A stretch of 64,000 nt of DNA from Nitrospirota bacterium (GTDB lineage: Bacteria; Nitrospirota; UBA9217), in the NCBI GenBank assembly GCA_963749655.1, contig CAVVOB010000038.1, positions 64,001 to 128,000 of the forward strand, written 5' to 3'. A program made the position numbers and the translations under genes. Below the pieces are notes generated by a model, which was given only the letters and a program-made list of their open reading frames with translations, had not been told where the DNA came from and made no database searches. Of this stretch, positions 1 to 64,000 are shown piece after piece. The stretch's first letter is position 1. Every line of letters starts with the position of its first letter.

Positions 1-2
1 AT

Positions 3-188
3 CTCGCCGAATTCTCGCCGATCAGGGGGACTGCTTCGTGGGACCATCTGGTGAAGCAGGGAGTCATTTCCGATGATCTCGACCCGCTGCTCTGCAACAA
101 CACCGTTTTTTCGTACCTCTACTCGGGATACGACTGGAATGCCGTTGAGAAGCTGAAGATCGACGTGAAGGAGTACAACCGCAGGTAG
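3..188 (+). CDS. C-terminal fragment of a probable radical SAM protein (truncated by window edge)
   Basis: Frame from nt 3 reads LAEFSPIRGTASWDHL...DPLLCNNTVF...KEYNRR-TAG. The FSPIxGT motif is typical of radical SAM C-termini. Confidence 0.5.
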   Translation, partial: LAEFSPIRGTASWDHLVKQGVISDDLDPLLCNNTVFSYLYSGYDWNAVEKLKIDVKEYNRR

Positions 189-264
189 CAGGAAGCCGCC
201 GGGCCTCCTGCTTCATCACAAAGAGCGCAAAAGAGAAAGGCCCCTCGTGAGCAGGCCCTTCGGG

Positions 265-441
265 TCACGCTTTGTCGCTCTTCTGCCCGCCTGCCGGGTC
301 CCGTTCCTCCTTCATCGCTTTTTTGAAGGATTGGATGCTCTTCCCGAGCCCTTCGCCGAGCTGCGGCAGACGGCTTGCTCCGAAAAGCACAAGAACGATG
401 ACCAGAATAACCAGCATTTCCGGCATGCCCAGACCAAACAT
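265..441 (-). CDS. tatA: Twin-arginine translocase subunit TatA/TatE (58 aa, not in ORF track)
   Basis: Manual translation [46 protein letters not shown]..., with AGGAG RBS upstream. Confidence 0.9.
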
Positions 442-498
442 GGATTCTCCTTTTCCCTCGCCATAGCGCTGCTGCGATGCTGCGGCAAGTTCTGTTTT

Positions 499-834
499 TT
501 AAGATAGCTTCGGAACGGCTGCCGCAGCTTCCGCTTCGGCATCGCCCTGTGCATGCTCCGTTTCCCCGTATTCATTTCCGGGAACGCCCCTCGGCACGAT
601 CTGTTCCCGGCTCGCGATCTCATGGGCGGTCGGCGCAAGTTCCTCGACCCGGGCAGTTTTTTCGACTGCCTTCATTTCTTCCTTCACGGAGTCCTGAAAT
701 TCCTGCGACGCTTTTTTGAACTCCGCCATTGCGCGACCTACCGATCTGCCGAGGTCGGGAAGCCGTTTGGGGCCGAAGACGAGCAGGGCGATCACGCCGA
801 TGACGAGCAATTCCGGTATTCCGAGTCCGAACAT
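499..834 (-). CDS. TatA/TatB family translocase subunit
   Basis: MFGLGIPELLVIGVIALLVFGPKRLPDLGRSVGRAMAEFKK is the TM helix + FGP hinge + amphipathic helix pattern. Confidence 0.88.
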   Translation of the reverse strand: MFGLGIPELLVIGVIALLVFGPKRLPDLGRSVGRAMAEFKKASQEFQDSVKEEMKAVEKTARVEELAPTAHEIASREQIVPRGVPGNEYGETEHAQGDAEAEAAAAVPKLS

Positions 835-947
835 GGATGATTCTCCTGTTGAAGCAGCGGTCGTTCCTGCGTTTGTTCACGACGGCTGCGGCGAAAATGA
901 CGGGCGGGCGAACTGCCCGCCCGTCGATGCGATCCCTTCCGGCAAGC

Positions 948-1736
948 TTACGACTTTGCAGCAGGGGGCGCCGGAACATTGGCGCCGTGGCACTCGGTGC
1001 AATTGTTCTGAGACGTTATGCCGTTGTTCAGCACATTCGCCAGGGGCTTGTTGACCGGCGTGTATTTGCCGCCCGCGGCATGCCATGTGTTGAGCATCTC
1101 GACGGTCTTGTAGGCGATCGTCGCGGCGACGCGGGCGCACCGCTCGGCCCGTTCATTCGTGAGAAACGCCACGTTCTCCGCTTTCATCCATTTGCCGACG
1201 GAAATGTGGCACACCGGGGTGTCCGCCTTGGTTGTCATTCTGATATCGGCCTTGATCGCCTTGGCGGGCTTATAGACCGGCAGCACGGTATTGGCATAGT
1301 AGGTCATGATGTCGTTGCTCATTGCCTCGGCAGTGTCGATATTGCCGGTGATGAGGCCCATTGCGATGCTGGCCCCGACCGGCGATCCGCAGACCGTGCC
1401 CCATCCCGCAATGCCGCCGTGGGCCCACCGCATGGACTCGACAGGGAACGATTTGTAGGGGTCGCCGACGCTTTTTGCGAGCGGGGTAAAGATGCCCTTC
1501 AGCACGGTGGAAGCGCACCACAGGTCGAAATAGTTCTCGTAGGCGATCTTCGCCGCCTCTTCGGGGTTGACCGGCTTGTACTGCCAGGTTTTGTATCCCT
1601 CGACCTTGGCCAGGACGATTCCGGGAACCGCCGATGAAAGCGCCGTGATGCCGGCGACACTTACCGCGCACTTGCCTGCATTGATAAGAAGACTTCTCCT
1701 CGACATCTCTGTATCAAGTATCGTATTCTCTTCCAT
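948..1736 (-). CDS. Split-Soret cytochrome c / C-GCAxxG-C-C family protein, Tat-exported
   Basis: SRRSLL Tat motif, HGGIAGWGTVCG, PVCHISV, RAERCARV and C-terminal CTECH. Confidence 0.8.
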   Translation of the reverse strand: MEENTILDTEMSRRSLLINAGKCAVSVAGITALSSAVPGIVLAKVEGYKTWQYKPVNPEEAAKIAYENYFDLWCASTVLKGIFTPLAKSVGDPYKSFPVESMRWAHGGIAGWGTVCGSPVGASIAMGLITGNIDTAEAMSNDIMTYYANTVLPVYKPAKAIKADIRMTTKADTPVCHISVGKWMKAENVAFLTNERAERCARVAATIAYKTVEMLNTWHAAGGKYTPVNKPLANVLNNGITSQNNCTECHGANVPAPPAAKS

Positions 1737-2015
1737 GGATTATATCCTCCTGATAGGGTTAGGGGCCGACCGTCCGGTGCTGCACGGAACGGACCTGTTG
1801 CATGGGAGAAACATTCGGAGACGCGGAAAAATGACTCCGCTCCCGTCATATCATCATGTGCGGGCATGAGAATGCGGATATGCCGAAGCGGAGCCGAGCT
1901 TAAAGGGGAGGAATGCCCCTGAGGGACAGTCCGTGCGCGAACGCATGCACGCACATGCGCAGGCGCAGTTGTGATGAAAGCTCTCGACTTCGGTTTTGGG
2001 ATGAGGCGCTTGAGA

Positions 2016-2300
2016 TCAGGCTTTTGGCGGACGTTCGTCCAGAGAAACAAACAGGGAAGGCTTGAAGGGGATGACCGTGATTGCCGCTGCTGCGCTCTGC
2101 TCGAGCGGCGGGTGCATGCAGGGGCACTCATTCATGCACGGCATGTCTCCGTTCGACGAGAGGGCCGGCATTGCCGAGTGGCAGACGTCAAGGGTCCCGA
2201 GGACCGCGTGGTTCCCGTTGCCGGAGAAAGCCGGCATGACGGGCGGGATGATAATGCCGAGGACGATCGAAAAAAGGATGAGAACTGCCTGACATTTCAT
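2016..2300 (-). CDS. Small DUF2946-like leader protein (signal/TM, Cys-His cluster, C-terminal ERPP)
   Basis: MKCQAVLILFSIVLG...LDVCH...PCMNECPCMH...SLDERPPKA; start chosen from promoter geometry. Confidence 0.6.
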   Translation of the reverse strand: MKCQAVLILFSIVLGIIIPPVMPAFSGNGNHAVLGTLDVCHSAMPALSSNGDMPCMNECPCMHPPLEQSAAAAITVIPFKPSLFVSLDERPPKA

Positions 2301-2307
2301 GGTCGCC

Positions 2308-2336
2308 ATCATAGTGAGAACGAAATATCCTGTCAA
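2308..2336 (-). promoter_or_regulatory. Sigma70 promoter of the leader peptide gene
   Basis: TTGACA-17 bp-TATGAT on the minus strand, with the ATG 7 nt after the -10 box. Confidence 0.75.
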
Positions 2337-2498
2337 CGTAAAGTTCCAATTTGAGAATAATGGTTAGTCGCCGTTTGCGGCTTGCAAGGTCCTGCTCACG
2401 CCCTTTTTCGTTTGTCATGATCATTCGCACCGGTGATCGCACCCTGAGCCGGTCGGTTTCAAACGACAGGGCTGGTGCAGCCAACGGAGACGGACACC

Positions 2499-2527
2499 TG
2501 GACACCGCCGAAAGCGCACGGTATAAT
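2499..2527 (+). promoter_or_regulatory. Sigma70 promoter of the NosL-like gene
   Basis: TGGACA-17 bp-TATAAT. Confidence 0.65.
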
Positions 2528-2559
2528 AGGCTTCGCTGTAACAACTTCAGGGAGGAACG

Positions 2560-2997
2560 ATGAAACATTTCTTCGGAAGCTTATTGTTTCTGACGGTGAT
2601 GGCTCTCCTGCCGTCCGGGGCCTGTGCAGACAACTGCGGGTCCGGTGCAGCGAAGATCACGGAGGCGGCGAAAAAGTTCTCCGTCATTGTACCGCGCTCG
2701 GCCGGCCTGGGCGAGCAGTCCTACGACGACATCGGCTGTGCCGTTGTTGCGAGGAACGGAGAGTGCGCGACCCGCCAAGGCATGTTCGACAGCGGAGCAA
2801 TTGTTCGCGACTATTCGACAGGCGAGGATCTTGCCACGGAAAAGGCCTTTTTCGTCCTGAGGACCGATGTACAGACGCCGCAAGGCTACGGCATCGCGGC
2901 GTTCAAGGACCGGGCCGGGGCGGAAAAGTTCTCGGCAGACCACGGAAAGGGCAGTGTGGTCAGATGGTTCGAGCTGGTCGATGAAAAGCTGAAGTAA
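2560..2997 (+). CDS. NosL-like exported metal-binding protein
   Basis: Signal peptide, DDIGC, and AFFV...TPQGYGIAAFKDRAGAEKF...HG resembling the NosL C-terminal motif. Confidence 0.65.
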   Translation: MKHFFGSLLFLTVMALLPSGACADNCGSGAAKITEAAKKFSVIVPRSAGLGEQSYDDIGCAVVARNGECATRQGMFDSGAIVRDYSTGEDLATEKAFFVLRTDVQTPQGYGIAAFKDRAGAEKFSADHGKGSVVRWFELVDEKLK

Positions 2998-3033
2998 CGA
3001 AGCGCGGCGAAAAAACGCAGAGGGGAGGAATCC

Positions 3034-3306
3034 ATGATCGACAAAAAACCATCTCGCCTGAAACGACCTCGCTATCCAATGCCTCCTTTCGTCCGGAAGG
3101 CCCTGGTCAGCGGCAACCTTATGGCCGCCTACAAAAGCCGGCCGCCCTACCAGCAGAACGATTACATCGGCTGGATCAAGCGCGCGAAGCTGAAGACCAC
3201 ACAGGACAAGAGGCTGGCCCAGATGCTCGATGAGCTGGAGCGCGGAGACCGGTACATGAAGATGGCGTACCGGCCGAAAGCGGCCAAGGGAGCGCCTTCA
3301 CAATGA
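3034..3306 (+). CDS. YdeI/OmpD-associated family protein
   Basis: RPPYQQNDYIGWIKRAK...KRLAQMLDEL motif. Confidence 0.8.
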   Translation: MIDKKPSRLKRPRYPMPPFVRKALVSGNLMAAYKSRPPYQQNDYIGWIKRAKLKTTQDKRLAQMLDELERGDRYMKMAYRPKAAKGAPSQ

Positions 3307-3318
3307 TATCCGCACTGC

Positions 3319-3894
3319 TCAGGGCTTCAGCTTCTCCTTGTATTTCACCCCGTCCTTCCAGGCATTCCCCACCTGTTCTCCGAGGGCCCAGAACCGGTTG
3401 TCCGGCATGGTGAGCAGGAAGGGCCGCATTTTTTTCGGGTCCGCCTTTTTGTCGGTCAGGTACCGTTCTTCCGAATAGATGTTGCTGATCTCGCCGATGA
3501 AAAAGCTGTTCGTGGGAAGTTCCACGGTCTGCACCACCCGGCATTCGATGTTCAAGGGGCAGGCGGTTATCATGGGCGCTGCCTTGAGCTCCCCGTAGAA
3601 GACCTCGAAGAGCGCGGACTTGTCCGTGCTCTTTGCCGACGTGATGCCGCAGTAATCGGTAATCGCCACCATGTCCGTTGACGGGACGTTCACGCTGAAC
3701 TCGCCGGTCTTGTGGATCGCCTCGTTCGTTACATGCCCCTTGCCCACGCAGATGCCGAGCATGGCCGGCTGGAAGTTTACCCGGGTGAGCCAGTCCAGGG
3801 CCATGAAATTGACCTTGCCTTCCACATGGCTGCCCAGCAGGGTCTGGGTCCAGGGAAGGCAGAAGAGGTTCTTGTCGACTGTGATTTTGGTCAT
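3319..3894 (-). CDS. Flavin reductase (flavoredoxin-like) family protein
   Basis: GKVNFMAL, TGEFSVNVP, APMITACPLNIECRV; GGAGGA RBS before ATG 3894. Confidence 0.88.
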   Translation of the reverse strand: MTKITVDKNLFCLPWTQTLLGSHVEGKVNFMALDWLTRVNFQPAMLGICVGKGHVTNEAIHKTGEFSVNVPSTDMVAITDYCGITSAKSTDKSALFEVFYGELKAAPMITACPLNIECRVVQTVELPTNSFFIGEISNIYSEERYLTDKKADPKKMRPFLLTMPDNRFWALGEQVGNAWKDGVKYKEKLKP

Positions 3895-3972
3895 ACGTCC
3901 TCCTGGGATAGATTGAAGATCATAGAATGAGAATACCATAAAAAGGGTGCCTGTGTTTCTTATCGAATCGAT

Positions 3973-4452
3973 ATGGAGCAGGTTGAAAATTGCTATAATT
4001 CCTTCATGGAACAGGAGCACAAAAGGAAAACCAGCTTCCAACCCTTTATGCGTCTATCCGGAGCATTCTGTCTCCTTGCAATGGCGGTCCTGCTGGGCAG
4101 CTGTTCTTCAGAACCGTCCGACAGGAGGGCCAGGGCCGATCTGCAGAAGTGGTTTGAAAACCGCTGGTCCCGCACCGTCGTGATCATGGAACACGAAGTG
4201 ATAAACAAAGCGTCGAGCAACGGGAACTACCTCGTAGAGTACCGGGCGAAGGCCCGGTTCATCAGGGACGCGAGCGGCTGCGTCCTGACGTGCTGCGGCG
4301 AAGTTTGTTTCGACAAGCTGGTCGACGGATTCAAATGGATCGAAAAGACATCAGGCGATCCCCGCGTTATCCGGAAAGGAGATACATTCGAAACGCGGGG
4401 AAAAAGGACGTATACGAAAACCGGAGGAGGATGGCAGTGCGAAGAAATGTGA
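3973..4452 (+). CDS. Hypothetical lipoprotein (true start may be 4006 or 4048)
   Basis: Lipobox LLGSC and Cys cluster GCVLTCCGEVC. Confidence 0.6.
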   Translation: MEQVENCYNSFMEQEHKRKTSFQPFMRLSGAFCLLAMAVLLGSCSSEPSDRRARADLQKWFENRWSRTVVIMEHEVINKASSNGNYLVEYRAKARFIRDASGCVLTCCGEVCFDKLVDGFKWIEKTSGDPRVIRKGDTFETRGKRTYTKTGGGWQCEEM

Positions 4453-4468
4453 TCACGAGGGAAGCCCT

Positions 4469-6226
4469 ATGAGAGACTGGAGAGCCCTGCTCGCGCGAAT
4501 GTTGCCCGCCGCAGGCTGGTGGCCGCAGGTGAACCAGCGAACGCTGAAGAGCGACCTGATGGCGGGCCTTACCGGCGCCATCATCGTCCTGCCGCAGGGC
4601 GTGGCCTTTGCCATCATTGCCGGCCTGCCGCCGGAGTACGGTCTCTATACCGCGATCGTCCCCGCCGTCATCGCCGCGCTTTTCGGCTCGTCCCATCACC
4701 TGGTCTCCGGTCCGACCACGGCCATTTCCATCGTGCTCTTCACGACCGTGAGTCCGCTGGTGCAGACCGGCACGACCACCTACATCGAATTGATCCTGAC
4801 CATTACGTTTCTGGCGGGCCTGTTTCAGTTTGCGCTCGGACTCGCGCGGCTCGGCGCGCTCGTGAACTTCGTGTCCCATTCCGTGGTGGTGGGGTTTACG
4901 GCCGGCGCCGCGCTCCTGATCGGCACGAGCCAGCTCAGCAATTTTCTCGGCGTTCCCGGCTCCAAGCGCCATGCCTTCATCCATGTCTGGGCCGACCTGC
5001 TTCAGCATGTTTCAAGCATCAATCCCGTTGTCCTGGCAATCTCCGCGACAACGCTCGTATTCGCGCTGCTCTTTAAGCGATTTCTGCCGAGGATGCCGGG
5101 CTTGCTCTTTGCCATGGTCATCGGCAGCCTGCTGTCGCTCGTTCTGAACGGAAAAGAACACGGAGTGCGCCTCGTGGGATCGCTGCCCGCACACCTGCCG
5201 CCGCTCTCGCTGCCCGATCTCTCGACGGCGAACATCCGCAGCCTCGCTCCGCCGGCGCTGGCAGTCGCCATGCTCGGCCTGGCAGAAGCGGTTTCCATCG
5301 CCCGCGCCGTCGGCACGAAGTCGCACCAGCGCATAGACAGCAACCAGGAGTTTATCGGTCAGGGCCTGGCGAACATGATCGGCAGCTTCTTTTCGAGCTA
5401 CGCATCGTCGGGCTCCTTCACCCGCACGGGTGTGAACTACGATGCCGGCGCGAAGACGCCCCTGGCCGCCGTGTTCGCGGCGGCGGCGCTCATGCTCATC
5501 CTGCTTTTGATCGCGCCGCTCACGGCTTACCTTCCGATCCCTGCCATGGCCGGCGTTCTGCTGCTCGTGGCCTGGAACCTCGTCGATTTCCACCACATCG
5601 CCACGATCATCCGGACGAGCCGCCAGGAGGCCGCGGTGCTTGCGGTGACCTTCGTTGCCACCCTGCTGGTGGAGCTGGAGTTCGCGATCTATGTCGGGGT
5701 CATGCTCTCGCTCCTGCTGTATCTGAACCGCACCTCTCATCCCGGGTTCGTGACGCTCGTGCCCGAACACCAGGACGATCACCAGCGCTTCATCAACATC
5801 GAACGGAAAAACCTGCCTGAATGTCCGCAGCTCAAGATCCTGCGCGTAGACGGCTCTCTTTTCTTCGGCGCGGTGAACCATTTTGCAGAAGAGCTGCGCA
5901 CCATAGCGAAGGAAAGCCCTGAGCAGGCCCATATCCTGATCGTGGGCGGAGGCATCAACTTCATCGATGTGGCCGGCTGCGAGACCCTTGCCAACGAGGC
6001 GCACCGCCTGCACATGGAGGGAAGGAAGCTTTACCTCTGCTCCCTGAAAGGCGAGGTGGTCGAAATGCTCCATAACGGAGGGTACATCGACCGCATCGGC
6101 GCAGAGAACATCCTCGGCTCCAAGAAGGCCGCAATCGCTGCGCTCGTTCCCCGTCTCGATCCGGAGCGGTGCCGGGTCTGCAGCCGCCGGGTGTTCGACG
6201 AGTGCCGGTTCATGCCCGGCGCGTGA
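4469..6226 (+). CDS. SulP/SLC26 anion transporter with STAS domain
   Basis: DLMAGLTGAIIVLPQGVAFA, GLYTAIVP, SSGSFTRT, STAS (GSLFFGAV...FIDVAG), C-terminal CxxC-x7-C. Confidence 0.93.
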   Translation: MRDWRALLARMLPAAGWWPQVNQRTLKSDLMAGLTGAIIVLPQGVAFAIIAGLPPEYGLYTAIVPAVIAALFGSSHHLVSGPTTAISIVLFTTVSPLVQTGTTTYIELILTITFLAGLFQFALGLARLGALVNFVSHSVVVGFTAGAALLIGTSQLSNFLGVPGSKRHAFIHVWADLLQHVSSINPVVLAISATTLVFALLFKRFLPRMPGLLFAMVIGSLLSLVLNGKEHGVRLVGSLPAHLPPLSLPDLSTANIRSLAPPALAVAMLGLAEAVSIARAVGTKSHQRIDSNQEFIGQGLANMIGSFFSSYASSGSFTRTGVNYDAGAKTPLAAVFAAAALMLILLLIAPLTAYLPIPAMAGVLLLVAWNLVDFHHIATIIRTSRQEAAVLAVTFVATLLVELEFAIYVGVMLSLLLYLNRTSHPGFVTLVPEHQDDHQRFINIERKNLPECPQLKILRVDGSLFFGAVNHFAEELRTIAKESPEQAHILIVGGGINFIDVAGCETLANEAHRLHMEGRKLYLCSLKGEVVEMLHNGGYIDRIGAENILGSKKAAIAALVPRLDPERCRVCSRRVFDECRFMPGA

Positions 6227-6303
6227 GCTGAAGAATGAGTCGTAGATGCCGCTGCCGGGCAATCCCGCGCCTTGGCATCCCCCGACTCCTGCCGGGGGTG
6301 GAA

Positions 6304-6460
6304 AGCGCTCACTCGCGCGTGACACGAACGTGTCACGCATGCGCGAGTTCGCAGTTCCACCTGGCACTCCGTGCATCCGCACTCGTAAACGCCGGGTGCA
6401 GGCGGGAGGTCGCTACGATTTAGAGTCCCGACAGGTCGGGATGCTGGAGGGGGCTCCACT
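6304..6460. repeat. Structured direct-repeat element, copy 1 (55-bp core 6304-6358)
   Basis: AGCGCTCACTCGCGCGTGACACGAACGTGTCACGCATGCGCGAGTTCGCAGTTCC identical to 7345-7399; shared CGGGAGGTCGC and GGAGGGGGCTCCACT blocks. Confidence 0.9.
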
Positions 6461-6467
6461 TCAATCC

Positions 6468-7223
6468 TTATTCAGCGAAACCGAACAGCACGCTCTGAAT
6501 GATCTTCGTACCTTTGATCATCTGTCCCGCGGTTAAGTACACTCCTCGAATTCTATGAGTCCTTTTTCGGTGCTCTCTGGCATGTTCTTCCGACCGGAAG
6601 AAGACCGTCTCCTTTCAAAATGCGTTGATGATGCTCTCGTCCTGCAGGGTCAGAAGATCCACGTCCGGAATGAAGACCATAGGCGCCCGGCCCCCGTCCT
6701 TGACCGTGAAATTGAGATCGCTGTCGATCGTCAATTCCATCGGCTCCTTGCAGTGAGCGCATTCGGTGCGCACCGTGACGGTGATCGGCTGGTTTCGTAA
6801 GCGCCCTTGCACGAAGGGCGTTGCAAATGCATCCGCTGCTCAGGCCGCGTACACCTGCTCGCCGGTGCTGAAGGTAAGGTGATGGGGGGTCTTATCCACG
6901 GTGACCGGGTATGCCCAGGTAACGGCTCCCTCCTTGTTCCTGAACAGGAAGGTCATGTGTTTCTCCAGGTCTTCCAGGAGGCGCACGACCCGGTCAGGGG
7001 GCAGGGACAGTTTTTGCGAAATGAGCCCGGGGCTTAATGGCTTTCCCGTGCGCGGCAGCTCCGCAACCACGAGATGGTGCACACGGCGATGGTCCGTTGT
7101 CATGAAGCCCATGGCTGCCTCAAAGCGCATCTTCTGGCGAAGGAGCTTCTTTTCCGGGTCCACGAGAGCGGACGGGATACTCAGCATGTACTTCCATAAT
7201 CCAAGCATGATTCGGTTCTTCAT
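6468..7223 (-). CDS. MerB-like organometallic lyase, probable double selenoprotein (251 aa; Sec128, Sec203)
   Basis: One frame from ATG 7223 (AAGGAGGT RBS) to TAA 6468 with TGA at 6840-6842 (VYAA-U-AADAF) and 6615-6617 (INAF-U-KETVFF); WAYPVT..TPH MerB-type segment; ECAHC; hairpins after both TGAs. Confidence 0.82.
6585..6602 (-). promoter_or_regulatory. Putative bacterial SECIS for Sec203
   Basis: UUCUUCC-GGUC-GGAAGAA hairpin starting 12 nt after UGA. Confidence 0.7.
6802..6820 (-). promoter_or_regulatory. Putative bacterial SECIS for Sec128
   Basis: CGCCCUU-CGUGC-AAGGGCG hairpin starting 19 nt after UGA. Confidence 0.62.
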
Positions 7224-7344
7224 TTGTACCTCCTTTGTGCAATGCAATCACGAAACTCTAATATCGAAATTCTAAACAAGGACAACTGCATGAGTCAAAG
7301 GCATCTCGCGCAAAGCCGCAAAGGGAATCCGGAATTGCCGTATG

Positions 7345-7453
7345 AGCGCTCACTCGCGCGTGACACGAACGTGTCACGCATGCGCGAGTTCGCAGTTCCG
7401 GGAGGTCGCGTTGTTCGAGGGAGCCTCCGGCTCCTGCCGGAGGGGGCTCCACT
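7345..7453. repeat. Structured direct-repeat element, copy 2
   Basis: Same 55-bp core and terminal blocks as 6304-6460 but lacking about 45 nt of internal sequence. Confidence 0.9.
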
Positions 7454-8007
7454 CATCCTGTTTGAAAAACCTGCTTCTCCCACCCTCGCCGCGAATACTT
7501 CCTGATGAGCGCGATCTCCCGGGCGGGAATGCCGAGGGATTCGAGAAAGTCCTGGTGCGCGTCGGGGGCGAGCCTCTCGAATTCTGCGTGCCATTTGTTC
7601 CTGGCAGCCTCGTCCAGCCCCGCGGTCTCCAGCAGCTTTATCCAACTCTCCTTGTCCATGACCCTGATCCGTGACAGGGCGCGATCGCTCTTGAGCAGGG
7701 TCACGATGAAATGCTGCTGGGTCCGGAGCGCGCGGATCTCCCGGCTCAGCTCATCGAGCCGCTTCTCGAGGAGCGGGACGATGCCCCGGTTGCCCCTCGT
7801 TTTCATAATCCTGTTGATGTCCTCGAGGGAGAGCCCGGTCCGGCGAAAGGTGCAGATCTGTTCCAGCCTGAGGCGGTCCGCTTCGGTGTACGTACGATAA
7901 TTTGCATTGCTTCTACCGGATGGCGAAAAAAGGCCGATCGAGTCATAGTAGAGCAGCGTGCTTCGGGATAGTCCGAATTGTTTTGCCAGCCGGCCGATGG
8001 TATACAC
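7453..8007 (-). CDS. MerR family transcriptional regulator
   Basis: GTG start after CAGGAGG; YTIGRLAKQFGLSRSTLLYYDSIGL...NYRTY HTH; C-terminal WHAEFERLAPDAHQDFLESLG. Confidence 0.92.
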   Translation of the reverse strand: MYTIGRLAKQFGLSRSTLLYYDSIGLFSPSGRSNANYRTYTEADRLRLEQICTFRRTGLSLEDINRIMKTRGNRGIVPLLEKRLDELSREIRALRTQQHFIVTLLKSDRALSRIRVMDKESWIKLLETAGLDEAARNKWHAEFERLAPDAHQDFLESLGIPAREIALIRKYSRRGWEKQVFQTG

Positions 8008-8031
8008 GGTTGCCTCCTGCACCTGGAGTCT

Positions 8032-8062
8032 AGCATAAACCATGAAGTAATAGACAGGTCAA
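8032..8062 (-). promoter_or_regulatory. MerR-type promoter with 19-bp spacer
   Basis: TTGACC-19 bp-TATGCT with imperfect ACC...GGT dyad over the spacer. Confidence 0.72.
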
Positions 8063-8213
8063 GTTCTTTGTTTGTGGAAAACGAAGAAGGACCGGTGGTA
8101 AGCTTAAGAAAGCTACTGAAGGATATTGGTTTCCTAGTTTCTAATCTTCTTGACTATGCCGTGAGCGCCGTGCTATTCTTGCCTATTCTATATATTATAG
8201 AAGGAGAAATGAA

Positions 8214-9104
8214 ATGTTCAAAAAGATCTCAGTTCTTGCGTTCTGCTTCTTCGTTCTTTCGCTGGCAGCGGTTGTTTCCTCGCCTGCCGCAGACCAGGCC
8301 TTGAAGCCCTATTTGCTCGGCTTCCGGGGACCCGCAACCATCGCAGCCAAACTGACCGATGTGAAGACGGCGCTGGCGCAGAAGGGTTTCCAGATCGTCG
8401 GCGAGTATGCGCCCTATACGGGCGCAACAGTGCTCGTGGTGACGAGTGATGCGCTCAAGGCTGCTGCGGCAAAGTCGGCATTCGGGGCCTATGGCGCAGT
8501 GATGCGCGTTTCGCTCACCAGCGTCGGCAGCGAGCTGCAGGTGGCTGCAACGAACCCGCGATACTTTGCAGCAGCATATCGGCTGAAGGAAGACCTGAAC
8601 GATGTTGCAACGGCGCTCGAACAGGCAATAGGCAAAACCGTCGAATTCGGCTCCAAGAACGGGATCACGGCAGCCCAGCTGAAGAAGTACCACTATATGG
8701 TGATGATGCCCTACTTTGACGACCAGGTAAAGCTCGCCGTGTACCCGTCCCAGGACGAGGCGCTTGCCGCCGTCGAGGCGGGGCTTGCGGCCAGGAAGGG
8801 CGGCGCGATCAAGGTATACCGCGTGGACCTGCCGGGAAAAAAGGAATCGGTCTTCGGCGCTTATTTGACCGAGGGCGCGGGTGCTGATGCCGCGATCATG
8901 AAGGTCATCGACATCGGCGAACTGAAGCATACGGCCCATTTGCCCTATGAGCTGGTCGTGTCCGACGGTACCGTGTACATGCTCCACGGCAAGTTCAGGA
9001 TCGCCCTCGATTTTCCGGACCTCACCATGGGCACGTTCATGAAGATCTCCGGAGCGCCGGCAGCCATCGAGGAGAAGCTCAAGGCGGCGGCAGGAGGGAA
9101 GTAG
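8214..9104 (+). CDS. Exported hypothetical protein
   Basis: Sec signal peptide, good RBS and codon usage, HYMVMMPYF and HTAHLPYE motifs. Confidence 0.7.
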   Translation: MFKKISVLAFCFFVLSLAAVVSSPAADQALKPYLLGFRGPATIAAKLTDVKTALAQKGFQIVGEYAPYTGATVLVVTSDALKAAAAKSAFGAYGAVMRVSLTSVGSELQVAATNPRYFAAAYRLKEDLNDVATALEQAIGKTVEFGSKNGITAAQLKKYHYMVMMPYFDDQVKLAVYPSQDEALAAVEAGLAARKGGAIKVYRVDLPGKKESVFGAYLTEGAGADAAIMKVIDIGELKHTAHLPYELVVSDGTVYMLHGKFRIALDFPDLTMGTFMKISGAPAAIEEKLKAAAGGK

Positions 9105-9130
9105 AAAACATTGTTCATCGTAAAACAAAC

Positions 9131-9166
9131 AAAGGCCAGAGTGAACAAACACTCAGGCCTTTTCTT
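9131..9166 (+). terminator. Rho-independent terminator (possibly bidirectional)
   Basis: AAAGGCC-AGAGTG...CACTC-AGGCCTTTT between convergent genes. Confidence 0.6.
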
Positions 9167-9290
9167 CGTGTCAAACCTGTTATGAGGAACGATTTTGAAG
9201 CAAGCCAGGCATGCCTGGAGTCGGGGAAGTCTACCTTTCAAGACCCAAATCCTTTTTCGCACGAAGACGCCGAGACGCAAAGAAAGGCGG

Positions 9291-12052
9291 TCATTTAACC
9301 ACCGCCCCCAGATACTCCCTCAAATATTTCCCCGTATACGATTCCCCGATCTCTGCCACTTCTTCCGGCGTGCCCTGCGCCACGATCCTGCCGCCTGCTT
9401 CGCCTCCCTCGGGGCCGAGGTCGATGACCCAGTCCGCGGTCTTGATCACATCGAGGTTGTGCTCCACGACGACCACGGTGTTGCCCGCGTCCACGAGCGC
9501 GTTCAGCACCTGGAGCAGCTTTTTTACGTCGTCCATGTGGAGGCCTGTCGTGGGCTCGTCGAGGATGTAAACCATGTCGTACAATTTCGCGTCGCCCAGT
9601 TCGTGGGATATCTTGAGCCGCTGGCTTTCGCCGCCCGACAGGGTCGTTGCCGGCTGGCCGAGCCGCAGATACCCGAGCCCGACCGCGGCGAGCGACTGGA
9701 GCTTGTCCTTGATAGGCGACTGCCCTTCGAAGAACGTGAGGGCCTCGTTCACCGTCATCTGGAGCACGTCGGCGATGTTTCGGCCCTTGTAGTGTATCTT
9801 CAGTACCTCGGGCTTATAGCGCCTGCCTCCGCACTGTTCGCAGGTGACGAACATGTCCTCGAAGAAGTACATCTCGATCTTCTGCACGCCTGCGCCGTCG
9901 CAGGCCGCGCACCGTCCGCCTGCAACGTTGAAGGAGAAATGGCCGGGGCCGAACTTCTTGCGCTTCGCGTCCGGCAGGCCTGCAAAGAACTTACGGATGA
10001 GGTCAAAGGCCTTTACATAGGTAACAGGGTTCGAACGCGGCGTCTTGCCGATCGGTTCCTGGTCGATGAGCCGCACGCCCTTGATGTGCTCGAGGCCCAG
10101 GAGTTCCCCGTAGGCCCCCGGTTTTCCGAATTCGACGCCCAGTTCCCGCGCGAGGGCGGGGTAGAGCGTGTCCTGGACGAGCGTGGACTTGCCCGAGCCC
10201 GACACGCCGGTAATGCAGGTCAGGGTCTGGAGCGGAATGCGGACGTTGATCTTCTTCAAGTTGTTTCCCGACGCCGCGCGGACCTCCAGGAACTTGCGTT
10301 CCTGCTTTCGCCTCCTGGCAGGGACCGGGATCGTCTCCCTGCCGGAGAGGTACTTGGCCGTAAGGCAGGAACTGCGAAGGAATTCGCGCTGTGATCCTTC
10401 GAACACGACGCGACCTCCGCGTTCGCCTGCTCCCGGCCCCATTTCCACGACATGGTCGGCAGACCGGATGAGCGCGGGATCGTGCTCGACCATGAGCACC
10501 GTATTGCCCGATGCGGAGAGCTCGCGGATGATCCCGACCAACAGGTGCGTGTCGCGCGGGTGCAAGCCGATGCTCGGCTCATCGAGTACATACAGCGTGC
10601 CCATGAGCCTGAGCGCAAGCTGGTTCGAGAGATTCACCCGCTGGGCCTCTCCTCCTGAAAGCGTGCGCGTCTGCCGGTCGATCGTGAGGTATCCGAGGCC
10701 CACGCGGAGAAAGTAGGCCAGCTTCATTTCCAGCTGCCTCAGGATCTCCTTTGCCGCCTGCTTCTCGAATTCGGTCAAATCGAGATCGTGCAGCCATTGT
10801 ACGAGGTACGCAACCGGCGTGGCTGACGCCTGCGAGATATCGATCCCGCCGACCGTGACGATGAGCGCCTCGGGCTTGAGCCGTGTTCCCCGGCACACCG
10901 GGCAGATTGCGGCGCTGCGGTATCTGCTCAGGAACACCCGCACATGGAGCTTGTAGCGTTTGCCCTGGAGATACGCGAAAAAATCATCGATGCCGTGAAA
11001 GCTCCCGGTCCCCTTGAACAGCGCTTCCCGGTCGGACTTCGGCAGGTCCTGCCACGGAACATCCACGGCGATCCCGGCCTTCTTCGCGCCTGTGAGCACC
11101 TGGCGCATCCACCATTTCGACGATGCCTTGGTCCAGGGCTCGATCGCGCCCTGTTTCAGGCTCAGGTGCTTGTCGGGGACGATGAGGTCCTCGTCGTAAC
11201 GCAGGATATTGCCGAAGCCGTTGCACTCTTTGCATGCTCCGACAGGGTGATTAAAGGAAAAAAGAACGGGCTGCGGAGCCTCGTACACGGTCCCGCAGGA
11301 AGGGCACGCGAGCGCCTGGCTGAAGCGGATGGTCTTTTCCCCCAGGACCTCGACAAGGACCTCGCCCTTGCCCTCCCGGAGCGCGGTCTCCAGGGACTCG
11401 ACAAGCCGCGCGCGGGAATCAGGCGTGACCACAAGACGATCCAGCAGCACGAGCAGTTCGGTAAGGTCCTTCTTCCCCGAATCGACTGCCGAGGTCTCGA
11501 CGATCTCCTCGTCCCAGCTTGAGCCTGCCGAAGCCCCTGCTCTGGAGCTCCATCAAAAGCGCGCCCGGGCCGTCCGCGGGAACGGGGATCCGGAACAGAA
11601 CGTAGATCCTTTTTTCCGAGGTGGTCGCGCAGAAGATCGTCGGCGATCGACGAGGGATGGGAGCGCTTTACCTCAGTCCCGTCTTTCGGACAGACGATCT
11701 TTCCGATCTTGGCGAAGAGGAGCCGAAGGTAGTCGTAGACTTCCGACACGGTGCCGACGGTGGAGCGGGACGTCCTGACCGGATTTCGCTGCTCCAGCGC
11801 AACAGCAGGACGCACGTTCCGGAGCTCGTCCACGTCAGGTCGGTCCAGCTTTTCGAGGAACATCTGTGCGTACGTGGACAGGGACTCGATGTAGCGCCAC
11901 TGCCCCTCGGCAAAGACCGTGTCAAAGGCCAGCGAGGACTTGCCCGAGCCGGACAGCCCGGTGACCACGGTCACGGCATCGTGGGGGATCGCGAGGCTCA
12001 CGTTCTTGAGGTTGTTCTGGCGGGCGCCTTGTATGATGAGTTCGGACTTCAT
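9291..12052 (-). CDS. uvrA: Excinuclease ABC subunit UvrA (frameshifted at about 11.5-11.6 kb)
   Basis: [48 protein letters not shown] and Zn fingers, split over ORFs 11162-12052 and 9291-11450. Confidence 0.9.
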
Positions 12053-12278
12053 AGGTCAAGTCTATTATTGTAACACGGCAGGGAGAAAAAACCCACAATT
12101 CTAAAAGCACTCTTCGCCTGATCCGATACGGACGGCGGATCATTTCTCCTGCAACCATGTCTGCAGATTCCCGTCCGCCTGGCGCACCCGGCTGTTCAAA
12201 ATTGAAAAAAGGAGAGGGGCGCAATGAAGAACATCTCAAGGAGAGGTGTGCAAAGGAGAGTGTAAAACGGTCAATTTT

Positions 12279-14130
12279 TCAGGAGGAGTCACTGCGGCCT
12301 GGAGACATGTTCCCGCTGACGGGCAGGGTGAAGATAATCATGCTTCCACTGCCCCGCCTGCTCTCGGCCCATATTCTGCCGCTGTGGTGTTCGATGATCT
12401 CGCGCGCAATGGCGAGGCCGAGCCCCGAACCCTCCTCCGCGTTGGCGCTCTCGTCTCGGGAGCGCTGGAATTTTTTGAAGATCAGCTCGAGGTCCCCGGC
12501 GTCGATGCCGATCCCCGTATCGGAGATCTCCACGATGATCTCCTCCCGGGGAGAATACTGCCGACGCGCAGCGATCCGGATCGAGCCGTTGCGGGGCGTG
12601 AACTTGACGGCGTTGGAAAGGATGTTGGTCACGACCTGCACGAGCCGGTCCCGGTCGCCGGAAAGGCCGGAAAGGCGCGGCTCGAGGGAGGTCGTCACGG
12701 AGATGCTTTTACGCTCGAAAAGCGGTCCCATGACGGCGAGGGCCTTTTTTATCACATCATCGATCGACACCTCTTCGAACCGCCACCTCATCGACCCCGC
12801 TTCGATCCGGGAAAGATCGAGGACATCGGAGATGAGCCGCGAAAGGCGGTCGGTTTCGGCATTGATGATGCCCATGAACCGGGTCCGCTCCGGAGCGGGC
12901 ATGTCCGGCTTCATGACGGTCAGCTCTGCAAACGCTTTGATGGTCGCGAGGGGAGTGCGCAGTTCGTGGGACACCATGGAAACGAAGTCAGACTTCATCT
13001 TGTCGACGGTCTGGAGCTGCTCATTTGCCTTTTGGAGCTGGAGTATGAGCTCTTCCCGTTCCTGCTCGGCGCGTTTGCGGTCGCTGATGTCGCTTACGAC
13101 GCAGACAACGGCCAGCGTTTCGCCGGCGGGGTTGCGCATGATCGACGTGGACAGGCTGAGGGTGCGCAACGCGTCCTCCGGCGCCCGGAAATCCACCTCC
13201 CGGTCCCGGACCGTACCGTCCGCGAAAAAAGATTCCAGATGCCCGGCAAAAAAAGAGCTGCCGGCCGCACTTTCGCCCGGTCGCTTGCCGACCAGGTCCT
13301 GCTCCCGGCAGCCGAAGAGGGTGCACGTCGCCCGGTTGACGAGCCGGACGACCCCGTCGGAGTCGAGGACGATCAGGGCGTCGTTCATGGTGTCGATGAT
13401 CTCACGGGCGGCGAAGGCGGGCGTGATGGCCATGAACCGGTAATGGAGTATCGCCCACGACGAGATGATGAGGAAAACGAAGATCTCTCCATGGGCCAGC
13501 GGCCGCCACGGCATGCCGAGGGAAATGATGAAGTCAAAGGCGCCGAGGTATCCCACGGCAAAACCGAACAGCAGTATCCGGGCGCGCATCTTCTGGATCG
13601 AACCCGGCACGGACGCGCGGTACGCCTTCACGAAGCTCCGCAGGGTGGCGATCTCGATCGCGAGGAAATACACCACAAAGGGAATGCTCGTGATGCGCGC
13701 TTGAGGATAAAAACCCCATGCATGGCGCTGCAGGGAGGAGAACTGCAGGTTGGTGGTCAGCATGAGGGCGGCGAAACAAGCGCTCAGCAGCCAGACAGCC
13801 GAGGACGCGTTTTCTCGCGCTGTCATAATCCTTCACGATAAGGGCGTTGAAATGGTAGACCGCGGCGGGGATGACGGCGATGCCGGCATAGGCGATCTTT
13901 GCCCACCACATCGCGAGGGCCTCGTCGGCAGCGCTGTACATCCAGGAAATTCCGAAAAGCCACAGGCCCATGGCGCTTGCCAGCACGAAAAAGACAACGC
14001 TCACATGGGAGCCTTGCTCGCGGACCAATGCGAACATGCCGAGGGCGATGATGCCCAGCGCCACAATGAGCGTCTGGATCGAGAGCGGGTTCATCGCATA
14101 AAGGGTGCTGTCGTAGAGAAAAGGCATCAT
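12279..14130 (-). CDS. Membrane (7TM-type) PAS histidine kinase (frameshift at about 13800)
   Basis: Multi-TM N-terminus, PAS, SHELRTPL H-box, NAVKF, DTGIGI, GSGLGLAI. Confidence 0.88.
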
Positions 14131-14307
14131 GGGGAAACGGTTCGTTTTGCTGAAAGCGCCGGACTGTCGGATGGTCCTGAACGTCTTAACGTTTCGTATC
14201 CTTTTGTAAATGTATAATAAAAAATCAGTCCTGGCAAGAAAAATTGTTCGTGAACCTATAGGTCTGAGTTTCTAATACAAACGCATTTAAATTCGATACT
14301 GCTTTGC

Positions 14308-14342
14308 CCCTCACCTTTGTCCTCTCCCAGAGGGGAGAGGGT
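14308..14342. repeat. REP-like hairpin
   Basis: CCCTCACC...CCTCTCCC-AGA-GGGGAGAGGG inverted repeat in intergenic DNA. Confidence 0.5.
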
Positions 14343-14676
14343 TGGGCGAGGGGGGACTTTTCAGGATGTTACAATATTTACTTCGTTTGCATTAGTTTTG
14401 AGTTTCCAGTTTATAAAACAGGAAAAATCGTATGGAGCACAACGTGGGGGGGGGGGCATAGGGCGTAAACTGCAGTGGCGAGTTTATCAAAAGCGCGGAC
14501 AGATTCCCGGCATCAAGAAGTCATCGCTAAGCCGTATGAAGGAAAGAGCAGGAGCGGAGAATGTCAATTCAACAAAAGTACTACCTCGCACGGTATCATA
14601 AACGCAGGTGGTTTGCAGGTGGGGATTCCAAATCCCCTGTGAAAGCTTTCTGATCGGCAATATTTTTTATGCTACA

Positions 14677-14705
14677 TGCAATAAACGAGTGTCTTTATTC
14701 GTCAT
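14677..14705 (+). promoter_or_regulatory. Possible ECF autoregulatory promoter
   Basis: TGCAAT-17 bp-CGTCAT about 35 nt upstream of the ECF sigma gene. Confidence 0.35.
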
Positions 14706-14740
14706 AATAATAGAGACGGGAGACGCTAAATGGGTGCCCT

Positions 14741-15285
14741 ATGAGCGATGAAACCGGTAAAACCGGTCTTGCGCGGTTTTTCAGCGACAATTATGGAAAA
14801 CTGGTCAGGTACTTTCAGTTCAATTATTCCGACCTTTCGGATATGGAGGCCGAAGACATCGTGAGCGATCTGATGGCCGATCTGCTTGAGAAGGCCGACA
14901 TCACCGCTCATGTCGAAAACCTGTCCGCCTATATCTATCGTTCCATCCAGAATAAGGCGATTGATTATCTGAGAAGGAGGAAGAAGACGATCCCGTTCGT
15001 AAATACCGACGAGGAGGAAAATGGAACCGCGAAGAAACCGCCCCGGAACCGCGTTACGACATGGAAAATGCGATCGAAGCGTCGGAAATCCGGGACCGGC
15101 TGATCGAAGCGCTCGATCGGCTAGAACCGGGTCAGCGGTCGGTCTGGATCGCCACGGAGATCGAAGGATATCCGTTCCAGGAGCTTTCGAAAGCATGGGG
15201 TGTGCCTATGGGTACGCTTCTGGCCAGGAAGCATCGGGCTAATGCAGCCCTGCAGAAGGAGCTGCAGGATTTCAATAATCCGTGA
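14741..15285 (+). CDS. ECF sigma-70 factor (frameshift at about 15.03-15.05 kb)
   Basis: Region 2 (EAEDIV...AYIYRSIQNKAIDYLRR) and region 4 (EGYPFQELSKAWGVPMGTLLARKHRA) in two frames. Confidence 0.85.
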
Positions 15286-15300
15286 AAAGGAGTCAACACT

Positions 15301-15714
15301 ATGGACAAAGAAAAACATTCGTATCACTGCGGGGGAAGAGGATCATGGACCGCACGCCGGATCGTAAAGGGAATTGTCATCGGTCTCGTATTCGCGCTGG
15401 TGTTCGGCATTTTTGTCCAATTGCTCTGGAACTGGCTGATGCCGGGAGTTTTCGGTCTGAGGGAGATCACTTATTGGCAGGCGATCGGGATGGTCGTCCT
15501 TGCGCATATTCTTTTCGGACACCGAGGGCCGCGGGAATTCGGCGGCCGGCACAGACACGGTCCCTGGGCGTGGAGCGGCCCCTGCTCCGGGGAAGGGGTT
15601 GCAAACGGTCATATCAAGGACTGGCGGCGATATGACGAATGGTGGGAAGCAGAAGGCCGGGATGCATTCAAGAAATATATCGACAGCCGGGAAATGAAAG
15701 GAGAGAGAACATGA
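15301..15714 (+). CDS. Hypothetical membrane protein of the ECF operon
   Basis: Two TM segments and LWNWLMP.FG...ITYWQAIG motif. Confidence 0.75.
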   Translation: MDKEKHSYHCGGRGSWTARRIVKGIVIGLVFALVFGIFVQLLWNWLMPGVFGLREITYWQAIGMVVLAHILFGHRGPREFGGRHRHGPWAWSGPCSGEGVANGHIKDWRRYDEWWEAEGRDAFKKYIDSREMKGERT

Positions 15715-16146
15715 ACAGGAACAAGTATATTGTACTGACACTGCTGATGACGACCCTTCTGGCGCTTGTCGCCATCGCGTGCTATCATCGAACGCCGGAA
15801 CAGCGGGCGGAGCGCGTAGTCCAGCACCTGGTTTCAACGCTCGGGCTGAATGCCGATCAAACGGCAAAGCTCGAAAAGATCAAGGAAGAATGTATGGCCA
15901 GACGGCCGGACATGGCGAAGATGCGGGAAGAAAGCTTGAAGGACATTGTGGAGATGATGAAGAGCCCGCAGATCGACGAGGCGAAGTTAAAGGCACGTAC
16001 GGAGAAAATTCAGGCCCATGCGAACGACGTGATCAGTTTCATTTCCGCGAAGTTCGCGGAACTCCATGATATTCTGACTCCCGAGCAGAGGAAGCAAGCT
16101 TGCGGAGGAGATGGAGAAGCATGTGAAGCGGGCTCATCACTGGTAA
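15711..16146 (+). CDS. Spy/CpxP-family periplasmic chaperone (frameshift at about 16092)
   Basis: LGLNADQ and ILTPEQR (LTxxQ) motifs; the shifted frame ends KLAEEMEKHVKRAHHW-TAA. Confidence 0.8.
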
Positions 16147-16231
16147 GGGAAGGGCGGGTGTCATTTCTATATAAGAAGTTATTTTATTCAGTACTGTTCG
16201 TCATGACGAGCGCACTCATGCATTTGGGCGC

Positions 16232-16433
16232 TCGTCAGCGGCGTTTTTGGGAGCACCGGATACGAGATGATGCTGATCTTAATAGACATATGGATTACAT
16301 TCACTTTAATCCGGTAAAACACGGCTTCGCGGTCGCTCCTCGTGCCTGGCGGTATTCGAGTTTTCACCGATATGTGGAAGCAGGGAGATACCATCCGGAG
16401 TGGGGTTTACAGGACGGGATTCGGCTTGGTTAG
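16232..16433 (+). pseudogene. REP-associated tyrosine transposase (RAYT) 3' remnant
   Basis: QRRFWEHRIRDDADLNRHMDYIHFNPVKHG...WRYSSFHRYV, with no N-terminal HUH half. Confidence 0.8.
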
Positions 16434-16456
16434 GGTGTTGGGCATGAATAAATAAT

Positions 16457-16491
16457 GTTGGGCTTCACACGAGGAGTTCAGCCCAACCTAC
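16457..16491. repeat. GTAG-type REP (GTTGGGCT...AGCCCAACCTAC)
   Basis: Palindrome next to the RAYT remnant, same family as 56186 and 56709. Confidence 0.8.
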
Positions 16492-16535
16492 CGTTTTATA
16501 ACAACGTTATTGATACTATATCCCGGAGGTACATA

Positions 16536-16985
16536 ATGAACAAATCGCACAATGCCGTCCTCGTGTCCTGTCTTTTTGTATTCCTCTTCCTTATGTATGC
16601 CGCCCCGCCTGCTTTCAGCAGCGACTACGAAGGCGTCACGGTCACGTCCCTGAAGAAAACCACGACAACGACGAACGGCCAAAAGGTGTCCTATCCCGTA
16701 ACGGATTCCCCCGAGGTCACCGCTGTCCTGGTCGAGATCCCTGCAGGAGGCGAAACAGGATGGCATCTGCACCCGATTCCGGTTTACGCCTATGTGCTTT
16801 CGGGCGCGCTTACCATTGAGATGGAAACAGGCGAGCACTATTCATTCAAAGAAGGGGACGCGATCGTCGAGGTGGTGAACGCGAAGCACAACGGCAGAAA
16901 CACCGGGAAGGTGCCGGCGAAGCTCGTGGTCTTTTATACGGGCGTGGCCGGGAGTCCGGTGGCTGTCAAGGCACCGCTTCAGTAA
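16536..16985 (+). CDS. Exported cupin domain protein
   Basis: Signal peptide, GGETGWHLHP...YVLSG, HNGRNTG. Confidence 0.85.
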   Translation: MNKSHNAVLVSCLFVFLFLMYAAPPAFSSDYEGVTVTSLKKTTTTTNGQKVSYPVTDSPEVTAVLVEIPAGGETGWHLHPIPVYAYVLSGALTIEMETGEHYSFKEGDAIVEVVNAKHNGRNTGKVPAKLVVFYTGVAGSPVAVKAPLQ

Positions 16986-17042
16986 AGGGACCTTAGGGAT
17001 GATCTTTATATAGGTTGTTGAGCAGGCTCGACCGATAACGAA

Positions 17043-17112
17043 CGCACCCTGAAGGGTGCGGCTACAAGAGAACCAATACGCTTTGTTTGTAGCCGCAGGC
17101 TTCAGCCTGCGT
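17043..17112. repeat. Inverted pair of GTAGCCGCA-type REPs
   Basis: CGCACCCTGAAGGGTGCGGCTAC and GTAGCCGCAGGCTTCAGCCTGCGT; the second is identical to 37749-37772. Confidence 0.8.
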
Positions 17113-17118
17113 ACCAGC

Positions 17119-17667
17119 TCAAAACATCACCGCAACAAGCAGCTCTGGATAGAGCTCTTCGCAGTTCTTGTACACGGCCCGGTCGCAGGTGAGATGAAAC
17201 TCCTGGGCAGCGCCTGCGCCGAAATAGAAGTTTCCGCCGGTCAGGAAAAAGACTCCTGCCCGCGCGCCGATCGTGTCCTGGTCGCGGTATCCGTCGATGA
17301 AGGTGCGGCGGTAGAAGATGCCTGCGTAGGGATTGATCGGGCCGGTCGTTTTTATGACAAAACGGACCGAGGGGCTTACCTGCGTGATGCCGGGCGTGCC
17401 TGACCAGGTCTCGGCGTCGAGGCCGAGCTCAAGACCGTCGGCGACAAAGTAGCCCGCGCCGAGCCCGAAGATCGAATAGGTCTTGTCAAAAGCGTAGCCG
17501 CTTCCCAGAAAGAGCGAGATGCGCGCATTCCCCTCGTCAAAGGGGGAAGCTTTCTCCGCTGCGTTTGCTGCAGCAGGCAGCAGCAGAGCCAGAAGGAAAC
17601 ACCCTATCAACGTCCGGCGAAGCAACATCATATTCTTTCCGACCGTGTCCCTTGTCATCCTCGTCAT
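17119..17667 (-). CDS. Small outer-membrane beta-barrel protein
   Basis: Signal peptide, GAGYFVADGLELGL, PYAG, alternating beta strands, C-terminal Phe. Confidence 0.7.
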   Translation of the reverse strand: MTRMTRDTVGKNMMLLRRTLIGCFLLALLLPAAANAAEKASPFDEGNARISLFLGSGYAFDKTYSIFGLGAGYFVADGLELGLDAETWSGTPGITQVSPSVRFVIKTTGPINPYAGIFYRRTFIDGYRDQDTIGARAGVFFLTGGNFYFGAGAAQEFHLTCDRAVYKNCEELYPELLVAVMF

Positions 17668-17891
17668 TATTTTGTCTCTCCTCCGGAGCATCGTCTCTTC
17701 AATCCTTCGGTCACCCACCGGGGGACCGGCTTCCCCTCGTCCCTGAGCTTCTGCTCGAGCTTCTTCAGGATGTCCGGGGAAGGGGCGAACCCTCAGAGGG
17801 ACATCTTTTTCCGGAACCCGTACCAGAACCATGCTGCCATGGCAGCGTAAAGCACAACGAGAACTCCGGCAATTGTCGCAATCATCGTCAT
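17667..17891 (-). CDS. Small single-TM protein with in-frame TGA at codon 33 (possible Sec read-through)
   Basis: GGGAGGT RBS; MTMIATIAGVLVVLYAAMAAWFWYGFRKKMSL-TGA-GFAPSPDILKKLEQKLRDEGKPVPRWVTEGLKRRCSGGETK-TAA overlapping the next ATG. Confidence 0.5.
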
Positions 17892-18100
17892 GAGACCTCC
17901 CTAACCCGGGCAAGCGGGAATCTGAAAGGCAAAGCGTAAGGCGTCTCGCGCAAAGCCGCAAAGAACGTCAGGAAAACCTTACCATCCCTTTTCGAAAAAG
18001 ACAAGTAGTTTGCCTTTTTTACGGCCTTACGCGAAATTTTTTCCGGGAAGATATTGATTCATGAGTTTTAAAACATTATGCACCTTTGACGGACCATCGC

Positions 18101-20471
18101 TCATTTGTCCTTGAAGTAATCGGGGTACATCTTCCGAGCGCAGTCCGCGCACAGGCCGTGGCTGAACTGGGCGTCCGTATGGTCGTGGATGTAGGTTTCC
18201 AGCTGGTGCCATGCGCCTTTATCGTCGCGGATCTTCTTGCAGCTCGAGCAGATCGGCAGGATGCCATGCAGGGTTTTGATCTCGGCGATTGCCTTCTGCA
18301 GTTCAGCGATCAGCCTTTCGCGTTCTTCTTCGGCGTGTTTGCGCTCGGTGACGTCATAGCCGACGACAGCCAACGCGACGACGCTCCCTCCCGTGTCGAA
18401 TACCGGATAGAGCGCATTATCGATTATCCTGCCCATTCTCTCATCCTCGAATCGCGCCGGTTTCCCTGTGGCGATCACCTCGGTGACATGCTGTCTTCGT
18501 CTCAATCCGACCGGAGGGGGAAGAAGTTCCTCCATGGTCGACCCGACAAGTAGCCGCGGCTTTTTCCCGAGCCGTTTCGCTACCGTCTCGTTTGCCGCGA
18601 GGATCACTCCGTTCCTGTCCATGAGGAAAGCCGATTCGTCGATGGCATTCATGAACGTGCGCAGGAGGCTTGACGTTTCGATGAGTTCCTGCTCCGCCCG
18701 TTTGCGTTCGGTAATGTCAGCATGCGTGCCGGCCATGCGCAGCGGTTTGCCGTCGGCGGTCCATTCAGCGACCCTGCCCCGGTCATGGACCCATACCCAG
18801 CTTCCGTTCTTGTGTTTCATGCGGCATTCGAAGTCGTAAAGCCCCGTCTCCCCGCGAAAATGCCGCTGCAGCAGCTCGTCCGACAGGCGCAGATCATCGG
18901 GATGGCACAGTGCGATCCAGGTCTTGATGCTTGTTGGCGCGAGCTCATCGAGCGTGTATCCGACGATCCCGGCCCAGCGGTCGTTGAACACGGTCTCACC
19001 GGTCTGAACGTTCCAGTCCCAGAGGCCGATGCCGGTGCCCTGAATGACCAGATTGAGCCGCTTCTCACTCTCGCGAAGCTTTTCCTCCATTCTCTTGCGT
19101 TCGGTAATATCGCGGGATATGCCGTTGACTGCTACGGGCTTGTTCTCATCGAAGATATAGGTGGTGGAAACCTCGGTCCAGACCGTTGTCCCGTCCTTCC
19201 TTGGCTGCTCGACGCGCTGCAGTTCCATTTTTTTGTTTGATTTTCCCTCGGTAAAGCCCGCCAGCGCATTGGCGATCCACTGTTCGACGTTTTGCCGGGA
19301 CTCCGGCGTCAGGCTCGCTGAGACCGGCTGGGCCATCACTTCCTCGGGGGTATAGCCGCGCAATTGATACACCGAGGGGCTTACGTAGGTGAACCGGTTC
19401 GTCCGAAGGTCCAGTTGCCAGAAAACGTCGGTTGTGTTCTCGGCAAGAAGGCGGTAGCGCTCTTCGCTCTCCCTCAGCGCCCGCTGCGACGCCGAGGTTT
19501 CTTCGTCGGCGCGACGGACGCGGGCCTGATGGTATCGAAGCGATATGATCGTGGCCAGGACGATGAGAATGTAGACGACGCCATGAGTCATGGCTTCGGT
19601 GCGCCATTCCGCAAAGACGGCGCGAAGATCGCGGCCTATGGCCACGACAAGGGGCTTGTCCATGCCCGCGCCGGCGGGCTGGATCGATCGAATCGCCATG
19701 AGACGTTCTTCGCCGGTGGCGTAAACCGTGCCGGACATGATGGTTTCATTTCTGCCGCTCTCCCGGTGGCGGCTGAAGAACGATCCGGGCTGGGCGAGGT
19801 TCTTGCCTGCCTGGCCTTCTCGGTCCGGAACCATGAGAAACTGGATCCCGTCGCCGTGTGCGACGGCGGCCCACATGTCCGGAGCGTACTGCACAGAGGC
19901 AAGCAGCGTCTTGAAATAGTCGCGGTCAAGCGTTGCGACGACGATGCCGTCGAACCCGTTGCCGGCGTCCGGGACCATGCAGGACAGGTTCATCGCATAG
20001 GAGTTCAGGACGGTCGTGTAGGGAGGAGAGAGGTAGAGCGTGGACTGGTCGGGATGATGGAGCGCGGTCTGGAAGTATTCGCGCTGGCTCAGATCCCGGC
20101 CGATCAGCTCCTCGCGGCTCGACGCCCGGGCGATGCCGCGGGAGTCGGTAATGAGCAGGGTACGCACCCCCGGCATGGCCGCCTCTATGGTCTTCAGCAT
20201 CGTGTTGGCCAGCGGGCCGGTAAGCGTTTCCGTGCCGCCACGAAGGAAGATCGATCAGGATCCGGTGCAGGGCCCGATGGGTGGCGAGCAGCTGGCGGTT
20301 CAGGTTCTCGTCGATCACCCGCGCCTGGACGAGCAGGCGGTCATATTCAACAGCCTCAGCCGTGCTCCTTTCCTGGTAGAGGTCGCGTGCGATCGCCGCG
20401 CCAAGGGCAAGGAGAATGCCGATTGTCGCGAGCCACTGTCTGAGAAATTTCCGGTCTGTTTGCACGCTCAT
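18101..20471 (-). CDS. dCache-PAS-PAS-PAS sensor with C-terminal Cys/His (Zn-binding-like) domain (frameshift at about 20.2 kb)
   Basis: TM-Cache-TM, three PAS/PAC domains, LPICSSCKKIRD...FSHGLCADC. Confidence 0.82.
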
Positions 20472-20593
20472 CGATCTACCGACGAATGTTCAACCTGTTT
20501 TGAGCACCCATCGCCCTGAAACCTGTCAAGCTTAAACAGAAGGCGGGATCGCCGACGGCGTGGCGGCTCGTTTCAGCCATCGCCCGCGGTACA

Positions 20594-21827
20594 TCACTTC
20601 GTCACCACCACGATCCCCGAATCGGTGACCGTGCAGCCGCGCATCCGGTCCTCCTCGGGTCGAAGCCGATCTCCATGCCTTCGGGGATATGGAGGTTCTC
20701 GTCGATGATGGCGTTCCTGATGCGCGCGCCGCGGCCGATCTGCACGTTCTCGAAGAGGATCGAGTCTTCGACCAGGGCGTAGCTGTGCACCTTGCACGAC
20801 GGTCCCAGGATCGAGTGCCGGACCGTGGCGCCGCTGGTGATGCATCCGCCGCAGACCATGGAGTCCAGGTTCTGGCCCCGCCGGCCCTCGTCGTCGAACA
20901 CGGTCTTGGCCGGCGGGAGGTTCCCCTGGTTCGTCAGGATGGGCCAGCTGTAGTTGTAGAGGTTCAGCTGGGGGCTGACGCTGATGAGGTCCATGTTCGC
21001 CTCGTAGTAGGAGTCGATGGTCCCCACGTCCTTCCAGTAGCCGCGCTCGTTCGGGGTCCATGCCGGGACATGTTGTTGTCGAAGAAGCTGTAGGCAAGAC
21101 CTTGTCCCCCTGTTCCAGCATCATGGGGATCACGTGCTTTCCGAAATCGAGGTCGTCGTATTTGCGCTTGCCCTTCCTCAGGACCTCGATCAGCTTTTTC
21201 GTGGAGAAGATATAGTTGCCCATGGACGCGAAGCAGGTCGTCCGGCCGGGCACGGGGAAGGGGTGCTTCGGCTTTTCCAGGAACGACGTGACCCGCAGGT
21301 CCTCGTCCACGCACAGGACGCCGAACCGCTCGGCCTCTTCGCAGGACACCTCGAGGGCGGCGATGGTGATGTCCGCCTTGTTCATGCGGTGGTAGTCCAT
21401 CATCTGGGAGATGTCCATCTTGTAGATGTGGTCCCCGCCGAAGATGACCACGTATTCGGCGCCCGACGACTCGATGAAGCGGAGGTTCTGATAGATCGCA
21501 TCGGCCGTGCCCGTGTACCACTGCTCGCCCATGTTGGTCGTTTCCGGGGAGATGGTGTCGTAGAATTCGCCGAGGCCCGATCCATTTGCCCCAGGATTCC
21601 TTGATGTGCTTGTTGAGCGAATAGGCCTGGTACTGGGTCAGGATGTAGGTCTTCCGGATGCCGGAGTTGAAGAGGTTGGAGAGGACGAAGTCGATGATCT
21701 TGTACTTGCCGCCGAAGGGGACCGCCGGCTTGGGCCTGCCGATGGTGATGGGGCTGAGCCGCTCGCCCTTGCCGCCGGCCAGCACCATGGCGATGGTGTT
21801 GCGGGTGATATTGCCGAGAACATGCAT
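20594..21827 (-). CDS. glgC: Glucose-1-phosphate adenylyltransferase (several frameshifts)
   Basis: [59 protein letters not shown]. Confidence 0.92.
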
Positions 21828-21972
21828 GATGAGAAAGGACCTCCTTGGATCGTGCGAAGGACGCAGGATGCGGACGGATCGGGAATGCGGGCGGAGCTCG
21901 TACTGTTTTATTGTAGCAGAAAAATGCGGCGGGCCGGGGTGAAAATTTGCATCCCCGGCCGGTAAAAAGGCG

Positions 21973-24900
21973 CTAAGCCCCTCTGTCCAGAACGTGCCGG
22001 ATCTTTTTCAGGAGGTCCGACGGGCCGACCGGTTTCGCGATGAACTCCGTCCCTGCCTCGAAAACCCCTTTCCGCCGGATCACATCCTGGGGATGTCCGC
22101 TGGTAAAGAGAACGGGTACGCCGGGCCTGATCGCGCGGGCCGCGCTGCAGACCTCCCGGCCGCTCTTCCGGGGCAGGATGACGTCCAGGATCATCAGGTC
22201 GACTGCCGCCGCATTTTCCGTGAAGCGGTCGATGGCATCCTGTCCGTCGGCTGCGTCGATGACGCGGTACCCATAATCCTGCAACACGGTCATCATCAGA
22301 TTCCGGACCTCCTTGTCGTCTTCCGCGAGGAGAAGGGTCTCTTTGCCGCCCTGAGGAGCCGCTTCCGGGGGCGACGGGTCTTTCCAAACAGGCAGGGCGA
22401 CAAGAGGCAGGTGGACCCTGAAGGTCGCTCCTTTTCCCGGTTCGCTGGAGACGGTGATGATGCCGTTATGCTGCCTGACAATCCCGTAGACAATGGCCAG
22501 GCCCAGTCCTGTGCCTTTGCCGGGTTCCTTGGTCGTAAAGAAAGGCTCGAATATCTTTTCCCGGGTCCTTTCGTCCATGCCCGATCCGGTATCCGATACG
22601 GAGAGCACGGCGAAACGGCCGGCCTCGCTGTTTCCGTGAAGACCCTTGAATTCCTCGTCGGGATCCGCGGCAGCGGTCGAGATCTTCAGCCTGCCGCCTT
22701 CGGGCATGGCGTCTCGCGCATTGGTTGCGAGGTTCAACAGGACCTGCTCCATCTGGCCCGTATCGGCCATGACGATCAGCGCTTCCTGCGACAGCCGGGA
22801 GGTTAGTTCGATGTCTTCGCCGATAAGCCGCGCGAGCAGTTTTTCCACATTCGCGACGATCGTGTTCAGGTCGATCGGCTTCGGGTTGATGACCTGGTTC
22901 CTGCTGAAGGTCAGCAGGCTTTGGGTCAGCCGGGCCGCCCGCTCCGATGATGTCAGGATGGGATCGACCTGTCTTCGCAAGGGGTCGTCCTGCTTAGTCC
23001 GCATCTTGAGGATGTTGGCATAGCCGATAATGGCCGTCAGGATATTGTTGAAGTCATGGGCGATCCCTCCGGCCAGGGCGCCGACAGCCTCCATTTTCTG
23101 TGCCTGACGCAGCTGTTCCTCCAGTTTTCTCTTTTCCGTTATATCGCTTATGGTTTCTATTGCCGAAACGACGCGCCCCGAAGCGTCAGTGACGGGGTAG
23201 GATTTGAGTTCAACGTACTGTTTTGCGCCGGAGGCTTCCAGGTGCGTATGGGTGGTGCTGTGCATCGTTCCGGTCTCGAAGGTCCGCTTGACGACGCATT
23301 CCTCGCCCGATTCGGAGCAGGGCTTCGCGATATGGTGTGAAACCTCATAGCAGAACCGGCCGACGGGATTTGCATCAGGTGACCTGACAAGACGGCCGAA
23401 TGCCCTGTTCGCCGACAGGATCCGGTACTCCCGGTCCACAACGATGAAGCCTTCGTCGACCGATTCGAGGATGTTCTTGATGAAGGCCTGGCTGCCTCTC
23501 AGGGCGTCTTCCGCCTCCTTGCGCTCGGTGATGTTCTGGGCCGTGCCGCGCAGGCCCCGGATCGCTCCGTTCGCGTCGCGCTTTGCCTCCCCCCGCGCGA
23601 CGATCCATCGGGTCGCTTCGGTCGGCTGAGCCAGCTCAAGGTCCAGTTCGTACGGTTCCCCGGTCGCCATGGTCCGTTTCACCGCATCGTCGAGCCGTGC
23701 CGCGCTTTCCGGCGCATAGGCCTTGAGATGTTCGGCGTAGTTGGGCGTCGGCTTCTCCGGATCGATGCCGTAGATGCAATAATACTCGTCAGACCACCAG
23801 ATCGTGTCGTTGATCGCGTCCCAGTCCCAGCTGCCGATATGAGCCAGCCGCTGGGATTCGTTCAGATCGGCCTCCCGTTTGCTCAGCAGGTCTTCGGCGC
23901 GCTTGCGTTCCGTAATATCGCGGCTGACGACGATGACCTTGTCCGCCCCGTAGACACCCATCTTTGCTTCATAAAACCGGATGTCCGGCGGCATGGGTAC
24001 GGAATACCGGAACGTGATCGATTGGCCGGCTGCCAGGACCTCGCTGATATGGCTTGTTATCTCCTCCGCCAGGGCAGGATCAAAAAAATCTCGAATGTTG
24101 CCCCCAATGATCTTTTCCGACGCTGCGGCCAGATCGGATGGCGATACGGCATGATAATCGCTGAAGGTGCCGTCCCGGGTCATCACGAAAAGAAGATCGG
24201 GAATGGTTTCAATAATCTGTTTGCGCCGGCTTTCGGCACGAACCTGTTCCGTCACATCCTCCACCGTGCAGATCATTCCATCATATCGCCCCTCGTGCGT
24301 CCGCGGGATCAGCCATCCGGACAGATAGCGCTCGATGCCGCCGGGCGTCATAACGCGGAGGCTGTCGTAGCGCACCGGCTGCATCGCCTCCTTTGCCCTG
24401 AGATAGACGGGGAGAAAGGCCTCGCGGGTCGGCTCCGGGCTGTTCCGGAGGACCGGTGCCCCGATGATCTGTCTCGGCTCCAGTCCGGCCATGGCGCCTG
24501 CGGCGCGGTTGGCGTAAAAAACGACGTCCTCCCGGTCCGCGACCCATACGCCGGTCACGATGCTTTCGGCGATGTTCTCGAAGAAATCGCGGAGCCGTCT
24601 GTTCTCCCCGTCGGTCCGCTTGCGCGCGGTAATGTCGTGACCCACGCCACGGTAGCCGCGCAGGTTCCCTTGGCTGTCGAAGAACGGCACACCGCTGCTT
24701 TCGAGCACGACCTCGCGCCCCTGCTTGTGGCGGTTTACGGTTTCAAGGAACGAGAAGGGCAGACGGGCTTCGAACGCCGCCTTCATCTCAGCCGTGTGCT
24801 CCCTGTCCCCGGGCACGATCAGATCGAAGAGGGGCTTTCCCGCAACGTCTTGAGGGTCGTAGCCCAGGACGTCCCTGATCTTCGGGCTCGCATAGGAGAA

Positions 24901-25797
24901 CACGCCGTTCACGTCCGTTTCCCAGACGAAATCGTTCGTCGTCTCGATCAGGTTGCTGAAGCGCTCCCTGCTTTCCCGCACCGCCTCTTCGGTCCGCGCG
25001 CGCTCGATGACGTTCCGTTTGCTCCGGGAATATACGAAGCCGATGCCGCCGATCCCCGACAGCCAGAGCACGGCGTGGGTGGCAAGCATGTCCCGCTCGG
25101 CTTTGCGCTGTTCAGCCAGAAGGGGATCAAGCGGGAGCGTGATCCCGACGCCGCCCCTGATGTCTCCTTCCCGGTATCCCTGATGAGCATGGCATTTCAG
25201 GCAGGCCTGCTTCGTTACCATGGGACGCATAAGCCGCAGCCGCGTGCCGCTGTTTTCGGCGACGACTTCGGTGATCTCGGTGCTTCCGGTTTCAAAGGCC
25301 CGCAGGGCCCTTTCTTCCCATGCATCGGGCCGGTTGCCGGGGTTGAGCGGCAGGAGACTCGTGATGCGGCCCTGGATGCCGTAGTCCTGCTCGAAATCGT
25401 GCATCAGCTGGCGCAGCGCATAGGCAGGGTTCATCAAGGTCAGTTTTTTGCCTGACGGAAGGGTGATATCGCGGCCGGGAACATGGGAGAGATAGGGATT
25501 CGGGGGCGTGTCGGTCGTAACGGGCACGTAGAGGCCGCCGTGTTTCGCCGCCCAGAAGCGGAAGGCCTGGTCCTTGTTGAAGGTCGCGAGCGCCTCCTGC
25601 CGCGCAAGGGCCAGGGTCTGGGTCCTCTCATCGTGGATGTTCCAGGCAAGGGACCCTCCGACCACCAGGGTCCAGAGCGCCATCATTGACAGCGTGAAGT
25701 GGTACATCGCCGTGAGCTTAACACCGGCCCGGGGAAGGCTCGTCATCGACCCTATGCTCCCTTTCGCGACGGGGCGCGGGTGCAGAAAGTTGTCCAC
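21973..25797 (-). CDS. Hybrid histidine kinase: heme-binding DUF3365-like sensor, five PAS domains, HisKA/HATPase, receiver
   Basis: NPAY...NRPDAWE...[33 protein letters not shown]-terminal REC; start uncertain. Confidence 0.92.
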
Positions 25798-25943
25798 AAT
25801 CGCTCCGCGCCCCTATTATTCCATAAGCATAGCAGATTTACCTTCCCCGGACAGGAGGGGAAACTATCCCGCAGGGGGCTCCCCTTGACAGAGCTCTCCT
25901 TATTGTGTTATTCATATCACGCTTGCCCGCGACACGAGGATCA

Positions 25944-27416
25944 ATGGCCCCCCTCATCACAAAAAAACAGGTACTTTTGCCGCTCCCGTCGGACAACGAC
26001 CGCCGCGCTCACGATCAGCGGCTGCGGGACGCGCTCGGACTCGGGCCGATCGACATTCCGCTCGCCGTTCTCAAACGGCTTCCGGCGGCCGTCGGTGCAG
26101 GCACGCCCTTTTCCTGCATCATCGGAAGAACCGGCGACAGTCACAAGCTCATCGACCTAGGGCAGGAGCACTCCTTTTCCGTCGCCCTTGACCTCGGCAC
26201 GACCAATCTCGTCGCCCTGCTCTACGATAACATCGCCCAGCAGGCGGTTTTGACCAGGAGCCTCGAAAATCCGCAGATCATGTACGGAAGCGACATCATG
26301 ACGCGCATGCACCACACCATGGCGGGCAACGGCGAGGAGGTTTACCGCGTGCTCGTGAACGGGATCGACGATCTCATCACTGACCTTTGCCGGGAAGCGC
26401 GGATCAATACCCAGGAGATCCATGCCCTGTCCGTGGCAGGCAACACGGTCATGACCCATTATTTCCTGGGGCTCGACATCAGCACGATCCCGGTCGAGCC
26501 GTTCCTTCCCGTGGTCAGGGCGCCGGGATTCCTGACGGCAGCGGAGCTGTCGGTCCATATCTGTCCCGAGGCCGTCGTCTACGTGTTTCCGAACGCGGGC
26601 AGCTACGTGGGAGGCGATATCACCGCCGGCATCATGGCATCGGGCATGGCGCTGTCGGAACAGACCTCGATCCTGATCGATGTGGGCACGAACGCCGAGG
26701 TCGTGATCGGGAACCGGGACTGGCTGCTGGTGGGAGCGGGCGCTGCCGGACCGGCGCTCGAGGAGGGGATCACCCGGATCGGGAAGCGGGCGAAGAGGGG
26801 CGTTGTCTATGATGTCGTAATTCAGGACGGGAAGATATCGTGCAAGACCTTTGACGAGTGCAGGCCCGAAGGGATTTGCGGATCCGGCATGGTGAGCCTG
26901 CTCTATGAGCTGTACCGGGCGGGGATGATCGATAAAAGCGGTACGCTTCTTGACAATGAACACGTGACGTCGCTTGACGGGGAGAGGGCGTTCTCCATCG
27001 CCTGTGACTGCCACGAAGCCCTCTTGATCACCCAGAATGAGATCCAGAGCTTCATGAAATCAAAGGCAGCCATGTTCACGCTGCTGCTCACTCTCACGCG
27101 GTCCGTCGGCATCTCGTTCGGGGACATCAGGGCCGTTTACGTATCCGGCGCCCTCGGCACCGGCATCGACGCGAAGAAGGCGGTCGGTATCGGCATGCTG
27201 CCGGACTGGCCCCCGGAGATCGTAAAGCCCCTGGGCAACTCATCCCTTGAGGGCGCCCGCATGCTGCTTGCGGACGGCGGGCTTGCTGATGCGGTCAATG
27301 CCATTGCCGCGAAACTGACATATAAGCCCATGCAGGATGATCCCGAGTTCATGCAGGAATATCTCGGCGCGGTATTCATTCCTCACACCGATCCGGCGCT
27401 GCTCAAGGCGGATTAA
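25944..27416 (+). CDS. ASKHA-domain ATPase, RACo/DUF4445 family (corrinoid reductive activator-like)
   Basis: DLGTTN, NPQ..YGSDIMTR, AGNTVM, YVGGDI, IDVGTNAE, AAGPALE, GICGSG, LGNSSLEGA. Confidence 0.87.
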   Translation: MAPLITKKQVLLPLPSDNDRRAHDQRLRDALGLGPIDIPLAVLKRLPAAVGAGTPFSCIIGRTGDSHKLIDLGQEHSFSVALDLGTTNLVALLYDNIAQQAVLTRSLENPQIMYGSDIMTRMHHTMAGNGEEVYRVLVNGIDDLITDLCREARINTQEIHALSVAGNTVMTHYFLGLDISTIPVEPFLPVVRAPGFLTAAELSVHICPEAVVYVFPNAGSYVGGDITAGIMASGMALSEQTSILIDVGTNAEVVIGNRDWLLVGAGAAGPALEEGITRIGKRAKRGVVYDVVIQDGKISCKTFDECRPEGICGSGMVSLLYELYRAGMIDKSGTLLDNEHVTSLDGERAFSIACDCHEALLITQNEIQSFMKSKAAMFTLLLTLTRSVGISFGDIRAVYVSGALGTGIDAKKAVGIGMLPDWPPEIVKPLGNSSLEGARMLLADGGLADAVNAIAAKLTYKPMQDDPEFMQEYLGAVFIPHTDPALLKAD

Positions 27417-27437
27417 GATAAAAGTCGGAATGAGTAA

Positions 27438-27469
27438 AATGCGGAGTGCGGAATTCGGAATGCGGAATG
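27438..27469 (+). repeat. Heptamer tandem repeat (AATGCGG)n
   Basis: Degenerate array; related arrays at 35453, 37696 and 63560. Confidence 0.8.
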
Positions 27470-27611
27470 GGATAAGTCAAGGAGCGGCGGGCAGGGAAGA
27501 TGAACGTGCGGCTTCAGATGCCGACGGTGAGCGGTCGGGTGTGCAAAGAAGAAGCGCGCTTCCGATTGAGAAGCGCGCCCGCCTCGTAACTTCATTTTTT
27601 TCATACTGTTT

Positions 27612-27902
27612 TCACACTGCCTGACGATGTCTGTCCCGCTCCTGGATGTAGGCCATCTTGCCTGCATCAATAGCTCCTTTGATCGCCGAGGCACTGTCTT
27701 CATAGAGGGCCTTGCCCTTGTCAACGGTTTCGGCGACCGTATCGCGTGTCTTTGAAGCCGCGTCACTGATGTCCCGTCGCAGTTCCTTGCCCGACTTCGG
27801 CGCCAAGAGCAGCGCTATTCCCGCTCCTACGATCCCGCCCACGAGAAAGGGCACGAGAACGGAGCGTTCCCTGCTGATGTTTTTTTCAAGTTCCTCGTTC
27901 AT
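27612..27902 (-). CDS. YtxH domain protein
   Basis: FLVGGIVGAGIALLLAPKSGKELR. Confidence 0.9.
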   Translation of the reverse strand: MNEELEKNISRERSVLVPFLVGGIVGAGIALLLAPKSGKELRRDISDAASKTRDTVAETVDKGKALYEDSASAIKGAIDAGKMAYIQERDRHRQAV

Positions 27903-28296
27903 GATCCTCCCTCCTTCCTTGTTGAAAATTCGTCACGAGCGTTTCAATACCGGTCGTTATCCCCGCCTTTAATCCTGCCACGTTGGCCCCGGCCGTTGAT
28001 CCGATGCTCTCCTTCACCCGGCCGAGCAACTCCCCGATGGCTTTCTCCAGGCTTGCAACGGTATGGGAGATTTGTCGTACGTCCGTCGTTACATCTCTGA
28101 CATTGCCGCTGATCTTTCTCATGTTTTCAAGAGTGCCCCTCAGCTCGGACAAAGTCTCGTTCAGATTGCCCTCCATCTTCCCGAGGAACTCCCGCATGCT
28201 GTCGCTCGTCCGCTTCATGCTCATGATGTAGACAATATTGAAGGCCGCGTAGACAATGAAAACGACGAGCCCGATGCCCAGGATGATCTCAGTCAT
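27886..28296 (-). CDS. DUF948/YoxC-like membrane-anchored coiled-coil protein
   Basis: N-terminal TM plus coiled coil, adjacent to the YtxH gene. Confidence 0.7.
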   Translation of the reverse strand: MTEIILGIGLVVFIVYAAFNIVYIMSMKRTSDSMREFLGKMEGNLNETLSELRGTLENMRKISGNVRDVTTDVRQISHTVASLEKAIGELLGRVKESIGSTAGANVAGLKAGITTGIETLVTNFQQGRREDHERGT

Positions 28297-28516
28297 CGAA
28301 TCACGCTCCCTTTTCTTACGTTGATTAAAGTATATCACAGCACTACTGCGGGACGTTTTCCTTCAGTCGCCATGCAACCATAGTTGCAGCGGCAGGGTCT
28401 TCCCCTCACGCCGCGGCCCCGCCGCAGCGTGTTGAATTCCGGCAGCGGCTGTGGTATTGTGCGGGACGTTTTTTATATCAACAAAAGCCAATGCAGCGCG
28501 GTTGGAAAGGTCCGGC

Positions 28517-29164
28517 ATGAAAAAGGTACAGGCGAAGAAACCGTCCGCCCTGGCGCGGCGGGCGCATTTCCCGGAGGACGAAAAGCGGCTCCCCTGGCTG
28601 CCCCTTCTCCTTGACGCCTATGCCATCGCGGACACCGGCGTCGGAGTCGCGATCCGGGATGCCGAGAAGCGGCGGAAGGTGCGGCTGGCATGCGGGAAAG
28701 GATGCGGCAACTGCTGCGTGCACCAGCGGGACATTCCCCTTTACCCCCATGAGCTGGTCGGCATCTACTGGTACGCATCGGAAAAGCTGGCGCGCCCCGT
28801 GCAGGGCGAGGTGGCGGGCCGTCTTGCCTCCCATACGCCGGACGGACCCTGTCCGTTCCTTATTGAAGGCGCCTGCTCCATTCATCCCCTCAGGCCGCTG
28901 GGGTGCAGGCAGTTCAACGTTTTTTCCACGCCCTGTGCATCCGGTGAAGATCCCTACCATACCCGCAGAAACGATGTGCTCACGCCGATACCGGAGTACA
29001 CGGACCGGGTCTTTGCCGCAGTACTGCCTTTTTACAACCTGAAGCCCGGTGCGGACACGGCGGCGGCCGTCAGGCTCATCCGGTCGCAGATCATGAATCT
29101 GCAGACCTTCGACTGGGGAAAGCTCGTTGCCCTCATGGAGAAAACAGCATCGCCGGGCCCGTAA
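28517..29164 (+). CDS. YkgJ-family cysteine cluster protein
   Basis: CGKGCGNCC...CPFL...CSIHPLRPLGCR. Confidence 0.88.
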   Translation: MKKVQAKKPSALARRAHFPEDEKRLPWLPLLLDAYAIADTGVGVAIRDAEKRRKVRLACGKGCGNCCVHQRDIPLYPHELVGIYWYASEKLARPVQGEVAGRLASHTPDGPCPFLIEGACSIHPLRPLGCRQFNVFSTPCASGEDPYHTRRNDVLTPIPEYTDRVFAAVLPFYNLKPGADTAAAVRLIRSQIMNLQTFDWGKLVALMEKTASPGP

Positions 29165-29288
29165 AGGCAGGGAGGAATATCATGCTGAACAATTTTTTTT
29201 GTTCATTACCATAAAAGTCATTTGACTTTTTTTTATAGAAATGGTACACATAGAGCAGTTTTGTCGCTGCATTTTTAGGGGGGGACCT

Positions 29289-30191
29289 ATGAAACCGGCC
29301 GTGCGGATCATCCTCACGCTCATAACGCTGTCGCTCTGTTTTTCCCAGCCCGCATTCCCGCAATCCACGCAGCAGCAAAAGAAAATCCTCATCGGCATTC
29401 TTCCTGAGATGAACGTCTTCAAGCAGAAGCAGCGGTTCAGGCTTCTGGGCGAATATCTTTCCCGGAAAACAGGCACGGAAATAAACTTCACGATCCTGAG
29501 CAGATACGGCAACATCATCGACCGTTTTACCTCGGAAAAAATGGACGGCGCCTTTTTCGGCTCCTTTACCGGGGCGCTGGCCATCCAGAAACTGGGAGTG
29601 GTTCCCCTCGCCCGTCCGGTGAATCTCGACAACACCTCGACCTATCAGGGCTATATTTTCGTACGGAAGGACAGCGGGATCACGGGGGCCAAGGACAGAT
29701 GAAGGGCAAGAGAATGGCCTTCGTGGAAAAGGCAACGACCGCAGGGTACCTCTTCCCGTTGTGCCTATCTGCGGGAAAAGGGGATTTCGGATGTCGAAGG
29801 TTTCTTCAGCGAATCCTACTTCGCCGGCAGCCACGACGCGGCGATCAATGCGGTCCTGAACCGGAACGCCGAAGTCGGCGCGGCAAAGCACAGCATCTAC
29901 GATCGTGTGCGGAAGGAAGACCCCAGGATCGACCGGGAGCTGATGATCCTCGCCGAATCTCCCCGGGTGCCGTCGAACGGCCTGTGCGTGCGGAAAGACC
30001 TGGACCGGTCGCTCCAGCAGAAGCTCAGGAGCGCCCTTCTTGACCTGCATACGGACCAGGAGGGCGCGGAGCGTGCTGCGGGAGTTCGGCGCCCTGAAGT
30101 TCATCGAAACCTCGGTCCAGGACTACCAGCCGGTGTTCGAAATGGCGCGCAAGGCCGGCATCGACATCAAATCCTATGCTTACCGAAATAA
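29289..30191 (+). CDS. PhnD-like (phosphate/phosphonate) substrate-binding protein (multiple frameshifts)
   Basis: Signal peptide, YQGYIFVRKDSGI, MKGKRMAFV...TTAGYLFP, AGSHDAA, VPSN across frames. Confidence 0.78.
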
Positions 30192-30255
30192 ATAACCCTA
30201 TGAGGCCGGAGGCCGCCTGCCTGGCGCGGGCGCCGCACCGCAGGGGCGGTGACCT

Positions 30256-33131
30256 GTGAAGCGCAAGATCATTCTTTCGCTTCTGACCGTCTTCATCATT
30301 TCCGCGATCGGCGCCGCCTTTGCGACCCTCTCCATCAAGAACACGACGGCAACCCTGAGCCGCCTTGTCAACCTGCACCAGATCGAAGACCTCCGGCAGC
30401 ACCTGGTCATGTCCATCCAGACCGTGCAGTCAGACCTCTATACCATCAATACCTCGCTGGGGCACAGGCTTGACCTCATCACCGACAACGTCACCAATCT
30501 CGAGCAGGCTTCGCGCAAATGCTCGGGCTGCCACCATACCCCGGAGATCGCGGCAAAGATCGAAGGCGTGCAGGCCCAGATCGATAAATATGAAGGAGCC
30601 CTGAGCTATTACATAACCGCATCGGCGAACGTGCAGCAGATCAACAAGCTGAAGCTCGACGCCGCGGCGATCGGCAACGAGCTGCTCGTCACAACCGGCG
30701 ATATGTCCCGGCAGGCGAGCAGCAAGCTCGAATCAATGACCCACGACGCCATGCGCAGGATCAGGCAGGCCTGGCTGATCCTTGCAGCGACCCTGTCTGG
30801 CGACTGTTGTTCTGGGGATCATGGTCGTCGTGAACCTCACCCGGTCGATCACCCGCCCCATCGACATCCTCGTCAACGCGACGCGGATGATCGCCGGCGG
30901 CGACCTCGGCTATACGATCCCGTACAAGGACCACACCGAGTTCGGCGAGCTCGCGCACCATTTCAATATCATGAGCGCGTCGCTGAAGAACGGCTATGCA
31001 AAGCTCGAGGAGGAGATCGGCGAGCGCAAACGGACCGAAGAGGCGCTCGTGAAGTCCGAGGCCTTTCTCAATACCATTTTCGACAGCATCCGCGATCCCT
31101 TCTGTATTCTCGACCGGGAATTACCGGATCGTGCGGGCGAATGAGGCCTATGCGCACATGAAAGGCAGGAAACTCGAAGAGCTCCTCGGAAAAGCGGTGC
31201 CATGCGGTTTTGCAGGGCAGCAACGATGTCTGCAACGACTGCATTGTCGGAAAGACGTTCGCGTCCGGGGACCCCTGCGCCAAGGAAAAGCCGGGGAACT
31301 CACTGCCGACGGGGTCAAGACGTGGAAGGCCATCTATACCTATCCCATCGTGGATATCGGGCGGCAACATCTCGCACGTCATCGAATACACCCAGGACAT
31401 CACGGAGCGGAAAAAGAACGAGGAGGCGCTGCGGGAGAGCGAGGAGCGGTACGCGCTGGCGGCGCGCGGCGCGAACGACGGGCTGTGGGACTGGGACCTG
31501 CGGGACAACAGGATCTATTTTTCCTACCGCTGGAAATCGATGCTCGGCTACGGGGAAAAAGAGATCAGCGATCATCCGGCCGAGTGGTTCAGCAGGGTCC
31601 ATCCCGAAGACCGCGACGAGCTGGAAGCGAGGATCAGGGCGCACCTGAACGGCAGGAACCCGCATTTCGAGGGCGAGTACCGCATCATGCACAAGGACGG
31701 CACGTACCGCTGGGTGCTGAACCGCGGTCTTGCCGTCCGCAGCAGCACGGCCAGGCCAACCGCATGTCGGGGTCGCAGACGGACATCACGTCGCGCAAGA
31801 AAGCGGAAGAACAGCTGGTGTACGACGCGTTCCACGACGCCCTGACGGGCCTGCCGAACCGCGCCCTCTTCCTGGACCGGCTCCAGCACGTCATCACCAC
31901 GTCGAAGCGCCGGAACGGCGCGCTCTATGCCGTTCTGTTCATAGACCTCGACCGCTTCAAGATCATCAACGACAGCCTCGGGCATACCGTCGGCGACCAG
32001 CTCCTGGTCGTGATCGGCCGCAAGCTGGGAGATTGCCTTCGCCCCGGCGATACGGTCGCGCGGCTGGGCGGCGACGAGTTCGCCGTGCTCCTGGAGAACA
32101 TCAACGATCTCACCGACGCCGTTGATGTTGCGGACCGGATCCATAAAAAACTGGCGGCGCCGCTGCTCGTCAAGGGGCACGAGATCTTTTCATCAGTCAG
32201 CATCGGGATCGCGCTGGGCGAGGAGCGCTACGAGCGGCCCGAGCAGGTCCTGCGGGACGCGGACATCGCCATGTACCAGGCCAAGGCGCGAGGAAGCGCG
32301 TGCTACGAGGTCTTCGATACGAAGATGCACGCCAATATCCTGGACCGCCTGCAGCTGGAGGCCGATCTGCGGGCGGCGGTGGACCACCGGGAGCTCGTGC
32401 TGTGCTATCAGCCCATCATCGATCTGAGAACGCAGCAGCTGACCGGCTTCGAGGCCCTCGTGCGCTGGAACCATCCGAGGCGGGGCATGATCTATCCCCT
32501 GGAATTCATCCCCCTCGCCGAGGAGAACGGACTGATCGGCCACATCGGGGAATGGATCCTGTTCGAAGCCTGCCGCGAGCTCAAACTGCTCCAGGAGCGG
32601 CACGCCGCGCAGCCGCCGCTCACGATGAGCATCAACATTTCGAGCAGGCAGTTCGCCCAGCCCGACCTCGTATCAAAACTGACGGGATTCCTGAAGGAGA
32701 CCGGCGTGGATCCGCACTGTCTGGCGCTCGAGCTTACGGAGAGCATGATCATGGACAACGTGGACGATGCGGTGAAGATCATGAACGAGCTGAGGGACAT
32801 GGGGATCCGGATCCACATCGACGACTTCGGCACGGGCTATTCCTCGCTCAGCTACCTGCACCGGTTCCCCATCAACGCGCTCAAGATCGACCGCAGCTTC
32901 GTGAACAAGCTCTCCGCGGACGGGGGAAACCGGGAAGTTATCCTGTCGATCATTTCGCTGGCCAACAGCATGCACTTCGATGTCATCGCCGAGGGGGTGG
33001 AGCTGGAGCACCAGCTGGCGAACATCCGGGAAATGCAGTGCACCTACGGCCAGGGATACCTCTTTGCCCATCCCATGGAATTCGGCGATGTGGAAGACTG
33101 GCTTCGGGAATACAATCACCGGCGGGTTTGA
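30256..33131 (+). CDS. Membrane diguanylate cyclase/phosphodiesterase (CxxCH sensor, HAMP, PAS, GGDEF, EAL; multiple frameshifts)
   Basis: CSGCHH, HDALTGLPNR, RLGGDEF, GFEALVRW, DDFGTGYSSL. Confidence 0.88.
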
Positions 33132-33164
33132 GGGCTTCGCGTCCGTCCTTCCGCCGTCATCCGA

Positions 33165-34223
33165 TCACGCCCCTTTATCGGCCGTCCGCATGATCTCTTT
33201 TAACGTTGCGATAAAGTCGACCCCGCGGTCCTTGCGGAATCGACCCACGATCTCGTCGCGTTGTGCACGAAACCGCTGGTATCCGGACCGCCGCGCGCGG
33301 GCTATTTCCTCCCAGTCCTGGTGGAGGACAAGGTCCTCGTAGGCTTTTCTGATCTCCGGATACAGGATCCGTCTGTACCCGTCGGTCAGGGCGATGGTGA
33401 GCCCGAGCGCTGCCTGGTCGCGGTCGTGAATGATCCTGCTGTAGGGCCCCTGCTCGGATGTGTCGGCAAGCAGATCCTTGAGGGCGCGCAGATAGTGCTC
33501 CAGCTGGCGGTCTCCCGCGACCTGCAGCAGGATATGCTTCCATTCCGGGACTTCTTCCGCAGCTTCAGCGACCTCATGGGCCAGCAGGATTTCGGCATAG
33601 CGTCCGGCCAACTCTTCCATACGCAGTTGAAAGGTGCTGTCGATGATCTGGCGCTTGGGAAAACCGTAGCGGGTGAATGCGTCCTCGAGCGCCGACCCCT
33701 TGCGCGCGTCGAGTTCTCCATGCTTGTACAAAAGCAGCATTACGAGAGGCTCAATGCGGAGAAAGACGGTTTTTTCCTGCTGCATGCCCGGACTCGAGAA
33801 CAGGTCGCGCACTAGTTCTCTCCCCGCCGTATAGACGGCCAGACCCGCGACCTCGCGGACGGACCGCAGCTCGGCAAGAAAGAAGGTAGGTTTCATATAC
33901 ATGGCGTAGCCGGCGCCGTAGACCAGATCCTGCCCAGCGAGCTCGCGGTTTATTTCGGCTGCCGCAAAAGGATCGAACCTTCTGTTGCCGATGGCGAGCT
34001 TCCTGAATTCCAGGCTCTCCAGCTCGGGCCATCGGGCCTCCTTCCGGCCGATCCATGCCGCGATGTCGGCGCGGTCGATCTGCGCCCACGGCTTGAGCCC
34101 TTGTTCCGATCGGTAGAGGTCCCGGTATCGCATCAGGAGCCCGCAAATCGAAAAGTATCCCCAGTACTTCGCATCGGACACGTCGCAATTGAATTTTATG
34201 TCTTCCTGGAGGGACCTTTCCAT
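33165..34223 (-). CDS. Conserved hypothetical protein (Sfum_1244-like)
   Basis: NCDVSDA.YWG.FSICGLLMR.RDLY N-terminus, KPTFFLAEL, HEVAE. Confidence 0.65.
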   Translation of the reverse strand: MERSLQEDIKFNCDVSDAKYWGYFSICGLLMRYRDLYRSEQGLKPWAQIDRADIAAWIGRKEARWPELESLEFRKLAIGNRRFDPFAAAEINRELAGQDLVYGAGYAMYMKPTFFLAELRSVREVAGLAVYTAGRELVRDLFSSPGMQQEKTVFLRIEPLVMLLLYKHGELDARKGSALEDAFTRYGFPKRQIIDSTFQLRMEELAGRYAEILLAHEVAEAAEEVPEWKHILLQVAGDRQLEHYLRALKDLLADTSEQGPYSRIIHDRDQAALGLTIALTDGYRRILYPEIRKAYEDLVLHQDWEEIARARRSGYQRFRAQRDEIVGRFRKDRGVDFIATLKEIMRTADKGA

Positions 34224-34372
34224 GGCTTCCTCTTTTCATCCGCCTTGTCCATTATTCCTCAATTGCCGGGAAAAGTAAATGGCGGAGTAAGGCTTCAGGG
34301 GCTAAAAAGTCCTTGCAACACCTGAAAAAATAAACTATAATTCACAAATCCCTTCAGACAGGTAGTGCCGTC

Positions 34373-35446
34373 ATGTCCAATCAGAACATTCAGGAACTGC
34401 GTAAAAAGATCGACGATATCGACAACCGGCTCGTTGACCTGCTCAACGAGCGCGCCCGGATCGTGATCGAAATCGGCGACATCAAGAAGACCCGGAAACT
34501 TGATTTCCATTCTCCGTCGCGGGAGCGGGAGATCCTGGAGCGCCTGGCAGGGCGCAACACCGGCCCCTTCCCGCAGGACACGCTGCGGGCGGTGTACCGG
34601 GAGATCCTTTCCTCGTCCCTGTCCCTCGAGCGGCCGCTGAAAGTCGCCTACCTCGGCCCCCGCGCCACGTTCACGCACATGGCCGGCATGCAGCAGTTCG
34701 GCCTGGCTGCGCAGTACGTTCCGGTAGAGAGCATCAGGGACGTGTTCAGCGAAGTCGAGCGCGGCAGGGCGGATTACGGTGTCGTGCCCATCGAAAATTC
34801 CTCGTCCGGCGCCGTGATCTATACGCTCGACATGTTCATCGACTCGGACCTGAAGATTTCGGCCGAGATCCTGCTCGAGGTATCGCAGCACCTCCTGAAC
34901 AAGTCGGGCAGGTCCGAAGAAATCAAGAAGATCTACACCATCCCCCCCGCCGCAGCGCAATGCCGGCAATGGCTTGAAAAAAACCTGCCCGGAGTGCCGG
35001 TCATGGACGCGCCGAGCACGGCCCGGGCCGCCGAGATGGCGGCCGATGACGCCACGGCCGGGGCCATCGCCAGCGAGATGGCAGCGGTGCTTTACGGGCT
35101 GCAGATCGCGGGCAAGAAGATCGAGGACAGCACCAGCAACATCACGCGGTTCCTCGTCATCGCCCCCAAATCCCCGGGGCGGACGGGCCATGACAAGACG
35201 TCGATCATGTTCTCGATCAAGGACAAGGTGGGCGCGCTCTACACCATGCTTGCGCCCTTTGCCGAAAGCGGCATCAACCTGAACAGGCTCGATGCCCGGC
35301 CGTCGGGGCGGAAGGTCTGGGATTACGTGTTTTTCCTCGATATGGAAGGCCACATCGAAGACGAGAAGGTCGCCGCCGCGATCGAGCGTCTGAGAAACGA
35401 CTGCATGTTCCTGAAGGTTCTGGGGTCCTATCCGAAGAGTCAATAA
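34373..35446 (+). CDS. pheA: Chorismate mutase/prephenate dehydratase
   Basis: CM domain, VAYLGP, GVVPIENS, NITRF, ACT domain. Confidence 0.95.
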   Translation: MSNQNIQELRKKIDDIDNRLVDLLNERARIVIEIGDIKKTRKLDFHSPSREREILERLAGRNTGPFPQDTLRAVYREILSSSLSLERPLKVAYLGPRATFTHMAGMQQFGLAAQYVPVESIRDVFSEVERGRADYGVVPIENSSSGAVIYTLDMFIDSDLKISAEILLEVSQHLLNKSGRSEEIKKIYTIPPAAAQCRQWLEKNLPGVPVMDAPSTARAAEMAADDATAGAIASEMAAVLYGLQIAGKKIEDSTSNITRFLVIAPKSPGRTGHDKTSIMFSIKDKVGALYTMLAPFAESGINLNRLDARPSGRKVWDYVFFLDMEGHIEDEKVAAAIERLRNDCMFLKVLGSYPKSQ

Positions 35447-35452
35447 GCCTCA

Positions 35453-35483
35453 AATGCGGAATGCGGAGTTCGGAATGCGGAAT
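35453..35483 (+). repeat. Heptamer tandem repeat (AATGCGG)n
   Basis: Begins 7 nt after the pheA stop. Confidence 0.8.
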
Positions 35484-35533
35484 AGATTCCGGGAATCCGT
35501 AATACGCTATTCAAATATAACGGAGTCGCAATC

Positions 35534-36610
35534 ATGATACCTGTTTCCGAAAACATCAAGACCATCTCCCCCTACGTCCCGGGCAAACCGATCGAGGAGC
35601 TCGAACGCGAGCTCGGGATCAGCGGGAGCATCAAGCTCGCCTCGAACGAGAACCCCCTCGGCCCGTCGCCCAAGGCCATTGCGGCGATCAAGAAAACGCT
35701 CGAAGGCCTGAACCGGTATCCCGACGGGAGCGGGTTCTATCTCTCCGAGGCCCTGGCAAAAAAATATGAGGTCGCTCTTTCCCAGGTGATCCTGGGCAAC
35801 GGCTCGAACGAGTTGATCGAACTGGCGGTGCGCACCTTCGTACAGCCGGGGGACGAGGTCGTTTCGGCAGATCCGTCTTTTGTCGTGTACAAGATGATCA
35901 CCCAGGCGGCCGGCGGGACGAACGTGATCGTGCCCTGCAAGGACCTCCGGCATGATCTCGATGCCATGGCCGAACGGATCACCCCCCGGACCAGGCTCGT
36001 CTTCATCGCCAACCCGAACAACCCCACAGGCACCATGAACACCCGTGCCGAGATGGACCGGTTCATGGAGCGCGTTCCCGACGGCGTGATCGTGGCTGTG
36101 GACGAGGCGTATTGCGAATACGTCACCCACGCCGAATACCCCGACTCCCTGGACTATCTGAAGGAGGGAAAGAACGTGCTTGCGCTCCGGACGTTCTCGA
36201 AGATCTACGGCCTTGCCGGGCTGCGCATCGGCTACGGGATCACGACCCCGGAGATCGCGGAGCTCATGAACAAGGTGAGGCAGCCCTTTAATACGAACGG
36301 CCCCGGACAGGCCGGCGCGCTGGCCGCCCTTGGGGACCGCAAACACGTGGAGAAGTCGATCGCCCTGAATAACGAGGGCAAACAGTATCTCTACCAGTCT
36401 TTTCAGCAGCTCGGCTTGTCATACGTCCCCACGGAGACGAATTTCATCCTCTTCGAGACGGCGCTGGAAGCCAGGGACCTCTATGCGGCGCTGCTCAAGC
36501 AGGGAGTGATCATCCGGCCCATGGGCGGCAAGCGTCTCAGGGTCACGATCGGTCTTCCCGAGGAAAATAAGCGGTTCGTGTCGGAATTGGAAAAGATAGT
36601 AAAGGCATAG
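35534..36610 (+). CDS. hisC: Histidinol-phosphate aminotransferase
   Basis: [41 protein letters not shown]. Confidence 0.96.
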
Positions 36611-36680
36611 AGCAGAGGGTTCTTCCCTACCCTATGCGCCATGCCCTTTGCGCTCTGCGGATTTTTCGGAAAGGACCACC

Positions 36681-37694
36681 ATGATCATCGTCGTAAGACC
36701 TGATGCGACCCAGGAGCAGGTCGACCATATCATCAAAAAAATAAAGGACCACGGCCTGCAGGCCCATGTTTCGAAAGGAACAGAACGGACCATTATCGGC
36801 GCCATCGGAGATGAGGCGATCCTGCGGAGCGTGCCCCTTGAGGCCATTCCCGGCGTGGAAAAAGTGTTGCCGATCCTGAAGCCCTTCAAGCTGGCGAGCC
36901 GGGACTTCCGGCGGGAAAATACGATCATCGAAGTCAACGGACAGCAGATCGGCGGGACCAGGATCGCTGTCATGGCCGGTCCCTGCGCGGTGGAGAACAA
37001 GACCCTGCTCATCGACATCGCCAAGGAGGTCAAGGAGGCAGGCGCCAATTTTCTCCGCGGAGGAGCGTTCAAACCGCGGACCTCGCCCTATGCTTTCCAG
37101 GGCCTCGAAGAAGAGGGGCTCAAGTATCTTGCCGAGGCCAGGGAGCGGACGGGATTGCCGATCGTGACCGAGGTGATGGACCCGCGGGACATCGAGATGA
37201 TCGCGAAGTATGCCGATGTGCTCCAGATCGGGGCTCGGAACATGCAGAACTTCAGGCTGCTGAAGGAAGTGGGGATGTGCAAGAAGCCGGTGCTTCTGAA
37301 GCGCGGCATCTCCGCCACGATCAAGGAATGGCTCATGTCCGCCGAGTATATCATGGCGGGCGGAAACCACAACGTGATCCTCTGTGAGCGCGGCATCCGC
37401 ACTTATGAGACGGCCACCCGCAACACCCTCGATCTCTCCGCGGTCCCGGTGCTCAAGCAGATGACCCACCTTCCCGTGGTCGTTGACCCGAGCCACGCCG
37501 TTGGCAAGTGGGACCTTGTGGCCCCCATGGCCAAAGCCGCGGTCGCCGCAGGCGCCGACGGGCTGATCATCGAGGTGCATCCGAATCCCGAAGAAGCCCT
37601 CTGCGACGGCGAACAGTCGCTCAAGCCCAAGAGCTTCAGGCAGTTGATGAACGAGATGAAGCCGATCGCCGTTGCGGTGGGAAGGGACATTTAG
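36681..37694 (+). CDS. aroF: DAHP synthase (type I-beta)
   Basis: [37 protein letters not shown]. Confidence 0.95.
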
Positions 37695-37695
37695 C

Positions 37696-37772
37696 GAATG
37701 CGGAATCCACAACAACGAATGCGGAATTCGGAATGCGGAATTTGATCGGTAGCCGCAGGCTTCAGCCTGCGT
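37696..37772 (+). repeat. Heptamer array followed by a GTAGCCGCA REP
   Basis: GAATGCGGAATTCGGAATGCGGAAT then GTAGCCGCAGGCTTCAGCCTGCGT. Confidence 0.8.
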
Positions 37773-37811
37773 GAAAACGTTTTCTCGGTTATTGAATTTT
37801 CAGAATAAACA

Positions 37812-38675
37812 ATGTCCATATTTTTTAACAACGTCACCATCATCGGCGTGGGCCTCATCGGCGGGTCCCTGGCAAAGGTCCTGAAGTCTGCGGGGCTTGC
37901 AGGCTCGATCACCGGCTGCGGCAGGAGCAGGGAGACGCTCGAACTGGCGCTCAGGCTCGGCGTGATCGACCGGCTCGGCGGAGGGAGCGCGCACGCCGTG
38001 GAAGACGCGGACCTCGTCGTGCTGGCTTCCCCGGTTGCCTCATTTGAAAAGACCGTGGAGGAAGCAGGCAGGCACATGAAGAAAGGCGCGATCCTGACCG
38101 ATGTGGGCAGCGTCAAGGGCATACTCGTGAAAAAGATCGAGGACCTTCTGCCTGCCGGCGTTCACTACGTCCCCGGCCACCCGATCGCCGGCAAGGAAAA
38201 GCACGGCGTGGCCGAAGCAACGGAGTCGCTGTTTCGCGGCGCCAAGTGCATCTTGACGCCTACGGCGCGCACGGACGGCAAGGCGCTGGATGCCGTGAAA
38301 GCGCTTTGGGACGCGGCCGGCGCGGGTGTGGTCATCATGCATCCTGACGCGCACGACCATATCTTCGCCGCGGTGAGCCACCTTCCCCATGCGGCTGCCT
38401 ATGCCATGGTCAATGCCGTTGCCGAGTTCAACGAAGGGACGGACACCTATATCTCCTTTTCCGGGGGGGGATTCCGCGATTTTACGAGGATAGCAGCCAG
38501 CTCTCCTGAAATGTGGAGGGACATCTGCCTCTTGAACGGACCCAACATTGTCGAAATGATCGAACAGTACCAGTTCTCACTCAACAGGATTAAAAAGGCG
38601 ATCAAGCAGAAGAACGGCGTCAAGCTGGAACAGCTGTTCCGGTCGGCGAGTGAAATCCGGAAGGGGCTGGACTAG
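37812..38675 (+). CDS. tyrA: Prephenate/arogenate dehydrogenase
   Basis: GVGLIGGS, TDVGSVK, HPIAG, SHLPH, GFRDFTRIA. Confidence 0.93.
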   Translation: MSIFFNNVTIIGVGLIGGSLAKVLKSAGLAGSITGCGRSRETLELALRLGVIDRLGGGSAHAVEDADLVVLASPVASFEKTVEEAGRHMKKGAILTDVGSVKGILVKKIEDLLPAGVHYVPGHPIAGKEKHGVAEATESLFRGAKCILTPTARTDGKALDAVKALWDAAGAGVVIMHPDAHDHIFAAVSHLPHAAAYAMVNAVAEFNEGTDTYISFSGGGFRDFTRIAASSPEMWRDICLLNGPNIVEMIEQYQFSLNRIKKAIKQKNGVKLEQLFRSASEIRKGLD

Positions 38676-38678
38676 TTC

Positions 38679-39980
38679 ATGGGCGATATCCGGATACAAC
38701 CTTCGCAGGGTCTTTGCGGCGAGATCACCCTGCCGGGGGACAAATCCATCTCGCACCGGTCGGTCATGTTTGCCTCGCTGGCCGAAGGCGACACGCCGAT
38801 CACCGGTTTTTTGACCGGCGAAGACACGATGAACACGGCGAAGGCGATGCAGCAGCTGGGGGCCGGGATCGAAGGCCTGGGGTCCGACCGTCTCGTCGTT
38901 CATGGACGAGGGCTGCACGGGCTGGCGGAGCCGTCCGGGGTGCTCGACCTGGGCAACTCGGGCACCGGTATGCGGCTCCTGGCCGGACTGCTGGCAGGCC
39001 AGGATTTCTTTTCCGTGCTCTCGGGCGACCAGTATCTCAGAAAAAGGCCCATGAAGAGGATCGTGGAGCCGCTGCGCAGGATGGGCGCCGTTATCGACGG
39101 CCGCGCCGGCGGAACGCTTGCTCCGCTCTCGATACGCGGCGGCGGGAGCAGGACGAAGCCCCTCGATTATTCCAGTCCCATTGCCAGCGCCCAGGTCAAG
39201 TCAGCGGTGCTTCTCGCAGGCTTGAATGCCGGCGGCGAGACCTCGGTGACCGAGCCGGCAAAGTCGCGGGACCATACGGAGCGCCTCTTCCGGTTTTTCG
39301 GCATCGAAGTGCGGGAAGAGGGCGCGCGGGTGACGATCCGGGGCAGGCAACAGCTCCGCGCCCGCGGGCCGCTCGATATCCCCTCCGATATCTCGTCGGC
39401 TGCGTTTTTTCTGGTCGCCGCCTCCATTGTCAAAGGGTCGGACCTGCTGATCAGGAACGTCGGCGTCAACCCTACGCGCACCGGAATCCTGGATGTCCTG
39501 ATCGCCATGGGCGGCGATATCACGCTTCAGAACGCGCGCGAACAGGCGGGAGAGCCCGTCGCCGACATCAGGGTGAGGCATGCGGGGCTGCGGGCGGTTC
39601 AGATCGCCGGCGACGTGATCCCCCGGGCCATCGACGAGATCCCGATTCTTGCTGTGGCCGCATCGCGCGCCGAGGGCACGACAGTGATCAAGGATGCTGC
39701 GGAGCTGCGGGTCAAGGAATCCGACCGTATCGCGACGATGGCTGCGGAGCTCAGGAAAATGGGAGTGATCGTGACGGAGCGGTCAGACGGCATGGAGATC
39801 ACGGGCACGGACGAACTCAGGGGCGCGGTCTGTGAAAGCCACGGCGATCATCGCATTGCCATGTCCATGGCGGTCGCCGGTTTGGCTGCCCGGGGTGATA
39901 CGGCAATACGCGATGCTGCATGGATAGAAACGTCCTTCCCGGGGTTTGAAGGACTGTTGAAGCGGACCGCACGAATATAA
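38679..39980 (+). CDS. aroA: EPSP synthase
   Basis: PGDKSISHR, GNSGT, SAQVKSA, RDHTER, ELRVKESDR, DHRIAM. Confidence 0.97.
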   Translation: MGDIRIQPSQGLCGEITLPGDKSISHRSVMFASLAEGDTPITGFLTGEDTMNTAKAMQQLGAGIEGLGSDRLVVHGRGLHGLAEPSGVLDLGNSGTGMRLLAGLLAGQDFFSVLSGDQYLRKRPMKRIVEPLRRMGAVIDGRAGGTLAPLSIRGGGSRTKPLDYSSPIASAQVKSAVLLAGLNAGGETSVTEPAKSRDHTERLFRFFGIEVREEGARVTIRGRQQLRARGPLDIPSDISSAAFFLVAASIVKGSDLLIRNVGVNPTRTGILDVLIAMGGDITLQNAREQAGEPVADIRVRHAGLRAVQIAGDVIPRAIDEIPILAVAASRAEGTTVIKDAAELRVKESDRIATMAAELRKMGVIVTERSDGMEITGTDELRGAVCESHGDHRIAMSMAVAGLAARGDTAIRDAAWIETSFPGFEGLLKRTARI

Positions 39981-39999
39981 TCTGGCTCCAGGAGGCACA

Positions 40000-41277
40000 G
40001 TGATTATGAGACGGACCTTTCTTCTGCTCTTGATAGGCATTTTCTGTTCAGTCAGCACAATCGTTGCCGCCGAAGAAAAAAATTTCGGCCCGACGAAATA
40101 TGAAATCAAGGAACGGTACGGCCGAAAGAACCAGTATTCGGAAACCGTCAAGGCTCCTGCTGAAGGGGACTATGTCGTAAAATTGCAGAACGGAGAAAAA
40201 TCAGCCGAGCGGCCCGACCTGATTGCTTTTTCCGTGAACGGAAAAGCAATCGTCAAGGAAGCAAATTACAGCTACGGTTATCTTGCCTGTTTTCTTTCCC
40301 TGAAAAAGGAGAATGCCTTCGAGCTGGCGATCAGGGATTATACCCCCACGGGTTTCAAGAGACCGCCGGCCACGCCGCGAAACGCCGTTGTCGAGATCCT
40401 GGCTGCGCCGGTCAAGCTGTCCGGTATTGTCCTCGGCCTCAATGCCTGGGAGGACCTTGGCAAGTATACTGCGGCGCTTTTCAAAATCAAATCTCCTGAC
40501 GCGTTTTCTCTTGCCCTGTCGGCGGCGAATTTGCAGAACAGTTCAACCGACCGGGCTGCCGCCATGCGTCAGATCGCGGACCGAAAGGATCCGACGGCGC
40601 AGGATTTTATTTTTCATCTTTTCAGAGATACCATGAACAACCCGAACGTGCGGGCGGAGGCAGCCGTCGCCCTCGGGCTCTTGAATGACAAGGCAATGAT
40701 CCCGGCGCTGATCGATGGGGCGCTGGACCCTGATGAGCTGATCAGGATCGGCTCTGCTCGGGCGCTGTCCTTTTACAAGGAAGCCGACACCAACGAGCTG
40801 CTTGCCAAGGCATTGAAAGGTCTTGACTCCTATATGCGCAGCGCCGTGGTGAAGACCATCGTAAGCGCGGGCTGGAAGCCGGTGAACTTATCGATGGAAT
40901 TTTCCGAATCAACAGACCCGGCGATCGCGAACATGGGTATTGAGTTGATGGCCGGATCACAGGACAAGCGCATCGTTGACCGGCTCCTTCAATATCTGGA
41001 CAAGCCCGGCGTGCGCGACGTGAGGTTCGTCATACTTGCGCTCGGTGAATCAAAGGACCCCCGGGCCGTCGATGCCTTGTCGCGTATTGCCCGAGACCCT
41101 GAAAAGCGGAGAGGGAAAGAGGCAGAGCTCGGGACGGCCCTCGCCGCGCTCGGCGATCCGAAGTCCGCGGATCTGATCGTCGACATGCTCAAGAAGGCGG
41201 AAACCGCCCAGACGTACCGCAAACTGAGCGAGGCCTATAAACGTCTGACGGGACTGGATTATAATAAGAAAAAGTAA
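40000..41277 (+). CDS. Exported HEAT-repeat protein
   Basis: Signal peptide, beta-rich N-terminal domain, VRAEAAVALG / ALGESKDPRAVDAL repeats. Confidence 0.75.
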   Translation: MIMRRTFLLLLIGIFCSVSTIVAAEEKNFGPTKYEIKERYGRKNQYSETVKAPAEGDYVVKLQNGEKSAERPDLIAFSVNGKAIVKEANYSYGYLACFLSLKKENAFELAIRDYTPTGFKRPPATPRNAVVEILAAPVKLSGIVLGLNAWEDLGKYTAALFKIKSPDAFSLALSAANLQNSSTDRAAAMRQIADRKDPTAQDFIFHLFRDTMNNPNVRAEAAVALGLLNDKAMIPALIDGALDPDELIRIGSARALSFYKEADTNELLAKALKGLDSYMRSAVVKTIVSAGWKPVNLSMEFSESTDPAIANMGIELMAGSQDKRIVDRLLQYLDKPGVRDVRFVILALGESKDPRAVDALSRIARDPEKRRGKEAELGTALAALGDPKSADLIVDMLKKAETAQTYRKLSEAYKRLTGLDYNKKK

Positions 41278-41312
41278 GAGCCGGAATCCGGCCATAGGGT
41301 TTTCGCGGGGAC

Positions 41313-42011
41313 ATGAAAAAAAACGGACTGGTAATAGCCATTGACGGCCCTTCAGGCGCGGGCAAGAGCACGGCAGCGAAGCTCCTGGCGCGGCGTCTCG
41401 GATATCTTTACATCGATACGGGCGCAATGTATCGGGCCGTGGGCTGGAAGGCAAAGCGGGAAGGGATAGATCCCGCAGATGAGGTGAAGCTCGCCGAGCT
41501 CTGCAGTCGCATCGATGTTGCGATCATCCTGGACAAAGGCGATCCCCGGTACTGCGTGGACGGCCATGATGTCAGCGGAGAGATCCGCACGGCCGAGATG
41601 GGCATGATGGCGTCGGCCGTCTCAAAATCGCCCGCGGTGAGAAAACGGCTGCTCGCGCTCCAGCGGGAGCTCGGGAAGCACGGCGGCGTCGTGATGGACG
41701 GCCGGGACATCGGGACGGTCGTATTTCCCGATGCGGATGTGAAATTTTTTCTGGAAGCGAGCGCCGAGGAGCGGGGCCGGCGGCGGTATCGTGAGCTGAG
41801 GGCCGCGGGCGCGGACGTGGAGCTCGAGCGCATCACGCGTGAGATCGAGGAGCGGGACCGTCAGGACAGCGAACGGGCTCTTGCACCGCTGCGCCGGGCC
41901 GATGATGCCCGGCTGGTAGACTCGACTGCCCTGGATATCGATGCAGTCCTCGGAATCATGCTTTCCGCGGTGGACATGGCTCGGACTCAGGCGCAGCAGG
42001 GAAAAGGATAG
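41313..42011 (+). CDS. cmk: Cytidylate kinase
   Basis: IAIDGPSGAGKST, DTGAMYR, DGRDIGTVVFP. Confidence 0.97.
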   Translation: MKKNGLVIAIDGPSGAGKSTAAKLLARRLGYLYIDTGAMYRAVGWKAKREGIDPADEVKLAELCSRIDVAIILDKGDPRYCVDGHDVSGEIRTAEMGMMASAVSKSPAVRKRLLALQRELGKHGGVVMDGRDIGTVVFPDADVKFFLEASAEERGRRRYRELRAAGADVELERITREIEERDRQDSERALAPLRRADDARLVDSTALDIDAVLGIMLSAVDMARTQAQQGKG

Positions 42012-42013
42012 TT

Positions 42014-42862
42014 ATGGAAGTTTTTTTGGCGGATAAAGCGGGTTTCTGCTTCGGCGTCAAGCGGGCGATCAACACCGCGTTCGAAGCCGCCGGCAAGGGG
42101 ACGGGGGGCGTCTACTGTCTGGGGCCGCTCATTCACAACCCGCAGGAAGTCGAACGGCTGCGCAGGCTGGGCATCGAAACGGTGGAAGATTTTTCTTCAT
42201 TGAAGCCGGGCAATTCTCTTATCATCCGGTCCCACGGGGTGCCGCCCCGCGTTGTTGCGCAGGCCCGGGACATGGGATTGACCATCATCGACCTCACCTG
42301 TCCGTTCGTCGGCAAGGCCCAACGTGACGCGGAGACGCTTCAGAAGGAGGGCTACCAGGTTATCGTCGTCGGCGAGAAAAAGCACCCCGAAGTGCAGAGC
42401 ATTCTGGGATATGCGGGAGACAACGCGGTCGTCGTGGAAACAGCCGACGATGTGGCCGGTCTCAGGCTTGAGCCGCGGCTCGGCGTGGTGGCGCAGACCA
42501 CGCAATCATATAGCAATTTTTCGGAAACTGTGCTAAAATTACTCCGTCTTTCCAAAGAATTAAAGGTCTTCAACACCATCTGCAGCTCAACCAAGGAGCG
42601 ACAGGAAGCAGCGCAAATTCTGGCCCGCAAGGTGGATGTCATGCTGGTAGTCGGAGGAAGAAACAGCGCGAACACCAGCAGGCTGGCTTCTCTCTGCCGC
42701 GACGTGGGGAAATCGACCTACCACATCGAGGTGGCTGACGAGATCCGCACGGAATGGCTGGCGGGCATAAAGAGCGTGGGGGTCACCGCAGGTGCTTCCA
42801 CGCCCGACTGGGTCGTTGACGGCGTGCTCGAAAAATTGAAACAAATAACGGCCGGTCGGTAA
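42014..42862 (+). CDS. ispH: HMBPP reductase
   Basis: AGFCFGVKRA, LIHN, SHG, TCPFV, HPEV, QTT, NTIC, TAGASTP. Confidence 0.96.
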   Translation: MEVFLADKAGFCFGVKRAINTAFEAAGKGTGGVYCLGPLIHNPQEVERLRRLGIETVEDFSSLKPGNSLIIRSHGVPPRVVAQARDMGLTIIDLTCPFVGKAQRDAETLQKEGYQVIVVGEKKHPEVQSILGYAGDNAVVVETADDVAGLRLEPRLGVVAQTTQSYSNFSETVLKLLRLSKELKVFNTICSSTKERQEAAQILARKVDVMLVVGGRNSANTSRLASLCRDVGKSTYHIEVADEIRTEWLAGIKSVGVTAGASTPDWVVDGVLEKLKQITAGR

Positions 42863-43021
42863 AGCACGCCGCTTGACCGTTTCGCCCGTGCTCGAGGGGG
42901 CGACGGGGGGACTGCAGGCAGGACACCCGCTGCGACGGGGAACGACGTGATTCTGTAGATTCGCGGGAGAAAAAGCTGATCATCTCCCGCGGAGTTTATT
43001 TTCAGGAGGCAGGGACGTTTC

Positions 43022-44719
43022 ATGGATGATCCGCGCGAAGACGTTGAGCACGAAGAGAACAATAACACACCGGCAGGACAGGACACGGAGTTCGAGACGC
43101 TCTACAACCAGTCGCTGAAGAGGTTCAAGTCAGGGACGCTGGTCAAGGGCCGGGTGCTGCAGATCCGGTCCGGCGTGGTCATGCTGGATGTCGGCTACAA
43201 ATCGGACGGTATCATTCCGGTGGACCAGTTTACCGATGAAGAATTGAAGAGTATGAAGCCGGGCGACGAGCTCGAGGTCCTTCTTGAAGCGGCGGAAGAT
43301 TCGAATGGGAACATCATGTTGTCCCGCGACAAGGCAAAGAAGCTGCAGATCTGGGACGATCTGAATCGCGCGCATCAGACCGGCTCGCCGGTCCAGGGCA
43401 AGGTGGTCGGGTCCATTAAGGGAGGCCTTACCGTTGATCTCAGCGGCGTGACGGCGTTCCTGCCGGGCTCTCAGATCGACATCAAGCCGGTCCAGAACAT
43501 GGGGCAGCTCGTCGGAAAGACCCTGGAAATGAAGATCATCAAAATGAACTCCGGCAGGGGCAACATCGTGCTTTCCCGCCGGGCCATCCTGGAACAGCAG
43601 CAAAACCTGAAGAAAGAAGCCACGCTCGCATCGCTGACGGAGGGGCAGGTGATCAGCGGCGTCATCAAGAACATCACGGATTACGGCGCCTTCGTCGACC
43701 TGGGAGGCATCGACGGTCTTATGCACATCACCGATATTTCGTGGGGCAGGATCAACCATCCCTCCGAGGCTTTCAAGGTCGGGGACCGTGTCGAGGTCGT
43801 TGTGCTCAAGTATGACCGGGAGAAGCAGAAGGTCTCCCTCGGCATGAAGCAAAAGACGCAGGACCCCTGGCAGACCGTTGCCGAAAAATATCCCGTCGGC
43901 AGCAGGGTGCGCGGAAAGGTCATGAGTCTGGCCGATTACGGGGCCTTCGTGGAGCTTGAGCACGGCGTGGAAGGATTGGTCCACGTATCCGAGATGTCCT
44001 GGACCCAGAAAGTAAAACATCCTTCCAAAATCGTGTCAGTCGGCTCGGTCATCGAGACCCAGGTGCTCGCCGCGGACCCCGCGGGGAAACGAATCTCTCT
44101 CGGCATGAAACAGATCGAGCCCAATCCCTGGCAGACCATAGGCGAACGGTACCCTGTCGGATCCGAGGTGGAAGGCAAGGTCAAGACCATCACCGATTTC
44201 GGAGCTTTCATCGGCATCGAGGAGGGCATTGACGGCCTCGTTCATATATCGGACCTTTCATGGACCAAGCATATCAAGCACCCCTCGGAATTGCTCAAAA
44301 AGGGGCAGAAGACCAGGGTAGTCGTGCTTTCCATCGATTCGGCCAAGGAGCGCATCTCACTGGGGATCAAGCAATTGACCCCGGACCCCTGGGACAAGGC
44401 CATTCCGGAGCGGTACAAGACCGGCCAGGACGAGAACGTGAAAGTGACGAAAAAGGCCGAGTTCGGACTGTTCGTGGCTCTGGAGCACGACATCGAGGGG
44501 CTTATACCGACCTCCGAGATCCCCAAGGACTCCCCTGAGATAAAGGAGGGAGACGAAGTGACTGCGCGGGTGATCAAAGTGGACAAAGGCGACCGCAAGA
44601 TCGCACTGTCCATAAAAGCCCAGATCAAGGGGCAGGACCGGTCCAGCCTTCGGGAATACATGAGCCAGCAGGAAAAGCCCGATACGACCATCGGCGCGCT
44701 GCTGAAGGAACGGAGCTGA
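43022..44719 (+). CDS. rpsA: 30S ribosomal protein S1
   Basis: Six S1 repeats (DYGAFV...GL.H.S..SW). Confidence 0.96.
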   Translation: MDDPREDVEHEENNNTPAGQDTEFETLYNQSLKRFKSGTLVKGRVLQIRSGVVMLDVGYKSDGIIPVDQFTDEELKSMKPGDELEVLLEAAEDSNGNIMLSRDKAKKLQIWDDLNRAHQTGSPVQGKVVGSIKGGLTVDLSGVTAFLPGSQIDIKPVQNMGQLVGKTLEMKIIKMNSGRGNIVLSRRAILEQQQNLKKEATLASLTEGQVISGVIKNITDYGAFVDLGGIDGLMHITDISWGRINHPSEAFKVGDRVEVVVLKYDREKQKVSLGMKQKTQDPWQTVAEKYPVGSRVRGKVMSLADYGAFVELEHGVEGLVHVSEMSWTQKVKHPSKIVSVGSVIETQVLAADPAGKRISLGMKQIEPNPWQTIGERYPVGSEVEGKVKTITDFGAFIGIEEGIDGLVHISDLSWTKHIKHPSELLKKGQKTRVVVLSIDSAKERISLGIKQLTPDPWDKAIPERYKTGQDENVKVTKKAEFGLFVALEHDIEGLIPTSEIPKDSPEIKEGDEVTARVIKVDKGDRKIALSIKAQIKGQDRSSLREYMSQQEKPDTTIGALLKERS

Positions 44720-44725
44720 CGCACC

Positions 44726-45622
44726 ATGAAACGGAACCCCGTTCTGATCGTGGCAGCCACTGCAGCGGTGCTCGGGATACTCTTTGCCGCCGTGCTCGTG
44801 CTGGCATCCTTTCTTTCCGGAGGAAAGCACAAGTCCGTTCCGCTGTCCGTCGGCGGCGGCACTGTGGCGCTGGTGAAGGTTGAAGGACTGCTCGTGAGCT
44901 CCGAGAACATCGTCGAAGAGCTGAATGACTATGCCGACGACGGGTCCGTCAAGGCGATCGTCCTGCGGATCGACAGCCCCGGAGGCGGAGTCGTCGTTTC
45001 CCAGGAGATTTACAATGCGATCGTGAATGCCAAAAAGGAAGGCAAAAAGATCGTGGCCTCCATGGGGACGGTGGCCGCGTCGGGAGGCTACTACATCGCT
45101 GCGGCGGCCGACAAGGTAGTGGCAAACCCGGGAAGCCTCACCGGAAGTATCGGCGTCAAAATGGAATTTGCCAGCGTCGAAAAACTGCTTGATAAGATCG
45201 GCGTGAAAGGGATGGTGGTCAAGGCCGGAGAATACAAGGACATCGGCTCCCCGTTCCGGAACATGACCGATCAGGAAAAAAAGCTGCTGCAGGGAGTGAT
45301 CGACGATGTGCATAGCCAGTTCATCGAAGCCGTTGCGGAAGGGCGCAAGCTCCCCGTTGCGGACGTGAAGGCCATAGCGGACGGCCGCATTTTCACCGGC
45401 AGGCAGGCGCTTGCACTCAAGCTGGTCGACCAGCTGGGAGATCTCGAAGACAGCATCCGGCTCGCCGGGACCCTGACGGGGATCAAAGGGAAGCCGACGG
45501 TGGTGGAAAAAAAGAAAAAAGTTCCCTTTTTCGATTATCTGAAAGAGGAGACCTCTACCTGGATAGCGGAGGTTATTGCAAACGGACTCGGCCAAAGCTC
45601 CGTGTCGCTGCAGTATCGTTAG
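44726..45622 (+). CDS. sppA: Signal peptide peptidase SppA
   Basis: RIDSPGG, AASGGYY, TGSIGV, DGRIFTGRQA. Confidence 0.94.
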   Translation: MKRNPVLIVAATAAVLGILFAAVLVLASFLSGGKHKSVPLSVGGGTVALVKVEGLLVSSENIVEELNDYADDGSVKAIVLRIDSPGGGVVVSQEIYNAIVNAKKEGKKIVASMGTVAASGGYYIAAAADKVVANPGSLTGSIGVKMEFASVEKLLDKIGVKGMVVKAGEYKDIGSPFRNMTDQEKKLLQGVIDDVHSQFIEAVAEGRKLPVADVKAIADGRIFTGRQALALKLVDQLGDLEDSIRLAGTLTGIKGKPTVVEKKKKVPFFDYLKEETSTWIAEVIANGLGQSSVSLQYR

Positions 45623-45805
45623 GTTTAAGTACGCCCCTGCTCAAGAGGGAAGAACGGCATCGGGACGCCGGCGCAGGGGACGAGAGACAAAAGTTTTTTG
45701 ATTCGTGCATTTCCCCGCGGCCTGTGTGACTGAGCGGGACATGTCTTGCTGCTCCTGCCGGTCCGGGACGGGGCAGCCATCAAGTCGGGTGAGGGAGGGT
45801 AGTGC

Positions 45806-46090
45806 ATGACAAAGGCGGAACTGGTGGACAAGATTGCCGAGAAAAAGCCTGGCCTGACCAGGAAGCAGGTGGAGATCGTCGTGAACACCGTGCTCGACGG
45901 AATCAAGGATGCGTTGTCCCGGGAGGACAAGGTTGAGATCCGGGGGTTCGGAAGCTTCCGCATCCGCTACCGCCGCGCCAAAGAAGGCAGAAACCCCAAG
46001 ACCGGCGAGACGGTGCAGGTGCCGCCGAAAAAAGTTCCTTTCTTCAAAGCAGGCAAGGAAATGAGGGAGATGGTCGACGGGAAGCAGTAG
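45806..46090 (+). CDS. ihfB: Integration host factor beta
   Basis: VEIRGFGSF, GRNPKTGE, PFFKAGKEMR; follows rpsA-sppA. Confidence 0.88.
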   Translation: MTKAELVDKIAEKKPGLTRKQVEIVVNTVLDGIKDALSREDKVEIRGFGSFRIRYRRAKEGRNPKTGETVQVPPKKVPFFKAGKEMREMVDGKQ

Positions 46091-46095
46091 CCGTC

Positions 46096-46761
46096 TCACC
46101 AGACATCTATTTTTATGATACCCCGTTGAATCGCGAATTTAATGAAACCGGCCCTGCTGTGAATGCCCAGCTTCTCTCCGAGATTGGTCTGATGGGCGAT
46201 GACGGTTTTTACGCTGATGCAGAGCATGTCGGCTATTTCCTTGTGAGTATACCCTTCCGCAACGAGCTTGAGTACCTGCTTCTCCCGGTCTGACAGCTTT
46301 TCATAACTGTCCTCGGCATCCGACGGCTTATCTCCCTGCAGGTACCGTGCAACAACTTCGGTGGCTATGGAAGAATACAGGTAGAGCTCTCCCCTCGTGA
46401 TCGCTTTGAGGCCCGTCAGCAGGTCGCTGCCCACCGCTTTTTTCAACAGGTATCCCGAGACTCCGGCCTTAAGAAAACGACTGATGTACTCCTTGTCTTC
46501 GTACTGGGTCAGGACGAGCACCTTCGTGTCCGGAGAGTTCTTCTTTATTTCGATAGTGGCTTCGAGCCCGCCGAGTTTGGGCATGTTGATGTCCATGATG
46601 ACGATGTCGGGATGGTGCTTGTTCGTTTTTTCGATCGCCTCGATGCCGTCGGAGGCCTCGGCCACGACTTCGAACTCATCGCTCAGTTTCAGGAAGGCCG
46701 CGATGCCTTCGCGGACCAGGGCGTGGTCATCGGCAATCAACACTTTCGTTTTATGCTGCAT
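46096..46761 (-). CDS. NarL/LuxR-family response regulator
   Basis: ADDHALVREG, MDINMP, LSDREKQVLKLVAEG...ISVKTV. Confidence 0.94.
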   Translation of the reverse strand: MQHKTKVLIADDHALVREGIAAFLKLSDEFEVVAEASDGIEAIEKTNKHHPDIVIMDINMPKLGGLEATIEIKKNSPDTKVLVLTQYEDKEYISRFLKAGVSGYLLKKAVGSDLLTGLKAITRGELYLYSSIATEVVARYLQGDKPSDAEDSYEKLSDREKQVLKLVAEGYTHKEIADMLCISVKTVIAHQTNLGEKLGIHSRAGFIKFAIQRGIIKIDVW

Positions 46762-48604
46762 GGTCAACCTCCGGCGGCATCAGGGGGATGCGTATGCCGA
46801 TCTTCGTGCCGAGGCCCGGTTGCGAGCAGATTTCCATTTCCCCGCCGATCAGGAGCGCCCGTTCCCTCATCCCGAGGATACCCAGTCCCCGGCGGTCACG
46901 GGTGTCTGAGTTGTGAAGGTACAATGATCCGAGGTCGAATCCTACCCCGTCATCCTCGATTTCCGCGTACACGGTCTTCACGTCGGTTCGAAAAAGAACG
47001 AAAACGTTTTCAGCCTGCGCATGTCTCGCAATGTTCATCACGGCCTCCTGTACGATCCTGAACAGGACGATCTCCACTTCCGGCCGAAAGCGTTTTTCTT
47101 TCACTCCCGTCGTGTTGATGAAGTACTGTATGCCCCGTTCCCCCAGGTGGATGTTCATGAGTGACTGGACCGCCGCGATAAGGCCCAGGTCATCGAGCAG
47201 CGACGGTCTCAGATTCTGCATGATGGCGATCAGGCCGTCATAGGCTTTCATGATGATCCCCCGGATGGTGTCGATCTTTTCCATGGTGATCTGAGTGGGG
47301 TGGATACGGCAGATGTCGATCCTCATGAGCGCAGCCGTCATCTCCTGGAGCGTATCGTCGTGCAACTCGCGCGCGATCCGGTTCCGTTCTTCTTCCTGCG
47401 ACGAGATGAGCTTCTTCAGCAGCCGCTCCGCGCGCCGCTGACTTTCGTTGATCTGCCGGGTGCGCTCCTGGACCCTGGTTTCCAGTTCCTGGGTATGCTG
47501 CCGGATCCGATCCATGGACTCGCCGAGCTTGCCGCGCATGGTCTCGAAGCTCCGGCTCAGAATGCCGATCTCATCGCTCCCCTGCGGTGCAATGGGCTCC
47601 GAGAGGTCCCCCTGGGAGATACGGTCGGCGCCGCGGATGAGTTCCTTGAGCGGATCGACGATGCTGCGACTGATCCCGATGGTGAGGATCAGGGCCGTGC
47701 CGATAAAAATCAGGCCGAGGATGATGAAGAGCCGCTTGAGGTTCGCTGCGGGCGCGAACACGTCCTCCTTCAGCTCCTGGATGGATATGCCCCAGGGGGC
47801 CGTTTCGAGCGGGACGAATGCGAGGACCGTCGACTGCTTTTCCTTCCGCGTCCCGGCTTCATGGCAGACATGACAGGTCGTCACCCGCTCCTTCCGCTCG
47901 TTGATGATGGTGGTGAAAAAGCTGTTCCGGTCGCACTGGGTGAACATCCTCGACGGATTGGACGATGCGACGACCACGCCGTTCGAATCGACGATGTCGA
48001 TGAACTCGTTCTTTCCGATGTCGATCAGCCCCAGCTTCTGCAGCAGGAGCGGGCTGGTAGGGTCGATCAGGCCGCCGGCAACGCCCACGGTGCGGCTGTT
48101 CTTGTCCTTGAGCGGCACGAGAACAAAGAGGACTTTTTTCTGCGAGGGCTCAAGCGTGTAGATATTCGAGACCACCGGCTTGCCGAGCGCCAGCATCCTG
48201 CTGACAGGCGCGATGCTGAGGATGTTCAGGGAGGACTCCCTCATCCGCTCGGGGTAGTTCAACAGCATATTCCCGCCGTTGTCGAGAAGAAAAATTCCGT
48301 CGGTGAAGATGGAATACCGGTACGCCGTTTTTACGGCTTCCCTTTCCGGGCCGAAATCGCCGTCCTCAAGGTCTACGACGCCGGAGATTGAGATGTCGTA
48401 GAGCCTGCTGATGTTGTCCCTGATAATGTTGTCTACATTGTTCCTGGTCAGGCGGGAAAGGGCGAGTTTCTTGTTAAGCAGGTCGTCGATGTTCTTTTGG
48501 ATGAGGTAATGGCTTGCGATCCCCAGGCTCAGCAGTATGACCGAAATCCCTATGAGGATAAAGAGGGTGATGCGTTTTTGCAAGCTCCCCGTTAACTTGC
48601 TCAT
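46751..48604 (-). CDS. Cache-HAMP HisKA_3 histidine kinase with CxxCH
   Basis: CHVCH in the periplasmic domain, EERNRIARELHD, LRPSLLDDLGL, DDGVGF. Confidence 0.92.
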   Translation of the reverse strand: MSKLTGSLQKRITLFILIGISVILLSLGIASHYLIQKNIDDLLNKKLALSRLTRNNVDNIIRDNISRLYDISISGVVDLEDGDFGPEREAVKTAYRYSIFTDGIFLLDNGGNMLLNYPERMRESSLNILSIAPVSRMLALGKPVVSNIYTLEPSQKKVLFVLVPLKDKNSRTVGVAGGLIDPTSPLLLQKLGLIDIGKNEFIDIVDSNGVVVASSNPSRMFTQCDRNSFFTTIINERKERVTTCHVCHEAGTRKEKQSTVLAFVPLETAPWGISIQELKEDVFAPAANLKRLFIILGLIFIGTALILTIGISRSIVDPLKELIRGADRISQGDLSEPIAPQGSDEIGILSRSFETMRGKLGESMDRIRQHTQELETRVQERTRQINESQRRAERLLKKLISSQEEERNRIARELHDDTLQEMTAALMRIDICRIHPTQITMEKIDTIRGIIMKAYDGLIAIMQNLRPSLLDDLGLIAAVQSLMNIHLGERGIQYFINTTGVKEKRFRPEVEIVLFRIVQEAVMNIARHAQAENVFVLFRTDVKTVYAEIEDDGVGFDLGSLYLHNSDTRDRRGLGILGMRERALLIGGEMEICSQPGLGTKIGIRIPLMPPEVDHAA

Positions 48605-49419
48605 GAACGGATTATAGCCCAATGGGGGCAAAAAAGAAAGACAAAGGGCGATATGACTGCGCCCTGTTTCGACGGCCTGCTCACGAGCCGGGGAGGCGAT
48701 ATCCCGGGAGGCGCCTGCAGGTCAGCCTGCATTTGCTGCAGGTCCTCGATCTCGTCGGAGTGCTCGCTCAGCATCCGTTCCCGCGAGATGTATCCCGTGA
48801 AGATGGTCGTATCGAGGGGGAAGACGTCGGGGCTGAAGATGGCGTTGTAGATGTGCCAGATGGAAATGATCAGGAAAACAACGAGGGCCTCGTTGGTATG
48901 GAGCACCTTGGCGGCAGGGATGACTTCACCGGGAAGAAACGAGGTCACCGTTGCCGGAAACCACAGAACTGCGCCGGTAGCGATCATCAGCAGGACGCCG
49001 GTAAGGATCCCCCAGTATTCGAATTTTTGTTTGTACGTATATCTGCCGCCGCTCGTGGGAAGTTTTTCCAGGCCGAGATAATACCGTATGTTGTGCACGA
49101 CGTCGGTGAAGTCCTTTTTTGTGATCACCATGGAAGGCTGCCACCGCCGGTAAACGATTCCGAAGACAGCGACAGCCAGATGGGCGATGACGCCGAGGGA
49201 AAAGATCAGCCCCATGAACCGGTGGATCAGCCGCACGCTGTCGATCCCTCCCACGTGAAGGATGAACCACTGCGAAACGTCGAGTGCATAGAATTTTTGG
49301 GAGAGACCGGTACAGAGGAGAAGGCTGAAGACGAGCACGTGCGTCCAGTGCTCGACGACACGGGCGGTGGAAAACCTTCTCATTCGCTGTTCCGCAAGAA
49401 CGGTGTTTTGTTCCATCAT
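48601..49419 (-). CDS. Cytochrome b subunit (FdnI/Ni-hydrogenase cytochrome b-like); true end probably near 48680
   Basis: EHW, IHR, KFEYWG, LHTNEA, WHIY heme-ligand His; the tail runs through a terminator-like hairpin. Confidence 0.85.
   Translation of the reverse strand: MMEQNTVLAEQRMRRFSTARVVEHWTHVLVFSLLLCTGLSQKFYALDVSQWFILHVGGIDSVRLIHRFMGLIFSLGVIAHLAVAVFGIVYRRWQPSMVITKKDFTDVVHNIRYYLGLEKLPTSGGRYTYKQKFEYWGILTGVLLMIATGAVLWFPATVTSFLPGEVIPAAKVLHTNEALVVFLIISIWHIYNAIFSPDVFPLDTTIFTGYISRERMLSEHSDEIEDLQQMQADLQAPPGISPPRLVSRPSKQGAVISPFVFLFCPHWAIIRS
48630..48665 (-). terminator. Rho-independent terminator of the redox operon
   Basis: AGGGCG-loop-CGCCCT followed by a U-rich tract on the minus strand. 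Confidence 0.55.
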
Positions 49420-49432
49420 AGCCCCCTTCGGA

Positions 49433-50881
49433 TTACCGGTTCACCACATAGCGCCAAATGTGAAGCAGGATCTGCAGCACCAGCCCGATCGCCAGCACGG
49501 GAATGAAGACCTTGTAGATCAGGTTGACGAAAAAGACAAGCGGGGCGTGGGTCAGGCTCGGCTTGTAATGGGACAGCCAGGAATCAGGGAAGTTCTTCGG
49601 GGCCTCGGCGTGGCACCGCTGGCAATTCTTCACCAGGTTGGCCTTCACGACCGTCGCCTCGGGACCGACGGTGCTGGTGATGTTATGGGTGCCGTGGCAG
49701 TCCGTGCAGACGGCAATGGGTTTTGCCGGCTTGTTGAGCGTCCCTTTCTGAAGCTTGTAGAATTTGAGCGTTATGCCGTGAAAGTCCGACAAATAACTGT
49801 CCACGACCGATACGGAAAGTCCGTATTTGCCCACGATGGACTCGTTGGCGTGGCAGTTGCTGCACATGTCGGGGACCCGTTCACGGTAGTCCAGCGTTCG
49901 CGGGTCCTGCATGGAATGGGCCGTATGGCAGTCGGCGCACACCGGCACATCCTGGTTGTTTTCATTGAACAGAGCGTTGCCGTGAACGCTTTTTGCGTAG
50001 GTGTCGTAGATCTCCGCGTGACACCGCTGGCACCTTTTGGCGATCAGCGCCCGTTCCTTGCTGATGTGGGAAATCCCGTGCGAACCGTGGCAGTCGATGC
50101 ATACCGGGGCCTTCAGGTTCCCCTGGCTGAGCATGGTATAGTGGATGCTTTCCATCGTCTTGGTGTACTTGTCGAAGTGGCATCGCCTGCAGTTCTCCGA
50201 CGAAGCCAGCGTATAATCGCGCCGCGTAGCGAAATTCCTTTTCGGGTGCTCTTCGGAGGAAAAGCCGTAGTGACAATCGGAGCAGGACAGCTTATCGTGC
50301 ACCGATGCCTGGAGCGACGATACGTTCACCGTGCCGGAGAGCGCGTCGCCGTTCCGGAAGTGCAGCGAGATCCGGTTCCCGTGGCACCTCATGCAGTATT
50401 CCTCTTCGTTGGCGTATCTGCCCGACTTTTTGAGGGGCATGACGGCATGAGAACCGTGGCAGTTCGTGCAGATCGTCGGCGTGCCGGATTGCTCTTCCCT
50501 GAGCAGCGTCGCATGGACGCTTGTTTTCCTGATGCTGCTGTCCGGATGGCAGTGACGGCACACAAAGGCCGCCTTTGTCTGATATTGCAATTTGCTGCGG
50601 AACGATCTCTTGGGGTGCTTCACCGCTGAAAAATCGGGATGGCAGCGTGAACAGGAGAACTTTCGGTGAACGGAATTGCGGAATTTTTCGATGTCAACGT
50701 GGGCTTCCACGAACTCGTTGTTCTGGAAGGTGACCATGACGCCGTGCAGGCCGTGGCAGGACAGGCAGACCTTCGACTCATCGGTCAGGTCTCCGTTCTC
50801 GGCGTTTCCAGGGCCGGCCGTCACCGTGAAGAGGGACAGAAAGAGCAGTCCAGCAATGAGTGTGGAGCGTCCTTTTCCCAT
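49433..50881 (-). CDS. Membrane-anchored multiheme cytochrome c (13 CxxCH)
   Basis: Signal peptide, 13 CxxCH motifs counted, C-terminal TM helix with His. Confidence 0.92.
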   Translation of the reverse strand: MGKGRSTLIAGLLFLSLFTVTAGPGNAENGDLTDESKVCLSCHGLHGVMVTFQNNEFVEAHVDIEKFRNSVHRKFSCSRCHPDFSAVKHPKRSFRSKLQYQTKAAFVCRHCHPDSSIRKTSVHATLLREEQSGTPTICTNCHGSHAVMPLKKSGRYANEEEYCMRCHGNRISLHFRNGDALSGTVNVSSLQASVHDKLSCSDCHYGFSSEEHPKRNFATRRDYTLASSENCRRCHFDKYTKTMESIHYTMLSQGNLKAPVCIDCHGSHGISHISKERALIAKRCQRCHAEIYDTYAKSVHGNALFNENNQDVPVCADCHTAHSMQDPRTLDYRERVPDMCSNCHANESIVGKYGLSVSVVDSYLSDFHGITLKFYKLQKGTLNKPAKPIAVCTDCHGTHNITSTVGPEATVVKANLVKNCQRCHAEAPKNFPDSWLSHYKPSLTHAPLVFFVNLIYKVFIPVLAIGLVLQILLHIWRYVVNR

Positions 50882-51038
50882 CGGTTCCCCCTGTGTCGTG
50901 CTCGGAACTTCGCAACCGTCCCGCGCCGGGCGGGATGCCGGAAGCCCGGAGATTTCATCGCAACAGCGCCGACTTTCGCGGTCTGCCTGTTAGGACGTTT
51001 TCTCCGGGCCGCCGGATCCACCTGTTCAATCTCAACAG

Positions 51039-52293
51039 CTAATGCGTTTCCTTATAATCCGGGTGAGCATGAAGCACGGGCATGCGGTTCAGGATCCACC
51101 GGAAGATCAGGATATGGATCGTCGCGATCGCCAGAACAACAGCCGTTTCTTTCCACGGCGGAATGATGTGGTGGAGATGGTTCGGAAGCTCCCAGTTCAG
51201 CGATATGATCGAGACATTGATCCTGTTCACGATGATCCCGACAACGGCCCAGATCGCGCCGAAGCGCACGGCGCCGACGCTCAGCTTCTTGACCCCATAG
51301 GTCATCACGAGCGCAGGGGCGATGACGAAGCCCAGCACCTCGACCAGGTACCAGTATCCATAGGGCGTGGTCAGGTAGTGCCAGTTGTTGTCATGGGCAA
51401 TGCTGATGAGCTTGAACACGAGATAGACATACATGCCGACGGCCGCACCCTGACCCAGGCCGAGTGTCAGGCCCGGAAGACTTTCGAGGAACTCCTGGTC
51501 GCACCGCTCCTTCAGGAAGCGCGCGGCAAGCGTGCTGACGAAGATGACCATGGCAAGCGCCGCATAGATGCTGGAGCTGAGGAAGAGCACGGGGATATAG
51601 GAGCTATACCACAGGGGGTGCAGTTTCCCCGGCGTGAGCAGATACATCGCCCCGAGCGCCGACTGGTGGAGCGTCGACAGGATGATGCCGGCGATGGTCA
51701 TGCCGATCGTTACCAGCACGGCCCACCGGCGCACACGCTGTGACTTGAGCCATTCCAGGATGGCGGGGCTGAACTCAACAAGCTGGACCGTCAGGTACGT
51801 GGCCACATGCCATGCCACCAGGAAGAGCACCGACTGGGTGCCGAACCCGATCATCATGGGATAGTAGTATCCTCCAGGGCCGGCCGAGGTCCACGAGCAG
51901 ATAGATGACCGCGAAGAGATATCCCAGGAATCCGGTCAAAACGCCGAGCCGCAGCAGAGGATGGTATTTCTTGAAGCCGAAGATGTAGTATGCCGTCGCC
52001 ATGATGAACCCCGTGGCGGAAAGCGGAACACCGCCGAAAAGCCCCCAGCCCAGGTACAGGCCCCAGGGATAGGCATTCGATGCATGAGTGACGTAATAGA
52101 GGCCGTAATAGAACCGGAGCACCAGCAGCGGCAGCCCGATGCTCAAGATGATCGCGGCTATTATATTGAAGGGCGTGATGAGACTTCTGATGTAATCGGG
52201 CCAGCTCATGCCCATCAGCAGCTTGTCCATGAACCAGGAGCGGAATTCCCCCGGTGTCTGTCCCGCAGGTTTTACTGCGATGCCGTTACCCAT
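51039..52293 (-). CDS. NrfD/HybB/HmcC-type integral membrane subunit (frameshift at about 51865)
   Basis: YPWGL, DLGRPWR, LSTLHQSALG, KLHPLW, NRINV. Confidence 0.88.
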
Positions 52294-53284
52294 TTTTCCC
52301 CTCCTCCTTATGTTCTTTTTCCTTCGTCTCATCTTCCAGGTTTTCCCGATGGCGCAGGGCCGCGTAGATCGTGCCGAACAGGGCCGGCCATGCGGTGAGC
52401 ACGATGGGAACCGCGCCGAGGAACCCTTTTGTTTCCTCGATCAACGGCTTGTTGGGAAGGTTCGTGGGAAGTCCGACCTGATCGAAGGGAACGCCCGATA
52501 TGTACAGCCAGTTCGTTCCACCGACTTCCTTTTCCCCGTAAATGTGGTTGATGTACTTACCGGGGTTGGCTGCAATCTTTTTCCGGGCAAGCTGAAGCAG
52601 GTCCTCACGCTTCCCGAACGTTAGTGCGCCTGTGGGACAGGCTTCTGCGCAGGCCGTGGGCTTGCCTTCCTTGAGCCGCGGCAGGCACATGGTGCATTTC
52701 CGGACCCGCGGCTCCAGTGCGCTCCAGTAGTCATAGGCCGGAATGTAGAAGGGGCAGGCCGTCATGCAGTACCGGCAGCCGAAACACAGGTCCGGATTGT
52801 AGTTGACTGCGCCCTCCGGCGTCTTGGAGTATGCATGGATCGGGCAGGACGTCAGGCAGGCCGGCTCCTTGCAGTGGTTGCACTGGATCTTCCGGTAGAT
52901 CGGCGTCCCTTTGTCCTTGGGATTTTCATAGCGGTTCACCACGGTGTACGCCTTCTCAGTCGGCATCCGATCTTGTTCGAAAACCGAGCTTTCGTCAAAG
53001 GGCTTATCCGGTTCGGGCAGCTTGTTTTCCGCATTGCACGCCTTTTCACAGGAACGGCAGCCCACGCAGGCGGTCAGGTCGGTCAGTACGCCGAAGCTGT
53101 TGGGATATCCCTCGAACTCCGTCGAGGCGAGGGCCTTTCCGGCTTTCCCCAGCAGCATGGTCCCGCCGATCGCGCCGACCGTGCCCAGGAAGATCCGCCT
53201 GTTCATGCCCGGGACGGCTTCTTTCTTTTCTTCCGGTTTTTCATCCGCAGGTGCGTCATTCGGATTTATTGGTTCTCTGGCCAT
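52286..53284 (-). CDS. Tat-exported 4Fe-4S protein (HybA/HmcB-like)
   Basis: NRRIFLG, CVGCRSC, CNHCKEPAC, CFGCRYC, CTMC, YGEKEVGGT, C-terminal TM. Confidence 0.92.
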   Translation of the reverse strand: MAREPINPNDAPADEKPEEKKEAVPGMNRRIFLGTVGAIGGTMLLGKAGKALASTEFEGYPNSFGVLTDLTACVGCRSCEKACNAENKLPEPDKPFDESSVFEQDRMPTEKAYTVVNRYENPKDKGTPIYRKIQCNHCKEPACLTSCPIHAYSKTPEGAVNYNPDLCFGCRYCMTACPFYIPAYDYWSALEPRVRKCTMCLPRLKEGKPTACAEACPTGALTFGKREDLLQLARKKIAANPGKYINHIYGEKEVGGTNWLYISGVPFDQVGLPTNLPNKPLIEETKGFLGAVPIVLTAWPALFGTIYAALRHRENLEDETKEKEHKEEGKNG

Positions 53285-53338
53285 AAGAATCCTCCTCTTT
53301 AAGCAGTGTGTTCATTCTTCCGAGAATCAACTGCGGAA

Positions 53339-53809
53339 CTAACGGGCCGCTGTCTTGGCCTTCCTGGCGTGACAGAGTTCGGTGCAGCCCTTTGGATCCA
53401 AACCGATGTCCCCCATTCCCCGGTGGCACTCGAAGCATTTTTTGTGGTACGCGACTTTCAGCCCCGGCATGGCGGGATTATCAGGATCCAGGGTGGCATG
53501 ACAGTTGGAGCAGGGCATGAAATTATGCGCAACGGAATTCTTGAAGGCCGCGGGGCTCAGGCTGTGGCATTCCTTGCAGGATGAGGTATTGCCGTCCCCG
53601 TGATGATGACATGACCCGCATTTGCCCGCGATCGAAACGTGTTTGGCATGATCGAAGGTCACCGCGGTATACTGATCCGAAATGGTCCCCAGCGTGCGAA
53701 CGCCCGGAAGCCGGGCGCTCGAGGAGGACTGACTCTCCTCGGCGCCGAGGTACGCTGCGAAGATGATGCTCAGACCCAACACCAGGACAATACTTGCTTT
53801 CGTTTTCAT
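53339..53809 (-). CDS. Cytochrome c3-like periplasmic multiheme cytochrome
   Basis: FDHAKH, four CxxCH plus CTELCH, LKVAYH. Confidence 0.88.
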   Translation of the reverse strand: MKTKASIVLVLGLSIIFAAYLGAEESQSSSSARLPGVRTLGTISDQYTAVTFDHAKHVSIAGKCGSCHHHGDGNTSSCKECHSLSPAAFKNSVAHNFMPCSNCHATLDPDNPAMPGLKVAYHKKCFECHRGMGDIGLDPKGCTELCHARKAKTAAR

Positions 53810-53844
53810 TGTTCCCCTCCGTAAACGCGGTATTGGTATGGCGA

Positions 53845-54264
53845 CTACTTTGTTCCTTCTTGCCTGGCTTTGGCTTCTGATTTTTCCTTCTTTTTTCCTG
53901 AGAAATAGGCCTCCATGGGCCTCCATTCAAAGGTCGCGCTCTTGCCTGCGAAGCCCGCGAAGCTCTTCACCGCCAGATTGACCAGACCGATGGCCACGGC
54001 CGCAAAGAACCCGATCGGCAGCATGACGATGTAGGCCAGCCCGATAAAGGGGGCGGTTGCGATCTTGCCGACGGCCTTCATGATTCCCTTGAATCCGCCG
54101 GTCTGCTCGATATAGCCGAGATCGTCCTTGCCGGTTTCCACAACGGTCTTGAACGGCTTGGGTTTCAGGACTTCCCAGAAAATCAGGAACCCGGCAATGG
54201 CAAGAAGCGACATGATGTACTCGATTCCCTTTACGTGGGTAATGAAATCAACAAGTGTAAACAT
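53845..54264 (-). CDS. Small membrane protein type B, copy 1 (HmcD-like N-terminus)
   Basis: MFTLVDFITHVKGIEY...FW; paralog of 54856-55257. Confidence 0.75.
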   Translation of the reverse strand: MFTLVDFITHVKGIEYIMSLLAIAGFLIFWEVLKPKPFKTVVETGKDDLGYIEQTGGFKGIMKAVGKIATAPFIGLAYIVMLPIGFFAAVAIGLVNLAVKSFAGFAGKSATFEWRPMEAYFSGKKKEKSEAKARQEGTK

Positions 54265-54361
54265 GGCATTGCCTCCTCTCGTTACATTAGAATGTTTGTG
54301 TTCTCAGTGCGCGGCCCTCTGCGACGTTACGGCCCCGATGCGTGATTCACCGCGCACGCCG

Positions 54362-54703
54362 TCACTTCTTCTCCTCTTTCTTTTTCTTCTTTCCCGACAG
54401 ATAGGCGCTTCGGGGCTGCCAACCGAAGGAGATGCTCTTCGCAACCAGGTTGTACATGCCGCCGAGGACTTTGCGTCCGGCCACGCCCGCGACCGTTGCG
54501 ATGCCGATGAAGGGCATCAGGATCGCATAAAGGAGCCCGATTACCGGACCTGCCAGCAACATGACACCTGTTGACATCTTCCAATAGGTTGCCGTCTCAT
54601 CGCCTGGGAGTATGCCCTCATCGGCAAAATCGATCCTGTGTCCTTTGCGCAGGTCCCAGTACGTTCCCTTGCCTACCCTATGTCCGCCTCGTGTGGTAAG
54701 CAT
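54362..54703 (-). CDS. Small membrane protein type A, copy 1
   Basis: GGH.V.KGTYWDL...GPVIGLLYA..MPFIGIA; paralog of 55315-55653. Confidence 0.78.
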   Translation of the reverse strand: MLTTRGGHRVGKGTYWDLRKGHRIDFADEGILPGDETATYWKMSTGVMLLAGPVIGLLYAILMPFIGIATVAGVAGRKVLGGMYNLVAKSISFGWQPRSAYLSGKKKKKEEKK

Positions 54704-54759
54704 AGTGTGTCACCTCCTTAGTCCGACGTTTGGCTGATTCGCCCTTTCTGAAGTATACA

Positions 54760-54820
54760 ATATCATTGTCCAGTCCATACGACTATTGTCACTTGTTCCT
54801 AATTAGATAGGTATATTGTC
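54760..54820 (-). promoter_or_regulatory. Conserved upstream motif, copy 1
   Basis: GACA-N15-TAGGAAC-N6-CAATA-N18-TGATAT, same spacing as 55699-55759. Confidence 0.55.
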
Positions 54821-54855
54821 TTAGAACTAAAATGTTAAATAAGTTGCACAATATT

Positions 54856-55257
54856 CTATCTACCCTCGTTACGGTCGTCCTTTTTCTTTTTTCCGGTAAA
54901 GTAGGCTTCCATCGGCCTCCAGTCGAAAGTCATGGACGTTCCGAACATGGTGCCCAGGCCCTTCATCGCCAAGTTGATCCCGCCGATCCCGAGCGCCGCT
55001 GCAAAGCCCACAGGCAGCATGGCAAGGTAAGCCAGGCCGATGAACGGAGCAGCGGCGATCTTGCCGACGGTCCTCATGATGTCCCCGAGGCCTCTCTGCT
55101 GGAGGTGTTCCAGGTCCTCTTTGCCCGCCGCGACCACGGTCTTGAACGGCGCAGGCTTCAGGATCTCCCAGAAGAGGAGGAACCCGCCTATGGCGGAGAT
55201 GGACAGGATGTACTCGATTCCCTTGATGTGAGTGATGAAGTCTACCAGTGTATACAT
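54856..55257 (-). CDS. Small membrane protein type B, copy 2
   Basis: MYTLVDFITHIKGIEY...APFIGLAY...WRPMEAYFTGKKK. Confidence 0.75.
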   Translation of the reverse strand: MYTLVDFITHIKGIEYILSISAIGGFLLFWEILKPAPFKTVVAAGKEDLEHLQQRGLGDIMRTVGKIAAAPFIGLAYLAMLPVGFAAALGIGGINLAMKGLGTMFGTSMTFDWRPMEAYFTGKKKKDDRNEGR

Positions 55258-55314
55258 GAACCGTATCTCCTTTCGTTGTCGGTTTCTCCGTTCGTCCTGC
55301 GGATCGCCGGAGTG

Positions 55315-55653
55315 CTACTTGGTGCCGCCCTTTTTCTTCTTGCCCGACAGATAGGCATTGCGCGGTCGCCAGCCGAATGACACGCTCTTGGCAGCCAGGT
55401 TGTACATGCCGCCGAGAAGTGCGCGTCCGGTGAGGACCGTTACGGTTGCTATGCCGATGAACGGCATCATCACCGCGTAGAGAAGCCCGATGACGGGGCC
55501 CGACAGCAGCATCGCGCCCGGCGACATCCTTACGTAGGTTGCGTTCCCGCCTCCCGCGAGCACCGCTTCACTGAATACGTCGACCCTTCTGCCGCTAGCT
55601 AAATCCCAGTACGTTCCCTTTTCAACTGTGTGTCCTCCCTTGTAAGTAAGCAT
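55315..55653 (-). CDS. Small membrane protein type A, copy 2
   Basis: MLTYKGGHTVEKGTYWDL...FGWRPRNAYLSGKKK. Confidence 0.78.
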   Translation of the reverse strand: MLTYKGGHTVEKGTYWDLASGRRVDVFSEAVLAGGGNATYVRMSPGAMLLSGPVIGLLYAVMMPFIGIATVTVLTGRALLGGMYNLAAKSVSFGWRPRNAYLSGKKKKGGTK

Positions 55654-55698
55654 TGTGTGTTCCTCCTTTCCGTAGATTTGATTTACTTTACCTTGTAT

Positions 55699-55759
55699 AT
55701 ATCAGGGATCGGATTCTTTGTATATTGGTAGAAGTTCCTAGGCAGGGGGGGATTATGTC
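55699..55759 (-). promoter_or_regulatory. Conserved upstream motif, copy 2
   Basis: Same blocks and spacing as 54760-54820. Confidence 0.55.
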
Positions 55760-56059
55760 GTAAAATTCGTATATTTATTGAGAAGAGAGCAGGGAATCGC
55801 TTCGGAAAGTTGCAGCAATGAGCAAAACGGGGAAGGCACAGTGTCGGTTTTTCAATCAGTTACGGGAGGAACGCGGCTCAAAAAGGATAGGATGCTTGTG
55901 GACCGAGAACAAATCCAGAGGATTGAGAGAGGATCTCTTTTTTCTACGAACGGCTTTTGATTTGTCGGGTTTCGTTTCGTTCTAGCCGGCCTGTTGGCTA
56001 ACACGGAGTTTAATCCCGCGCTGGAACGCGCGGTCTGAACAACTTGATAATTTACTTTC

Positions 56060-56185
56060 AAAGCAGGTAGCAATATTTCAACTGATACATTATTCTCTGA
56101 AGTAAGCAAGAGCATTAAAGGTATCTGTCTCCATTTGTCGAGAGCGTTCACATTTGCTCCGTTGGAAAGAAGCAAATGCAGTTGC
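56060..56185 (-). pseudogene. Ankyrin-repeat remnant
   Basis: LLLSNGANVNALDKWRQIPLMLL...VEILL in AT-rich DNA, cut off by the REP at 56186. Confidence 0.5.
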
Positions 56186-56266
56186 GTAGGTTGGGCTACG
56201 CTTCGCAGCCCAACATCTTGATTCTTGATGCGTTGGGCTTCAGTCAAAGCGTTCAGCCCAACCTAC
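56186..56266. repeat. REP doublet, copy 1 (81 bp)
   Basis: GTAGGTTGGGCT...AGCCCAAC...GTTGGGCT...AGCCCAACCTAC, near-identical to 56709-56789. Confidence 0.9.
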
Positions 56267-56334
56267 CACTGAGGGCGTCCGGTTGAGCCACGTGTGTACG
56301 CCCGACCGTCTTAGATTAGATGTCGGGCTTGAGC

Positions 56335-56679
56335 TTACTCTTGCCTGACTATATCGACCGAGATCTCCACCGCCGAAACCGTTCCTCTGTTTTCAAGCCA
56401 GTGTGTGGTGTTTCTATCCTCGGGCCAGCCCACTCCCGGTCCATAGTCCGTAGCGACTCCCTTTCGATGGTCAGTGATCGTTCCTTGCAGTATATAGACG
56501 GTGCCTGGTCTGTCTTTATGGTCGTGAATCGGGCCGAAGACGCCTCCTGGCTCGATGGTCACCATACGCATTCGAAGTTGGCGCCCTGCCATGCCCTCGA
56601 TCTCAGGACCAAGGTCAACCGCTGCAAGTAACTTCACCGTAACACCTTTCGTCTCGGGTGCCACCTGTTCGTTGCTCAT
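56335..56679 (-). CDS. Cupin domain protein
   Basis: IEPGGVFGPIHDH.DRPG.VYILQG...HWLENRG. Confidence 0.85.
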   Translation of the reverse strand: MSNEQVAPETKGVTVKLLAAVDLGPEIEGMAGRQLRMRMVTIEPGGVFGPIHDHKDRPGTVYILQGTITDHRKGVATDYGPGVGWPEDRNTTHWLENRGTVSAVEISVDIVRQE

Positions 56680-56708
56680 CGTGCTCTCCTCTTTGTACTT
56701 CCAATCGC

Positions 56709-56789
56709 GTAGGTTGGGCTACACTTCGCAGTCCAACATCGTGATTCTTGATGCGTTGGGCTTCAGTCAAACCCTTCAGCCCAACCTAC
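56709..56789. repeat. REP doublet, copy 2 (81 bp)
   Basis: Direct repeat of 56186-56266 with few mismatches. Confidence 0.9.
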
Positions 56790-56870
56790 CTGCTGAAAAT
56801 ACTTCACGCAACTGCGAAAATAATTGCACTCTTAAAAAAGAAGCTATCAGCAACACGGCTTCTTGAAGAT

Positions 56871-57400
56871 TCACCGCATCATGCTTTCGGCGATGTTTAC
56901 CAGTTCGAAGGGAGGGGCTTTCATGGCAAGAACGATCCTGCTGCCGCCTTCGGTCCAGGAGATCCTGCTGCAAGGCGTCTTGTCCCGGCAGACTCCGACT
57001 TCGAGAAGGGCGGCTCTGCCCTTTATAGCGTAGGCGACCGTTCTCGTGGTCTGCGCAATCGGAATGAGCGAGGGGGGAGTAAAAGCATCGGACCCTGCCT
57101 GGGAGATGACGAGCGCGACGTCGCGAGTGCCGGCTGCGTTGAAGATCATGATCACGGCGTGATAGGGCTTTGCCTGGGCCAGGATCTCCGTGGGCGGCCA
57201 CGAGATGCTCTGCGGGAAGTAGGATGGTACGCGCAGGTCCCGGAGGTTCAGCTTTGCCGTCACCTCTTCGACGCTGTTGTACCTGCTCATCATGTCCTTC
57301 TGGAGCAGCGTGGGCACCCATCCGAGGAAGTCTTCAGGGACAGGACCACGGCAGCCGCGGCCAGGATGAAATAGAGCAGACCCTTGATACCGGATTTCAT
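56871..57400 (-). CDS. Hypothetical membrane-anchored protein (frameshift at about 57325)
   Basis: MKSGIKGLLYFILAAAAVVLSLK joined to ...PSYFPQSISWPP..ILAQ. Confidence 0.6.
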
Positions 57401-57416
57401 GACAGTCACTCCCCGA

Positions 57417-58408
57417 TCATACGACGTAGTAGTTGATGCCCGCAATGACCAGCAAGGCAAGAATAAAGGGAATCCAGCTTGACTGGCGCTTGTTTGCCCT
57501 GCCCTGTTCAAGCCTTGCTATCCTGTTGTCGAGCTGGATGTTGTAGCTGTACTCCTCGAGGCGCACCGGCGCGAACAAAGGCTTATGCTCCGGTTCTGGC
57601 TCCGGCTCCTTCCGCTCGACAAGGAACTTTTTCAGCGCATTCGCCAGCGACTCCGGACGCTGGGACAGGGAAACGGCAATATCGTCGCAGATCTTCTCCT
57701 CGTTCCGGACGACCCTCCTGAACTCGATCAGCGCCACGGGATTGAAGAACAGGAGCATTCTGAGAGAAAAACGGCAAGGATCACCGGCCGCCTGCTGCGG
57801 GCGATGTGCCCCAGCTCGTGGGCAAAGGCCGCTTCCATCTCCTCGGGCGTGAGAGCTTCGGCAAGGCCGGTGGATATGTAGATTGCGGGGTTCTTTCCGG
57901 TCGATGAAAAGATGATAAGCTCGTCGTCCTCCACGAGAAGAATGTCGGGCGGATCGATCGAGAGGGCCCGGGACATTTTAGCCAGGAACGGATCAGGTCC
58001 GCACAGTTCCCCCTCATGCTCGGCAACACGCGACTCCAGGGAGTGCCTGACAACAGGGATCATTTCCTGGAGCAGAAATATGAGCGAGGTGATCCCCAGG
58101 ATGGCCAGGAACAACATCCCCAGCGGGGGAAACCCCCAGACTTCCATATTAAGCCACCGCGAGGCGTCGAAGAGAGCGGACAGCCGGAAGATCACGGATC
58201 CCCGGTCGGGGTTGATGAGTTGATAGAGGGGAAAAGAAAAAACGGGAAAGAGCACGACCACGAGCCTGAATCGCTGGCGCACCGCGGGGTTTTCGATCTT
58301 CCATGCACGCAGGGCCTGGTCCATGATGACCGATGCAACGAGCGAATGGGAGAAGGACTGAACGACGTACATGCCCGCGAGGGAGCTGAAGAATGCTGTT
58401 ATGCTCAT
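57417..58408 (-). CDS. M56/M48 (BlaR1-like) membrane zinc metallopeptidase (frameshift at about 57765)
   Basis: TM helices, ISTGL...HELGH..R, FFNP...EKICDD.A, RIARL. Confidence 0.82.
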
Positions 58409-58677
58409 TGTCCATGGACCATAAGCCGCCGTCCTGCGATGTTTGGAGAAGGTTCGCCCTGTCTTAAAAGCCGTGTCACCGCCGAGTCGCGGAGACGCAG
58501 AGAATGCTGTTCAGATGGTTTAATTTGGCTTCTATATATATGATGAATTCACAAAGAAAAGCATGAGTGTTTCATGCGGCCTTTCTTCGCGGCTTTGTGT
58601 CTTCGTGTGAAAATACTTCTTTACGATTTCACTGTATATATGATGTATTCGTAAAAAGTCAAAAACACCAAAGTACG

Positions 58678-58753
58678 GTCATTCCGGCTTGTCCGGAATC
58701 GTATCATATCATCGCGTTATGCGGCATCATGATTCCCGACAAGCGGGAATGAC
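58678..58753. repeat. Palindromic GTCATTCC...GGAATGAC element
   Basis: GTCATTCCGGCTTGTCCGGAATC ... GATTCCCGACAAGCGGGAATGAC, flanked by TCGTAAAAAGTC / GACTTTTTACGA inverted ends. Confidence 0.7.
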
Positions 58754-58863
58754 GACTTTTTACGAGGCAATCATATAATAGTAGCGGCGACGAATCCTCA
58801 ATCTACCCTGCTGAGATTATACAGAAATCAGCGGATGGTTGCCAGTCTGATTTGGCGGCCTGA

Positions 58864-58892
58864 TTGCAAAGCAGAAGGGTTTCAATTATAAT
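58864..58892 (+). promoter_or_regulatory. Sigma70 promoter of the NUDIX gene
   Basis: TTGCAA-17 bp-TATAAT. Confidence 0.7.
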
Positions 58893-58933
58893 TAACTCGT
58901 TGCGCGCGGCGATTTCGCCGCAGGGGAGGGGCT

Positions 58934-59572
58934 ACGGAGACGTTCGATATCCTGGATTGCCGGGGCATAAAGACCGGGGAGACCATCGCGCGGGACGAAG
59001 CCCACCGGATTGGCGCGTGGCACGGCGCGTTTCACTGCCTTCTCGTGGGCGAACGCGGGGGCAGGAAGTATGCGCTCTTTCAGAAACGGTCGGCAGTCAA
59101 AAAGATCGCTCCCCGCAGGTTCGATGTGAGCGTGGGCGGGCATTACGCGAGCGGCGAGGACGCACGGGACGCGGGACCCCGCGAGATCAAAGAGGAACTC
59201 GGGATAGAAGTGCCGTATGCCGACCTTATCCCCCTCGGCCGCCGTGTCTTCGTGTACTGCTTTACCCAGGACGTCAGGGAATACGAGTTCCAGGACGTCT
59301 TTCTCCTGTGCCGCGACATTGCGCCCGAAGAGCTGCTCCTTCAGAAGGAAGAGCTCGAGGGCGTCGTCGAAATCGGCCTGGAGGAGGGGATTGCCCTCTT
59401 CTCCGGCAAAGTGCAGAAGCTGAAACTGATACTGCACAGAGCCGACGGGTCGCGGGAAGAAACGCTCGTGACCGCCGATGATTTCGTTCCTTGCCTGGAC
59501 AACTACTACCTCAAGCTTCTCCAGCTTGCCCGGCGATACCTGAACGGAGACCGCGAAGCGCTGGTTATTTGA
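58934..59572 (+). CDS. NUDIX hydrolase (IPP isomerase-like), apparent ACG start
   Basis: ETFDILD..G..TG...R.EAH..GAWHGAFH...QKRS..K...P..FDVSVGGH...REIKEELG. Confidence 0.8.
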   Translation, partial: TETFDILDCRGIKTGETIARDEAHRIGAWHGAFHCLLVGERGGRKYALFQKRSAVKKIAPRRFDVSVGGHYASGEDARDAGPREIKEELGIEVPYADLIPLGRRVFVYCFTQDVREYEFQDVFLLCRDIAPEELLLQKEELEGVVEIGLEEGIALFSGKVQKLKLILHRADGSREETLVTADDFVPCLDNYYLKLLQLARRYLNGDREALVI

Positions 59573-59820
59573 TTTTTTGACTGTAACCACAAGTGTCTTT
59601 CATCGCTGCTTGTTCACGTTTCCTGCAGGCAGGACCGCTCTCACGCCATAAGCATTTTACAGGTGGTTCCCTCTGAGATACCCCCCCGATGTAAATAATA
59701 ATTTTTTACGCCCTCCGCTTGACTCGCCGCATATCTCGGGTAAACTTAAAAATATAACGTACGTTACGAGGACTTTTTATTCACTCGCTACCGAGCGGGC
59801 GAGAGAGAAAGGTTATATCG

Positions 59821-60336
59821 TTGAAATTATCATGGCTCATCGGCGGCCTGATCGCCGCGGCAATCGTGCTGGCCGTTGTGCTGGCATTCATGTACGTTCT
59901 GCCGCTGGACCTTCTCGATCGTTCTCCCGTACAACCGATCGCCTTCAGCCACAAAATCCACGCAGGCGACAACAGCATACCCTGTCTTTTCTGTCATCGC
60001 TCCGCGCCGAGATCAGCGGTTGCCGGCATCCCCGCAGTGGCGGACTGCCGGGCCTGTCACCTGTTCATCGCCCAGAACGCCCCGGAGATCAAGAAGCTCA
60101 TGACTTACTGGGACAACAAGCAGCCCATCCCCTGGGTCAGGGTCTACTGGGTGCCGGACTTCGTCTATTTCCCGCACATGATGCATATTCGCGCGGGTCG
60201 CGCCTGCACCGAGTGCCACGGCGACGTGGCGCACATGGCGCGCGTCACGCGGAAGCAGAAGCTGGAAATGGGCTGGTGCCTCGACTGCCACAAGCAGCAC
60301 AAGGCGAGCATCGATTGCTGGACGTGCCATAAATGA
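59821..60336 (+). CDS. Pentaheme cytochrome c (ActA/QrcA-like)
   Basis: N-terminal TM, QPIAFSHKIHAG, five CxxCH, LEMGWC. Confidence 0.88.
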   Translation: MKLSWLIGGLIAAAIVLAVVLAFMYVLPLDLLDRSPVQPIAFSHKIHAGDNSIPCLFCHRSAPRSAVAGIPAVADCRACHLFIAQNAPEIKKLMTYWDNKQPIPWVRVYWVPDFVYFPHMMHIRAGRACTECHGDVAHMARVTRKQKLEMGWCLDCHKQHKASIDCWTCHK

Positions 60337-60471
60337 ATGCAAGGCCGAATTCGAACCGCGGGAGGCGTCGGAGACACGAGAGAAAGTTAATGGTTTGTAA
60401 TGAGCGACGTCATCGTCTGCTCTGCAGCGGCGATTTTTTTTTCAGGTGCAATGTTCAAAAAGGGAGCTTGA

Positions 60472-62664
60472 ATGGATCGCAGGACCTTTCTCCAATTAAG
60501 CGGAATGACGGCTGCTGCGGCCGCGCTTTCGGGCTGCAAATCGGCGAATGAGAAGATCATTCCCTATCTCATTCCGCCCGACGAGGGAGTGACTCCCGGC
60601 ATCGCGAATTATTATGCCAGCACCTGCCGGTCCTGCCCTGCCGGATGCGGCATCCTTGTCCGGGTGTCGGAGGGCCGGGCAAAAAAGATCGAAGGCAATC
60701 CTCTCCATCCCGTGAACAGGGGAAAACTCTGCGCGCGGGGTCAGGCTGCTCTTCAGGAGCTCTATCATCCCGATCGGGTGCCGCAGCCCATGAAGCGAAC
60801 CGGTGCGCGCGGTTCAGGGGCGTTTACGAAGATCACCTGGGAAGAGGCGCTCACGCTGCTGGTGGAGAAGCTCAAGAACCTGCAGCAATCGAAGATGACC
60901 GCCGGTCTTGCCCTCGTTACCCCGCAGCTGAGCGGCACCATGGCGGAACTCGTGACCCGCTTCACGCGCTCTTACGGTTCGCCGAACCACGTGTCCTACG
61001 AATTGCTCGTCCCGGACTGGCTCCGCGCCGCAAATCGCAAAAGCTTCGGCCAGGCAAGCCTGCCCTTCTATGATATGAGCGAGACCCGGTATCTGCTCAG
61101 CTTCGGCGCTGATTTCGTGGAAAGTCATCTTTCTCCGGTCCAGTACGGCTATGCCTTCGGCAGGATGCGCCAGGCCAGGGACACGGTGCGGGGCCACTTC
61201 ACCTATGTGGGCGGCCGCATGTCGCTGACTGCTGCCTCGGCAGACCGCTGGATGCCTGCCCGACCGGGAAGCGAAGGGGTGCTGGCCCTCGGCATTGCGC
61301 GCCTGATTCTCGCAGAATCCCTTCATGACCAGGCTTCCCTTGCAGCGAACGGGCTCCGTAAAGAAACGCTGCTGCAGGGGCTCAAGGCTTACGACCTAAC
61401 CCGTGTCGCGGATGAGACGGGGCTGACCGAAAAGGCCATTGCCGAAGTCGCCCGCGAGTTCACGGCAACCAGACCTTCGCTCGCCATGGCAGGCGAGGCT
61501 GTTGCCTTCCAGAGCAACGGCCAGGAAACGGTCCGCGCAATCAACCTCCTGAACGTGCTCGCGGGGAATCTGAACCGTATCGGCGGGATCTACCCGGACA
61601 ACGGGTCCCCGGAGGGGCCGGCAAATTCCTTTAACGAGCTCAACTCTCTCATCAAAAAAATGGCGGGCAGCAGCATCCAGCTCGCCATGATCCTCGGCGA
61701 TCCTGTGCACACCGTTCCCCAGGCAACAAAATTCCAGGAGGCCCTCTCGAAGGTCCCGTTCATCGTGAGCTTGTCCTCGTTCATGGACGATACGGCCCTG
61801 CAGGCCGACCTGATCCTGCCGGACCACGCAGGACTCGAGAGCTGGGGTGATGTCATTCCGCTTGCCGGCACGCGGGACAGCGTGGTCGGACTGATGCAGC
61901 CGGTGGTAAATCCTGTTTTCGATACGCGGCAGTCCGCCGAGGTTCTGATGACCGCGGCCCATGAATTAGGCGGGGCGATGAAGGCTGCATTCCCCTTCGA
62001 GACATATCTCGATATGCTGAAGACGGGGATGAAAAAGCGGGTGAGCGGCGGCGGAAAGGATTTCGAGGCGACATGGGTCGAGTTCCTTAAGCAGGGCGGG
62101 CTCTTCAAAACGAACCAGGGCCAGGGCAAGGCATTCCGCTGGCAGGCAGGCGCGGGGATCCCCAATCCTGCCAAGCCCGACTTCGCAGGCAATGAGAAGG
62201 AGTTCCCGCTCCATCTTCAGGTCTATCCCTCAACGGCTTTTTATGACGGCCGCGGCGCATCGCTCCCCTGGCTGCAGCAGCTGCCTGATCCCATGACCAC
62301 GGCGGTCTGGGACAGCTGGGTCGAGCTTAATCCGAAAACCGCGCAGGAGCTCGGCATCAATTTCGGAGACCTGGTCGAGGTGAGCTCTCCGCAGGGGTCC
62401 CTTCGCGTTCCCGCGGTGATCTATCCCGGCATCAGGCCGGACATGGCTGCCATGCCCATGGGGCAGGGACATCTCGACAATGGACGCTATGCAAAGGGAA
62501 GAGGGGTGAATCCCCTCCATATTTTAGCGTTGGTTGATAATAAGGATGCTCAACCTGCCTGGAATGCCACGCGGGTGCGGATCAAGAAGATCTCGGACAA
62601 GGGCGAGCTGGTGGTTTACGGAAATCCGCAGGGGAGCTTCCGGAGCGAGCTGATAGAGATATAG
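60472..62664 (+). CDS. Molybdopterin oxidoreductase-like subunit (ActB1/QrcB-like), Tat-exported
   Basis: DRRTFL, IPYL.PP...PG...YYASTC, IEGNPLHPVN.G.LCARGQ, LQQLPDPMTT..WD. Confidence 0.88.
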   Translation: MDRRTFLQLSGMTAAAAALSGCKSANEKIIPYLIPPDEGVTPGIANYYASTCRSCPAGCGILVRVSEGRAKKIEGNPLHPVNRGKLCARGQAALQELYHPDRVPQPMKRTGARGSGAFTKITWEEALTLLVEKLKNLQQSKMTAGLALVTPQLSGTMAELVTRFTRSYGSPNHVSYELLVPDWLRAANRKSFGQASLPFYDMSETRYLLSFGADFVESHLSPVQYGYAFGRMRQARDTVRGHFTYVGGRMSLTAASADRWMPARPGSEGVLALGIARLILAESLHDQASLAANGLRKETLLQGLKAYDLTRVADETGLTEKAIAEVAREFTATRPSLAMAGEAVAFQSNGQETVRAINLLNVLAGNLNRIGGIYPDNGSPEGPANSFNELNSLIKKMAGSSIQLAMILGDPVHTVPQATKFQEALSKVPFIVSLSSFMDDTALQADLILPDHAGLESWGDVIPLAGTRDSVVGLMQPVVNPVFDTRQSAEVLMTAAHELGGAMKAAFPFETYLDMLKTGMKKRVSGGGKDFEATWVEFLKQGGLFKTNQGQGKAFRWQAGAGIPNPAKPDFAGNEKEFPLHLQVYPSTAFYDGRGASLPWLQQLPDPMTTAVWDSWVELNPKTAQELGINFGDLVEVSSPQGSLRVPAVIYPGIRPDMAAMPMGQGHLDNGRYAKGRGVNPLHILALVDNKDAQPAWNATRVRIKKISDKGELVVYGNPQGSFRSELIEI

Positions 62665-62806
62665 TCAGGAGTCAGGAGTCAGGAGTCAGGAGGATTCCAC
62701 TTTCAAAGCAAGAGTTTCGCGCCAAGACGCAAAGGCGCAAAGAAAGTCTTTTTTTAAACGAGATCAAATTTTGAGATTCTCTTGGCGTCTTTGCGACTTT
62801 GCGCGA
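62663..62806. repeat. (AGTCAGG)4 array plus inverted CGCAAAG-type octamer repeat
   Basis: AGTCAGG x4 at 62663-62690; CGCCAAGACGCAAAGGCGCAAAG and its inverse CTTGGCGTCTTTGCGACTTTGCGCG. Confidence 0.75.
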
Positions 62807-62837
62807 GACTGCTTTCAGAGAATGAGGATTTCCGATC

Positions 62838-63557
62838 ATGGAAAAAATCACGAGTCCCTATAAATGGGGAATGGTCGTGGACCTCGACCGCTGCACCGGA
62901 TGCGGGGCCTGCGTGGTGGCCTGCCAGGCCGAGAACAACGTGGCCATCTGCGGGAAGAAGGAGATCGCCGAAGGCCGCGACATGCACTGGCTCAGGATCG
63001 AGCGTTTCTGGGTGGGCGAATACCCCGACGTACGCGTGAAGTTTCTTCCTGTGCTCTGTCAGCACTGCCACGACGCGCCCTGCGAGCCCGTCTGCCCGGT
63101 CTATGCCAGCTATCACAACCCCGACGGACTGAACGGCCAGGTCTACAACCGCTGCGTGGGCACACGCTACTGCGGGAATAACTGTCCCTATGCCGTGCGC
63201 GTGTTCAATTTTTACGATCACGAGCATTCATGGCCCCATCCTCTCAACTATCAACTCTCGCCTGATATTACGGTGCGCTCGCGCGGGGTTATGGAAAAAT
63301 GTTCGTTCTGCATCCAGCGCATCCGGAGAGTCAAGGAAGATGCAAAAGCCGAAGGCCGCCTGATCAAAGACGGCGAGGTGCAGCCTGCGTGTGCGCAGAC
63401 CTGCCCATCCGAGGCACTGGTGTTCGGCAACATGGCGGACCCGGAAAGCCGTGTTGCGAGGCTCAGCCGCAGCCCGCGGGGCTTCCGGCTCCTGGAGCAC
63501 CTGGGTGCGCATCCCTCGATCACCTATCTCAAGGGAGGGGGAAGGGAACATGTATAG
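62838..63557 (+). CDS. 4Fe-4S dicluster subunit (ActB2/QrcC-like)
   Basis: DLDRCTGCGAC..ACQAENN, CQHC..APCEPVCP, YNRCVGTRYCGNNCPY, VRSRGVMEKC. Confidence 0.92.
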   Translation: MEKITSPYKWGMVVDLDRCTGCGACVVACQAENNVAICGKKEIAEGRDMHWLRIERFWVGEYPDVRVKFLPVLCQHCHDAPCEPVCPVYASYHNPDGLNGQVYNRCVGTRYCGNNCPYAVRVFNFYDHEHSWPHPLNYQLSPDITVRSRGVMEKCSFCIQRIRRVKEDAKAEGRLIKDGEVQPACAQTCPSEALVFGNMADPESRVARLSRSPRGFRLLEHLGAHPSITYLKGGGREHV

Positions 63558-63559
63558 GA

Positions 63560-63730
63560 AATGCGGAATAATTCAAATGCGGAATGCGGAATTCTGGAGT
63601 GCGGAATGAAAGGCGAATGCGAGAATGCGGATCACACAAGTTTACGCATCAGCTTGTGACCGCATAAACACATTTACATGTTCTCGACAACCTGAGACTC
63701 GAAACTTGAAACTTGAAACCTGAACCCGAA
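63560..63730 (+). repeat. Heptamer arrays (AATGCGG)n and (GAAACTT)n
   Basis: Fill the intergenic gap inside the operon. Confidence 0.75.
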
Positions 63731-63738
63731 GGAGAAGT

Positions 63739-64000
63739 ATGTCTGAGAACAACGAGCATACCCTCGCTGCCAAAAGCGCAAAACAGGTGAACGATGAATT
63801 GCTCACCTCGATGCGGCCCCCGACCCTTCGCTGGTACTTGCTCATTGCCGGCCTCAGCGTGGTGATTGCCTGGGGCATGCTTGCTTTCGCCTACCAGGTG
63901 ATGACCGGTATGAGCGTGACCGGCAAGAACCGTCCCGTCATGTGGGCGCTCTATATCACGGGCTTCGTGTTCTGGGTAGGCATGTCCCATTCCGGAACCA
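63739..64000 (+). CDS. NrfD-family quinol-binding subunit (ActC/QrcD-like), partial
   Basis: AAGGAG RBS; YQVMTGMSVTG.NRPVMWALYITGFVFWVGMSHSGT. Confidence 0.85.
   Translation, partial: MSENNEHTLAAKSAKQVNDELLTSMRPPTLRWYLLIAGLSVVIAWGMLAFAYQVMTGMSVTGKNRPVMWALYITGFVFWVGMSHSGT

What the first reader, a model, noticed from the sequence alone, without database searches (positions are those of the whole stretch)
6468..7223. Hidden double-selenocysteine MerB-like organometallic lyase
Seen in sequence: ORFs 6840-7247 and 6615-6812 and an uncalled 48-codon tail share one frame, separated only by TGA codons at positions 128 and 203, and end at TAA 6468. The contexts are VYAA-U-AADAF and INAF-U-KETVFF. 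Each UGA is followed by a perfect 7-bp hairpin with a G-containing loop (CGUGC; GGUC). Established: MerB uses a Cys-x2-Asp motif (YAWCALD) and a second Cys before VxFF, and bacterial SECIS elements lie just 3' of the UGA. Sec-containing MerB relatives such as SaoL are known from other gene contexts. Inference: both catalytic thiols are replaced by Sec in a stand-alone lyase with no merA/merT or sao genes nearby, so the substrate may be methylmercury or another organometal(loid). Indel errors cannot readily explain two TGAs at both catalytic sites.
Basis: partly seen in the sequence, partly recalled or inferred. Interest (0 to 1): 0.92.

Follow-up and report, generated by a model that had tools for sequence, protein, structure and literature searches.

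The report
Two-selenocysteine MerB-like lyase gene
This is a real gene for a relative of the mercury-detoxifying enzyme MerB in which both metal-binding cysteines are replaced by the rare amino acid selenocysteine, and it belongs to a widespread family in oxygen-free habitats that gene finders cut in pieces.

Summary
Window 6468-7223 (- strand) is one 251-codon frame with a strong ribosome-binding site. It is interrupted only by TGA at codons 128 (6842-6840) and 203 (6617-6615).

The read-through product has the MerB fold (Pfam PF03243, 59.6 bits). An AlphaFold2 model (pLDDT 82.7) finds only MerB/MerB2 as significant Foldseek hits. The two TGAs align to MerB's catalytic Cys96 and Cys159, and Asp99 is kept as D131.

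The genome has selA, selB, selD and tRNA-Sec, and it uses TGA as its commonest stop. DNA of relatives shows TGA at both sites in 6 of 6 orthologs, 80 of 80 genome loci, and 76 of 76 (site 1) and 70 of 70 (site 2) metagenome loci. No Cys, Trp or other codon was seen.

Each TGA is followed by a conserved hairpin. Synonymous-codon entropy there falls to 0.37 and 0.45 bits, against 1.44 bits elsewhere, and the pairs show some compensatory changes.

The protein is not SaoL (38 bits, cut-off 140) and not canonical MerB (49 bits, cut-off 193).

The substrate is unknown. An organometal(loid) lyase is the best reading. In the papers and family libraries searched, only the one-Sec SaoL is listed.

The parts
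6468..7223 (-). Coding sequence of the 251-residue MerB-like selenoprotein (ATG 7223-7221, TAA 6470-6468), read through two UGA codons
   Evidence: Pfam MerB 59.6 bits over residues 109-236. AF2 model pLDDT 82.7, pTM 0.83. Foldseek top 11 hits are all MerB/MerB2. Third-codon-position differences dominate in all three segments.
7229..7235 (-). Ribosome-binding site AAGGAGG, 5 nt before the ATG
   Evidence: Read directly.
7269..7298 (-). Promoter-like site TTGACT-18 nt-TAGAAT (10 of 12 matches), about 46 nt upstream of the ATG
   Evidence: This is a consensus match only, not evidence of function.
6840..6842 (-). UGA codon 128, read as Sec; aligns to MerB catalytic Cys96
   Evidence: Alignment to MerB 1s6l/3f2g. 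TGA in 81 of 81 sequences and 76 of 76 metagenome loci.
6831..6833 (-). Codon for Asp131, equivalent to MerB Asp99 (the proton donor in MerB)
   Evidence: alignment. D in 81 of 81 sequences. Invariant in A1 and A2.
6802..6820 (-). SECIS-like hairpin 1: stem CGCCCUU/AAGGGCG, loop CGUGC. The loop G lies 28 nt after the UGA.
   Evidence: 94.0% of cells paired, against 33-59% with slid partners. Codons P136 CCC 80 of 81; F137 TTC, V138 GTG and G140 GGG each 81 of 81.
6615..6617 (-). UGA codon 203, read as Sec; aligns to MerB catalytic Cys159
   Evidence: TGA in 81 of 81 sequences and 70 of 70 metagenome loci with the site in view.
6581..6606 (-). SECIS-like hairpin 2: stem UUCUUCC/GGAAGAA (6602-6585), loop GGUC, plus a 3-bp lower stem. 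The loop G residues lie 20-21 nt after the UGA.
   Evidence: 98.3% of cells paired, against 40-62% with slid partners. Closing pair UA 67, CG 9, UG 3, other 1. F208 and F209 TTC and E212 GAA, each 81 of 81.
7453..8043 (-). MerR-family transcription regulator (196 aa) directly upstream on the same strand. It has one Cys only and a C-terminal domain of no known family.
   Evidence: Pfam MerR_1 58.1 bits. NCBIfam metal-sensor MerR/CueR/ZntR models all fall far below their cut-offs. Conserved upstream in 5 of 6 ortholog loci at 69-82% identity; only a fragment is left in L027. Present in 23 of 81 loci.
7345..7399 (.). 55-nt core of a dispersed repeat, inserted between the regulator gene and the lyase gene. 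Not part of the function proposed.
   Evidence: 34 blastn hits of the core in the genome.
6304..6358 (.). Second identical copy of the 55-nt repeat core, within a ~200-bp copy of the element downstream of the gene

Best explanation
The gene encodes one 251-residue cytoplasmic MerB-fold protein. SelB with Sec-tRNA(Sec) decodes both in-frame UGA codons as selenocysteine. Each UGA has its own short SECIS hairpin, 13-20 nt downstream, inside the coding sequence.

The two selenocysteines (U128, U203) and Asp131 occupy the places of MerB's Cys96, Cys159 and Asp99. The active site is therefore a diselenolate plus a carboxylic acid.

The most likely activity is protonolysis of a carbon-metal(loid) bond. 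The two selenolates bind the metal of an organometal(loid) compound, and Asp131 protonates the leaving carbon. An organomercurial such as methylmercury is the first candidate substrate.

The gene is probably switched on by the adjacent MerR-type regulator, as a small stress or detoxification module of an anaerobe.

Shown: the frame, the fold, the residue equivalences, conservation of both TGAs, the RNA-level constraint, the Sec machinery, and the conserved regulator.

Inferred: Sec insertion itself, the lyase chemistry, the substrate, and the regulation.
For: Frame and start.

Fold: Pfam MerB E 3.9e-16, 59.6 bits against a cut-off of 27. AF2 model pLDDT 82.7, pTM 0.83. Foldseek top 11 hits are all MerB/MerB2, E 3.7e-12 to 1.1e-7, TM(target) 0.64-0.79; the next hit has E 0.12.

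Residue mapping: U128 = Cys96, D131 = Asp99, U203 = Cys159.

Sec machinery in the genome:
- tRNA-Sec, 62.8 bits, anticodon TCA
- selA, 611 bits
- selB, 367.5 bits
- selD, 355.5 bits, itself with one in-frame TGA
- selB above cut-off in 5 of 5 other carrier genomes

TGA is an ordinary stop here: it ends 960 of 1941 ORFs of 300 aa or more.

Conservation of TGA at both sites:
- 6 of 6 orthologs in 401 genomes of the phylum
- 80 of 80 genome loci
- 76 of 76 (site 1) and 70 of 70 (site 2) metagenome loci where the site is in view
- 15 of 17 fetched short database proteins end exactly before site 1

Coding selection after each TGA: third-position differences are 0.42-0.50, against 0.14-0.26 at positions 1 and 2, in all three segments.

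SECIS: synonymous-codon entropy is 0.37 bits (7 columns) and 0.45 bits (6 columns) in the hairpins, against 1.44 bits in 87 other columns. Pairing is 94.0% and 98.3%, against 33-62% with slid partners, with compensatory CG/UA changes.

Cys at the same sites in distant relatives.

Regulator.
Against: No experiment shows Sec insertion or any activity.

No Rfam family matches the hairpins. Most stem pairs never vary, so covariation support is modest; only 1-2 pairs show changes on both sides.

Against mercury as the substrate:
- No MerA above cut-off (best 406 bits against 454) and no MerT in this 86.6%-complete genome. A partner to take Hg(II) from the enzyme is therefore not apparent.
- The adjacent MerR-type regulator has a single Cys and scores far below all metal-sensor MerR, CueR and ZntR models.
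- In 18 of 81 loci the regulator is MarR-type. In about 40 of 81 no regulator cluster was seen.
- Hg-Se bonds are very strong (general chemistry, recalled). This could make product release slow.

One database protein (P0017) has G and L at the two sites.

One ortholog locus (L027) has a disrupted N-terminus.
Confidence: 0.6

Rival explanations
1. It is a genuine two-Sec MerB-fold selenoprotein, but not an organomercurial lyase. It might cleave another carbon-metal(loid) bond (As, Sn, Pb, Sb, Bi, Te). It might act as a high-affinity metal(loid) trap or chaperone without turnover. Or it might use a selenol/diselenide redox couple.
For: All the evidence for the selenoprotein itself applies. In addition:
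- No MerA or MerT was found.
- The regulators are not metal-sensor types.
- The protein falls far below the MerB equivalog cut-offs (49.4 against 193; 42.3 against 200).
- Haft and Gwadz argue, for SaoL, that a Sec at the metal site makes non-mercury substrates plausible (bioRxiv 10.1101/2022.07.06.499078, passages and section 34 read).
- No Cys/Cys form was seen among more than 230 loci. This suggests that Sec is indispensable for a demanding chemistry.
Against: The MerB catalytic triad geometry (two chalcogenolates plus Asp) is kept exactly. D131 is invariant in 81 of 81 sequences, which fits protonolysis better than simple binding. No alternative substrate is indicated by the neighbours.
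Confidence: 0.33
2. It is a pseudogene, or a sequencing or assembly error: two nonsense mutations in a decaying merB-like gene.
For: Two in-frame stops. Gene callers split the frame. One ortholog locus (L027) has a broken N-terminus.
Against: The same two TGAs are found in 6 of 6, 80 of 80, and 76 of 76 / 70 of 70 independent loci from several phyla. There is purifying selection after both stops. Conserved hairpins follow both. Independent metagenome contigs that cover the sites show no difference there.
Confidence: 0.01
3. TGA is read as Trp or Gly (genetic code 4 or 25), or the frame makes three separate small proteins.
For: 26 of the 109 database hits print W at site 1. Of the 25 fetched, 21 print W at both sites.
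Against: TGA ends 960 of 1941 long ORFs in this genome. Relatives come from Nitrospirota, Desulfobacterota, Chloroflexi and other phyla that use the standard code (titles; the code statement is general knowledge). TGG was never seen at either site in the DNA read. The sites are the catalytic Cys positions. The W letters are best explained as code-4 gene calls on short contigs; this is an inference, because no such protein could be mapped to a held contig.
Confidence: 0.02

Closest known systems
MerB, organomercurial lyase (PF03243; PDB 1S6L, 3F0P; NCBIfam NF033555 and NF009710)
   Same: Same fold. The same three active-site positions align: Cys96/Asp99/Cys159 to U128/D131/U203. The buried Cys117 position is also Cys (C155).
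   Different: Both catalytic Cys are Sec. Identity is only about 20%. Scores are far below the equivalog cut-offs. There is no mer operon. The N-terminus is about 40 residues longer. A C155-x2-C158 knuckle is nearly invariant.
SaoL, MerB-like organometallic lyase of the SAO system (NF040728; Haft and Gwadz 2022 preprint)
   Same: A MerB-fold selenoprotein of anaerobes, truncated by gene callers at UGA. Its Sec lies at the Cys159 metal-binding site.
   Different: SaoL has one Sec, in a CU dipeptide, and keeps Cys at the Cys96 site. The protein here has Sec at both sites, with F-U-K and no neighbouring Cys. It scores 38.1 bits against a cut-off of 140, while a true SaoL (L039) scores 155.5. No SAO transporter or neighbourhood genes were seen.
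Thioredoxin-like (DF-family-like) plus MerB-like paralog of related Nitrospirota (L028-L037, L040)
   Same: It is the nearest relative within the same genus and family (26-32% identity). It has the MerB domain (108.9 bits).
   Different: It has Cys at both catalytic sites. It carries an extra N-terminal domain that is joined in frame through one TGA followed by its own hairpin. It was not found in the window's own genome.
Bacterial SECIS elements such as that of E. coli fdhF
   Same: A short hairpin inside the coding sequence just after the UGA, with G in the apical loop. Hairpin 2 has a GGUC loop like the one I recall for fdhF; that resemblance is recalled, not tested.
   Different: No Rfam model matches. 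There are two separate elements in one short mRNA.

Membership tests
MerB family (Pfam PF03243, fold level) | Sequence match above Pfam's gathering score | tested here: met
   59.6 bits against a cut-off of 27, residues 109-236. In the genome search, 42.9 bits over the cut-off with 2 TGA inside.
MerB family (Pfam PF03243, fold level) | MerB three-dimensional fold | tested here: met
   AF2 model pLDDT 82.7. Foldseek top 11 hits are all MerB/MerB2, TM(target) 0.64-0.79. This compares a predicted model, not a solved structure.
Canonical organomercurial lyase MerB (NF033555 / NF009710) | Score above NCBIfam's curated cut-off | tested here: not met
   49.4 bits against 193, and 42.3 bits against 200.
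Canonical organomercurial lyase MerB (NF033555 / NF009710) | Cys96, Asp99 and Cys159 (the signature used by Christakis et al. 2021, PMC8261052, passages read) | tested here: not met
   The Asp is present (D131), but both Cys positions are TGA/Sec.
Canonical organomercurial lyase MerB (NF033555 / NF009710) | mer operon partners (MerA, MerT/P, Hg-sensing MerR) | tested here: not met
   Best MerA match is 406 bits, below the 454 cut-off. MerT gave no match. The genome is 86.6% complete. The adjacent MerR-family protein scores 37.6 bits against 150.85 for the MerR equivalog and has one Cys.
Canonical organomercurial lyase MerB (NF033555 / NF009710) | Cleavage of the C-Hg bond | not testable with these tools
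   Needs an enzyme assay.
SaoL (NF040728) | Score above the cut-off of 140 bits | tested here: not met
   38.1 bits. The positive control L039 scores 155.5 bits.
SaoL (NF040728) | CU dipeptide at the Cys159 site, with Cys kept at the Cys96 site | tested here: not met
   The contexts are AF-U-KE and AA-U-AA. The SaoL features are taken from passages of the preprint.
SaoL (NF040728) | Nine-gene SAO neighbourhood | tested here: not met
   The only recurrent neighbours in 81 loci are MerR-like (23) and MarR-like (18) regulators. The individual Sao family models were not searched.
Bacterial selenoprotein | In-frame UGA conserved among orthologs, with coding selection downstream | tested here: met
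Bacterial selenoprotein | SECIS hairpin immediately 3' of the UGA | tested here: met
   No dedicated bacterial SECIS predictor was available, and Rfam gave no match.
Bacterial selenoprotein | selA, selB, selC and selD in the genome | tested here: met
   selB is present in 5 of 5 other carriers.
Bacterial selenoprotein | Cys in homologs at the Sec position | tested here: met
   MerB has Cys96 and Cys159. Paralogs L028-L040 have Cys at both sites. P0035 and P0097 have Cys at site 1. No Cys was seen within the close family.
Bacterial selenoprotein | Selenium in the protein | not testable with these tools
   Needs 75Se labelling or mass spectrometry.

The most novel reading that the evidence does not exclude
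This family may be an obligate diselenolate enzyme that anaerobes (Syntrophales, other Desulfobacterota, Nitrospirota, some Chloroflexi) use to break carbon-metal(loid) bonds without a mer operon. That would make it a candidate for the unidentified mer-independent demethylation of methylmercury in anoxic sediments, or for an oxygen-independent C-As, C-Sn or C-Pb lyase. Some members would be exported to the periplasm by the Tat pathway. Surveys of merB would have missed it entirely, because gene callers cut it at the first UGA.
Probability: 0.25. Interest if true: 0.88.

Novelty: new variant of a known kind. Interest (0 to 1): 0.78.

Why it matters
MerB is the only known enzyme that cleaves the C-Hg bond of methylmercury, and its two cysteines are the core of its mechanism. 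A widespread relative with both of them replaced by selenocysteine, and with no Cys form in more than 230 loci read, points to chemistry that thiols cannot do well enough.

The hosts belong to the anaerobic guilds (Syntrophales, Desulfobacterota, Nitrospirota) that live where methylmercury and other methylated metal(loid)s are made. MerB surveys that demand Cys96 and Cys159 (PMC8261052, passages read) cannot see this family, because gene calls stop at the first UGA. Its members are then filed as 'hypothetical protein' fragments of about 130-150 residues.

The 2022 and 2026 selenoproteome reviews list only the one-Sec SaoL under MerB (passages read only). NCBIfam release 20 has no model that reaches its cut-off.

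The finding gives concrete things to test. It offers a defined enzyme for anoxic demethylation assays. It offers a natural two-SECIS mRNA for studying repeated Sec insertion. It also gives annotation pipelines a rule for repairing several hundred split genes.

Tried and rejected
- Rfam: no family at gathering score in the whole window. A permissive scan of 6400-7300 gave only a chance snoRNA match at E 5.6. Rfam therefore neither supports nor refutes the hairpins.
- No tRNA gene lies in the window.
- Sequencing runs: three metagenome runs hold only 4-8% of the sampled words, all as contigs, and no RNA holder is listed, so nothing can be said on expression. Laying them gave fragments of relatives, not the same strain. 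The contigs covering 6840-6842 and 6615-6617 listed no difference there. This is weak and is not raw reads of this organism.
- W = TGA: I tried to map the 26 database proteins that print W at site 1 onto held contigs under table 4. None mapped, so this stays an inference.
- TAT signal: none among the 80 genome loci. It was found only in metagenome loci. Two of the 11 regex hits there (L141, L189) are false positives inside the mature N-terminus.
- HgcA: a six-frame search with a cap-helix motif that I recalled found nothing. With a recalled motif and an 86.6%-complete genome, this is no evidence of absence.
- The flanking direct repeats first looked like a mobile cassette around the gene. They are a genome-wide dispersed element with 34 hits of the core, so I rejected that reading.
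- SulP transporter, UvrA-like, flavin reductase and other window neighbours are not conserved next to the gene elsewhere.
- Not used: complex prediction, the protein-atlas search, the search of protein representatives, the listing of cluster members.
- Supplementary files of the papers were not opened. Those of Haft and Gwadz, and of the two reviews, might list further MerB-like selenoproteins that I could not see.
Full report
**1. The observation.**
On the minus strand an ATG at 7223 is preceded by AAGGAGG (7235-7229). It opens a frame of 251 codons that ends at TAA 6470-6468. Only two stops interrupt it, both TGA: codon 128 (6842-6840) and codon 203 (6617-6615). The contexts are VYAA-U-AADAF and INAF-U-KETVFF. 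Each TGA is followed by a 7-bp hairpin in the window: CGCCCTT-CGTGC-AAGGGCG at 6820-6802, and TTCTTCC-GGTC-GGAAGAA at 6602-6585.

**2. What the protein is.**
- With Cys standing in for Sec, the product matches Pfam MerB (PF03243) at 59.6 bits (cut-off 27) over residues 109-236.
- Against PDB sequences, the only hits below E 0.01 are MerB chains. The alignment puts U128 on Cys96 (YAWCALD), D131 on Asp99, and U203 on Cys159 (SFCCHVHFF).
- An AlphaFold2 model built from a 36-row alignment has mean pLDDT 82.7 and pTM 0.83. Only residues 1-21 fall below pLDDT 50.
- Foldseek against the PDB gives MerB or MerB2 for all 11 hits with E of 0.001 or less (E 3.7e-12 to 1.1e-7, TM by target 0.64-0.79). The next hit has E 0.12.
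- NCBIfam's curated models are all missed by a wide margin: MerB 49.4 bits against 193, MerB 42.3 against 200, SaoL 38.1 against 140.
- A true SaoL found in passing (L039, CU motif) scores 155.5 on the same model. The model therefore works, and this protein is not SaoL.

**3. Can the organism insert Sec?**
- The window lies in contig C38 of a 4.27-Mb genome of 39 contigs, 86.6% complete.
- Contig C39 carries selA (611 bits), selB (367.5 bits) and a tRNA-Sec with anticodon TCA (62.8 bits; confirmed by ARAGORN).
- selD lies on C21 and itself holds one in-frame TGA.
- TGA is the commonest stop of long ORFs (960 of 1941), so there is no reassignment of TGA.
- selB is above cut-off in 5 of 5 other genomes that carry the gene.

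**4. Relatives.**
- Phylum scan. A six-frame search of 401 genomes of the same phylum found 6 orthologs (61-79% identity) in four genera of the same family. Each has exactly two TGAs inside the match, at the same two columns.
- Genome contigs. A pattern scan of 185,579 species genomes matched 573 stretches, of which 438 encode a relative. The best 80 were kept. They are MAGs labelled Nitrospirota, Syntrophales/Smithellaceae, Desulfomonilaceae, Desulfobacterales, Desulfatiglandales, Chloroflexi/Anaerolineaceae, Omnitrophota, Abyssobacteria and others. All 80 have TGA at both sites: 75 by my first motif and the other 5 by eye.
- Metagenome contigs. A scan seeded with a divergent subfamily matched 421 stretches; 156 encode relatives and 80 were kept. 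Site 1 is in view in 76, all TGA. Site 2 is in view in 70, all TGA. Four loci showed no motif or ended first.
- No TGC, TGT or TGG was seen at either site in any DNA read.
- Protein database. There were 109 hits. Of 17 fetched short ones, 15 end exactly at ...[Y/H/N]AA, the residue before site 1. Of 25 fetched longer ones, 21 print W at both sites, 1 prints W and then ends, 2 have Cys at site 1 and end just before site 2 (P0035, P0097), and 1 has G and L (P0017).
- I read the W letters as code-4 gene calls on short contigs. I could not verify this on DNA.
- The nearest Cys/Cys relatives are paralogs at 26-32% identity in related genomes.

**5. Translation continues after each TGA.**
Among the seven Nitrospirota orthologs, pairwise differences per codon position are as follows:

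| Segment | Position 1 | Position 2 | Position 3 |
|---|---|---|---|
| Before U128 | 0.25 | 0.15 | 0.50 |
| Between the two sites | 0.14 | 0.15 | 0.42 |
| After U203 | 0.26 | 0.20 | 0.44 |

The last 48 codons therefore evolve as coding sequence. The C-terminal motif ...QS.LFGF is kept across phyla.

**6. SECIS evidence.**
- Synonymous-site constraint. In 81 aligned sequences, codon entropy at conserved residues averages 1.44 bits over 87 columns outside the two post-UGA regions. It falls to 0.37 bits (7 columns, residues 134-141) and 0.45 bits (6 columns, residues 207-213) in the two hairpins.
- Examples. P136 is CCC in 80 of 81. F137 TTC, V138 GTG and G140 GGG are each 81 of 81. By contrast P106, V107 and G121 use all four codons. 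F208 and F209 are TTC and E212 is GAA in 81 of 81, while F118 is TTC 51/TTT 28 and E122 is GAG 44/GAA 35.
- Structure. RNAalifold recovers both hairpins.
- Hairpin 2. 98.3% of cells pair, against 40-62% when partners are slid. The closing pair is UA 67, CG 9, UG 3, other 1. That is an Arg/Trp codon change matched by a synonymous Ser change.
- Hairpin 1. 94.0% of cells pair, against 33-59% when slid. The sixth pair is GC 64, UA 5, other 9. The seventh (outermost) pair is unpaired in 24 of 78 distinct sequences, so the conserved stem is 5-6 bp.
- Caveat. Most pairs never vary. The strongest argument is therefore the frozen synonymous sites rather than covariation.
- Loop position. The loop G lies 28 nt after the first UGA and 20-21 nt after the second. 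I recall this to be within the range of published bacterial SECIS models. That range is recalled, not tested.
- Rfam has no match.

**7. Surroundings.**
- Directly upstream on the same strand lies a 196-residue MerR-family regulator (7453-8043). It matches Pfam MerR_1 at 58.1 bits. It has one Cys, an unassigned C-terminal half, and scores far below all metal-sensor equivalogs.
- The same regulator (69-82% identity) stands upstream in 5 of 6 ortholog loci. In the sixth (L027) only HTH residues 12-69 remain, and the lyase N-terminus is out of frame.
- By clustering, a MerR-like gene of this type is the upstream neighbour in 23 of 81 loci, and a MarR-like gene in 18.
- A Pfam scan of the longest upstream ORF in 75 loci gave MerR in 20, MarR in 15 and MFS in 4. 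Nothing else occurred in more than 3.
- No transporter, reductase or sao-type gene recurs.
- The genome has no MerA above cut-off, no MerT and no second MerB-family gene.
- The 229-bp spacer between regulator and lyase holds part of a dispersed repeat whose 55-nt core has 34 hits in the genome. A fuller copy follows the gene. A promoter-like site lies at 7298-7269.

**8. How it most likely works.**
The shown facts are a MerB fold, two conserved UGA codons at the two metal-binding positions, an invariant Asp three residues after the first, two SECIS-like hairpins, and a complete Sec system. From MerB's established mechanism (two thiolates bind Hg; Asp99 protonates the leaving carbon), I infer a diselenolate version of the same protonolysis acting on an organometal(loid).

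Mercury is the first candidate by homology. However, the lack of MerA/MerT, the non-metal-type regulators and the strength of Hg-Se bonds leave other metal(loid)s, or a trapping role, well open.

My odds:
- A real two-Sec selenoprotein: about 0.95.
- A carbon-metal(loid) lyase: about 0.6.
- Organomercurials as the physiological substrate: about 0.35.

**9. Comparison with what is known.**
- Haft and Gwadz (bioRxiv 10.1101/2022.07.06.499078; abstract, passages and section 34 read) described SaoL. It is a MerB-like selenoprotein with a single Sec in a CU dipeptide at the Cys159 site and Cys kept at the Cys96 site. It sits in a nine-gene SAO locus.
- The 2022 and 2026 selenoproteome reviews (PMC9312934, PMC13188914; passages read) list only that family under MerB, with motif CU and one Sec. 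They say that only a small subset of 119 families has 2-3 Sec.
- Christakis et al. 2021 (PMC8261052; passages read) defined MerB by Cys96, Asp99, Cys159 and Cys117, and never mention selenocysteine.
- Full-text searches for selenoprotein+MerB, SaoL, selenocysteine+organomercurial lyase, selenocysteine+alkylmercury lyase and MerB-like turned up no two-Sec MerB relative.
- Supplements were closed and subscription journals are not covered, so prior mention elsewhere cannot be excluded.
- I rate the finding a new variant of a known kind: a separate, large clade of MerB-fold selenoproteins with an all-selenium pair of metal ligands.

**10. Verdict.**
Two corrections apply: there is a conserved adjacent regulator, and the gene is a member of a large family rather than an isolated case. 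Interest is 0.78.

Noticed in passing
L028-L037 and L040 (for example L030:1099-2082): Related Nitrospirota genomes carry a paralog with three parts in one frame: a thioredoxin-like domain, one in-frame TGA ('GFS-U-RMF'), and a MerB-like domain with Cys at both catalytic sites. The thioredoxin-like domain matches NF049942 'DF family (seleno)protein' at 45.6 bits, below the cut-off of 70. A conserved hairpin (CGAGUC-loop-GACUCG) follows the TGA, with a compensatory change in L036. This may be a fused selenoprotein of a third kind rather than two genes.
   Followed up: partly
L130, L131, L133, L134, L138, L140 (and shortened forms in L135-L137): Some metagenome members of the two-Sec family begin with a twin-arginine signal (RRTFLKIAG...) ahead of the conserved N-terminus, and they still have TGA at both sites. 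These forms may be exported to the periplasm. None of the 80 genome loci has this signal.
   Followed up: partly
window 6304-6358 and 7345-7399 (a fuller copy about 6259-6460): A dispersed element of about 200 bp contains a 55-nt core with an internal palindrome. The core gives 34 blastn hits across the genome, mostly 96-100% identical. One partial copy sits between the regulator gene and the lyase gene.
   Followed up: partly
L027 (G024:C138): One ortholog keeps both TGAs and the C-terminal 195 residues, but its first ~55 codons are not in frame, and only HTH residues 12-69 of the upstream regulator remain. This is a deletion or rearrangement, or an assembly fault.
   Followed up: partly
G000:C21:1685-2611 (L019): The genome's selD has one in-frame TGA, so selenophosphate synthetase is itself a selenoprotein here.
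   Followed up: no
L039 (G226:C15): A true SaoL (155.5 bits, CU motif) lies in another family of the same phylum, just downstream of a YdjY-domain ORF in the same frame.
   Followed up: no
window 6750-6761 (codons 155-158): A C-x-x-C knuckle (C155, H157, C158) is nearly invariant in the family, at the place of MerB's buried Cys117. MerB's fold is described as a duplicated treble-clef zinc finger (PMC4999995, passages read). The role of this knuckle is unexplained.
   Followed up: no
window 4469-6226 (+), 8214-9104 (+), 9291-11450 (-): The other window neighbours are a SulP-family permease with a STAS domain, a 296-residue protein with a signal-like N-terminus and no family match, and a UvrA-like ABC ATPase. 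None is conserved next to the gene in other loci.
   Followed up: partly
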